DNA from: Octopus vulgaris
Taxonomy: Eukaryota
Length of the DNA: 64,000 nucleotides
Direction of reading: 5' to 3'
Assembly (NCBI GenBank): GCA_951406725.2
Contig: OX597830.1
Location: forward strand, 72,106,001-72,170,000
Part shown: in pieces, positions 1-64,000 of the stretch
Layout of the letters: the number at the start of each line of letters is the position of its first letter
How positions within the stretch are numbered: the first letter of the stretch is position 1
Notes under the pieces: model-generated
What the model was told of the DNA's origin: nothing
The model's input: only the letters and a program-made list of their open reading frames with translations
Databases searched by the model: none
Made by a program: the position numbers and the translations under genes

Positions 1-547
1 TATGTATGTATGTATGTATGTATGTATGTATGTATGTATAGAAAAGCTCATAAACCATCACACTGCAAATGAAGACAGCAAAACAAGCAAGCATCAAGTC
101 CGACAGCAGAAGAGGCAAAAGTAATATAAATATAAAATAAAAACTTTGAAAAACCCTCAAAATATACATAAAACTATATAACAGACATTAAAATCAACAA
201 CAACAACAACAACATAGACGATCATAATTATTAATATTATTTTTATTATTATATAGTTATGGTTAAATGACAGTGATGTTGAGCTGAGCCAACGAAGTTG
301 AAGTAAAGAGGTGTCTGCAAGCCTTAAATTATACACTTCAACTAACAAAAATGGATGCAGTTTCAGCTTGGTCGATAATTTGATGGTGGCGGTGTTTAAT
401 ATGAGCTACGAACGAGTTGAGACGAGCAACACCAGACTGAATGCGTTGATCTGCGGCAATATTAAGTGGTCCACTAGGTGCTCCACTACACTTTATAATA
501 CAATTGGTGGAACCAATAAAACAGATGTAAAAAATATATCAACGTAT

Positions 548-712
548 AGGCGCAGGAGTGGCTGTGTGGTAAGTAGCTTGTTTACCAACCACATGGTTTC
601 GGGTTCAGTCCCACTGCGTGGCACCTTGGGCAAGTGTCTTCTACTATAGCCTCAGGCCGACCAAAGCCTTGTGAGTGGATTTGGTTGACGGAAACTGAAA
701 AGAAGCCCGTCG

Positions 713-760
<48 letters not shown>

Positions 761-972
761 TGTGTGTGTTTGTGTGTCTGTGTTTGTCCCCCTAGCATTG
801 CTTGACAACGTTTACGTCCCCGTCACTTAGCGGTTCGGCAAAACAGACCGATAGAATAAGTACTGGGCTTACAAAGAATAAGTCCCGGGGTCGATTCGCT
901 CGACTAAAGGCGGTGCTCCAGCATGGCCGCAGTCAAATGACTGAAACAAGTAAAAGAGTAAAGAGTAAAGAG
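548..972 (+). mobile_element. SINE family A, full-length copy: tRNA-like head, CORE-like CCTTGGGCAAGT, internal (TA)n(TG)n, tail ending CAGTCAAATGACTGAAAC-(AAAGAGT)n
   Basis: A-box-like TGGCTGTGTGG and B-box-like GGTTCAGTCCC; near-identical copies at 30369, 43187, 44380 and 63264. Confidence 0.9.
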
Positions 973-980
973 TATAAAAC

Positions 981-1145
981 CATGGCTGTGCGGGTAAAAA
1001 GATTGGTTCCATACCACCTGGTTACGTGTTCAAAGATAATGCGTGGAAAATTGGACAAGTGTTCTTCTATAACCTTGGTCACCCAAAGGTTTGCGAGTGG
1101 ATTTGGCGGACACAAGCTGTGTAGGAACCATCGAGTATGTGTCTG
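981..1145 (+). mobile_element. SINE A, diverged 5' half
   Basis: TGGCTGTGCGG...GGACAAGTGTTCTTCTATAACC...GAGTGGATTTGG aligns by eye to 557-715. Confidence 0.7.
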
Positions 1146-1147
1146 TT

Positions 1148-1550
1148 TTTATTCTTTTGCTTGTTTCAGTCAATTGACTGTAGTCATGCTGGAGCACCGC
1201 ATTGACTTTTATTTTTTTTTTTTTAGTCGAACGAATCGACCCCAGTATTTATTTTGCAAACCTGCTACTGGTTTTATCAATCTGCTTTGCCGAACTGCTA
1301 GATTACAGGGACGTAAACACACCAAAACCGGGTTTCAAGCAGTGATGTGGACACAAAGACATACACACGCATACAAATACATATATACATACGACAAGCT
1401 TGTTTCAGTCCCTGCTATCAAATCCACCCACAAGTCTTTGGTGAGCCCGAGGCTATAGAAGTCACTTACCCAAGGTGCCACGCAGTGTGAACAAACATGT
1501 AACCATGTAGTTGGGAAACAACTTTCTTAACATAGAACTACGCCTGTGCC
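1148..1550 (-). mobile_element. SINE A, diverged full copy
   Basis: Reverse complement of tail (CTTGTTTCAGTCAATTGACTG) and head (CCAAGGTGCCACGCAGTG). Confidence 0.85.
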
Positions 1551-1632
1551 TAAGTGGGTTTTCTGTCCACGTTGGACACGAACCCACACTTCTATGTTTT
1601 CGCGACAAGTGTGCTACCGTTGCATAAGCCTA

Positions 1633-1695
<63 letters not shown>

Positions 1696-1697
<2 letters not shown>

Positions 1698-1843
1698 CGC
1701 CATGTTGAATCGCTAGCTTCTGCACGCATTTTTCTCTCCTGTTTCTCTCCGTGTTTCTTTTCTGTGTATAAGAGCGTAGGCTCGAAGCGAAGACTTTTTA
1801 TTTATATTCATACTATACAATTGTTTGTTTGTACTACACCTAT

Positions 1844-1850
<7 letters not shown>
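1696..1850 (+). mobile_element. Small Penelope-like/HHR element family Z, decayed copy
   Basis: Homologous to 44017-44210 (GAGCGTAGGCTCGAA hairpin); flanked by (TA)n on both sides. Confidence 0.7.
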
Positions 1851-1897
<47 letters not shown>

Positions 1898-2369
1898 TTA
1901 TATAATACATATACATACAAATATGTGTGTATTCGTATGTATGCATGTGTGTTGTTTATTTTTGCCCAGCCGACGCTTCACAAGAAGCGTTAGCTTGTTT
2001 AGCTCCCCGAAGCCTTTTAGTTCAGGAAAAGAGAAAATATTGTACCAGTCTTAAAAAGATAAAGAAACTTCTTGGTGTTTATTTGTTCCTCTAAAATTCT
2101 TCAAAGTGGTAACCTTGCATAATGGCAATCGAATGACTGAAACAAGTATGAAAAAAATTAAACTAAGTGTAGGGGTGTAAGTCCATTTTATAATAAATAA
2201 TTTGCAGCGTGCCTTCGAGAACTTTTAAAGTGAATGAGTGAATAAATGAACTTATTTTTAATGAATGTGTAAATTATTGAATTAGTGGAACAAGGAAATT
2301 TCAAACCAGCGAAGAGGAATTAGGAGTGCCTTGTAATTAAGCAATATTTTTGTCCTAGGATTTATAAGG

Positions 2370-2760
2370 CACCTTAACCAGTTCCCATGGCTTATACACG
2401 ACTAGAGTCACAACACTGGACGGGATGCCAGTCCAACTCACTTTTACTCTCATTGATGTCTTGAGACCTGTGTACACAGGGAAAAGGCCTAGGAGCCCCT
2501 CATACCTAGATGTCGAATTGCAATATATGTAGCCTTTGGATTGTTCTCAATGAATAAATAGTATAAGCCCCAGTGCATTGATTTGCACAGGGAGCTAAAA
2601 TGCTGCTGCGACGGCCAAGTTATTGATTTATAGCTGAGTGAAGTGTAGCAGTGAGAAATGAAATGTTTTGCTCAAGAACACAACGCCGCTTCCGATCATA
2701 CAATCAAAGCCACGATCTTGTGAGTAACACCCTTTACCACTAGGTCACCATCCTTCACTA
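2370..2760 (-). mobile_element. SINE family C, decayed and interrupted
   Basis: TGTTTTGCTCAAGAACACAACGC and CTGGACGGGATGCCAGTCCA match 9636-9886. Confidence 0.7.
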
Positions 2761-3488
2761 GTGTGTCTTGAAAAATATCTAAATTCACTTTATATTAATA
2801 AAATCAAGGAGCAAATGAATGAATTTATTTTTAATGAACGAGTCAGTTGAGAGAAGAAAATGTCACAAAGCAACAAACTAAGAATAGAAAGACAAGTAAA
2901 AGTAAAATATTGTCATGATGTCTTGAAGAATATAGAAATTCTTTCTATATTTCTGATTGAATGAGTGACTAAATGAATTACAATGGCAAACAATAGTGAG
3001 TAGCGCTGCTGGAATACTAAAAAACGAAAGAATCTATGAAATAAATGAATAAGGATTTAATGAATGAGGGTAATTGCTTTCTTGAATCAATAAACGAATA
3101 AAATGAATGAATGAATGAATGGTTGGATGAATGAAAATAGATCAATGAACGAATACATAGATGCAGGAATAATAAAACTTGTGGGAAATTGTCACTAGGC
3201 CAGTGGGAAATTGCTGCAGTTCATTCAGTGGGAAATCGCTTTAGCAAATGACTGAAGAAATGAAAGAATGGAACGAGTGAAATAGATGAAAGGATGAATA
3301 AATGAGTGAATGAGTAAGTGGGTGAGTGACCGTCTAAAGGATTGAAGGAACGAACGACGCATGAAAGAAGGAATGAGTGAATAAGTAAAGTCACTAACGA
3401 ATATATATATAAATAGTGAACAACTTAGTGATACAATGAATGAGCGTAAATGAATGAGTTAACACGTGAAGAAAATAATATGTGTATA

Positions 3489-3537
<49 letters not shown>

Positions 3538-3582
3538 TCATATATATAAATATGTATGTATATATATATGTGTGTATATATA

Positions 3583-3625
<43 letters not shown>

Positions 3626-3650
3626 GTATATATATATAAATATATATGTG

Positions 3651-3717
<67 letters not shown>

Positions 3718-4039
3718 ATACATACATATATTTATATCTATATATATATACACATATACATACATAAGTAGTGAATGACCTAGTGATGTAATGAAACGAA
3801 TGAGTGTAATGAATGAGTGAGGGAACTAACAAGCGAAGAAACTAACAAAATATATAAATGATGAATGAATTATCGTGAACTACTTGTTAGATCCAACAAT
3901 GAATGAAAAAAAGAAACAAATGAATGAGAAAATAATAAAAGTGTGAATGATTTGAAAAACTGAATGTTGAATGAATGTAATATTTTATGAAAGAAGGAAT
4001 GTAGCAAAGAATGAGTAAATGCATATATAAGTAAATAAA

Positions 4040-5140
4040 TGAATGAAAGAAATTAGGCCAACGCGAGGAAAATTTAACATACAAAAGACAGGATAAATAG
4101 ATTAAATAATGAAATTAATGAATGAATGAGCTATAAGGAATGAATTAATGGATGAGTGAAATTAGGAATTGAATGAAAACAAATATGTTTAAGTCAACAC
4201 AAAGAAAATTGAACGAACTAACCACAGGATAGATAAATTAAATAATTAAATGAAAGAATGAATGAGCTATAAGGAATGAATTAATGAATGGATGAAATTA
4301 GGAATGAAATGAAAACAAATAAGTTTAAGTCAACACAAGGAAAATTGAACGAACTAACGACAGGAAAGATAAATTAAATAATTAAATGAAAGAATGAATG
4401 AGCTATAAGGAATGAATTAATGAATGGATGAAATTAGGAATGAAATGAAAACAAATATGTTTAAGTCAACACAAGAAAAATTGAACGAACTAACGACAGG
4501 AAAGATAAATTAAATAATTCAATGAATGAATGAGCTATAACGAATGAATTAATGGGCGAATAATAATTAGGAATGAAATGAAGGCAAATTAGCATAAGTC
4601 AACGCAACGAACATACGACAAGATAAATAAATTGTATGATTTAATGAATGAATGAACAAGCTATAACGAATGAATTAGTGGATGAATAAAATTTGGAATG
4701 AAAAACAGCAGCAAGTATAAGACAAAACGGAAAATGGACGAAGTAACGACAGGATGAATAAATTGAATAATTAAATGAATGAATGAATGAGCTATAAGGA
4801 ATGAATTAATGAATGAATGAATGAAATTGGGAATGAATTAATGAATGAATGAAATTAGGAATGAAATGAAAACAAATAAGTTTAAGTCAACACAAGGAAA
4901 ATTGAACGAACTAACGGCAGGATAAAGAAATTTAATAATTTAATGAATGAATGAATGAGCTATAAGGAATGAATTTATTGAATGGATGAAATTAGGAATG
5001 AAATGAAACCAAATAAGTTTAAGTCAACACAAGGAAAATTGAACGAATAAAGAAATTGAATAATTTAATGAATGAATGAATGAGTTATAAGGAATGAATT
5101 AATGGATGAATGAAATTAGGAATGAAATGAAGGCAAATAA
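4040..5140. repeat. Tandem satellite, about 136-bp unit, about 8 copies, AATG-rich
   Basis: CAGGA anchors at 4225, 4361 and 4497 (period 136); GAGCTATAAGGAATGAATT and AAGTCAACACAAGGAAAATTGAACGAAC recur. Confidence 0.92.
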
Positions 5141-5464
5141 GATTTTCTTTGTGTTTGGTTAAATCTGGATCAACCAATCGGAAATGCGATGTCAGGAGAG
5201 ACAATTCTGCAGATGCCAAACAGAGAAATGAAAACCAAGATACAAAGAAATAAACAAATAAAGAATGGCGAGAAACAAATAAAGAGAACAGAGAGAGGGA
5301 GGGAGAGAGAGAGGGGGAGAGGGGAAAGAGAGGGAGCGGGAGATGGAGGAGAGACAGAAAGGATAGAAAAATATATGAGAAAACAAAAAGAATTTTTGCG
5401 TGCATTTGTGTGTGAGCGTGTAAATGTACGTGTGTATACGTGTCAGCGTATCTATATGTGTGTG

Positions 5465-5760
5465 CAGATGTATGAATGCTTATTTGTACAAGTGTTTGGG
5501 GTTTTTGTACACGTTCACCATAATGTGTGTATGTGTAGATGTATGTATGTGTATACACGATTGTGTGTCTATGTGTATATTTGTGTTTGTAGGATATAGT
5601 ATATGGGTGTGCATATGTATGAATGCATATGTGTACAAGTGTTTGGGGTTTTGTACACGTTCATCATAATGTGTGTATGTGTAGATGTATGTATGTGTAT
5701 ACACGAATGTGTGTCTATGTGTATCTTTGTGTTTGTAGGATATAGTATATGGGTGTGCAC
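5465..5760. repeat. Tandem duplication of about 147 bp (TG-rich)
   Basis: GTACAAGTGTTTGGGG at 5486 and 5633; TTTGTAGGATATAGTATATGGGTGTGCA occurs twice. Confidence 0.9.
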
Positions 5761-5949
5761 ATGTATACGTGTGTACTTGCGTGTGTTTGGCGTGTGCAAT
5801 TGTATGTGAGTGGGCACGTAGTGTTTGCGACTGTAAAAGTGTGTAAGTGTTATGTATGAGTATGAGTGTGTCTCTGAGTGCATGTATGTTAAATGTGAGT
5901 GTTCCTGTGGATGCGTGAGTGAGTGTGCGCGCGCGTGTTGGTGGCTTGG

Positions 5950-6580
5950 AGCCGAATTAACGTCAGCGAAGATTTATAAGACAAATGATTATTATAATGT
6001 AATAGATGGTTTATAGGAAAACGAGATTGGGCGAAAGAGAAAAACAGGAAGTGGTGGCGGAAGGGGTTGAGACGTAGGAGTACAGAGGTACAAAGTGAGA
6101 GAGAGAGAGAGAGAGATAAATAGGGACAGAGAGAAACATAGAGAGACTGTGAAAGGGAGGTGACGAACCAAACAGAAAATGAAAGAGAAGGTGTGCAACG
6201 GAAGAGGGAAGGAAGAGGAGTGCTGGTTGTTATTTGGCATGAGATGTTTGGCGGGAAATCCCGCATACATTGACGTTTCACAGCTGCGATTGGTTCATTA
6301 TAAGACAGCTCGTCTTATCCGTAGTTATAAATGGTTTAATAATAATTCAATAATGATAATAGAAAACAAAGGAAGGTGGATTGCACAATGGTTGAATGGT
6401 GGTCAAATGTACCTTGCTTCTTTTCATTATTACATTCTTCTTAGATTTTCTGTTCAAATACCCGCTCCGCTTAACTATAATCCTTTCGAGTAATCCCCTA
6501 CACCGCCCTTTGTCCATAAAATAAGTATTAGACAAGAATTCATATGGGTTGTCATCCTCTTCTAATATGGCCGCCCGCAA
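5950..6580. promoter_or_regulatory. Candidate promoter/enhancer motif cluster (ETS, NF-Y, E2F, CRE half-site, YY1-like)
   Basis: ACAGGAAGTG 6044, GATTGG 6025 and 6288, TTTGGCGGGAAA 6247, TGACGT 6271, AATATGGCCGCC 6564, in locally CpG-richer unique sequence. Confidence 0.4.
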
Positions 6581-6599
6581 ATATTTCAGGTTGTGTGTC

Positions 6600-6645
6600 T
6601 ATACTACTCCTACTGCTGCTGCTGTTACTAATACTACTACTACTT

Positions 6646-6698
<53 letters not shown>

Positions 6699-6732
6699 GC
6701 AAATAATATTAATAATAATAATAATGATGATG

Positions 6733-6783
<51 letters not shown>
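6600..6783. repeat. Compound (CTA)n/(AAT)n microsatellite
   Basis: Directly visible. Confidence 0.97.
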
Positions 6784-6784
<1 letters not shown>

Positions 6785-7331
6785 GTTCAGTTTTTGATAC
6801 AAGGCCTGCAAGTCGATTATATCTACCCCGGTGTTAAATTGTTCAATCGCAACTTATGTTATCGATGCCTAAAGGATGAAATGCAAAGTCTACCTTGGCG
6901 GAATTCGAACACAGAACATAAACTTAAAAAGCTTTGGGGACAACACCATTTGACACTCTTTAGCACTAAGGATGAAAACAAATACAAAAAAAAAAAAAGC
7001 AGCAGGAAACCTTAATATATCGGAACAATGCAATGATCTTAATATTCAGATCAAGTTGGGGAATACTTCAGTGGTCGAATAATATTCGAATTTCTTTCAA
7101 CGACCAAACTATATAACATATTGTATTCGCGAACATAAATGTCGAGGAAGAATGTAGTGTAAATGCGAAGTGCAAACATTCTAACTTATTCTCTCTGCAA
7201 AATGCTCCTGCATAACACATGAAACTTTAGGCTCGCAAAATCAATTTGGTATATAAGTCGATCGATGTTTTTTTGGCAATAAATTTTTCTCAATATAATT
7301 CGACTTGTGTGCCGGCAAGTGCGGAATGTAC

Positions 7332-7410
<79 letters not shown>

Positions 7411-7859
7411 ATATATATTATCCATATGTGGGAAATTCTGTCTGTGATTGTGTTTGTGGAGTTGTTAGCTAACTTCTCCTACATCATTTTATCGGTCTTG
7501 AAACTTGACACGTGAGTAGAACTCATATCTGGAAACATGATGGCATACTCAGTTTGTTGGAAAAAATCGACAATATAAATATGGATCCCTGGAAGGGATC
7601 CTTATATATAGTATATTTTATTTTAAAAGCCAGGAGAAATAACCAATACACACCTGCAAGGAATCCTTTTTGCTAGATTATTTGGTAAAAATGAAATTGA
7701 GTATGCTTATTTCTTAGTATTTGAACTGTAAGAGTTATTTTCGCAATTTATCAAGTACAACACTTAAACAAGTAAATAGCATTTTCCTAAACAATAGATC
7801 CACTTATTTCGGTCAGTGACTTATTCACGAATATAGCAACACTAGCGACCCTGAGAGTA

Positions 7860-8112
7860 ATATTCTCTGGGAATGCACAAAAGCCCTTTTCAGAGTTAGG
7901 TACTTTGAATTGTTATTATCTCATATCTGGTTAGCCTGTTATTACGTAACACGCTTCACAATTTTAGTATACATACGTTATTAGCATTTCTTCCTATATT
8001 CTATATACTCTGGGAATGTATTAAAGCCTTTTTCGGGGCTACTTTATTTGAATTCTTACTATCGGATAACTAATTTCATGTTTCTACATAACTGACTACA
8101 CAATTTAGGTAT
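7860..8112. repeat. Diverged direct repeat, about 145-bp period
   Basis: CTCTGGGAATG...AAAGCC.TTTTC...TTTGAATT...CACAATTT.GTAT occurs twice. Confidence 0.65.
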
Positions 8113-8226
8113 TCATAACTTATTGGAAATTCCTAGACAGTACAAAATATGCTCCAACATACAACTCACATAAAGAATCTTGCAAACCAAATCCCGAATC
8201 GAAATATATATATATATATATATATA

Positions 8227-8412
8227 CGATCGTAAGTTTGTGGTTTCGATTCCTGGACTGGGCAACGCGTCGTGTTCTTGAGCAAGACACTTCATTTCAC
8301 GTTGATCCAGTCCACTCAGCTGGCAAAAATGAGTAACACTGCGATGGACTGGCGTCCCGTCCAGCTGGGGAACACATACGCCATAGAAACCGGGCCCTTT
8401 AAAAAGGCGCAT
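8227..8412 (+). mobile_element. SINE family C, 5'-truncated
   Basis: B-box GGTTTCGATTCC, then GTGTTCTTGAGCAAGACACTT...GTCCACTCAGCTGG; reverse complement of 9636-9850. Confidence 0.85.
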
Positions 8413-8427
8413 TTATTATTTTTTTAA

Positions 8428-8501
<74 letters not shown>

Positions 8502-8528
8502 TTAAGGAATAGAGTAGATATGGTCCTG

Positions 8529-8802
8529 GCTACATATATTTCATAGCGAGCCGACCTCAGACATGGTAAGATATTCAAGTGAAGTGTATACCGCGGGCTA
8601 CTATTCAGGCCAAGGATATCTCCTCACCTACTGTGCTACCTACACATTCTGATTGAATTTTCTGTTTTAACATGTACCGCCCTGCGACAATGCAAACTTC
8701 AGTTAATCAAGATATTCTTGGCTTGAAAAATAACCTGCAGTATGCACCTCGCTTGGATATTTGCCACATCTGAGGTCCCGCTCATTATGAAACATATGTA
8801 GC
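8529..8802. repeat. Fold-back element: about 93-bp inverted arms (8529-8621 / 8710-8802) with HHR 3' half GAAA-CATATG-TA
   Basis: Arms align at roughly 80% identity, with mostly transition mismatches. Confidence 0.85.
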
Positions 8803-9049
8803 ACGGATCTTTGCAAACTGCTGTTTATATTAATTATTATATACATATATATAAATATAAATAAATAAATATATATATACATATATATATATACTATACA
8901 TACAAACATATATATATATATATATACATATATATTTTATATATATATATATGTGTGTGTGTGTGTATGTATGTATTTATTTACATATATCTATATGCAT
9001 ATATATATATTTACATATATATATATATATATTTACATATATATATATA

Positions 9050-9121
<72 letters not shown>

Positions 9122-9331
9122 TGTGTGTGCGCGCGTGCGTTTGTGTGTCTGTGTGCGTGCGTGTGTTGTGGGCGTCATGTTTCGCTGGGATTGGTTAAAT
9201 TGATGTGGCTAAGTCTGAGAAAAGCACACTAATGATCGAGAAGGTTCTTCATCATGTTTTGCAATCTGCAGAAAAATAGTGAACTGTTTATATAGCTACT
9301 ATATAAATTATATATATATATTCATACACAC

Positions 9332-9392
<61 letters not shown>

Positions 9393-9456
9393 CACGTGCA
9401 CACACACATATGGTAGACAAGTAAGTAAATAGATGATTGACGCTTCAAAAAGTTTG

Positions 9457-9505
<49 letters not shown>

Positions 9506-9508
<3 letters not shown>

Positions 9509-9612
9509 CCTGCTCGCTTAGCCAGCAGGGTGGCGTCATTTGAAGGCTAACACAATGCGAAGCGCATTGTGAGCAGCGATGTGTAGCAACATCTGATAGC
9601 CTGGTCGGTCAC
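9506..9612 (+). mobile_element. Repeat family D fragment (SINE-like body/tail)
   Basis: Reverse complement of 62424-62531; a further fragment at about 23220-23290. Confidence 0.8.
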
Positions 9613-9635
9613 ATATGTGTGTATGTATAATAAAT

Positions 9636-9886
9636 AAATGCACCCTTTTAAAGCCCAGCCAGGCTCATGGACCCGGTTTCTCGATTTCCATGGCGTAAGT
9701 GTTCCCAAGCTGGACGAGATGCCAGTCCATTGCAGTGTTGCACATTTTTACAAGCTGAGTGGACTGGAGCAACGTGAAGTGAAGTGTTTTGCTCAAGAAC
9801 ACAACGCGTCACCCAGTCCAGGAATCGAAACCACAACCTTACGATCATGATGCTGACACTCTAACCACTAAACCACGTGCCTCCAC
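9636..9886 (-). mobile_element. SINE family C, full copy with tRNA-like head
   Basis: Minus strand GGAGGCACGTGGTTTAGTGGTTAGAGTG...GGTTTCGATTCC carries A and B boxes. Confidence 0.9.
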
Positions 9887-9890
9887 ACAC

Positions 9891-9932
<42 letters not shown>

Positions 9933-10744
9933 CTATTTGTACGTATGTATGTATGCATGTATGTGTGTGTATGTGTGTGTGTGTGTGTGTGTGTAACTAT
10001 TTGTACGTATGTATGTATGCATGTATGTGTGTGTATGTGTGTGTGTGTGTGTGGATTAGAAGTCTAATGTTTATGCGTATAATCTTTAATTATATTTGCT
10101 CCTGATTTCAAATTTCTGATGTTGTTACATGTTCTGTTATCATTCTACGGTAATAAAGTAATGTATCTAGTTTTCCAATTATGCTATTATTTAAATTATC
10201 ATATTTCTTTGCTTGGTAGCTTGATTGCTTATGATTGTTTCATTACTATAATATTGTCCTTTGTTTAAAAATTGGTCGCAATCAGGGAGACACGTGATTG
10301 CATCTCAAATTGATTATCTTTCATTATAGAACAACAGTTATATTTGAACGTGGCTTAAGAGTAAAGCCAACAATTCGTAATATGAATTAATGTAAAATAC
10401 AAGCGGAGAAAAAATATTAAGATAAATAGAAGTCAAGATTATAAGAGTGATATGAGAGCATGGCCGAACAACATGTTGCTACGGAAATGTAAAAAAAAAA
10501 TTAATGTGATTCTATAAAACAAATGGTGAATATGATAAGAAGCATGAATGGATAAATGTAATGTATGCATGTATGGATTGATGGCTGGATGAATGGATGG
10601 ATGGTTGTCTTGTTATGTATGGATTTAAGAACCATAGTATGTATATATGTATCGACGTAGCGAGATGCATACACACACGAACGCATATACGTAGAATCTA
10701 GCATTACATATGTAAAACATATATATCTTTGTATCTCTCTCTCT

Positions 10745-10955
<211 letters not shown>

Positions 10956-11037
10956 TATATATATATATATGTGTGTGTGTATATATATATGTATATGTAT
11001 ACTTGTATTCAGATTTTCTAAATACATACTAAGGGAA

Positions 11038-11109
<72 letters not shown>

Positions 11110-11952
11110 CTGTGCAGCGTATGTATGTATATGTGCATGTTAATTAATTTGAACACATGTATATCTATCACTCATCGTCTTTCCACTTTCCCCTCAATTC
11201 TCTCTGAATATATGTATGCGTGTATATGCGGACTATATATATATACACGTATTTATCTTTTTTTTTTAATTTTATAATATTTTGGTTGTGAATTAATAGA
11301 GGGAATAAAACGTAAAGAACAAAGAATATATACATAACAAATTGTCAAGACCAATCATAATTCAGATGTGATATGCTGGATAACGGATGGATCTAAAGGA
11401 TTACACGCATTTTGTTTCCAAAAGTTTTCATATGAATTTAATCATACATACGTGTATAGACAACATTCCGTATTTGAAACGTAAACCAAGAAGCCACAGT
11501 CACATCAATGCACACGAATATTGGCACTCAGATACGGACACACACATACACAAAATGTGCCATAGCCTGCTCATTCGGATTTCTAAATATTTCACATACT
11601 TGCATGTAGAGATTACAGTTTTAATCCTGGAAGCATGATATGCCTTGTGACGTGTATGGATATATATATATATATATATATATAATTGTGTGCATGCTTA
11701 TATACATGGCTATGCATATACGTGTATGTTTGCCACCTAATTATATATATATATATATATGTCTGTGTATATATATATAATATGATATAATATATATATG
11801 CACATATATTTATACTTCTATTACTATATATATAACTATATATATGTATATATGTATATATACCTATGTATATATATATATATATGTATGTATTATTTGC
11901 CTGTATTTGTAGGTATATATATATATTATGTATATATATTTATATAGATGTT

Positions 11953-12009
<57 letters not shown>

Positions 12010-12689
12010 ATATATGTATATATATATGTGTGTGTCTGTCTGTTTTTGTGTATGTGTCTGTTTTTGTGTATGTATGTATGTATGTTTACATACACACATT
12101 CGTACATACTCAGATATACATTCACAGAAGGTAGCATAAATGAATTTACATTCACATGACTTCGTAACTTTTACTTTTGTATGTATCAAACACAAATATA
12201 AGTAACAAAATATAAATAAAATAAAGTTGAAAACTGCAGGAAAAAAAAAAGTAGTCAGGACAATTTTATTTAAAACATTTGTGAACTTTAACGAAAGTAA
12301 TATTACGAAAATCTTTAGTCAAATAATTTGTAATTCTGGACCGTGTATAAGATCAATTTACTTAAATTTCCACGTTCAACTTCCTTACATTATGAATACA
12401 GTGGCCGATACATCGTATGCAAATTAATACGACTAAACAGTACGCTCACACCCATACATAAACGGTTATATGTGTTAAGTTTGTTGATTATTTGTCGCTA
12501 ATTTGTTTTGTTGTTTGATATATTTTCTGTTTGTACATGTGTAATTTTCCCCTGTATTTCATTTCAATTTCTGCGTAATTACGTCTTATTTATTTTTACC
12601 ACCTATAGAGAAAATATTTCAATTCTTATATCTTTTATTTCTTTATGTTTTTCTGATTACTAAAAGTGTGTATGCATGTGCCTTTGCTT

Positions 12690-13230
<541 letters not shown>

Positions 13231-13567
13231 CAGTAGCAGTTTGCATGTCTTAAAGTAAATTTTAAAAATAAACAGGTCTGATTAAAATTTGTGAAGTAGA
13301 CGATATAGATTTATTTTAAACCTTATAATTATATTTTACTGGGCCTCTTTAATTTAAATGGGCTTTTCGTGTAAATTTCTCTGCATCTTCTCCGGTCTGA
13401 ATGACACCTTTAATTATAAGAAGAGATTTGCATGGGAAATCTAGACATAACGAATATTTGTATTCAGAGTTGAAATGTGATAAAATGAATTATGAAATAA
13501 GATTTTACTTTCCGATTTCTTTCTCTTTTGCCTATTTTCTTTATTTTCCTTTCTAATTCATTTTCAG

Positions 13568-13777
13568 CGATGGTTGTTTTTGCTCTCCTCATCATTTTTG
13601 TTCTTGCTGTCGAGCGCCAAAATAACTCTGACCAATCAGAATTATGCAAGTTCTCCTCAACCCTGGAATATCCATTCCCTGTTGCATATCGTTCCGTTTT
13701 TGGTTATCATACTTATCTCATTGTTTAGTCAGGTGGGAAAACAGGGTTCGTGTACCCTTCCGATACTTCTGAGACAG
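13568..13777 (+). CDS. Candidate 210-nt phase-0 internal exon (hydrophobic peptide RWLFLL...LLRQ), or exon carrying a 52-aa signal-peptide smORF (13570-13728)
   Basis: Pyrimidine tract, CTAAT branch-like motif and TTTTCAG acceptor; CAG|GTGAGA donor; frame 0 open throughout; no recognisable domain. Confidence 0.3.
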
Positions 13778-13924
13778 GTGAGAAATAGGGAGGAAGGTAT
13801 CCTATGGATGTATGTAGCCTTGAGTTAAAGCTGTTTCGGCCTCTCTGATTTGGCGTTACTGATTCAACACACACTTGAAATCAGACATTTTAATATTTCT
13901 CTCTTTGTCTCCCTCTTCAGTTTT

Positions 13925-13962
<38 letters not shown>

Positions 13963-14391
13963 AGTCTCTCTCTGTCTTTGTTTGTCTGTCTGTCTCTCTG
14001 TTTCTATCTGTCTGTCTGTCTCCCTCTCGCTGTTTATACATCTGAGTTTATTTTTCTTTGTGTGCATGAGTCAGGAAAAATGATTTTGTGGACCGTGGTC
14101 AGTTAATAAATTATGATATCCACCTCTCACTGTTTCTTTGGTGTGAATTTGTTTGCCTCCACTACCAAAGTGTACGGTCCCCAAAGCTGGTCCAATGTCC
14201 ACTCAACCCCATCATATCATTAGCGTTTAAAGAGCTACGCCTTATTGTCTCATATTGAAAGTCCGCGAAATTGTTCTGAATGCATGCCAGAATGGATTCC
14301 ATTAAATGCTTACAGTGTGGTAGATAGAGGTGTTAAAGCAGGCAACGGATTTAGTCTGTCACCTTAATGGGCCATCAGTACCACTGGTGGG

Positions 14392-14685
14392 AAGGCGTGT
14401 GACTTAACGGGTTAGGGTACACGGCTCACCATCGTAAATTTGATTCCTGGCAGCACATTGCGTTCTTGAGTAAGGCCCTTAATCTAACTGCACCCTCGTC
14501 CACTCAGCTGGCAAAAGATAGTAATACCTGTATTTCAAAGGGCTGTCAAATTCTGTGACACACTGAATTTTCCGGAGAACTGCGTTAAGGTAACCCGTGT
14601 CCGTGGTGTGCTCACCCACGTGCATGTAGCTGTTCAGTTTATCGATTCAACTGGAACAATCATCGATATAACCGACAGTGTTCCC
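14392..14685 (+). mobile_element. SINE with family C head/core and a different 3' tail
   Basis: GTTCTTGAGTAAGG...GTCCACTCAGCTGGCAAAA followed by a tail not shared with the 8227 and 9636 copies. Confidence 0.7.
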
Positions 14686-14789
14686 GGTAAGTTATTACTG
14701 ATGTTATTTCTCAGGAATATCGCACATAACAAAGAAGTGTGTTGATTCTGATAAACTCAAAATAAAAAAGAATACCCACCGAAACGTTT

Positions 14790-15190
14790 CTTATTTGTTT
14801 ACTGCCTTCAAGGGGCTACACACAGAGGGGACAAAGGGATTAGATCGATTAGATCGACCCTAGTATGTAACTGGCACATAATTTATCGACCCCGAAAGGA
14901 TGAAAAGCAAAGTCAACCTCGGCGGAATTTGAACTCAAAACATAACGGCAGACGAAATACCTATTTCTTTACTACCCACAAGGGGCTAAACACTGAGGGG
15001 ACAAACAAGGACAGACAAACGGATTAAGTCGATCACATCGACCCTAGTGCGTAACTGGTACTTATTTAATCGACCCCGAGAGGATGAAAGGCAAAGTCAA
15101 CCTCGGCGTAATTTGAACTCAGAACGTAAGGGCAGGCGAAATACTGCTAAGCATTTCGCCCGGTGTGCTAACGTTTCTGCCAGCTCGCCG
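14790..15190 (-). mobile_element. SINE family B, tandem dimer with 13-bp target-site duplication CCGAAACGTTTCT
   Basis: TSD at 14779-14791 and 15188-15200; body GTCGACTTTGCCTTTCATCCTTTCGGGGTCGAT (resembles the Meta-type SINE domain as recalled). Confidence 0.9.
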
Positions 15191-15390
15191 AAACGTTTCT
15201 ATTAAACGGAGAGAAAGATATCCACTATGTTATAATCACAGAATGGGAAAGGGTAATGTTTATAGTTTTCCCAAAGGAGATAGAGATATCATTGAAATTA
15301 CATAGTTTTGAAGAAACCAAATTGTATTCAGATCCTACTAAAAGCTCCCTTTTTATGCAAAACAGAAAACATAAAAAAATTATACACAAT

Positions 15391-15452
15391 TCTAGTGGTT
15401 AGGATACATTGCTTTAACCCAAGCGGCTCAGGTTCGATTCCCGGCATAGGAA
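15391..15452 (+). pseudogene. tRNA-Glu-derived pseudogene (5' acceptor strand lost; anticodon reads TTA)
   Basis: TCTAGTGGTTAGGAT...GCGGCTCAGGTTCGATTCCCGGCATAGGAA follows the eukaryotic tRNA-Glu sequence; anticodon stem has two mismatches. Confidence 0.75.
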
Positions 15453-15468
15453 CTTTCATTTATGTAAT

Positions 15469-15650
15469 AGGCGTAGGCGTGGCTGTGTTGAAAGAATCTT
15501 GCTTCCGAACCACATGGTTCCGGGTTCAGTTTCACTCAGGCCTTCTTGGGTAAGTGCTTTCTATTATAGTTTCGAGCCGACCAAAGCTTTGTGAGAGGAT
15601 TTGGTAGACAGAAACTGAAAGAAACCCGTCGCATATATGTATATATAAAT

Positions 15651-15684
<34 letters not shown>

Positions 15685-15903
15685 TTGTGTGTGTGTGTCT
15701 ATGTTGGTACACCCTCCGTCACTCGATAACCGATGTTGGTGTGCTTAAGTCCCTGTAACTTAGTGGTTCGGCAAAATAAACCGACAGAATCACTACTCGG
15801 CTTACAAGGAATAAGTCCTGGGATCGATTTATTCAACTAAAGGCGGTGTCTAGCCTGGTCGCAGTCAAGTGGCAAACACGTAAAAGAGTAAAAAGATAAA
15901 AGA
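15469..15903 (+). mobile_element. SINE A, diverged full copy
   Basis: Head, internal (TA)/(TG) tract and tail all align to 548-972. Confidence 0.88.
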
Positions 15904-16989
15904 ATTCATGTATTTTTAAAAATATATGTTTGAATCAAAGAGGCCACAGATTTTCAGAGATTTGGGAAAAAATTGTTATTGATGTTATCACTTATTTCAT
16001 TGTATGTAGAAGAGGTAATGTCCAAGTCGGCATTAGAAAATGGGACCTGGATGATTACAAAACGAAATTCATCTATTCATGTGCTACTTTTTTATGGAAA
16101 CTGCACTAAATACGTTTAAGAGAGTATATGGGAGAGGAAAAAATAATAAAAACGAGACAATTTATTGCATGTAAAACTATGAAATAAAAATCATTACAAA
16201 TGGTTTAGGCTATATGTAGATTTGTCGATATTTAATTAAAATGGCGCAGTAGAAATGTTACGATAGTCTTGACATAAAACCGGAATAGATATAAGTTGTA
16301 GTTCTGTCCATAAAGATTAGCGTTTACATTGGGTGTGAGATAAAAATTTCTAGTGAAATAGCGTGACTACAGTTAATATATATGTTTTAGGTATTAAATA
16401 TTATATATACAAATCTTGTGTAAATGTTTACGTTCTTTTGTCTAAAATCACCAACACCATTTATTTCTTTAACTTGTACTTTCTGCTCACCTATGCGCTT
16501 ATTCTCCATTAGTTCCTTACTCCGTCTCCTACAATCGTTTCTGCGTCAAACCCTCAAACCCTACAGGCTCTCCTCCACAACGCGTATCTCAATCCTCAGT
16601 ACCGTATATATACACACAATATATTAAAGCAGCTTCAACTTACATAATCATACATCACCATTTTATCACCCTTCCCCACACAATCAGACAAATATACACA
16701 TGTCTATTTATCTACCATTTCATTTTGACACACACATACACGCAGGCGCGCGCACGCATACACACAGACACACACACGTGGGTATGCTGGCGACCGCTTT
16801 ATACGCAAGCACCTACGCCGCACACTCACATGCATAGGCACTGACATTTTCATATAATACACATTCCATTCTTCACTTATATATTAATATAACATACACA
16901 AACACACACACACAATGATATGCCGACGTATACCCATCTACAGACACTTACATTTCATGCAAGTACTCTGAAGGAAGCTTGTTCATCAG

Positions 16990-17652
16990 ACATTGCCAGG
17001 TAAATCGGGTTTGTCCTGGAGATCGTCATCGAGAGTCCCAACAAGTCAATGAGAACCGTTGCCAACAATCTCCAGTTGTCGGAGTCGACTCTCAGACGTG
17101 TAGTGCACGAAGAAATCAGTTACAAATCCTATGATATGAGAAGAGGGCAGTTCATGTCCGATGACACCCAGGAGAAACGTGTAATCCGATCAAAGTGCGC
17201 TGAACAAACTCAATCTACTTAGGGATCCCGACATGTTCCAGTTCTCCTCAGGCGAGAACTTTGACTAGTATCAAAAAGTGAACAAGGGAATGACAGATGT
17301 TTCTAAGTCGGCCCCATTGAAGTCCCCACTGTTATGTAGATCACATTTCCAATGTCTTGGGTGTCAGGAGCAATGAGGGCTATTCCATATTTCGTCACTT
17401 TTCCCGAGAAATTTAAGGCTCAATGTGGCAATCTCTTTCGAGATGACCAGATCTTGGTCAGCCAAGATCTGGATCTAGGGAGTTTCACACGGAGGTGAGG
17501 CAGGAGATGTTTATGTTTCCACTCGAAACTTCACCCACTGACACAGGCTGCACCACCCGAAGCGGGAATGAACGGGACATTATCATGATCATGTTTGCTA
17601 AGTCTCTTCATTTAAGCCCACTGGACTACTACTCCCGAAGCGCTGTTGAGAA

Positions 17653-17686
<34 letters not shown>

Positions 17687-17945
17687 AAATAGAGAGAGAG
17701 AGAGAGAGAAGGAAATAGAGAGAGAGAGAGAGAGAAACGGAAAGAGGAAAGAGAGAAAAACAGAGAGAGACTGAGTGAGTGAGAAAGAGAGAAACAAACT
17801 GGCCAACAATAGGCATACCCAGAATTCCAAGATGTTGATGTCTACTGTTGGGTCTTTAAGATCACCATTAATAACGACCGGCTTATCCACATATTCATCG
17901 TTTTAGAAACCGTATCAATATTTTATAGGTACACTGATATTGTAG
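16990..17945 (+). mobile_element. Decayed Tc1/mariner transposase (DD37D/maT-like), split by a (GA)n tract
   Basis: PNKSMRTVANNLQLSESTLRRVVHEEISYKSYDMRRGQFMS; FSSGENFD*YQKVN; SLHLSPLDYY (SPDLNPLDY motif); RFRNRI after the repeat. Confidence 0.85.
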
Positions 17946-18087
17946 GGACACTGTATCTCTTTACGCAAACATAATATACTTCAAGTACAAAGTATATTAA
18001 ACGATTTTTATAGGGCAAAATTGTGTTCTACTGTGCTAGCAGTGCTATTACATCACTCTATAGACGCTATAGCCAGCACTGAAGTTT

Positions 18088-18166
18088 TTACAACGTTTCG
18101 TATCCGACACGCTTGATGTAAACAACCAAGAGGACGAAGAGAGATTTTGTTCCTTCATCAGCGCCT
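18088..18166 (-). ncRNA. Decayed type I HHR-like motif with long stem II
   Basis: Minus strand CTGATGA (18161-18155) ... GAAACGTT (18099-18092); stem I is poor. Confidence 0.35.
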
Positions 18167-18853
18167 ATCGCTACAAATAAGTTTGAACACATATCGAATG
18201 CGATGGTAGTTTTATAGAGTATCATTTTGCTCTCTATACGTAAGAATATGTGCACCAAACTGTATAAAAATGTATTGATTTCTGTAATAAAAATTTTTGT
18301 TTTCTTTAAAATAAAAATTTGAAGCGAGTGTATAAATGTGTGTGTGTACGTGTGTTCGTGTTTCATTTATTTACGTTATTATAACTTAGGAACGTTTGAT
18401 CGTTAGGGTGAGTTACATTTGTTGGACTGAGTAACGAAGGTACTCTAAGTCGGACTTTCAAAGTCACTATCAAAATTTTCTTTGTAAGCTAAAATATGAT
18501 ATATTATGTAAAGATAATGAAAGATACTTTTCTAAAATTTTGAATATTTTTTATACTACAAAATATAGCTAAATATTAATATACATTAATAATTAAACTC
18601 ACAAGTACACACACACACACACACACACGGCACACACACACACTCAAACACACACACATCACAACGGCACGCACATGCATATAGCATCATAAGCACATAT
18701 ATCTACCTATATATATGCATATCTACGTGTATCTATGTAGATACATATATGTGTGAGCATAAATGTGTATATTTAGTTATATTTTTATGTGTGTGTGTAT
18801 GCGTGTGCTTGTGTTTCAGTGTGTGTGCTCAACTTAGCACGTGATTATTCTGC

Positions 18854-18899
<46 letters not shown>

Positions 18900-19053
18900 C
18901 AGCAATATGTGTTCAGACGAATACATGAAGATATGATTCTTGGCAAAATATTAATTTATTGTTATCTTAGAAATATGTTGAACGTCTTTGGGAATTGGGG
19001 AGAAAAAAACAAAACAATTTAGTTCTGATGAAAGAAGATAACACCAGACATAC

Positions 19054-19126
<73 letters not shown>

Positions 19127-19375
19127 CATACATATATATATATATATCTATACATACATATACATATATATATACATATCTATACATGCATATACATTTA
19201 TATACATATAAATATATGCACATCAATATATATATACATGTACGTATATGTGTGTGTGTGTGTGTAATTTATTTACATATAGAATATATGGGTGTGTATG
19301 CATTTATAAACTTACACATAGTGGATATATGTATGTATATATGTATGTATGTATGTGTTTATGTATGTATCGTGA

Positions 19376-19430
<55 letters not shown>

Positions 19431-20080
19431 TATATATAAATGTATATTCGTATATATATGTGTGTTTGTATGTATATATATATATATATATATATGTGTA
19501 TGTGTGTATGTGTGTATATATATAGACTAATATATTACGATCAAACTATATTTATTTATTTATTTTGCAAAACGATATATCTTTATAAATATGATAAAAA
19601 TCTATTAAAACTTCTTGTGTTTACCTAATCTATTTACTTGGTTTTATTGTCCAAGAGGATATACAAATTCTATGACAAGGAATCTATTATTTCTTTTGGA
19701 TAGGTTTTAAACTGATACGACAAATATTAGCAAGAAACAAAAAAAGCACAAATCGAAACAAAAAAAAACCCTTAAAATACAAACACAGAAACCCAAAGGA
19801 AATCTCATTTCTCCGATTGGGGGATTAGTGATCTTATATGGTGCAACTATATATCTAAAATCTTAACGACAAAAATTCCTCTCTATATACATAAACAGAT
19901 TCTTCTGATTGTGTGTTTATCAAGGAGTGTGGGACAATGTGTGTTGTTTGTTTTTTAACAAAATAAAGAATATGAAAATATAAACGGAATGAAAATGTAC
20001 GCACCAAATCGCGTGACGATGGTTGATAAAGTATGAAGAAACATTTTCAGTGGTCAAGTTAGCCTACACGTGGGTAGTTT

Positions 20081-20142
<62 letters not shown>

Positions 20143-20206
20143 CAAATATATATATATATGTATATATTTATGTATATATATATAAATATATATATATGTA
20201 TATATT

Positions 20207-20253
<47 letters not shown>

Positions 20254-20254
20254 T

Positions 20255-20653
20255 TTCTTTTACTTGTTTCAGTCATTTGACTGCCGCCAAGCTGGTGCAC
20301 CGCCTGCATTCGAAAGAGATCGACTCTCATGTCTTGTTCTTTCCAAGCCTCGTACATATTCTATCGGTTCATTTTGTCGAACCGCTAGTTTACGGGGACG
20401 TAAACACACCAGCATCAGTTATCAAGCGATAGTTGTAGGAAGACAAACACAGACACACAAATACATACATACATACACACACATATTTATATGTATATAC
20501 GACGGTCTTCTTTCAGTTTCCGTCTGCCAAATTCACTCACAAGGCTCTGGTCGGCATAAAGCTATAGTAGAAAACATTGGCCGCAGGTGTCACACAGTGG
20601 GACTGAACCCGGAGCCATGTGGTTGGCAAGCAAACTTCTTCCCACACTGCCAC

Positions 20654-20657
<4 letters not shown>
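20255..20657 (-). mobile_element. SINE A
   Basis: TACTTGTTTCAGTCATTTGACTGC tail and CAGTGGGACTGAACCCGG head in reverse complement. Confidence 0.88.
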
Positions 20658-20718
<61 letters not shown>

Positions 20719-20772
20719 GACACACACACATTCTTACATACATTTATACATACATACATAAACTTATACGTA

Positions 20773-20828
<56 letters not shown>

Positions 20829-20989
20829 CATACATACATGCATATAAATATACATATGCATGTATGTGCGTGTGTGTGTGTGTGTGCGTCTGTGTGTGTG
20901 CGTCTGTGTGTGTGCGTGTGTATGTGCACTCATACACACACACATTCGTATATATGCATGTATAAATATACCTATATATGAATGCATGA

Positions 20990-22237
20990 CTGTGCAATCT
21001 GGACTGAAAAGATCGTTGGCCGTGTATGAAGGAGCGATGCTAGAACTGTGAAAACTTACAGGCATTGATTTCAACAGCATGTAAACAACTGCATTGTTTC
21101 TTTCCAGGTAAACTCTGTTCATAGTAGACTTCAAATATAACCAGTAGCGACTTTCTTTGAAAATGGGCAAAATTTAGTGTCGTTGTGTTCCTGCAGAAAA
21201 ATAAGCTTAAGACCCCGAAGGACATTTATGCTGACATAATTATCTACCTTTGGGAATGACGTTCCACCTTTCTGAACATTGCAAAAGTGAGCAGCTGTAT
21301 TTTGTAGCAGAAGGAAATATTTTGAGATGACCCGAGGTCTTGACATCATGCAAATGCCACCACTGAAGGAAAAGTTGATCATGTTGATCGATGACCACTG
21401 ATTAATTATTAATCAAATAATTAACATATCCCGTGCGAGAGTTGAGAATATTCTGCACATGAACTTCGCATAATGAAAGTTTCTCTTTGATGGGTGACAC
21501 GTCATCTGACATTTGATTAAAAGCGCTCCGATGTGATCACGTCAAGCGAAATTTTGACATTATTTCAGTTAGATCCAATTGGTTTCCTTGAACGTTTATT
21601 AACCCAAAATCAGTGTTGGATTCATCACTTTCAGCCAGAGACAGAGAGACAATACCTGCAGTGAAATCACCCCTCCTTACCTGCTCCAAAAATCCTTACG
21701 CCGTTTCGTTTGCAGGGAAAGTGATGGCTTCAGTTTATTGGGATGCAAAAGTCATTGTGTTTATTGAATACCTTCGAAAGTTTCACACAATCAATAGAGA
21801 TTATTATGTCAAATTTCTGAAGCAGTTATGAAAAGCTATCAAGACCAAACAGCCAGGAGATACGACCAAATGGGTCTTGTTTCTTCAGGAAAAATGCTCC
21901 AGCACACCAGTCCTTGGTTTCCATGTCTGCTGTGTGTGACTGTATGTTTGAACTCATTGAATACCTATACTCCCTATTCTCCTGATTTGGCTCAACCTGA
22001 CTATCATGAAAAAGCACTTGGCTGGGAAACAATGTTGCAGTGATGAAGATCTAGTGTTGATAAGTTTTTTGACTAACAGGATGAAATGTTTTTCACTAAT
22101 AGGAACAAAGCACTGTAACACCGACGGAAGAAGTTTGTGATCCGCAGAGGGATTATGTTGAAAGTTAGACCACATTTGGTCACATTCCACTAGAGATTCT
22201 TACTCAAGCCATAACATTTTCTGTTGAGCGTCGCATA
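20990..22237 (+). mobile_element. Near full-length decayed mariner (DD34D) element
   Basis: DDPRS, WVTRHLT (WVPxxL), CWIHHFQPET, AGKVMASVYWDAK, NAPAH and YSPDLAQPDY motifs with stops and frameshifts; degenerate TIR-like ends. Confidence 0.92.
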
Positions 22238-22521
22238 TTCATGCATTGAGTTCCGCGTATATCTCTTCTCTGTGAATATTGTGCATGCAAAGCACACCTT
22301 CATATACGCATTCTACAAAATATATATAAGATGCTTCACATCACCAAATCTCTGAAAATATCTGTAAAAAGAATCCTCATTCAGAAATATTGAAATAACT
22401 ATTGAATATATGAAGCATCTACTTTTAATATTTATAATGACTGGCAGACACACACACACACACACACACATGCACTCACACGCATATTCACATATGCGTC
22501 TGTTTGTATATATATGTATTA

Positions 22522-22981
22522 AGTTTGAAAACGGAGAGATCCAGCAGATACAAATTAATTCATTAATTAATTAACACCTTCACCTACAATTGCTACATTT
22601 CGCATCCAATTTAAATTACAAACATATATAAATTTATAAGCTTGCAATTCAAAATGCCTTCGGTGGATAATCATTAGAGCATAAAAAGGACAATACAAGC
22701 ATTATATTATAATCTGTTGGAATACAACAATAGGCTATAGGAGACGTTAGTCTTGGAGTATTGAGTCTATTGGAGTATTCCAACAGATCATAATGTTATC
22801 TTTGTATAGTCCTTATAAATGCCTTGACGATTTTCCACTGAAGGTATTTTGAAATGCAAGGTTACATATTTATATATGTTTTGTACTTTAAGTTGGATAC
22901 GAAATGAAACAATTGTAGGTGAAGAGGTTAATTGATTAATGAATTAATTTGTATCCATTGGATCTCTCCTCTTTTCAAACT
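22522..22981. mobile_element. Fold-back element, about 215-bp inverted arms, each containing a decayed HHR (Penelope-like terminus)
   Basis: AGTTTGAAAA.GGAGAGATCCA... and ...TGGATCTCTCC.CTTTTCAAACT; arms meet around 22735-22765. Confidence 0.88.
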
Positions 22982-23120
22982 GAATTATAATGTTTGATAT
23001 ATTATGATATTTTATAGAATATATTCATTGAAGGAATATCTCTGCAGAATAGAATATGTTAAACCAGTGTAACATGGAAACAAACACTCTTATAAGGGGT
23101 CTAAATATCCTCATAGTGAC

Positions 23121-23198
<78 letters not shown>

Positions 23199-23333
23199 CC
23201 ATATATATATATATTCGATAGGCTAAAACATATGCGAAGCGCATTGTGACCATATATGTATATATATATATGTATGGTCTGGTCGGTATACATATAAGAT
23301 ATATGTATACATATATGTATAAATATTCATATC

Positions 23334-23370
<37 letters not shown>

Positions 23371-23675
23371 ATGTATATCTAAATGTATGTATACGCATAT
23401 AAGATATATGTATATATATATGTCTACATAAGTGTATATATATGTATATATATATATGTATAAACATTCATTCATCTATATATATGAATATATATTTATA
23501 TGCATATATATATATATATATATATATATAACTCATATAAGCGACCGATAAAATTAAGTGTGTGTGTGTGTATATATATATGCACATCTCGACATATATA
23601 TGTGTGTTTATGTGTGTGCGTATAAATGTATTATATATATTTAACTATTATATATTTGATATCTATGTTGATACG

Positions 23676-23723
<48 letters not shown>

Positions 23724-24504
23724 GTATGTATGTATGTATATATGTATGTATGTATGTATGTAAACATAGCACTCACATATCCTCTTGCGTTGTGTACACG
23801 CTCAATTCCCGCCGGTCAGTCTCTACAAGCAAGGGATACGCAAAAACAATATTTCTGCCCAGTGTAATCAACTTGTCTTCTTTACTTTCCAGACTCCCTT
23901 ACGCCATCCGTCTATCTCTCTTTGCTTCACCCCCTCTCTCTCTCTCTCCCTCTCCCTTTCATTTTAACGAACTACATTAATTATTGCCTTAATTATTTTC
24001 CTTCTCTGTGTGCAGGAAGAAGCAATAATTACTTGCTTGCACCTCAAGTCAGCAGCTTACGTGATACGTCCTCATTTAGTAAAATTCAGGTTTTCCCTTC
24101 TATTCCAACGCTTCGTTCACAGTTGGAGATGTCGCGGCAGTTCGCCTTAACTTGTCTCTCATAAACATTGATTTAGGCCGGATACTCTTGCATATTATAC
24201 TGGAGGCTAATTTGAACGGCGGTTTATTTTTTTTTCTTTCGCTTTTGCTGGGGCGATACTGATGGCCTCTCTTGGGACGCTAAGTACAAAAGTAAATAAC
24301 AAAGCCAACATAAAAACAAAACAAAACAGGCAAAAACTCTCACATGTACAAAAGAGGACAGAAGAGAACAGAAAGGCAAATATTATATCATGAACTGGCA
24401 ACCGCCACCACCAAAAATGGTGAAGAGAGTATCTTGAAATAAAATAACAAGAGAGAGTGAGTGTATGACTGAATGACTGAGAGATAGAGAAAGATAGAGA
24501 GAGT

Positions 24505-24553
<49 letters not shown>

Positions 24554-24692
24554 AGAAAGAAAGAGAAGGAGAGAAGGGAAAGAAAGAGCGAATGAGAGAG
24601 ATGGTGAGTAAGGAGAGACAAGGAAACATTGCATCTAACGTTTGGCATTTAGAGAGGTGCGCGGTATGGGAATAAAAGAGTCGAGAGCGAAG

Positions 24693-24723
<31 letters not shown>

Positions 24724-24945
24724 GATAATGATAATCATGATAATGATGATGAGGAGGAGGATATTAATAACTATGTTAATAACAGTAACAACAAAAATAT
24801 GAAAATTATTGTTATAGTAATAATATTTTTAAACCATTATTAGTATTATCAACCATTATCACCAGTAATTTCCATTATTATTCTTATCATTATTTAATAT
24901 GCTTATTATATTAGTATGTATTATTGCTTTATCTACAGCAGCAAC

Positions 24946-25006
<61 letters not shown>

Positions 25007-25217
25007 ATGTTGCAGCTTTAGCATCGTTATTTCAATCCTATATATTGTTGTTGGCCATGCTACCGCTGTTCTGATGTATAAAAAAATATATGGTCCAGGG
25101 GCTTTTCCAGCCGTGACCATCCCGACATTTCCCTATGCACAGGAGATCCGTGATGACACTAATCAAGACTTTTTTGGTTGTTGCTTTCATTTTCATAAGA
25201 AAACAGTATTTTGTAAT

Positions 25218-25310
25218 GCCCTGAATATTAGCTGAATTTCTTGCACGGCTCTGAATATTAGCGGCTATTTCCTGCACGGCCCTGAATATTAGCTGCTATT
25301 TCCTGCCCGT
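25218..25310. repeat. Three tandem copies of an about 31-bp unit GCCCTGAATATTAGCTGCTATTTCCTGCACG
   Basis: Directly visible; no unique spacers. Confidence 0.9.
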
Positions 25311-25535
25311 TGATCGACTCGAGCAGATATGGGCAACATGCGATATGCAAGTCTATCTGAATTGGACGCTTAACTTAAACGAAAAATCCCCGTGAATTTT
25401 TCACTCGTGTTCATGAAGTCCTCCTCTTGAAAAAATAGTAGAAAAATACCTAAGACAAAAGCTGTCCAGTTCTCTTGTCTTATTCGCTTATCCTGTCGTT
25501 TTCTGGTGCCAATATTCATAAGATACGGGTTGTGA

Positions 25536-26100
25536 ACTGGCAGAAACGTTAGCACGCCGGGCGAAATGCGTAGCCCTATTTCGTCTGCCGTTAAGTTCTG
25601 GGTTCAAATTCCGCCGAGGTCGACTTTTCCATTCATCCTTTCGGGGTCGATTAAATAAGTACCAGTTACGCACAGGGGTCGATGTAATCGACTTAATACC
25701 TATGTCTGTCCTTGTTTGTCCTCTCTGTGTTTAGCCCCTTGTGGGTAGTAAAGAAATAGGTATCTCGTCTGAGTTCAAATTCCGCCGAGGTCGACTTTGC
25801 CTTTCATCCTTTCGGGGTCGATTAAATAAGTACCAGTTACGCACTGGAGTCGATATAATCGACTTAATCCGTTTGTCTGTCTTTGTTTGTCCTCTCTGTG
25901 TTTCGCCCCTTGTGGGTAGTAAAGAAATAGGTATTTCGTCTGCTGCTACGTTCTGAGTTCAAATTCCGCCGAGGTCGACTTTGCTTTTCATCCTTTCGGG
26001 GTCGATAAATTAAGTACCAGTTACGCACTGGGGTCGATGTAATCGACTTATCTCTTTCTCCGAAATTGCTGGCCTAGCGCCAGAATTTGAAATGAAATTG
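25536..26100 (+). mobile_element. SINE B, tandem trimer (one head, three bodies)
   Basis: GTTCAAATTCCGCCGAGGTCGAC at about 25602, 25773 and 25957; junction GTAAAGAAATAGGTAT. Confidence 0.92.
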
Positions 26101-26610
26101 ATATCCATAAGATAACAACAAACGAATAAATAAAACAAACTTTATATAACAACAAACAAACATCACTACATACAAGTGGACACATGTAAAACAAATAACA
26201 AAAAGAAAAGCAAAAAGAAAACGAAAATCCCTCAGAAAGACACACACAAATATTTATATACATTCATATTCAGCTGGACATTGCTGGTCCGATATTCTGC
26301 GCTGTCACGAATGCTGGAGGTGTTAACTTGGTTAAAAGCGCAGCTATGCAAAGTTAAATTGAATATCTTAGTGTAGGACCATAAATCTAATCTTCGAATC
26401 TGCTTGCACCGAAAACGGTGTCATGATGTCACAGCATAATATATTTTATGAGTAATAATTTTCACTTTACTAAAACGTGGATCATATTCCGCTAAGTGCT
26501 TATTGCTGTCAAAAGAGCAAAGCGGTCTATTTTTAGGGTGAGGGCTACTGCGTGAATAGAAAAGTTTCCTAGAGTTTTAAACACATTTCACACACAACCA
26601 TAAGCACACA

Positions 26611-26659
<49 letters not shown>

Positions 26660-26972
26660 AGACCCACACACAAGCACATACACACGCGTGTGTGTATATG
26701 TGTGTTTGATGTATCTAGATAACTATATATGTACAGATAGATAGATGTCTGTATGCATGTATGTTTACATGTATACATACGCATACATACAAATATATGC
26801 ATATATGCATATATGAAATTATATATATATAAATGTAAATATGAGACACATACACATATGCAGGACATACGGTAATACACTTGAACATATAAAACCATAC
26901 ACATAATTCATATATGCGTATTGTAATACTCATTATTTCATATACACATACATATCCATATCTCTCTCTCTG

Positions 26973-27079
<107 letters not shown>

Positions 27080-27095
27080 ATCTCTATCTCTCTCT

Positions 27096-27128
<33 letters not shown>

Positions 27129-27342
27129 CATATATTCCATACACACACACACACACAGATATATATATATATGTATATGCTTCCAAATACATATTTCCTC
27201 TATGTATATAAACATGTATATATATATACATATATACACATATATAATTATATATATGTAAATACAAATACACAAATATATATACACATATATACATATA
27301 ATAGATATATACTTAGATAATAGTTACATATATATGTGTGTG

Positions 27343-27374
<32 letters not shown>

Positions 27375-28033
27375 TATATGTATGTATGTGATTGTGCAAG
27401 AGAAATAAAATTTCTTATTCATAGCGATCCGTTCGTACAGAATCCCCCGATAGCTTATTGTATGCCTGTGCTTCAATTTATATCTAATGATTAATCACTG
27501 TAAACGCAATGAATACACCTCAACTGGAGGTAACGGTTAATTCGGTATGAGACATGCCATATGAAACTTGGTAAATGGATTTAAAGGAATCGCTGCGAAC
27601 ATTAACATTTTAATATAAACAGTATGCCTGACTTTACGTGTGTACGAAGGAATGTGTGTGTGTGTGTGTGCGTGCGTGTGTGTGGGGTGTGTGTGTATAT
27701 GTATCTGTACTTATGAGTGTTTGTGTGTATGTATGTATGTATGATTGTATGTATATGATCAAGCGTGCATTCGTAGATAAATACATTTTCTTCTATACAT
27801 ATGTATGTACATAGATACAGATGTATACAGATAAATGCATACATACACACACACACACACAAAAACACACACACACACAAATATATATATATATATACAC
27901 ACACATACAAACATCTGTATATACGTACATATATGCACAAGCACACACAGACACGCACACACAAAGATGCACACACACACACACATATGTACATAAGTAT
28001 ATATATATTTCATGTATATACATGTATATGTAT

Positions 28034-28067
<34 letters not shown>

Positions 28068-28212
28068 CATATATGTATATATATGTATATATATATACAT
28101 ACACTAACAAACACGCATATATGTGTGTGTATATATATATATATATTACATTTATATATATATCATATATATATATATATATATATATTTATACATTACA
28201 TGTATATATGTA

Positions 28213-28254
<42 letters not shown>

Positions 28255-28265
28255 GATAGATAGAT

Positions 28266-28314
<49 letters not shown>

Positions 28315-28794
28315 CAGACAGATAGATAGGTCGATAGATAGATGTAGAAAGATAGGTATATAGATAGACTGATAGATATGCATGGTTGTATGTGTATGTA
28401 TATATATATGTGTGTGTGTGTATGTGTGTGTGTGTGCGTGTGTGTGTGTGTGTATGCATATATCTATATACATCTGTATATATACATATATGTGTGTGTG
28501 TATGTGTGTGTGTGTGCTTATCGATATCCATATATTCACCTATTCATATAGTTTTCTTTCAAGCAACGAGTTTAGAATTATTTTAAAGAGGCATATTATA
28601 TCATCTATGCTAGTTTATATCTACATCGTTATCTTTTATGCTAGGTTTGCAAAAAAGGAAGTTCCTATAACTAATAAATGATAATATCTCATTATCTGAA
28701 TTAAGTAAGTGTAATAATGTTACATTGTTATCCAGGGCCGAGCCCCAGACCAGCACGCTGTGAATACGATCCATTCATTTTGATAAGGAATCTG

Positions 28795-28830
<36 letters not shown>

Positions 28831-28831
28831 G

Positions 28832-28895
<64 letters not shown>

Positions 28896-28896
28896 T

Positions 28897-28928
<32 letters not shown>

Positions 28929-29109
28929 TTATATGGATGGATGGATACATACATATATATATACACAATATATATATACACAATATATATATATATATAT
29001 ATGAACCAACTTCACGGCAGGAAGTGCAGATGAGGGCAGCTGCATCGAACTCTCTCATGCACCAAATGGCAGTTGCTAAAAAGCATTCGTGAAGTAAAAC
29101 CATGTAGCA

Positions 29110-29182
29110 ACACCAAATGGTGGTGCCCCAGCATGGCCGCAGCTCGTAAGCTTAAACTAGAATCAATCAATCAATCAATCAT
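29110..29182 (+). mobile_element. 3' end of a retroposon sharing the SINE A tail, ending in (ATCA)n
   Basis: GGTGGTGCCCCAGCATGGCCGCAGCTCGTAAGCTTAAAC versus SINE A GGCGGTGCTCCAGCATGGCCGCAGTCAAATGACTGAAAC. Confidence 0.7.
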
Positions 29183-30368
29183 ATATATATATATATATAT
29201 ATACAAACACACACACAAACACATGCACACATACACGCACAAACGCACAAACACACAGGCACATATATATCCACACATAGTCATGCTACAGACAAGTACA
29301 TATATAATTCATACATACAAAGGGATGCTATAACTTTCTTGGCTCAAACGGTATCGCGAACGGCTTGGCTGAGGCTCAACCTTCTGAGTTCTTCTAGAGG
29401 TCTTAGAAAATCTGAAGGACACAGCAATATGTTTCTGAGTCTAAGAAATATGCCGGATCATAATTGATCTTATCCAACATATCCTGATCGTCCTATGTGT
29501 TTTAGTTGACCCCAAACCAGGACCTTTTCAGCACTCACGTGTATATTTCCACGCTCGTTTATGTATATCTAAATGCATATTTTTATATTGATGTGTGCAT
29601 ATAAATATATATACACATGCATCTATGCATTTATATAAGCATACATACATACATGAACATGTTTAGATATGCAACTATATGCATGAAAATACATACATAA
29701 CATACAATACTTCACGTAAACATACATACATACATACATTCAATTGCCCTCACAATTACTATTTGCTTCCATACCATGTATAAGGCTTTTATTTAACCAA
29801 TGTTACCGATGTCTGTATTTGAACTCGTATTACTGTAAACCAGGCAAATTTATCGAATAGTTTAACTTGTATCAAATATACATCCCGTGAAAGTGTTACC
29901 TTTTTTTTATTGGTTAAAATAGGAAACGTTTATTTCATCACCGCTTTACCTGGTTATTCTCAAATGTTCACACAGCCCCATACACACAAACGCAGGCACC
30001 CACACATAGACTTACCGGTACAGATGCACACGAACACACATACTCCTCTCTCTCTCTCACTCTCTTTCTCTCTCCCTCTCTGTCTCTCTCTCACACACAC
30101 ACATGATTTCCTTACTGTATTACAAGAGTTTTAGAATGAATGATTGTATTCTGTTAAAACATTTTGTAAATTGGGGATAAACTTTTTTAATCCCTTTGTC
30201 AAGTATTTTCTCTTTCCTTTTTCTGTCAGATTTCGTATTGACTGCGTAGTTATTAATGTAGCCTTTCATCTCCAACGCGACTCAATTTTTACTTCGTTAC
30301 TCTGTCATCTGATTATTTCTCCATTTCCCGCACTTTTTGTTGAATTTTATCCGATATTAACACTAAGT

Positions 30369-30735
30369 CGGAGTGGCTGTGTGGTAAGTAGCTTGTTTAC
30401 CAACCACATGGTTCCGGGTTCAGTCCCACTGCGTGGCACCTTGGGCAAGTTTCTTCTACTATAGCCTCGGGCCGACCAAAGCCTTGTGGGTGGATTTGGT
30501 AGACGGAAACTGAAAGAAGCCCGTCGTATTTATGTATATATATGCGTGTGTGTTTGTGTGTCTGTGTTTGTCCCCACCAACATCGCTTGACAACCGATTC
30601 TGGTGTGTTTACGTCCCCGTAACGTAGCGGTTAGGCAAAAGAGACCGATAGAATTAGTACTAGGCTTACAAAGAATAAGTCCTGGTGCAGTCAAATGACT
30701 GAAACAAGTAAAAGAGTAAAAGAGAGAGTAAAGAA
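30369..30735 (+). mobile_element. SINE A, young copy with internal tail deletion
   Basis: Near identity to 556-972. Confidence 0.92.
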
Positions 30736-31779
30736 TAAGTCACTTCTACGATGAGAGATGCTCCAGCTATTATTTCCCTAAAAAATACAATGGTCAAATA
30801 CTATATAACTGACCTTCTATGCTGTATATAATTTACTCTATAATCCAGCTATCTTCCAAACTGGACCCTCGGTGTATTCATATAATCCATTCGGTTCATT
30901 TTCATCTGGAGATTAAAAGAAATATATTTAAGAAATATTCCATTTTTACAGGACTTTCTTACATAGTCTATATTTATCTTATTTGGTCTATATTCCAGCA
31001 GCTGCTTGTTGTTGGCTGTCAGTCGAATTGAGGTCTATGAGACGTCTTTGCTGTTATTTTGGCGCTGCTTGTTTGGTGACGCTGATTCAACGCTGCCATT
31101 TTTAACATCGGGTTCTTTAATGTTTGTTTCGTTTTCCCCCTCTTTCTTCTTCTCCTACTCAACCGTCTCTCTTTAAGTGCGAGAGCAAATTTTTATGAGT
31201 GTTTATGTTAATCGCATTCAATTAATAATTTGAGATATCTCTTTCTGTCAAAACGTGTTGATATCATAACATTTCGGATGTGCAATCAGCGTCGAAACAG
31301 GCGCAAACTGGGAGATCAGAATAACTTCCATGCAGACTGGATGACATTCATTATCCTACGTTGATCCTGGCAGTATAGAAGCAGGGTTCTGTGATATTTT
31401 ACACAATCCACAGCAATTACATCTTTGCATTCATATATCCTTTTTCAATACATTCAGACTCTAAAAAGACATCATCATACTTTTCCTTTCTACATCCAAA
31501 TATAAAACCGTTCATTATCTCAGGTCACACTAGATAATTCCAGCACTGTTTGATGAAGATATTCCCATTAATTTCATTATTTAACAAAATAGATTGTGCT
31601 TCAGTGTGTAACAATCACAAACATACATTCCACCCTTGCCTTCAACTTCCATCCTTCCTTCCTTTCTTACTTCCTTCCTTTCATTTACGTTGGAAGCTCT
31701 CTTCAAAATGGTGAAAATCTTGATGCAGAAATATATGTGTGCACAGACATATAGGCAGAATAGTTGGTGGAGGTTCGTT

Positions 31780-32545
31780 TTCGATGCGTTCGTAGATGAG
31801 AATTGAGAATCGCCAAAGACAGGCATGGTTTGTCACAGACTGTGCACACAAAAAGGTAATTGTCATTCGCCTTCTCGATCGTTACATTCTTCTTTTAATC
31901 TCTTTTGAGTCTTAATTGTGTTATCCTGGCCTCTTCAAATGCTTTCACTCCACTCCATATCTTTGTTTGCCATCCAACTCAATCCGAAACAAGGATTTCT
32001 ATATCTTCTGGAACCATTCCCAGTGACTTCATAATAGTCCTTATGCCGTCCTTAAACCTTTCTTTTTTTTAGGTTTACGCCGATAGCGTTTCCTTTCTGC
32101 AAGCTCACCATAAAACAACTCTTTCGGCATGCGTTCATCCGCCATTCGAACAATATGGCCACACCATCTCAATTGGTTCCTCAAAATCATAGCTTTAATT
32201 GAAGTGATGTCTGCAGTTGCAAGGACATCTCTGTCTGGAGTAAAAGAACCTTATTAAATTTTTTAAAGTCGATGAAGGCATTTTTGGTGGAGTTGTTCTA
32301 ACAATTTAAAATGTCTTTCATAATAAGTCCAAGTTTCACAAGAATACAACTGGGATGGTAAGACAAATGATTTGTAAAGAGCCAGCTTTCTATTCTTATT
32401 TATATGTTGCTGGCATCAAACACGTGACTCCAAGCCACCAAATGCTTTTGCTGCCCTTTGAATTCGCTGCTGTATTTCTGTATCAAGATTTCCATCATTT
32501 TGAAGAGAGCTTCTTCCAAGGTAGACGAAAGAATCGACAACCACA
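31780..32545 (-). mobile_element. RTE (BovB-like) LINE, 3' portion of RT ORF, decayed
   Basis: VVDSFVYLG..., IQQRIQRAAKAFGGL, LYSCETWT, QLRWCGHIVRMADERMPKELFYGEL, KRFKD motifs. Confidence 0.92.
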
Positions 32546-33539
32546 AGTAACTTTCTCTTAACAAAATTTTTTAGTGGAGTTACACACAGCACTACACGCA
32601 GGTTGATGCATTACAACTGTTTCTTTTTTTTTTTTTTCAAGTCGATGGTCAAGCCAAAATCATTACAAGTCAAATGCAGATATAAGAGATTGTAGATCTG
32701 TTTCAGAATGACTGACAAGATCGCAATCGTTAGCGTACAAAAATTCCCTAATGCGTCAAGAAAAAACCTTCGTTTCGAATTTCAGTCTGATCAGATTAAA
32801 AACATGTTATATGTGTATGTGTTTATCCGTTTAGTATTATATTGCCGGGAAAAAAGATTAATCAATACTATAGTTGAAGCTCGTAGTATATTTTGTCTTG
32901 TTCGAGTCCGTCTCTTGCTGATGTGAGGTTCACCTGTAGGTGCACAGTATTTCAAATAAGTCATTCCATACGATCCTTTGCACCTATAGCTCTAACTCAG
33001 CGTAGCAAGAGACTCGAGCGACTAAAATAAAATATATGTATGTGGAATTCCATTAAATTACGTTTATATTAATTTCAATGCAAATAGGCCGGTATTTATT
33101 GGAAGTCAAATGACCACGAGGATGCTCTTTTTTGTTTGAGATTTTGTCTTTAATCTATTTTATACGGGTTACATATTTTCTGCATGGGATGAAGAAAGGA
33201 ATGCAGTTCACAAGTATCTACATGAAAGGTTTCTACCTTTTAGCCTCAATCCTTCTGAAAAAGAAAAAAAAAAGCTTAGAATACGTAAATTGTACAAAAC
33301 TTTAAAAGGTTTAATTCATATAATTTTCCTCGTATACAACAGAAGCAGTATTAGATTTCAAAGCCATCCGTGTATCATACCAAATGCAAATACATTGCAA
33401 AATGGTATTTTCTCTGTGATGTTCGTCTCAAGTTTTATTGCTTAAAGACTTCAATTTTTTTAACACATTATAATTCGGAAACAGAAGAAAATCGTCATAC
33501 CAGCAGACTAAGACAGTGATATGAGATAAAAGTATACAC

Positions 33540-33935
33540 AGGCAGAAACGTTAGCATGCCGGGCGACATGCTTAGCAGTATTTCGCCTGCCGCAACGTTC
33601 TGAGTTAAAATTCCACCGAGGTCGACTTTGCCTTTCATCCTTTCGGAGTCGATTAAATAAGTACCAATTACGCACTGGGGTCGTTATAATCGACTTAATC
33701 CGTTTGTCTGTCCTTGTTTGTCCTCTCTGTGTTTAGCCCCTTGTGGGTAATAAAGAAATAGGTATTTCGTCTGTCTTTACGTTCTGAGTTCATATTATGC
33801 CGAGGTCGACTTTGCCTTTCATCCTCTCGGGGTCCATGAAGTAAATACCAGTTATGCACTGGGGTCGATATAATCGACTTATTCTCTTGTTTCTCTCCTC
33901 TATGTTTAACCTTCCGAGGGCAATAAAGAAATCAA
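33540..33935 (+). mobile_element. SINE B, tandem dimer
   Basis: Same head and same AAATAGGTATTTCGTCTG junction as 25536. Confidence 0.9.
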
Positions 33936-34614
33936 AAGTATATACAGTGTATACAAACTATCTTAACAATAATAGCGATAATAACAAATATATGAATAGA
34001 TAAATAAATAAATAAATAAATAAAATAAATAAATAAATAAATAGAATAAATAAATAGGTAGACAAATATACAAAGTAAAAGCTAAATGCATCATAGAGAA
34101 ATAAATAAAACAGTGGTTTTAATTATACAACTAATACAGTTTTAAACAACAATATGTTAACTATTTGCGGAGAGGCAGAGTCTGCCAGTCTCTGCCATTG
34201 ACGAGTTGATATACGGTGCCAGCCAGCTAAATTGGATTCTGGAAATGGATGAATGGGTGGGTGAGGCGTAAGTATGTGGTAGCTCGGTCATGTTAGAAAC
34301 AGGAAGAATACGTCCATGATAAATCGAAATTGGAATGCTATACTTTGAATATAAGCAGGGCCTCTTCTATAGGAGAAATTGGATTTTGCATAAATAACCA
34401 TTCCTTTGGAATGTTTCAATCTAGTCTATCACCAGGCGAACACATTATTTCGTGTCTCTCCTCCTTCACCTCCTGTTTCTTTTCTTTCTGTTTCTTCTTT
34501 CTCCGACTCGTCCTTCCTTGTGCTGTTGCGATTCTTCATCGTCTTTTCCCCCGTTTCCTTTTTCATATTGGGCCACTTTCCAGCCAAACCTCACGACAAA
34601 AGCCACAACCATTT

Positions 34615-34888
34615 CCAAACAACCACCACCATCACCACCTCCGCCGCCGCAACCACCGCCCCCGCTGCCACCTACCGCCGCCTCACTACCACTACCACTG
34701 CCACCGTCGTCAGTGCCGCCTCCACTCCCTCCACTGCCACCACCACAAGAACAACTAAAATCAAAACTATAATCACAACAGTGGCCACCTCCACCAACTC
34801 TGTATGCTCCCTCCTCCTTCCCTTAATATTCTTCTTCTTCTTCTTCTTCTTCTTCTTCTTCTTCTTCTTCTTCTTCTTCTTCTTCATC

Positions 34889-34964
<76 letters not shown>

Positions 34965-35353
34965 GCTTTTGTTTTCGCTCTTGTTCCTTTTAGTCATCAT
35001 CAGCGCCAGCAGCAGCAGCAGCAACAGCAACAACAGCATAAAAAAAACAGCAACAACAGCAACAACGTTTCCCTGCATTTTTTTTTATTTGTTATTGAAA
35101 TGATCATTGAAATAACCATGATGATGATTATCATCATCATGACCATCAACGCCACCTTTACCTTCAACACAACCACCACCACCACCAGTACCACCACCAC
35201 CACCACCACCACCACCACCGCCGCCGCCGGCACCACCACCGCCACCGCCGCAACCGCCACCACCACCAACATCACCACCTCCGCTGTTACCACAAACCGC
35301 TATAACCACCCCCAGCTTCGTCTTCTTATTTCTTCTTCTTCTCCTTCTTCTTC

Positions 35354-35402
<49 letters not shown>

Positions 35403-35430
35403 ATGCCTTGATGATGAAGATGATGACCAT
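34615..35430. repeat. Cluster of trinucleotide repeats (CAC/CCG, CTT, ATT, CAG, TCA)
   Basis: Directly visible; source of homopolymeric spurious ORFs. Confidence 0.92.
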
Positions 35431-36252
35431 CTGCATCATCCCAATTTTCATCACCCCTCCCACCCTCAAAACAAGTTCAATTCTAAGAAGTCCTGCTTAG
35501 GTTCCCTAAAATATACAATGTAAATACAAATCCGTCCTTTCACCCACGCTGCAATCCCTCCATTCTGCTGATATTCCGCATCCTAATCGTATTCTTGACG
35601 GTCTGTACTTAGATTTCTCTCCATTCTTTATTTCCTTATTTTATTTATCTTTTTGTTAAGTTACGTTTGAAAACCAATAGCGACACGCTATATATATATA
35701 TATATACACACACGGACACGAGAAGCAGAGAAGAAGCAAGGACTGAATGAAATTCATTCCATCCACCCCCCTTGACTCCACAATCAAAGCTAGCAAGGGC
35801 TGATTACACGGATGTCTCGTAAAGAAACCATAATGATACTCGTGCCAAGCTAGAGGTTTGTTTCCAGCGATAATTATCATAGAGCATCGCATGCAACGAA
35901 GAACGCCTTGGAATTGGAAGGATTTTTAGCATCTAATCTCGCAGGCGATCCATCAAGGATCAGATCTCAACTACCACTACCTAGAGAAGAGTTGTGGATG
36001 CGGGGGGGGAGGAGAGGGGATGGAAAAAAACGGAGCTGCGTCAAGATAACCTTCCCTAACAATAAAAACAATAACAACAATAATAATAAGGTAAAAAAAA
36101 ATATATATATATATATAGTCCACACGGTAAATATCATGTCCTACGATTTAGCTTTTCTGTATTTTCTTTATTTAAAGTTCTTACATGCATTCCAACTTTA
36201 TCTGTAGCTGCTTGCTCAGTTCACATTCTGCACTTTCACAATAACAATAACA

Positions 36253-36337
<85 letters not shown>

Positions 36338-36387
36338 TAATAACAACAACAACAACAATAATAATGATAATAATAACAATAATAATA

Positions 36388-36426
<39 letters not shown>

Positions 36427-36534
36427 TACTATTATCTCTTACCCATAATTATATTTATATACACACACTCATATATGTACATGCATACACATTTATGTAT
36501 GTTTATATATGTATACGCATAAATGCTTATATAC

Positions 36535-36583
<49 letters not shown>

Positions 36584-36611
36584 GGTATATATATATATGT
36601 ATATATATATA

Positions 36612-36695
<84 letters not shown>

Positions 36696-36722
36696 TATAT
36701 ACAGGTGCACACACACATACAC

Positions 36723-36798
<76 letters not shown>

Positions 36799-37204
36799 GC
36801 ATGCATGTTTCTATCTTTAATATAAACTTAAAAGCTTGCATGTATATCAATTTTATTTGATTTAACCATTTTATAAGGAGAATGTATTGTTCAGAAAGAC
36901 AGGAGCTAAATTCGATATTTCGTTAACCAATACTTCGTTCCCTATCTATCTCTCTAGATATTACACAATTAAGGTCCCGTTTTCAAGAACACACTTTGAA
37001 AAGACGATAAAACCTACGGATACGTTACAAGCAGCTGTAAATAAAGATAACCATTTGGTGTCGATTTCCGAAACACTAGAGTGAAATAAATTTGCAAATC
37101 TGAGGCGGAGATAGGGTTTCAATCCCGGTTGAAAATATTTCATTTCACTTAGAGTACTCATTGTCTAAGTAATGAAGCATCTGTCTTTCTACCCTTTGAG
37201 GTAT

Positions 37205-37523
37205 AACTCGTAGCTTTTAATTGTTGCAGTCATATGACTGTGGCTACGCTGGATCACCTGCCTTGAAGGATTTAGTCGGTTATTTCGATCGCAGTAATTA
37301 TACTTTTATCCTGGTAATTATTCTATCGCTTTCTTATGGACGAATCGCTAGGTTACGGAGATATAAACAAACCGACAGCGATTTTCAAGCAGTGGTGAAG
37401 AATTAGCACAAACACATACGCAGGCACACACACTCACATATGTGTAAGTGTATATATATCTGTATAATGTGTGTGTATGTGCATGTATATATATGTATAT
37501 ATGTATATATATATATGTATATA

Positions 37524-37559
<36 letters not shown>

Positions 37560-37573
37560 TGTATGTATGTATG

Positions 37574-37639
<66 letters not shown>

Positions 37640-37760
37640 ACTTCTTTCAGATTCCGTACCAAAATCTACTTAGGTAGTCTTGGGCTATAATACAAGGCAC
37701 TTGTCCAATATGACAGGTAGTGTAACTGAAACAGCACCCACGTAGTTGTGAAGCTTGATA
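37205..37760 (-). mobile_element. SINE A, old copy with expanded internal microsatellite
   Basis: Tail remnant 37220-37400 and head remnant 37635-37760 flank about 230 bp of (TA)/(TATG). Confidence 0.7.
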
Positions 37761-38495
37761 CATTTTTTTTTGTGCTTTAAGTCTCAAGAAGCTGGTAATA
37801 CGCTTTCCATGGCGTATATGTGATCGAGAGAACAGCGGTTCCCTAAACGGGTTGCTCGTCCCTTGCCAAGTTCAAGGCTAGCAAGTTCTAAGGAAAGAAG
37901 ACAAGTCGGTTACATCGACTCAGGTACTTCAATGGGGTTCTCTTATTGATCCTGTAGGAATGAAAGACAACACTGACCACGATCGAAGTTGATATCAGAA
38001 TATATAGAGACAGAAGGAATGCTGCTACTCTTTTTTGCCCGACGTTCTAGTGATGCTTCCTGTCCACCACCCTAATAATATCTAAAGAAAATGTTAGAGA
38101 TGTGTGCATATTTGAGTCAGTGGTGCGTGCATATGTGGTTAAGTGTATGTTTAACTATTCTTCTGCATGACTTCGTGTTCATCTCTCTCCTTCTTCCTTT
38201 CTCTCTGTCTGTCTTTCTCTCTCTCTCTCTCTCTTTCTCTTTCATATATATATATATATATATTGAGGTTACTAGAGTTAATGTTGTCAAGAAGACCCAA
38301 ACGTGTCAGGTAATGCCGAGTAAGTGCTATGGACAGACTATAGTTAAGCTCCAGGTTCGGTGATTATGCGAATGAGGAGTCCAGCGTAGGTCATATATCA
38401 GCATCCGTATATATAAAAAAAGTAACAGAATGAGATAAAAATACACAGCCTTGGATTTTAATCTCGTTCTGTTAATGTATATTTATATATATATG

Positions 38496-38558
<63 letters not shown>

Positions 38559-38559
38559 G

Positions 38560-38601
<42 letters not shown>

Positions 38602-38604
38602 CAT

Positions 38605-38715
38605 ATTCAGCCGAAATTACTACGATGATCCGGTTCTTGACTGAAGACTGAGGGTTTCGAATGTCCTGTCCGTGTTTATTGTATCGTCTTCTAAGAGTTA
38701 TACGTTCTTGTCCAT
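38605..38715 (+). mobile_element. Small element family X carrying permuted HHR-like segments
   Basis: CAGCC-GAAA-TTAC-14nt-TCTTGA-CTGAAGA; homologous to 47937-48053 (minus strand); embedded in (TA)n. Confidence 0.75.
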
Positions 38716-38736
38716 GTTATATTTTTCTACATACCT

Positions 38737-38845
<109 letters not shown>

Positions 38846-38956
38846 CATATAGATATATATATACAGGGCGGCGATATACATGATTTAACTAACATCTTGT
38901 GCGTTTGTCTCCATTTTCCATTTCTCCAAAACACGTCTTTAAACTATAGAGGGGAG

Positions 38957-39290
38957 TTAGATGAAGACCGGAGGGGTGTTGAGCCCATGTGACGCAAAGG
39001 AGCGAAGAGAGAAGATTAATTTCTGTTCTCTGCGTAGACAGGAGTCCGGATGGACCCTGTACAAAGACAACCCGAACACAGACAGGTGTTGTAGATCGGA
39101 AATGGTGCGAGATTGGGGTACTATTGTCGAATCGGATGTCTTGGGATGCTCCGCGAACCGTTCAGCCAAGCGGCGTCCTGTTTAATGGATATACAGAGAG
39201 AAAAGGTTAATTCCTGTTCACGGCGAAGGTGGGAGTCCGGATGGCCTCTGTGCAAATGCAATCCGAACACAAACTGGTATTGTAATGAAT
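38957..39290 (-). mobile_element. Penelope-like (Neptune-type) GIY-YIG endonuclease remnant with partial tandem duplication
   Basis: LYIH*TGRRLAERFAEH...LSVFGL...REQKLIFSLRSFASHGLN; 39200-39284 repeats 39010-39094 (period 190). Confidence 0.85.
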
Positions 39291-39303
39291 AACCGGGAGA
39301 GAA

Positions 39304-39372
<69 letters not shown>

Positions 39373-40076
39373 CCGAACGAATGAAATGCACTGGCGAACC
39401 TCCGAGGAATTTGAACTAAGACGTTAATACGGACAAAATACCAGTAAACATTTTTCCCGCCGTAATAACGATTTTGCCTTAGCTGCATGCAATATCAGAA
39501 AACGCTAACCGAAGGTACTGTACTCTGAATATGAGACTGTATACGAAACTAAACAGGTGCAAATCGAGCCTCTTAACCACAAAGCCATACCCGCAACAAA
39601 TAATATATCCATTTCAAAGGTGTAAAACAAAATATGTCATGTGATAATAAAGTGACTTATGAGTGAGACCACTCTTATATCGAAGACGCTTAAGAAACGT
39701 GGAGCCTTTCACAGCGTCCTATGCACCCATAAATAAAGGCGACTGGATTTGTTTATTTCAACCAGGCCCTCGAATTATAAGGTGGCGATATCTTTGCGAC
39801 GATTTATCCGCTCGGCTCATCGAACTTTTCCATATTTATATAACGTAATATTCATAAATCGATAAGTTTTATACCAAAGTTGGTAATCACATACAGCTGC
39901 TCCAATGAATCACTGCGTCTGTCTAACCGTATTCTTTAAGCTCGTAACTTAAATCCTATTGCTTCAGTCTTTGAGTTAAACTAAACACAGAAAGGCACAG
40001 TGACTGAGATTTTGAGAAAGAAGGACGGAGGAATATATAGGGGGAGAGGAAACGAGAGAGAGAGAGAGAGAGAGAG

Positions 40077-40122
<46 letters not shown>

Positions 40123-40614
40123 GCTGGATTATTTATTCAACTGTGACAATATGAATATAGCCGAGATTTGACACTCTGACAGCTGTAGATTAATATTCTA
40201 ATTAGCTGTCAGTCTCACCTCTGTTATACGCTGTTCAAAAACAGAAAAACCCGATACAATATATTGGCGATTTAAGAAAAAAAAAATGAATAAAGTATTT
40301 TTCCCCCACCCCCTTATTTTAGTTGCGTAACATGAAAATCACTGAATAGGTTCTGAACAAGAACTCAGTCGGAGATACATGCATATATACTGAAATTACA
40401 AACATTCACACACACAAACGCACACACACACACACACACACACTCACTCTCACACACACACACACACGCACATTTATATACACACATTTCTATACATATA
40501 TATATATATATATATACTCACCGCACACATAGCACATACACACCACACACACAAACACACATATATATAGTCGTAATATTGAATATATGCTTATGAGTGA
40601 TACGTACACACACA

Positions 40615-40664
<50 letters not shown>

Positions 40665-40827
40665 TATATTTATGAGAAAGAAAGAGAGAGGGACAGACAG
40701 ACAGAGACAAAGATGCACACGAAGTCATACTCGTACAGAAGAACAGGTAAGCATACATATAAACACACATACACGCACCTCACAAAATATACAGACATTT
40801 ACATACACACATATATAACATGTATAC

Positions 40828-40881
<54 letters not shown>

Positions 40882-41429
40882 AAGAAGGTGGTACACAGGA
40901 AGTCATACACATACATAACTCCACAAACATGTATACACACACACACATATAATTACACACACGTTCACATGTATACATGCATATGTATAGGGTACCGAAT
41001 GTTTTATCTGCAATACCCTGAATCAATATTCAGCCAGAGTTGCTATAGTTTAAAGAAAGAATATCTTGAGAAGATCTGAAGCTTTTCTTTGCCATATAAG
41101 TTTACACAAAATTCTATTACCATACATTAGTTTTCGCAAAAGCTACTTTGGCTTTTAGATTTATGAGTGATTTTCGTTTTTTGAATATCTATCCACCTGT
41201 TGCTTTAGACGTGTATTCATACACCTTTGAACCTGAAGGTTTTTACACGTGAACATTACGCGAGCACATATGCAGTCATACACGCACGCACACAGACACA
41301 CTCACACACACACACGCACACAGACACACACAGACACCCATACATACACGTTCGGTTAAGAGGTTCCCTAGGCAATTATTTGGACCCTGGATCAATTCCA
41401 CCTGTGCTAGATGTTCTGCATGTTCTCTC

Positions 41430-41870
41430 ATACATACGTACATACATGCATACATACATACATACACACATACATGCATACATACATACATACATACATC
41501 ATACATACATACATACATACATACATGCATACATACATACACACATACACACATACATACATACATACATACATACATGCATACATACATGTATACATAC
41601 ATGCATACATAAATACATACATGCATACATACATACACACATACATACACACATACATACATACATACATACATACATACATACATACATACATACATAC
41701 ATACACACATACATACATACATACATACATACATGCATACATACATACATACATGCATACATAAATACATACATGCATACATACATACACACATACATAC
41801 ACACATACATACATACATACATACATACATACATACATACATACATACATACAAGCATGCATACATACAA
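41430..41870. repeat. (TACA)n microsatellite
   Basis: Directly visible. Confidence 0.97.
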
Positions 41871-41959
41871 ATATATATATATATATATAGGCATATATAA
41901 ATACATACAGATTAATAAATAAACAAACATATATGCATCTACATATATGTTTTAAACTG

Positions 41960-42080
41960 CCAGATCCACTCACAAGGCTTTGGTAGGTCCGGGATATAGT
42001 AAAAGAGACTTGCCCAAGGTTGTACGCAGCGAGACTGAACTCGGAACAGTATGGTTGCGATGCAAACTTTTTTTCCATGG
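41960..42080 (-). mobile_element. SINE A 5' half
   Basis: ATCCACTCACAAGGCTTTGG...ACTTGCCCAAGG...GACTGAAC. Confidence 0.75.
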
Positions 42081-42235
42081 TGCTACATCTATGTTTGTAT
42101 GTATGTATGTATGTATGTATGTATGTATGTATGTATGTATGTATGTATGTATGTATGTATGTATGTATGCATGTATGCATGTATGTATGTATGTGTATGT
42201 ATGTATGTATGTATGTATGTATGTATCTTATGTCA

Positions 42236-42745
42236 GGTCACTTTCGAGTGCTACTGGTAACATGTAACCCAGTACCTGTTGCATGGCCGGGTCGTCGGTG
42301 ACTAAACCGGCAACCCCACCAAGCTTGCTTTGTGAGGCGGGTGTTTATTGGACACCCTGCAGGATGAAAAGCAAAACCCGTCAAAGGGCGGAGGGAACTC
42401 TTGAGTGTCAACGGCCATCCAATAAATGTCTTAAGGCTGTATCATGTGCGGGGACATAGAAATAATCGGACTGAATACTCGATCGCGCGGTTAAACCATT
42501 GGGTGTAAAGGACTCCTAGCCTTTGTTAGGGCATCCTTCTAGGAGACGGTAACTCGGGTAACTGGGATAACTCCGACATGCGGCTCAATGGTTACCGATG
42601 ATGTTGACTTCTTTTCGGATTATGGCTGCTGTTGCTTAGTGAGTAGGATTGACTCAGTGCACAGCCTTTCCTCACTTTAAAAAAATTCCTCTTGCACAGG
42701 CATTGCAAGATAACAACATTGATTAAACTTCGTGCAATGGACATA
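42236..42745 (+). mobile_element. Probable RTE LINE 5' UTR, isolated and structured
   Basis: GC-rich island between (TATG)n tracts; GGGCATCCTTCTAGGAGACGGTAACTC and AAACCCGTCAAAGGGCGG resemble RTE 5' UTR motifs (from recall). Confidence 0.55.
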
Positions 42746-43186
42746 CTCGATAACGAGGGGGCAGCCACCATATATGTACGTACGTATGTATGTATGTATG
42801 TATGTATGTATGTATGTATGTATGTATGTATGTATGTATGTATGTATGTATGTACTTTTACTTCTACTTTATTTTCAGACTATGCTTAAAGTGTACTTAA
42901 CATTTCTAAATATATTTCCAATACCTTAAGACACGAAAGAACTTGCCACTTTGCGTTAAAGAAGGGTTATTCAGTGAGAACAACACATCGGATGGCTTTT
43001 GCGTTAAAAGCACCTGCTTTTATGATCATTGTGACCGATATAAATATTTTCTCCTGTTCTTCTCATTAGTTATTAATCACGTTTGTTATATTCATGAGAA
43101 AGTTATATCAAGAGTCAGTCGATAACCAAGTAGTCGTATTCAGACCATGTTTGGCTGATAACAGTCAAATGAGGCTAACAATTATA

Positions 43187-43279
43187 GTGTCTTCTGCTAT
43201 AGCCCAGGGCCGACCAAAGCCTTGTGAGTGGATTTGGTAGACGGAAACTGAAAGAAGCCTGTCGTATATATGTATATAC

Positions 43280-43313
<34 letters not shown>

Positions 43314-43532
43314 TTGTGTGTCTGTGTTTGTTCCCCTAGCATTGCTTGACAACCGATGCTGGTGTGTTTACGTCCCCGTTACTTAGCGGTTCGGCAAAAG
43401 AGACCGATAGAATAAGTACTGGGCTTACAAAGAATAAGTCCCGGGGTCGATTTGCTCGACTAAAGGCGGTGCTCCAGCATGGCCGCAGTCAAATGACTGA
43501 AACAAGTAAAAGAGAGAAAAAGAAAAGAGAGT
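43187..43532 (+). mobile_element. SINE A, 5'-truncated young copy
   Basis: Near identity to 633-972. Confidence 0.92.
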
Positions 43533-44016
43533 ATTAAATTTTTGCGGTGCTACTTCCTTGCCATATTTGAGTTGGTGAAGTAATTTAGATTATGAAGAAT
43601 ACAATTAAGGTAGCGATTTAATAGGCTCTTTAGCATGCCGTATCAAATGCGTCACGGCATTTCGTCCGTCTATATCTTCTGATTTCAAATACCTGTCGGA
43701 GTTGACTTTGCCATTCATAATTTCGGGGTCAACAAAATATATACCTGTTGATTACTGGGATCGATGTAATCGACTTCCACGCTCCCCTGATAAACTGCAT
43801 GTTTTCTACTAAAATTTGAAAATATAGTGGCGAGCTAGCAGAATTGTTTAGCACGCCAGGAAAAATCCTTAGTAGTATTTCTCTCGAAACTTTACATCCT
43901 TCGAGGTCGACATCAGTTTTTACATTTTTCATCTGATAATAATTCAATCGTTCTCTTTTGCTGTAAGGTTGTTAAAGAATATGGAGGAGCAAACACATAC
44001 ACACATATAAACAGGA

Positions 44017-44209
44017 CGCCATGATAGATCGTTAGCTCCTACACGCATTTTTTCTCTCCTTGTTTTTTTCTGTGTATCTTTCTGTCGAAGAGCGTAGGCT
44101 CGTAACGTAAAAGACTTTTTCTATTTCTATTCCTGAGCGCTATACTAATACATTTGTTTGTTTGTACTCCACCTGCCTTCGTCTTTTGTTTATTTTCGTA
44201 AACTTTCTC

Positions 44210-44210
<1 letters not shown>
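44017..44210 (+). mobile_element. Family Z element with non-canonical HHR-like motif (44077-44114)
   Basis: TCTTT-CTGTCGA-A-GAGC(GTAG)GCTC-GTAA-CG-TA-AAAGA; ends in (TA)n. Confidence 0.75.
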
Positions 44211-44278
<68 letters not shown>

Positions 44279-44330
44279 ATGCGTATGTGTGTATTTTTGT
44301 ACATACATTGATACATACATTGATACATAC

Positions 44331-44379
<49 letters not shown>

Positions 44380-44380
<1 letters not shown>

Positions 44381-44786
44381 TCTTTACTCTTTTACTTGTT
44401 TCAGTCATTTGACTGCGGCCATGCTGGAGCACCACCTTTAATCGAGCAACTCGAGCCCAGGACTTATTCTTTGTAAGCCCAGTACTTATTCTATCGGTCT
44501 CTTTTGCCGAACCGCTAAGTGACGGGGACGTAAACACACACCAGCATCGGTTGTCAAGCAATGCTAGGGGGACAAACGCAGACACACAAACACACACACA
44601 CATACATACATAAATATATATATACATATATACGACAGGCTTCTTTCAGTTTCTGTCTACCAAATCCACTCACAAGGCATTGGTCGGCCTGGGGCTATAG
44701 CAGAAGACACTTGCCCAAGATGCCACACAGTGGGATTGAACCCAGAACCATATGGTTGGTTAGCAAGCTACTTACCACACAGCCAC
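44380..44786 (-). mobile_element. SINE A, full copy
   Basis: Reverse complement of 557-972. Confidence 0.92.
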
Positions 44787-44989
44787 ATATATATATGGTG
44801 TTGAAATCTTGCAATTCTCGCACAAATGATTTCAAAATCTTGCTATGGTCTAATGGAAGAACTCCTGAGATGTTTACTGGAGTTACAGCTCCGAATAAGA
44901 TGGACATTGCTGTAGGGAACGCCTTTTTTAAACCAAATATTTCTGTTGTTACTTTAACTCCATTGATATTATATATATATATATATAGT

Positions 44990-45135
44990 GAGAATTTACA
45001 AAAATACAAAAGACAAAGATGGGCGTGTAAACAACAAACAAATTTATTAGTTTAACGCTCGAGAAGAGAGAAAGTCTTTTACATTTCGGGCCTACGCTCT
45101 TCGACAGAAAGGAACAGAGAAATAAATAGGGAGAG
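44990..45135 (-). mobile_element. Family Z element with HHR-like motif (45075-45112)
   Basis: Minus strand CCTTT-CTGTCGA-A-GAGC(GTAG)GCCC-GAAA-TG-TA-AAAGA. Confidence 0.75.
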
Positions 45136-45761
45136 AAAATAGAAAATAGAAAGTAGAAATATATACACAGAAATAAATACATATATGTGTGTGTGTATTT
45201 GTTTGTGTGTGGGTGGGTGTGTGGGTGTGGGTGTGGGTATGTGTGGGTGGGTGTATGTATATATGTATGTATATACGATCGGCTTCTACACACCTTTCGT
45301 TAACAAAATTCAATCGCATTTTATTGGTGAAACCGGTGATAGAGCAAAGAACGCCTGCCCCTACGTGCCACAAATTGAGAATATATTTTAAGCCACCGTG
45401 GGTGTCAAACATGGTTCTGAACCACACAAACATTTTTGCGCCTGTTCACAAAATGAAAAATATAGGGACGTACGGACATATCTAAGCAGATAAAAGGCAG
45501 TAAGACGTGTTACAGCAATACATTAGGGAACATTACATACATAACTGCATGTTGATTAGTTTTTCATTAAATTTATTATTGTTATACATTTATATGATGT
45601 AAATTATTGCCTTTATCTAATTTTTAATGATTGCATATATAATACACGCGCGCTCGCATATATACGCTCGCAAACGCGCACGCTTATTTTTGTATATACA
45701 CATTCATAAACATAAAACACACAAACATAGTCACATATCGCTATGTATATACATATACAAC

Positions 45762-45807
<46 letters not shown>

Positions 45808-45947
45808 GACCCACGTGTTCTATTTATTCTCAGCAATGTTTCATGTTTAACTATTCATTGCTTACATATATATATATGCGTATAAACGTTCCTGCATATA
45901 TACATATATATAATTGTGTGTGTATGTATATGTATATGAGTATATAT

Positions 45948-46050
<103 letters not shown>

Positions 46051-46373
46051 TATATATCTACATATATTATGTTTGTATGCATGTATATATAACATACATA
46101 TACGCACATATATATATACATTTATATGCACACGTAAATGCATACTTATTCATATGTATATATATCCAACTTAAGCGTATTTGTATAATTTATATGTTTG
46201 TGTATGTGTCTGTGTGTATGTGAGTGTGTATGCATACACACAGTTTTATATACATGTAGATATTTAATATATATATATATATATATAGGAATATTTATCT
46301 ATAGGATGCGAATAAATTCATACGTTTCTTTTATTATCGTTTTCCTTCTCTTTTTTTTTTTTTTTTTTTTCAG

Positions 46374-46420
46374 TTGGGTGTTGCTCTCACTGCGCATTAC
46401 CAGGGAGACAATTCATGTGT
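46374..46420 (+). other. Candidate 47-nt micro-exon
   Basis: About 45-nt pyrimidine-rich tract with CAG acceptor and GTAAGT donor; all three frames are open. Confidence 0.4.
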
Positions 46421-46744
46421 GTAAGTAATGCATAATTAAACCCGGTTAAAATCTCACAGATTACTTAAATAAATTCCTTCAGAAGGCTGCCGAGTCGCAA
46501 CTTTCTTTTACATTCTCCATGACATTTGAATTGCATTTAACAAAATTGATGAATCTTTAAATGAAATGAAACCAATGTTTTTTTTTTTTGTTTTGTGTTT
46601 TATTTCTTTTATTTTCTGAAGATTTTTACCTTTTTGCACATTTTTTTTTTTTTGGTAAATATACAAACTCTCAGCGTCACTTTTACACGCGCGCGCGCGC
46701 CTTCTTTCAAGTGTAGGTTCACACATTGATCTTTTAGTGGAGGA

Positions 46745-46878
46745 GGTTTTATCAGACATGAAAGACAAAGTCTACCTCGGCTGAATTTGAACCGAGAAAG
46801 AAAAGACGAGCGGAATGCAGCTAAGAATTCTTGTCCGGCGTGCTAACGATTCTGCTGGCTCACCGACTTCACACACAC

Positions 46879-46930
<52 letters not shown>

Positions 46931-47905
46931 AACACATATCTATCTATCTATATATATATATCTATATACATAAATACACACATGCATATGTGTATGCGTG
47001 CTTGTGTGTGTAAAATTACATTTCGTCATACAAGCATAACAAACTGAGCTGTTTAAATAATTCTCTTTGGAATATTTCGAAGCACGCACAGAGATCTATA
47101 AATAATTCTTTCTACTATAGGTGCAAGGCCTGAAATTTTGCAGTAGGGGGCAAGTCGATTACATCGACTCCAGTTCGTAACTGTACCACGAAAATCAAAA
47201 GTCGACCTGGCGGAATTTGAACTCTGAACGTAGCGACAGACGAAATACCGATAAACATTTCGACCGGTGTGTTAACGATTCTTATTTCTTTACTGCCTAC
47301 AAGGGGCTACATACAGAGGGGACAGACAAACGGATTAAGTCGATTACATCAACCCCAGTGCGTAATTGGTACTTAATTTATCGACGCCGAAAGGATCAAA
47401 AGCCAAAGTCGACCTCGGCGGAATTTGAACTCAGAACGTAACGGCGGACGAAATACAGCTACGCATTTCGCCCGGTGTGCTAACGTTTCTGCTAGCTCAC
47501 CGCCTCGAGATCGATGAAATAATACCATGTAAATATTGACTTGAAATAATCCCTTGAGGATAGATAACGTCGATAGTCTATCATATCTACATGAAATGTG
47601 GTTTCGAATCCCATCGGCAGATTCTACTTTTCTTCCCAAAAGGGTTTTTCAGCTCAATATTTTCAAGACATTATTTAAAACGTGAAGGATGCGAGTTGGC
47701 AGAATCGTTAGCACTCCGTGCAAAATTGTTATCGATATTTTGTCCGTCTTTACGTTCAAATTCCGCGAAGATCGACTTTGCTTTTCATCCTTTCGGGTCA
47801 GTAAATTAAGAACCAGTCAAATAATGGGCATCTGCAATTAGATGTAATCTACTGTTCCTCTTCGTATAAATTCCAAATCTTCTGCTTTTGACACTGGTTC
47901 ACGCC

Positions 47906-47936
<31 letters not shown>

Positions 47937-49000
47937 GGGACAAGAACGTGAAACATTTAGAAGACGATACAAAAACACGGACGAGACATTCGAAGCCTTC
48001 AATCTTCAGTTAAGAACCGGATCCTCTTCGCAATTTCGGCTGATTAATCTTGATATATATATATATGAAATTTTGAATTTAGTTCACTGATATGCCAGTA
48101 CTACCTTTGCGGATAACCAGGGGTCTGCGGAACCTAGACTGGGAACCACTGGTTTATACTTTGAAGACAGGGAGCTGCTTGAATCGTTAGCATACCGGGC
48201 AAAATACTAAGCGTCATTATATTCGTTTTTACGTTCAAATTCTGCCGAGGTCGACTTTGCTTGTCATCCTTTCGGGGTCAATAAAATAAGTAACATTTAA
48301 GCACTGGTGTCTTGAACTTTCTGGCCACGTTCCAAAGTTTGAAACCCTTGTTTATAATTTTATTGAAGTTGGTTACCTTGGTGAAAATACTTAGCGACAT
48401 TTCTTCTGGTTTTATGTTCTGAGTTCAAATGCCACCATCTATGCCTTTCCTCCTTCCGTGTCCTGGAAAGAAGTACCAGTCAAGCACTGGGCGGGGGCTA
48501 TGTTATTGACTTATCCCTCGTGACAAAATTTGAAATCATGACATAACTCTATATATACGTTTCCAGATACGAGTTCGTATTTCAAAAATTATGGATTTAT
48601 CATACAAGACGATCTGGCAAAATCATTAGAACGTCGGGCGAAATGCTTAGCCGTATTTCGTCTGCCGTTACGTTCTGAGTTCAAATTCCGCCGAGATCGA
48701 CTTTGCCTTTCCTCTTTTCGGGGTCGATTAAATTGAGTACTAGTTACGCACTGGGGTCGATGTAATCGACTTAATCCGTTTGTCTGTCCTTATTTGTCCC
48801 CTCTGTGTTTAGCCCCTTGTGGGTAGTAAAGAAATAGGTATTTCCTCTGTCTTTAAGTTCTGAGTTCAAATTCCGCCGAGATTGACTTTCCATTTTATCC
48901 TTTCGGGGTCGATAACTTAAGTACCAGTTGCGTACTTGCGATCGATCTAATCGACTGGACCCCTCCCTCAAAATTTTGAGCCTTATGCCTTGAGTAGAAA
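46745..49000. mobile_element. SINE B cluster: minus copies 46745-46865 and 47105-47505; plus copies about 47690, 48170, 48380 and dimer 48614-49000
   Basis: Repeated TTCAAATTCCGCCGAGGTCGACTTTGC motif in both orientations. Confidence 0.88.
47937..48053 (-). mobile_element. Family X element, second copy
   Basis: Minus strand TCAAGA-TTAATCAGCC-GAAA-TTGC-14nt-TCTTAA-CTGAAGA; flanked by (TA)n. Confidence 0.78.
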
Positions 49001-49662
49001 AGAGAAAAAAAATTATGGATTTATATTTATGTGCAGATATACATATTTGTACGTACATGCTTATATACATACATACATACATACAAACTTATAAATTTAT
49101 ATGCACGTCACGCGTGTGTGTATAGGGTTATCTGTATTCGTGACCTCTGGTAAATGCGCTTTTGCATACATGTACAAACATGCACTGCTACGCACACACA
49201 CACGCATACTCCCCCTCACTGTCTCTATATTTTTGATTTTTAAACAACGGAATGCACTTTCATCTGTGTCTGTCTCTTGCTTTGTCCTCCTCCTCCTCCT
49301 CCTCCTCCTCCTCTCTCTCTCTCTCTGTATTGCTTCGTTTCATCTGTCTCTCTCTTTCTCTCTCTCTCTCACATTCATACATTATCTCCCCCGTTTCCCT
49401 TGCTTTGTTCTCTTCCCTTCCTCTCACTCTCACTTTCTCGCTTTGTCTCCTCTGTCTCTATCTCTTCCTTATTCTTCCCTGTCTCCCCTCCTCTCTCTCT
49501 CCCACTTTCTACTCCAGTAACAGACACACATAATGAGAAAGGAGCACATGCCCCTTCCCTGTTACCTTATATCTCTTCCTCTCTGGGTTTATTTTTCTTA
49601 TTCACTTTCAGCTTCCCTCACACGTGAGCGAGCGCACATACACGTATTCGTACCGAATTCAA

Positions 49663-49695
<33 letters not shown>

Positions 49696-50009
49696 CTAAA
49701 GAGAAAGTAAAGGAAGGTGTTAATTCTTGGCCTCATATATATCCCAGCAGCCACTGTAGCAGACCTACAAACATATAGATTAACCAACCCACCTACTGTG
49801 AATTTTGCTCAACAGTCGACCACCCACTTTGAAACAACTACCCGTATGTATGTGTATTTGTGTGTGTGTGGGGGCGTGTGTTTTTGTGCCTAAATACTTG
49901 TATATATGCATGAGATTATATCTTTTACTTTTAAAACCACCTTTATTTAAATATATATATATATAAAGGGAGAGAGAGAAAGGGGTAGATAGCTAGCTAG
50001 ATAGATAGG

Positions 50010-50064
<55 letters not shown>

Positions 50065-50084
50065 AGTGAGTGACAGAGATACAC

Positions 50085-50120
<36 letters not shown>

Positions 50121-50725
50121 CAGAGAGAATCTGGACAAAGGTAAAGCTTGTGTTTTTTTGCTGTTAGGAAAAATATACTTGACAAAGGTAAGGAACAAAA
50201 ACTGACGGAACCCAGTTGTTGGTGGGTCGAAGGTAAATGGGAGACAGAACGCCAAGCTCTTATAACATAACCCCCTAACCATCATGATTAAGAGGCGTGT
50301 TTCTATGACGTATGAGAGAGCATCTTTTGTGTCCTTTTGCTAGGCAGGTGTGCTAAGATCTCGTTCGCTGTGAGTGTTTTAGCTTTTAAATCAATCGCTA
50401 CCCGAAAACGTTGTAAAACCTGGTTGAAATAATAATAGACACCACATCGCGACACTATATCCACTGTGCTATACAGTAAAATTATCTTTTGCGTGTATAC
50501 ATATATGTACAAGTATGTGTGTGTGTGCGTGTGTGTCTTTGTATGTATACACAGACATATAACTTTATATACAGGTATATAATATATATGTATATATTCA
50601 CACATAAATATGTATATACATACATGCGTACATACAGACATACATACATACGTACATATATACATGTACATAATAATTATGTATATATATGCATACTTAA
50701 ATGTGTGTGTCTCTCTCTCTATATA

Positions 50726-50791
<66 letters not shown>

Positions 50792-50920
50792 GTATGTGTA
50801 TATATGCTGTGAGAAGAGAGACAGAAAGAGAAAGAGAAATAGTTTTACAAAGGTACATAGATATATGCATATATATGGGTATATATATGAGTGTGTGTAT
50901 GTTTGTGCTTGGGTGAGTGC

Positions 50921-50951
<31 letters not shown>

Positions 50952-52065
50952 CGCACGCGCGCACACATACTTTCACACATACACATACACACAGGTATTC
51001 ATATAAAGTGCCTAGAAGGCGTTTAGCTGTATAGGAGACTTACCAGACTCAAATAGCCAGAGGCACATGTACATCTCTATGTGTCTGTGTTTGTGGGTGC
51101 GTGAGAGTGTATGTGTATGTGTGTCGTTGTGTCTGTGTTTATATAATATTATGTCCAATGACGTAAGTAGATAGCCATTTACAATTAGAGCTTTACCTGA
51201 GTACAACTGCCTAAATCTCCAATTATAATCCGCTTTTAAATATTAATTCTAGATTTGTAGCAAAAACTGCTTCTTGGAATGTCTTTCGAAAGTCGTTTTA
51301 ATCATGAAGTTTGAAAGTTAAATGAGAGCGAAATTTTATCTCCGGGATCGAGAAATTCTTGTCTAGGGCTTTAATGCGTTGTGTCTTTTATGGTTTAGAT
51401 TCAATATTGAAGGAGTAGCATACTTGAGCCATCAAACTAAAAACACAAATAAAATCCCAACCACACATGTACATACGAGCAACAAATAACATACACAAAC
51501 ATATACACACAGACATGCACATATATCATACACAAATATAAAGGCACAAATACCACGTTTTCTTGAAAATTCTTGGATGCTTCAAGTTCAGAGTATCGTG
51601 GTTTGTTCACTCAGAAAAATTAATCCATAAGTCAGAAGTACGAGTGTCAAAAATATAATCCAGCACCGATATTCCAGCAAAACGTATTTCGTCACAAGAT
51701 GAAAATACCGGTCATCACATATTAGGCCTTTATTGGAGCAAATTTGGTTTAAGGAATGTTTCCAGTAGTCATTATAGATACATGACTGATAGATTTTCTC
51801 AATTGGCCTATTCATCTACTGAGGCAAATTGAGCGATCTAAGAAGATTAATGCCACGTTCGTCCGAGCTGTTTCTGATCATTACACGCAGATTACTAGGG
51901 GAATGGATATTGTGTGAGGAAGGTGGGAAGAGAAGATGGGTATGTCCAAGTAGAATAGAAAACAGGGGAACACACACACACACTCACGTATATATATAGA
52001 ATAAGAAAAGAAAATGGACATTGGGAAGTTAATAATAGTTTATTATTAACTGCAAATTAATCATC

Positions 52066-52159
52066 TTCCCTTACAGCTGTTTCAGTTAATACTCAGTAAA
52101 TATTTAGTAAACATTAAATGTATATTTATACGACCTGAGCATAATATCTTCAGAGGGAA
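52066..52159 (-). ncRNA. Type I hammerhead ribozyme motif with canonical core, long stem II and palindromic stem III
   Basis: TTCCCT-CTGAAGA-(63 nt, ATGCTCAG/CTGAGTAT)-GAAA-CAGCTG-TA-AGGGAA. Confidence 0.75.
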
Positions 52160-52204
52160 AAAAATAGATTTCCCTCTGAAGATATTATGCTCAGGTTATA
52201 TAAA

Positions 52205-52783
52205 TTAAACTTCCGTTTCAGGTATGCCCACAAGAAAAATTCCGGGCTAGTCAAGTCTGGGGAACTTGAAGGCTAGTTAACATTGCCGTAGCAGGAGATT
52301 GTTCTCTCTCCAAAACACTGCCGTAGCAACTGCATTGCTTCTTTTGCGGTATGACAAGTTGCCCCTTCGTACTGTAACCATGTGTGAGGTCTACTTTGAA
52401 TGGCCGGGCACAAAAAGATCTCACTCATGATCCTTTACCGTTCTCCAGTCACTGTGACAGCATTTCCGTTATCGTCCTCAAAGAAGTGAGGACTAATAAT
52501 TCCACCTACTGACAATCCACGCCGTACCGTGCACCATACAGGGTACAGTTCTGGTTGGTGTACTGTTCTCGGGTTCTCAGAGCCCCCAAAACGGTAATTT
52601 TCTTTGTTCATGAGCCTATTTAAATGAAAGCTCATAAAATTGAAAAAGAGAGGGAGGGAAAAGGATAAATAATCAATTTCCATAATGTCCTTGATATTGT
52701 ATCAAAATTTCATACATTTATTTGTAAAGTTAAAGAAGTTATTAAAAATTGAAACCCATCAATGAATTTTGGGACACCTTATG
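52205..52783 (-). mobile_element. Decayed Tc1/mariner transposase (DD41D/rosa-like), internally deleted
   Basis: FHLNRLMNKENYRFGGSENP, GGIISPHFFEDDNGNAVTVTGER, WLQYEGATCHTA, SPDLTSPEFFLWAYLK; TIR-like AAGGTGTCCCAAAA. Confidence 0.9.
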
Positions 52784-52815
52784 TGTATATATGTGTGTAT
52801 GTGCGTGTGTGTGTG

Positions 52816-52848
<33 letters not shown>

Positions 52849-53024
52849 TTGTGTGAATATGTGTGCGTGTGTAAAAAAAATGAGGGGTTTAATTCACTGT
52901 GAACTAAACAAATAGATACGGTGGGTAAGTGCTATAGTAAGTCGAACGATACATTCGAAGATCACAGATAAGGCTGGACCTAGGCAGAACCAGTATCTCA
53001 AGTCTTTTAGAATAATTTAGGGTA

Positions 53025-53340
53025 GTGAGAATTTGAATCCTTACAGCTGTTTCTGGGATAACCCAAGTAGAAGGTTGAACTGGATATTCAGTCATAAGAT
53101 ACAAATTAGGAAAATTCACAGTTTACAAGAAATAGAATCCACTGTCTATAAGAAATATAATAGAAGAATAAAGGAATAAAATAGAATAAAGACTAAAATA
53201 GAAGAATATAGGCAGGAGAATAATGTTCACAACTCATCTTTTTCCAGAGAATACAGATGTTGGTCGGGATTTCCATGAAGGTATAGGTTTTAGTAAATAT
53301 CCCAGATAAAAAAAAAACACTATACCTTCATGATATTCCA
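53025..53340 (-). mobile_element. Probable Penelope-like 3' region with HHR 3' half GAAA-CAGCTG-TA
   Basis: TACAGCTGTTTC at 53042-53053; 13-bp inverted repeat CATGAAGGTATAG/CTATACCTTCATG at about 53274-53332; no intact CUGANGA found. Confidence 0.45.
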
Positions 53341-53604
53341 TTCCAATCTCGTTTATCCATTTTACTATTTAATCACTCGAAGTCCCTAATGTACCATTTA
53401 TGAAACGTACAACCTTTAGTGATTTCATCTTCCAAATCGGCACCATCGCGGTTGTAGTTTTTCAACTTTTCATCTACTTTCTTCACAGTCCCAGTATCAA
53501 ATGGAATGGCCCTCTCTCCTATGTAAGCTGTGGTGGTTTTCTGGTAAAGGCTTTCCATGCATCTCTCATATTACGGCACATTTCTAGTGTTACAATATAT
53601 ATTT

Positions 53605-53978
53605 CTTATTTCTTTACTGCCCACAAAGGGTTAAACACAGAGAGGACAAGCAATGACAGATAAAACGGATTAAGTCGATTATATCGACCCCCAGTGCGTA
53701 ACTGGTACTTATTTAATCGACCCCGAAAGGATGAAAGGCAAAGTCGACCTCGGCGAAATTCGATCTCAGAACGTAGCGGCAGAGGAAATACCGCGAAATG
53801 CTTAGCAGTACGTTCTGAGTTCAAATTCCGCCGAGGTCGATTTTGCCTTTCATCCTTTCAGGGTCGATTAAATAAGTACCAGTTACGCACTAGAGTCGAT
53901 GTAATCTACTTAATCCGTTTGTCTGTCCTTGTTTGTCCTCTCTGTGGGTAGCCCCTTGTGGGTAGTAAAGAAATAGGT
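53605..53978. mobile_element. Head-to-head inverted SINE B pair (about 170-bp arms, about 33-bp spacer)
   Basis: 53605-53775 is the reverse complement of 53809-53978. Confidence 0.92.
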
Positions 53979-54080
53979 ATGCATGCATATATATTAAGAT
54001 CTGCATCTCCACACACACATACACACACGCACACACACACACACACACGCACAAACACACACACACATATACATATATAT

Positions 54081-54260
54081 AGGCGCAGGCCTGGCTGTCC
54101 CGTAAGTAGCTTGCTTACCTACCACATAGGTCTGGGTTTAGCCCCACTGCATGGCACCTTGGGCATGGGCCTTCTGCTATAACCTCGGGCTGACCAAACC
54201 CTTGTAAGTGAATTTGGTAGACGGAAACTGAAAGAAGCCCATAGTATATATATATATATA

Positions 54261-54320
<60 letters not shown>

Positions 54321-54510
54321 TGTCTGTTTGTCCCCTAGCATCGCCTGACAATAGATGTTGTGTTTACGTCCCCGTAACATTAGCGGTCCGGCAGAAAGGA
54401 CTGATAGAAAGAATATGACCTGGAGTCAATTTGTTCAACTAAAGACGGTGCTCCAGCATGGCCGCAGTCAAATGAGTGAAACAAATAAAAGAATAAAAGA
54501 ATAAAGGAAT
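54081..54510 (+). mobile_element. SINE A, full copy
   Basis: Head, (TA)(TG) tract and tail. Confidence 0.9.
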
Positions 54511-55559
54511 AAAAATATATATATATTCATATATATATATATATTCATATACATATACGTGTGTTTGTGTGTATGTACAATATATATATGCGTGTGTTTG
54601 TGGACATAGTGTGTGCTCGCACCTGCATACACAGAGATGACTAGGCAAGTGTTCGTGCTGTTAAGCCTGTGTACGTCGTACACACAAACAAAATGGTAGT
54701 TACATGTTAACATGCTAATTGAAATTTTATGATCATCTCTGACACTTTCAATGTTACACAGTGTCTCTTTGTGGATCGACTGTTTCTGAAACATAACCTC
54801 TCTTATCACATGTTTTGGGCTGTTAACTCTAATCTTTTTTCTTTCTTTTTTTTTTGTTTTTTGTTTTTATTATCTTATTAAATTTGTATACAAACGAAGA
54901 CTCACCATCAAGTATATTCTCATAAATTACCCTCAAGTACAACAAAAATTGTTTGCTATCTTTAATATCCTTCTTGAACAAATATACATCTATATTACTA
55001 TTGAAATTTATATATGAATGAATCTCATAGTTTTTCTATGTTTGACTGTCTGTCTATTTTAATTTTCACTATGTGTGTGTACATGTATATGTATGTACAT
55101 CTCATGAACTGTTTCAAGTATACACACGCGTGTTTCAAGTACATACACACACACACTTACATATGTATTATTTAATAACAATTTAACTCATCTGCATGCA
55201 GTTTGAAATTATGTAGGTTTTTAGAACGAATCTAATTCACAAGGAATCTGGAGATGGCTATGAAATGTTAAACCTCAATTGATCAACACGTGCCACGTGC
55301 ATTTTTCTAAGCGGAATCTTGATTAATTTCTTTATTCTAATTCGAATCCTAGGGTAGATATCGGCGGGTAGATAAGCCTTTAGCAGGGCCGCCACGTCAT
55401 TACTAGGTACACAACAGCTGCAACACACGCCTACAAAACTTCCAATATACATCCCTGCTTTCAACAGCCGAAACCCTACCACCTACCCATAGTGAGGATC
55501 TGGCCACTCAAGGGCTGTCTATAGAGCCATCCACACAGCATTCGATGGTATAAAAAAAA

Positions 55560-55845
55560 CACAATACGGGCATGACAGCCAATACTTTTAAGGGAAGTTA
55601 TACACAAAATATTCAACCCTTCGGGTACAAGTATAACGAAAGCTCCTCCATCATTTCCCGTTCCATGTGTAAACTCCTTCGCCTTAGGGACGACTTCTCA
55701 ACATCGAATGGAATATCATTGGTAGGCGCTCTCCACATTCACCTGGTATTCATAATTGCCAGTTTTCCTCCTGCAAGATACAACATATTTTCCACAAACC
55801 TGTGGTAAGAATGAACTATCTTATTGATGCCACCACAGATACGAA
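55560..55845 (+). mobile_element. Penelope-like GIY-YIG endonuclease remnant (second clade)
   Basis: GMTANTFK.SY...IEWNII...P..PG...C...KNEL...CHHR matches the YIGxT..FK.R / I.W.I / CxLC / NEL..CRH pattern. Confidence 0.75.
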
Positions 55846-55891
55846 CTGTTAGTAAACTTTAAGACTCAGTTGTCAGTTCATTTATTTCAAT

Positions 55892-56165
55892 TTGTGAGTG
55901 AATTTGGTAAACGGAAACTGAAAGAAGCCTGTCGTATATATATATATGTGTGTGTGTGTTTGTGTGTTTGTATTTTGTGTTTGTACCCCATCATCGCTTG
56001 ACAACCGATGCTGGTGTGTTTACGTCGTCGTAACTCAGCAGTTCTTCAAAAAAGAGCGATAGAATAAGTACTAGGCTTACAAAAAATAAGACCTGGGGTC
56101 GACTTGTTCGACTAAATGCGGTGCTCTAGCATGGCCGCAGTCAAATGACAAACAAATAAAAGAAT
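55892..56165 (+). mobile_element. SINE A, 5'-truncated
   Basis: GGAAACTGAAAGAAGCC...GCATGGCCGCAGTCAAATGAC. Confidence 0.9.
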
Positions 56166-56594
56166 GATGAGTCCTCTAATGCCATGTGGTCTCCCATGTC
56201 TCCTGCACCGAGTTCCAGCGTAACGTCTGTAGTACTATCAATACCAATGTCCACTGGTAGATTCTCAATGACAAGGGCTGAAACGTCTTCTTGGCATTAT
56301 AATAATATTGTCAGGTTTCAGATGCAAGGAACGCCTGACCTTGGTATGCCATGACCTTCGTGACTGTATAGCGGTACCTACTGGTTTTGAGAACGGTTTT
56401 GTTGAATGGCCTCTTTCTGTAATAAGTTAAACCTATGTGCATTTAAAATATTTTGTTTTTGTATTTTGGCAGGGAATATTTTTTATATTATTTTTGTTTC
56501 TTCCTTTGTTCACAAATCTCCGGTTTACTTTATACATACACTTTCTTACATACGTGGACACATGAACATACACATAAACACAAACTTTCTCCAA

Positions 56595-56640
56595 GACACC
56601 TGAAGAAGGCTGGAGGGTATATCAACCGAAACGTTATGTT
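56595..56640 (+). ncRNA. Minimal type I HHR-like motif
   Basis: GACAC-CTGAAGA-A-GGCTG(10 nt)CAACC-GAAA-CG-TT-ATGTT; one A.C mismatch in each of stems I and II. Confidence 0.65.
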
Positions 56641-57145
56641 AACAACAAACAAAATGAGGACAAATATCCCTCGAATGTAAATAATATAAATAATGTAAAT
56701 AATGGAATCTCTCAACTGTTCTGATATATCACGGAAACAGTTACAATCTACGAGCGGGAAACCGATTTCATATTTGCAACTCTACCAGAACGGATGTTCT
56801 TCTAGTTTAGACGCCTGACGATGTGTCTGAGGTGCGCTTGGTTATATATGCTTTCCAAGCACGTTGTTCCGGGATCAGTCACACTATGTGGCACTCAGGT
56901 GGTTGCCTTCTACTATGACCCCAGGCTGACCAGAAACATGTGATTCGATAGACGGAAAATGAAAAAGCCATCGCATATATACATACTTACACAAACGCAC
57001 ATACACACGCGCGCGCACATACTCTCATGCACACACATATATGCATGTATACATATAGGTGTTTGTGTGCATGCGGCTGTGCGTATGCCTGTGTATATTT
57101 ACCTATCTACCCAACTATCCTCTCTCTCTCTCTATCTCTCCCTGT

Positions 57146-57209
<64 letters not shown>

Positions 57210-57213
<4 letters not shown>

Positions 57214-58293
57214 TATACTAAAACTCAAAGTTTGTCTTTTTTCCTCGCCATTTGATTATGACGATAAACATTACAAATAAAATAATCCTTACCTTTTTAA
57301 GAAAACTAAATAAAGTTGGAAATGTCGACACTTCAAAGAGTCTCGTCAGCTATCGCCGTCCGTCCCTTTTTCTTACTTTCACTTGTCATCCCTTAACCAT
57401 TTATACAACTTTCGGAGTGCCGTGGACTAGAAAGATAGAAATTCTCCCTGTATTTTTATGATATATTTTTGAATCACGGATACTTAATTTTTTGTTTCTT
57501 AAACGAAAAAATTACTATTTTAATCATAATCAAAAGGCAGAAAAATTGACAGAGAGTCTATCGCTTTTTAGATGAAGATCAATTGCAATGAGAGTTGCTA
57601 AATCTCGTATGAATGGGAAAACAAACAACGACAAATGGGTTGTACCTTATACTGAAAATGTTTTAAGAGCATTCAAATGCCACCGCAACGTTGAAATCGT
57701 TTCCCCCTTGAGGACAATTACGTACATCATCAAGTACACACTGAAAGGAAATGACCGAGTGGCTGTTCAAATAAACAATGACAACGAAATGGGTAGGTAT
57801 ATTGGACAATTCGAAGCAATTGCATCCACTTTAGGATTTTCAATTCATGAAAGAGCACCTGCAATAGTAAAACCGCAAGTTCATCTACAAGATGAGCAAA
57901 GAATATTGCTCAGAAGTAATGAGGATATATATGGCTGTCAATGAACGACATGTGAGTACAACATTGACAGAATTAATTTCATTGTCCATCAATGATGACT
58001 TGGCAAACACATTACTTTAAGCTGAAGTACCCATGTATTTCATTTGAAACAATAGTTAACAAAGAATGGCAAAGAAGAAAGCGAGGGGAAAAGGTTGAAG
58101 GCCATTTGAACGTCTTCAAAGAAGAAACACTTGGTCGTGTTTATATTGTGACACCAAAAGCAGGAGAACTATATTATTTAAAAAGTTATTACATCAAGTT
58201 CGAAATAGTTTTTTTTTTTCCTTTCCCGCTGGGCATGGACATTTTCAACTTGGAGTGGTTCTGACACAACGGGTCACGACAGGTACATCAAGT
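57210..58293 (+). mobile_element. Internally deleted Helitron with RepHel fragment (57588-58200)
   Basis: KWVVPY...FKCHRNVE...IKYTLKGNDR...RYIGQFEA...FSIHERAP...VHL; WQRRKRG...LGRVYIVTP..GELYYL; ends are approximate. Confidence 0.88.
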
Positions 58294-59623
58294 ATATTTA
58301 TATATATAAAGTTAATAGTCATCAGATCGCTGCGACGGTGGGGTACCACCTTGTATTTTGTCTTTTATACACACACACACATACTTCACACACACTTGAA
58401 AACACACACACAAACACACGCACACACTCATATATACGCACATACACTCATATATACGCACACACGTGCAAAAAAGATGATAAAGTGATGTGTAACAGAA
58501 ATTATAATGTTCTATAACTAAGTTTGATATTTTCAAACGAAATGAATGAGGAACGGCATATATATAAAGTTTCTCTGTTCTTCTGCTTTGCTTTATCGCA
58601 TAGACAAGAAGTCAAGTGTGTGTGTCTGTGTGTGTGTGTTAGCTAATGTGTGTAACAATCTCTGCATGTGTGTGTGAGCGTGTGTGTGTTTGTGTGTAAG
58701 CGTGTGTTATTTGTAACATTCAGTTTTTCAAAACTATGTTTACCCTTCTTTCTACAGCTCTTTCACTAATCTTTATATGCCTTTACATAACAAATGTCAT
58801 CGCTTTCTTTGAGTTACTCGCAGAAGATGCGTCTAAATTTGAAGTAAAGCGATACGCCAGTAGATAAATTGCCTCAATGGTAGACAGTGTTAGTTAGAAT
58901 TACCATTTAACACCAGAAAAATATAGAGAAGAGCAATAAACGTTAAATTTTGAAAATCGACTGTGAGTATTAACAAACGATCAGTGTGCGGCGTTTGTGC
59001 GTGTGTGCGTGAGAGAGGCAATGAAAGAAAAACCATTTCCAAAAAGAGCCCATAATAGCCTGTTTATGGACGACATAATACTCTTTTTCACTAATTAACA
59101 GCTCGTTCGATGATCGTGACATTTAGCAATTTGATGGTTCATTAAAAACTTGCTATAAGATAAGGGGAATAACTCACCTATAAGACTTCCCCCAGTATAT
59201 AAAGTATATAAAGCTATACACGGAGAGAGAAGGAGAGAGAGAGAGAGAGAGAGAGGGACAGAGTGAAAGATGGACAGAGGAGAAGGGTGAGAGTAAGAGC
59301 AAATCGTTTATTGTTTGTAGAGAAAGAAGCGTGTCTCACAACCATTCAAGAAGTTCTGTCTGCAAGCAATTTCTATTTATGATAACAACTCCTATACACA
59401 TAAAAGAAGAAATTTATTAAGCGAAAACATTGTACAAATTTGCAAGTCATGCTAGACGAAGTCTTATTCACTTTCTTTCCTCTCGTGCAGCATATGGGAA
59501 AATTTGCTGACCAAACCAGACCAGACCAGTCTAGACCGAATGCACAGTTTTTCTGTTGCCCTTCTGTCTTCCCACTTTCTCTTCCACTATTTCTTTCTCC
59601 TCGTTCTCTGTTGCTGTCTTTCA

Positions 59624-59696
<73 letters not shown>

Positions 59697-59722
59697 CATA
59701 TATATATATATGTCTATATATG

Positions 59723-59761
<39 letters not shown>

Positions 59762-59810
59762 GGATATGTGCCTGAATGTCTAGATAAATAGACAAAGAAA
59801 TATATTTATG

Positions 59811-59872
<62 letters not shown>

Positions 59873-60082
59873 TTATGTATATAAATAAATATATATATAG
59901 TTTAAATTTACAAAAGACAAAAGACAAAGACAGGTGAGGGAAGAAATATATATACATATATACATACATACATACATATATATATATATTATATATCATG
60001 TGGTGTCAGACATGGTCGGGGACAATCTTTGGCCGACGCATATTTTAATTTTATCTAAGTTTGTATATCAACACACACACAC

Positions 60083-60134
<52 letters not shown>

Positions 60135-60136
<2 letters not shown>

Positions 60137-60661
60137 AATTATCGGTAAATGTTTTTGATTTTCACTCTCGATAAATTCATCCCCTTTTTGTGTTCCCAGC
60201 ACTTGGCATCTTTATTTAGGAGCCTTTAATTGTATAACCACATATATATATATATAATATTTTCGTCTTATGACTAATTCGTCTTTTGTGTTGGGCACCT
60301 GGTAGTAAATAATATTACTACCCTTCTTGTTTATATTCTCATACTACATGATGAATTTATTCGTAAAATTCTTCCCGGCATGCCCGTGTAAATTTTGCGT
60401 CTGCGCAGAGATTTGAAAAGTTAAGATCTACTAGTAGTTGGGTTTAACATATAGCCCCACATCGCTGCGGACCTCGATTAAATTCAGGCGACTCGCTGAT
60501 AAGCCAGCCTTAGCAAACATATTCTGTGTTTTGCTAGAAAGAAGCAGAAACCGCGGTACGAGTTGTTTAAATTATCGGTAAATGTTTTTGATTTTCACTC
60601 TCGATAAATTCATCCCCTTTTTGTGTTCCCAGCACTTGGCATCTTTATTTAGGAGCCTTTA

Positions 60662-60669
<8 letters not shown>
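60135..60669 (+). mobile_element. Retrozyme/Penelope-like unit: 433-bp period, identical 102-bp terminal direct repeats, internal HHR-like motif (60486-60568)
   Basis: 60135-60236 equals 60568-60669; AGGCGACTCG-CTGATAA-stem II-GAAA-CCGCGG-TA-CGAGTTGTTT. Confidence 0.82.
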
Positions 60670-60712
<43 letters not shown>

Positions 60713-60747
60713 AGAGAGAGAGTATTAAGTGTGATGTACAGAATTGA

Positions 60748-60940
60748 ATATTGATAAAAAATGTCAGAATTTTGGAAAAAATGCTTTTATTTGTTCATTT
60801 TTATTATCGCTTTAATTCCTCTTTAGAACATGTTAAATACAATTTTTCTGTATTTGACAAGTTCTACAGAGGAACGAAAGCGCTATAATAATGAAGAAAT
60901 GAAAGGATTTTTCCAAAAATTCTGAGTTTTTTCTCGATAT
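60748..60940. repeat. Fold-back, about 93-bp arms, 7-nt loop, containing GAAA-GCGC-TA
   Basis: TCAGAATTTTGGAAAAA...GTTAAATACA / TGTATTTGAC...TTTTTCCAAAAATTCTGA. Confidence 0.85.
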
Positions 60941-60950
60941 ATATATATAT

Positions 60951-61516
60951 ATATTAATAGTTATCGCCAAACTAATATGGCAGCCCATAAATATAAGACT
61001 AACGCTGTCGTTGAGTAGCTCCAAGAGGCTATCGCCTCTAGCTGGCTATATGACACACGAACCTGCGTCCACTACAACCTTCGAACAGGGGAGGTCAGCC
61101 GCTTCACCTTGCTGGTCAGACATCAGCAGACATGTTTCAGGGTTGTTGCCCTTTATCAATGTAGCGTAGTCAGACCCAGCAGGTATCGCTACCGACCGTC
61201 TGTTTGAAGATCTTATTTACCTAGTTTCCGTGGAATACATCCACTTGTTTTCAATAATAGAAATATTAAAATTACTAAGTCTCTCTAAAGGAGATTACGG
61301 CAGCGTTACTGGATATTAATAGTTATCGCCAAACTAATATGATTGTCCATAAATATAAGACTAAAGCTAGGTAGAGGCGATGGCATCTTGGAGCTAATCA
61401 GCGACAGCTTTAGTCTTATATTTATGGACTGCCATATTAATATGGCGATAACTATTAATATCCAGTAACGCTGCCGTAATCTCCTTTAGAAAGACTTAGT
61501 AATTTTAATATTTCTA

Positions 61517-61517
<1 letters not shown>
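60951..61517 (-). mobile_element. Penelope-like terminus: 362-bp direct repeat plus inverted repeat (61258-61378 / 61406-61517), with HHR-like motif at 61126-61162
   Basis: ATATTAATAGTTATCGCC at 60951 and 61313; minus strand ACA-TTGATAA-AGGG(CAACAA)CCCT-GAAA-CATG-TC-TGC. Confidence 0.85.
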
Positions 61518-61548
<31 letters not shown>

Positions 61549-62040
61549 CGATACTTAAGGGTTTAGCAACAAGTTGCTTGACCACATACCGAAAATTTCA
61601 TAGATAGCAGCCAAAAGATTGCTATTTCTTTTTACTACAAAATATGTCTCCACAGATAACAATTACTTGTAACTTACATAGGCAAAAAGAAGAAAAATAA
61701 TTAAATCAACCAGTCTTCGATTAATTATGGACGCATCTCTGGATTAGAATTATAAAAATTCATTTCCTTCATCGACATAATATTTCGAGAATTATAAATC
61801 TGAAAATGCTAGGAAAAAAACTTAGTTCTTGTATTTCTGACCAAGCGCCATCAGAACCAACAAAAGTTAATCAGCATATCCACATTTATATAGACAAGTG
61901 AACTCGTATTTCCCTTCAAGTTTACCATGTGCGTCACAAATATAGCACTGCAGAAAACGATCCGCAATTTTGTTATTGGGGAGTAAAATAATCATTACAG
62001 ATATAGGGTAAAAAAGTATTAATTTAATAAAATTAACAAA

Positions 62041-62086
62041 TTTTACCAAGTACTTTCGGTATGGAAAAGAACCATATTCGGTAAAA
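62041..62086 (-). ncRNA. HHR-shaped three-way motif lacking most of CUGANGA
   Basis: TTTTACC-GAA-TATGG(7 nt)CCATA-CC-GAAA-GTAC-TT-GGTAAAA. Confidence 0.45.
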
Positions 62087-62147
62087 ACGTATATATGTGT
62101 GTGTGTGACGTCCTGTACCTATATATACATATCTATATATACATATA

Positions 62148-62310
62148 TACGACGGGCTTCATTTAGTTCCGTCTATTAAATCCACTCACAGGGATTTGGT
62201 CGGCCCGAAGCTATAGTAGAATACACTTGCCCAAAGTGCCACGCAGTGGGAATGAACACGGAGCCATGTGGTTGGTAAGCATCTACTTACCACGCAGCCA
62301 CTCCTGTGCC
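62148..62310 (-). mobile_element. SINE A 5' half
   Basis: Reverse complement of 549-715. Confidence 0.88.
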
Positions 62311-62415
62311 AAATATATATTATTTATATTATTATTTGATTGAACGCCACACATGCTTTTACAAGCATATATATGCATATATATATAGTATATATATAAT
62401 ATATATATATATCAG

Positions 62416-62670
62416 GTGATCACGTGACCGATCAGGCTATCAGATGTTGCTAAACATCGCTGGTCACAATGCGTTTCGCATTGTTTTAGCCTTCAAATGA
62501 CGCCATCCCGCTGGCTAAGCGAGCAGGCCAACAGAAGACAGAGTGAGAGAAAGTTGTGGTGAAAGAGTACAGCAGGGATCGCCACCACCCCCTGCCAGAG
62601 CCTCGTGGAGCCTTAGGTGTTTTCTTTGCGCAATAAACACTCATCAATTTCTTCTTTAGCCCGGTCTGGG
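62416..62670 (-). mobile_element. Repeat family D (SINE-like, head missing)
   Basis: Shares about 105 bp with 9506-9612. Confidence 0.75.
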
Positions 62671-62800
62671 GAGGCATATGGGACGGTCGGACAACCGTTT
62701 TGAGAAAATTTGGTTTAAATGTTTGACAACTACAGCACTGTCTAGTGGACAGGTGTTGCTCGTATATATATATATATATATATGTATGTATATATATATA

Positions 62801-62845
<45 letters not shown>

Positions 62846-62850
<5 letters not shown>

Positions 62851-63202
62851 CAAAGGTAAAAAATCAACAAACGGAAATCGTCAGAACATAACAAGCAGGA
62901 AACGGACGATAGCGCAACAACGGCAAACATGGACAATACAAGATACATGGATCATTCGCAGCCAATTGCTTCCTCAGTCGGAGTCTGGAATGTCCACGTA
63001 GTTTCGCCCAATCCTCTCCCATACTACTCGAAACCAGTTGGACCAAGGGCTTAAGCTGAGGGAATTAAGCCCTTGAGCAAGGCAAATGAATGCAGATATA
63101 CGTGTATCCTGTTTTGTCGTGTTTGCCTTTGTTGTGTTATCGCCCTTTTCCTCCATTTTATGTTTTGACGAATTCCCCTGTTGTTCTTTACCGTTGATTT
63201 AT
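62846..63202 (-). mobile_element. Family Y fold-back element (arms about 62846-62949 / 63101-63202) enclosing permuted HHR-like motif 62949-63027
   Basis: Inverted arms visible; inner hairpin CAAGGGCTTAA/TTAAGCCCTTG; core spacing identical to family X. Confidence 0.75.
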
Positions 63203-63263
63203 CCATGCGGCACTACGTACAATTGCGTGCTTACTCTCACCCACATTTGTATGACTCACACTA

Positions 63264-63413
63264 AGTAAGTAAATTGGTTACCAACCACATGGTTCCGGGT
63301 TCAGTCCCACTGCGTGGCAACTTGGGCAGATGTCTTCTACTATAGCCTCGATCCGACTAAAGCCTTGTAAGTGGATTTGATAGACGGAAACTGGAAGAAG
63401 CCCGTCGTATATG

Positions 63414-63458
<45 letters not shown>

Positions 63459-63822
63459 ATACGTGTGTGTATGTATGCGTGTGTATATATATATACATAT
63501 GTATGTATGTATGTATTTATATATGTATGTATGTGTGTATATGTTTGTGTATATGTATGTGTTTATATATGTATGTGTGTATATATGTATGTGTGTGTAT
63601 ATGTATGTATGTGTATATGTTTGTGTGTCTGTTTTTCCCCCCAGCATCGCTTGACATCTGATGCTGGTGTGTTTACGTTTCCGTAATCTAGCGGTTCGGC
63701 AAAAGAGACCGATAAAATAAGTTGTACGCTTACAAAGAATAAGACCTGGGGTCGATTTGCTCGACTATAAATGCGGTGGTCCAGCATGGCGGCAGTCAAA
63801 TGAGTGAAAAAAGTAAAAGAGA
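63264..63822 (+). mobile_element. SINE A with expanded internal microsatellite
   Basis: Head 63264-63408, about 215 bp of (TA)/(TATG), tail 63625-63822. Confidence 0.9.
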
Positions 63823-63850
63823 GTATATGTACATATATATACACACACAT

Positions 63851-63883
<33 letters not shown>

Positions 63884-63941
63884 CAGATAGATAGATAGAT
63901 ATATATATATATATATATATATATAGATATATAGATATATT

Positions 63942-64000
<59 letters not shown>

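Follow-up and report, generated by a model that had tools for sequence, protein, structure and literature searches.

A hammerhead-type motif with non-circular strand order and a predicted four-way junction in Penelope-like repeats of Octopus vulgaris

The 64,000-nucleotide stretch of the Octopus vulgaris genome analysed here (contig OX597830.1, positions 72,106,001 to 72,170,000; hereafter the window) carries on its minus strand a complete hammerhead core in non-circular order, located in the tail repeat of a Penelope-like element. The core is predicted to belong to a self-cleaving fold in which one strand of stem II is supplied from upstream and a four-way junction is formed, a reading to which we assign a probability of roughly three in four. 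An earlier note on the same DNA had recognised a non-circularly permuted, hammerhead-like motif with the strand order C-B-A, and this recognition holds, the order being S-G-C in terms of blocks. The note's suggestion that such an order might be undescribed does not, as Eckert et al. (2023, PMC10085705) have already described it under the name type SGC, so that the block order alone is not new. The host repeat, which is Penelope-like and probably derived from Naiads, was absent from that first account.

The window copy and its parts

Read 5' to 3' on the minus strand, the motif would consist of a strand of helix e, hairpin f, a stem II strand, helix b, III-UH, the cut, stem I, a linker, II'-GAAA-III, b', I'-CUGANGA and e'. 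The corresponding features, together with the related copies in the window, are the following:

62841..63101, minus strand: family Y copy, 5'-truncated; 3' pseudo-LTR of a Penelope-like element, with its 3' end in (TA)n
63076..63092, minus strand: 5' strand of helix e, whose partner is the strand right after A9; paired in 139/150 family-Y cells
63080-63076, minus strand: junction-proximal part of the same strand, TTGCT
63044..63075, minus strand: hairpin f, with an 11-bp stem, abutting helix e and stem II without linker
63038..63043, minus strand: 5' strand of stem II, supplied from upstream; G10.1 is 63043
63034..63037, minus strand: 5' strand of helix b, CTGG; paired in 104/120 family-Y cells
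63022..63027, minus strand: 5' strand of stem III and H17 (GUA triplet), reading GTAGT-A
63016..63021, minus strand: 5' strand of stem I, TGGGAG; the G at 63020 is a copy-specific mismatch
63006..63011, minus strand: 3' strand of stem II, ending in C11.1, separated from stem I by a 4-nt linker
63005-62998, minus strand: GAAA (G12-A15.1) and 3' strand of stem III, GAAACTAC
62985..62988, minus strand: 3' strand of helix b, CCAG; pairing conserved in family Y
62983-62978, minus strand: 3' strand of stem I, CTCCGA
62977-62971, minus strand: CUGANGA core, C3-A9, CTGAGGA
62953..62970, minus strand: 3' strand of helix e, directly after A9; the earlier note's stem II strand
63098..63202, plus strand: copy of a Y-type 3' tail in inverted orientation, adjoining the 5' end of the Y copy; 81% identity over 108 nt to the tail of natural copy L004
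38604..38713, plus strand: family X copy beginning ~10 nt past the predicted cut, with (TA)n flanks
47936..48056, minus strand: family X copy beginning at the predicted cut site, with (TA)n flanks

Re-reading of the sequence recovered every core segment that had been placed between minus-strand positions 63027 and 62953, and the window copy possesses the full core (CUGANGA, GAAA, UH and the pairs A15.1-U16.1 and G10.1-C11.1). Stem III (GTAGT/ACTAC) pairs perfectly. Stem I (TGGGAG/CTCCGA) contains, as described at the outset, a single mismatch; this G·G at pair 2 is specific to the window copy, the position being a C in 28/30 family-Y copies, which yields TCGGAG/CTCCGA. A second defect is the U·G at stem II pair 2. 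Since the window copy is old and carries the G·G in stem I, it may be weak or dead. Its identity to the natural copy L004 is 89% over 262 nt (BLAST), with its true 5' end near 63097. The predicted cut lies between 63022 and 63021 of the minus strand; a cut 3' of 63022, as had been anticipated, agrees with the fold and with a pile-up of 5' ends that families X and Z show at the homologous position. The extent originally proposed, 62949..63036, was right for the core but not for the outer limit: with a stem II strand supplied from upstream (63043-63038), and with helix e, the motif reaches ~63092.

Standard searches pass over the motif. Among the 150 Rfam matches listed of 433 in the window there was no hammerhead, only microsatellite-driven matches of miRNA type, and in 15 related loci Rfam gave no gathering-score match, in line with the expectation that type I-III descriptors would miss it. 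The minimum-energy fold of the window copy is not distinctive (z -1.57), nested folding being unable to show stems I and II. Two further readings, an HDV-like reading of the GAATG segment and a type I reading (CUGANGA, a small hairpin, GAAU), were dropped by eye, as no downstream stem I/III partner was seen and the segment pairs in helix e. In family Y (locus L003), several short hairpins with GAAA tetraloops, possibly protein-binding sites, occur ~250-120 nt upstream of the GAAA segment.

Pairing and covariation across octopus families

Pairing was evaluated in 28 natural copies representing subfamilies by a swap test, in which each strand was scored with the same search against its own partner region and against that of every other representative. 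Own pairing exceeded cross pairing in stem I (4.80 vs 3.17), stem III (4.23 vs 2.74) and the upstream stem II (4.38 vs 3.34), with p≤5e-5 in each case, as well as in helices b (p=0.009) and e (p=0.02), p-values that overstate independence because the representatives are related. The covariation that the earlier note had proposed as a check on its stems was thus found for stems I and III, which covary across subfamilies, and not for its stem II.

That stem II was CAATT/GATTG, formed with the strand following CUGANGA, and if it were correct the motif would be a plain type-SGC hammerhead. Several observations speak for such a pairing: it can form in 138/150 family-Y cells (the upstream pairing in 164/180), the published SGC descriptors (PMC10085705) tolerate one inserted base after A9, and the metagenomic locus L424 was first classed as SGC by the script. 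Nevertheless, a stem II drawn from the strand after CUGANGA has no own-over-cross advantage (1.27 vs 1.42, p=0.80, 28 representatives; 1.11 vs 0.87, p=0.06, in the exact register of the earlier note), and outside family Y that strand does not pair with the one preceding GAAA. It is already occupied by helix e, and in the window copy CAATT/GATTG amounts to -2.2 kcal/mol vs -5.8 kcal/mol for the upstream stem II. L424 was moved to the class with an upstream stem II because 6/6 pairs form there and its junction is gapless. The chance that the plain SGC reading is correct is therefore regarded as next to negligible.

The upstream stem II is found with different sequences in different subfamilies (GGCTG/CAGCC, GGCCGG/CCGGCC, GGACA/TGTCC, GAAGG/CCTTC and GACACC/GGTGTC, with GTCCAA/TTGGGC in the window). 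In 18 hand-placed representatives, up to four pair types occur per column, and G10.1-C11.1 is present in 17/18 and U16.1-A15.1 in 18/18; subfamily L092 carries a compensatory one-base insertion in both strands of stem III. Four family-Y copies, L002, L004, L007 and L029, combine the complete core with stems free of mismatches; intact copies of other families are L069:1820-1975 (X) and L285 (Z), and compact examples among the metagenomic loci are L423:3814-3913 and L426:2838-2940. Core bases and the G10.1-C11.1 pair are kept across lineages that are ~65% identical or less.

The strand after A9 pairs far upstream to form helix e (predicted at -11.7 kcal/mol in the window copy), with hairpin f occupying the interval from helix e to stem II. 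All junction gaps are zero in the window copy and in families Y, Z and W, and in family X they measure up to 2 nt, at two arms. Helix b, which pairs the strand after stem II with the strand before stem I, is the counterpart of the stem I/II "interaction" helix of type SGC. The short linker between stems I and II foreseen in the earlier note is likewise present, measuring 4 nt in the window and 2-5 nt in 7/8 metagenomic loci. Automatic placement mis-set helices e and f in X10, N1 and N2 and helix b in several representatives, rows that were kept in the counts. Minimum-energy folds recover hairpin f (plus helix e in family X), pseudoknotted stems being outside what they can represent. As judged from these pairings, the fold is predicted to hold a four-way junction inside a catalytic block that had been assumed unbreakable.

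It has to be weighed at this point whether the parts assemble in trans, with strands contributed by different tandem units or by the members of a dimer and not all by a single 140-nt stretch. Minimal hammerheads of Penelope-like elements cleave as dimers, and tandem units of 589-872 nt are common in the octopus repeats (17/20 measured pairs). A dimer mechanism is also known for the newt and ASBVd motifs (PMC6155905). All partner strands lie, however, within ~100-160 nt, junction gaps are 0-2 nt and 4-6 ordinary pairs make up stem III, so that this arrangement appears very unlikely and a fold within a single stretch is preferred.

Host repeats and their relation to Naiads

The octopus genome, of 2.8 Gb and rich in microsatellites, carries the motif in several lineages: X, which comprises many subfamilies, and Y, Z, W and N. 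Family Y gave 270 candidates genome-wide, with 40 matches listed, and family X gave 1,598, its copies being young (91-97% identical). A G-then-C pattern had 7,770 matches in the genome and its reversed version 2, and for another pattern the count was 3,983 against 136 in its control, an excess that argues that the motif is not due to chance. Families X and Y, which the earlier note had linked, have the same motif layout, and the GCAAT-H segment that it expected directly upstream of TCAAGA in family X was found, copies other than those of the window reading GCAAT-C-TCAAGA; both X copies of the window are 5'-truncated and hence devoid of it.

According to Craig et al. (2021, PMC8557442), Penelope-like elements are recognised by partial tandems with pseudo-LTRs, adjacent inverted 5'-truncated copies and microsatellite targets, and all three are seen here. 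Among 30 family-Y copies 24 end in a microsatellite, (TA)n or other. The 17 of 20 measured partial tandems with units of the length given above have a longest stop-free frame of 188 codons (X and Z units); one Y tandem was seen. An inverted truncated copy is frequent at the 5' end, as at window positions 63098-63202.

The more specific affiliation is with Naiads. A motif taken from the 3' end of a published Octopus Naiad gave 517 matches vs 2 in the control and corresponds to family N, in which broken RT frames lie upstream on the same strand at three loci (L404, L416 and L419). Full-length relatives of this RT measure ~920 aa and carry an N-terminal GIY-YIG domain ahead of a C-terminal RT, which is the Naiad layout and is also that of the metagenomic loci described below; (TA)n targeting, partial tandems and adjacent inverted copies are further points of likeness. 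Unlike Naiads, families X, Y, Z and W showed no RT attached in the units examined. Because the motif, its position and the targets are held in common, a Naiad origin can be inferred for these four families, which probably represent non-autonomous derivatives of Naiads resembling retrozymes. Two divergent RT remnants (L417 and L418) had no motif within 1.6 kb.

It is unlikely, although compatible with the same ribozyme and the same fold, that the mobilisation of X, Y, Z and W depends on a Penelope-like clade other than Naiad, either a young family with a C-terminal endonuclease or Neptune. The genome holds at least 150 near-identical copies of an intact 717-codon element, likewise in (TA)n, and the Naiad RTs seen in it were broken remnants only (in a degenerate-query search with the smaller part of its loci inspected), whereas X copies are young. 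Yet the terminal repeat of the 717-codon family is devoid of the split motif, as the form with an upstream stem II is called here, and this motif sits behind Naiad-type RTs in both the octopus genome and metagenomes; moreover, a degenerate RT query could overlook a young, divergent Naiad. Naiad remains the favoured partner of the four families.

Several other elements were also seen. The 717-codon family (L171-L200; for example L171, minus strand, ORF 781-2931) is very young and often tandem, its frame comprising an RT followed by a C-terminal nuclease-like region, and it has no Pfam match; we take it to resemble the Hydra clade. In its repeat a hammerhead resembling type I can be made out by eye, the core being CCGAAGA and stem III almost without a loop. 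An RT of a Penelope-like element beside L139 was considered as a partner of the motif and rejected, as it belongs to a separate young family in (TA)n whose repeat is without it. At L135, from 1885 onward (plus strand), a Neptune-like RT fragment in opposite orientation adjoins an X tandem. The window itself contains, at 56590-56650 (plus strand), CTGAAGA...CCGAAACGTT, laid out like a canonical type I hammerhead in the manner typical of the tails of Penelope-like elements, a degenerate type I-like motif with CTGACGA and a hairpin stem II at 57325-57355 (minus strand), and an open frame at 57576-57944 (plus strand), by eye resembling a Helitron-type Rep/helicase fragment.

To look beyond the octopus, an alignment of Naiad RTs was used to select the best 80 of 439 confirmed metagenomic loci, 61 of them with at least 300 nt downstream, which were searched with a descriptor of the core plus stems I, II and III in any order. 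Calls were made in 12/80 loci, with the split form in 8 and CSG in 4, and two of the CSG loci are 99.9% identical; the other 68/80 gave no call, in a set where 19/80 carry under 300 nt downstream and with a descriptor that needs a 4-pair stem III and would therefore miss minimal type I motifs. Antisense strands, 177 kb of ORF and 20 shuffles gave 0 calls each. Helices e, f and b were not descriptor criteria, and all 8 split loci carry them, the e|f, f|II and A9|e gaps being 0-1 nt in 18/24 cases by one count and 22/24 by another, and never above 2. The junction score of these loci was 11.25 for own vs 3.8 for cross combinations (exact p=2.5e-5; shuffled maximum 52 vs 90 observed), and helix b, which is family-specific, had 10.1 own vs 5.2 cross bp. 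The core pairs A15.1-U16.1 and G10.1-C11.1 occur in 8/8, having been search criteria. The CSG loci (L462, L477, L492 and L493) lie downstream of Naiad-type RTs in metagenomic contigs.

Published Naiad consensus sequences were also surveyed by eye over their last 330-400 nt (53/54 sequences, supplement of PMC8557442). The split layout was recognised in eight, Bfor, 3_Chem, Amil, Aacu, Anas, 2_Movir, Obim and Ovul, two of which are only partly visible while the three corals and the two octopuses are near-identical, and a clean CSG layout in six nematode consensuses (1-3_Nbra, Hcon, Hpol and Asuum). The remaining consensuses had neither in the visible 3' part. Bivalve and hemichordate Naiads show another conserved motif at their 3' ends, GGGTGT...CACCTG-like, right after the ORF. 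In Craig et al. (2021, PMC8557442), Naiads are reported to lack a canonical hammerhead, with some marked "HHR_core" or "HHR_half_core", and 7/14 of the split or CSG consensuses bear one of these flags. Given its place at the tail of Naiads reported without standard hammerheads, the split motif is likely their missing ribozyme. On balance, it seems probable that Naiads across several phyla carry non-circular hammerheads, CSG in some lineages and an undescribed, active split form in ctenophores, cnidarians and cephalopods.

Genomic 5' ends, mechanism and place among hammerheads

Retrocopies should start at the predicted site if the RNA is cut there, which is the premise of a 5'-end test performed on the first-listed places of one contig (C1). 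A core-pattern sample of 166 copies (3/169, without a close reference, having been dropped), drawn from all 100 listed places of the G-then-C pattern and some of those of the second pattern, had 43 5' ends in -3..+13 (2,337 nt at risk) vs 27 in -88..-4 (8,883). In a second sample of 97 X copies, gathered by a downstream pattern from 100 listed places, there were 32 ends per 1487 nt at risk in -3..+16 vs 8/3803 in +17..+56 and, upstream of the site, 9/2071 and 11/2336 (together 20/4407), which amounts to 2.2% per base starting at the predicted cut site, compared with 0.2–0.5% to both sides of this interval. The window -3..+16 had been picked after the first sample was seen, and for this reason an unsupervised scan and a re-test on new copies were made: the best window was -4..+13, 0/300 simulations reached the observed level, and the excess persisted in the 73 copies absent from the first sample. 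It also persists once internal deletions and inverted junctions are taken out, and it is seen both in TA/AT sites and in the remaining sites when the two are treated apart, the pile-up window being ~2x as TA/AT-rich. In family Z the excess is seen as well, with 13 ends per 788 nt at risk vs 8/3186. Few ends lie exactly at the site, most being 2-13 nt downstream, and 37/97 X copies extend at least 100 nt upstream of the predicted cut, so that uncut templates must be common. Four public runs of assembled contigs covered the motif, with uninformative ends and joints. As a trace left in genomic copies, the pile-up provides indirect support for cleavage in vivo.

The same data could be explained by a fold that is right but does not work as a free ribozyme, being protein-dependent, slow or vestigial, with the pile-up reflecting transcription start in the pseudo-LTR or stalling of the RT at the pseudoknot. 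Transcription starts inside the pseudo-LTR in Penelope and Chlamys-3 (PMC8557442), and the hammerhead of Poseidon required protein for cleavage, mutants having no effect on insertion in vitro (PMC11167929), where RNA-seq reads, in addition, did not begin at the hammerhead site. The 5' ends are spread over ~17 nt rather than set at one base, and the literature searched offers no tested example of a core interrupted between A9 and G10.1. On the other side, the upstream edge of the pile-up coincides with the predicted site in two families of different sequence, and the core is maintained over the divergence of lineages noted above. An inactive, slow or protein-dependent motif is consequently considered unlikely, and a self-cleaving fold is retained as the main reading.

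In the mechanism proposed, the ring of SGC and CSG forms would be opened between A9 and G10.1 and clamped there by helix e; the usual stacking of stem II under the G12·A9 core would be retained, and helix e would stack on hairpin f. Cleavage after NUH would act on RNA transcribed through the repeat. By analogy with Poseidon (PMC11167929), reverse transcription would begin near the tail; its run to the new 5' end would yield numerous short copies whose starts lie at the site or slightly beyond it. In unit-length RNAs with a cut at each end, helices e, II, b and III would hold the two halves together, which may favour the formation of circles.

The conserved core and the covarying stems I to III are the features of the hammerhead class. 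[quoted passage not shown] With type SGC (HRIMA-1 and variants) it has in common the block order, the full core, the short linker between stems I and II and the helix joining the far sides of these stems. The position of the stem II strand is different: in type SGC (PMC10085705) this strand follows CUGAUGA directly (0-2 nt; descriptors CUGAUGAG or CUGAUGAUG), whereas in the octopus its place is upstream of block S, with A9 continuing into helix e and hairpin f completing the four-way junction. Type CSG has the same cyclic block order and opens between stem III and b', the split form opening between A9 and G10.1. Cleavage has been shown for both published forms by Eckert et al. (2023, PMC10085705); that paper describes SGC from metatranscriptomes only, with none in the genomes of known organisms, and CSG as two metagenomic sequences, while the split motif occurs in thousands of copies in an animal genome. 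Non-LTR retrozymes resemble the octopus units in being non-coding tandems derived from the terminal repeats of Penelope-like elements, with one hammerhead each; these are type I, like the pseudo-LTR hammerheads of canonical Penelope-like elements, and were found by type I descriptors blind to the S-G-C order (bioRxiv 10.64898/2026.07.22.740005). Hammerheads "containing additional helices" are cited in PMC13725137 to Weinberg et al. 2015. The literature search, which covered papers outside subscription, found no non-circular hammerheads in Naiads or animal genomes and no four-way junction at A9/G10.1. The CChMVd hammerhead, which likewise accommodates added material at the core, has an extra nucleotide between A9 and G10.1, a single base at the core where the split motif would place two helices and the RNA termini.

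If the reading is correct, the split motif would add a seventh topology to the natural hammerheads, one that the scheme of six permutations leaves out, and animal genomes would hold in it the first amplified RNA permutation of the non-circular kind. The scheme of six (Eckert et al. 2023, PMC10085705) presumes that no interruption is possible in CUGAnGA and the paired strands next to it, a premise that the split motif would break with the backing of covariation. Non-circular permutations would move from anonymous metatranscriptome contigs to animal genomes, in thousands of copies. The split and CSG forms are a candidate answer to the reported absence of hammerheads in Naiads, once used as an argument that Penelope-like elements need none, and the pile-up may be a genomic hint of a ribozyme acting in these elements' life cycle, a question left by the in vitro work on Poseidon. 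With CSG and the split form in one clade, the evolution of hammerhead permutations would become traceable on the RT tree.
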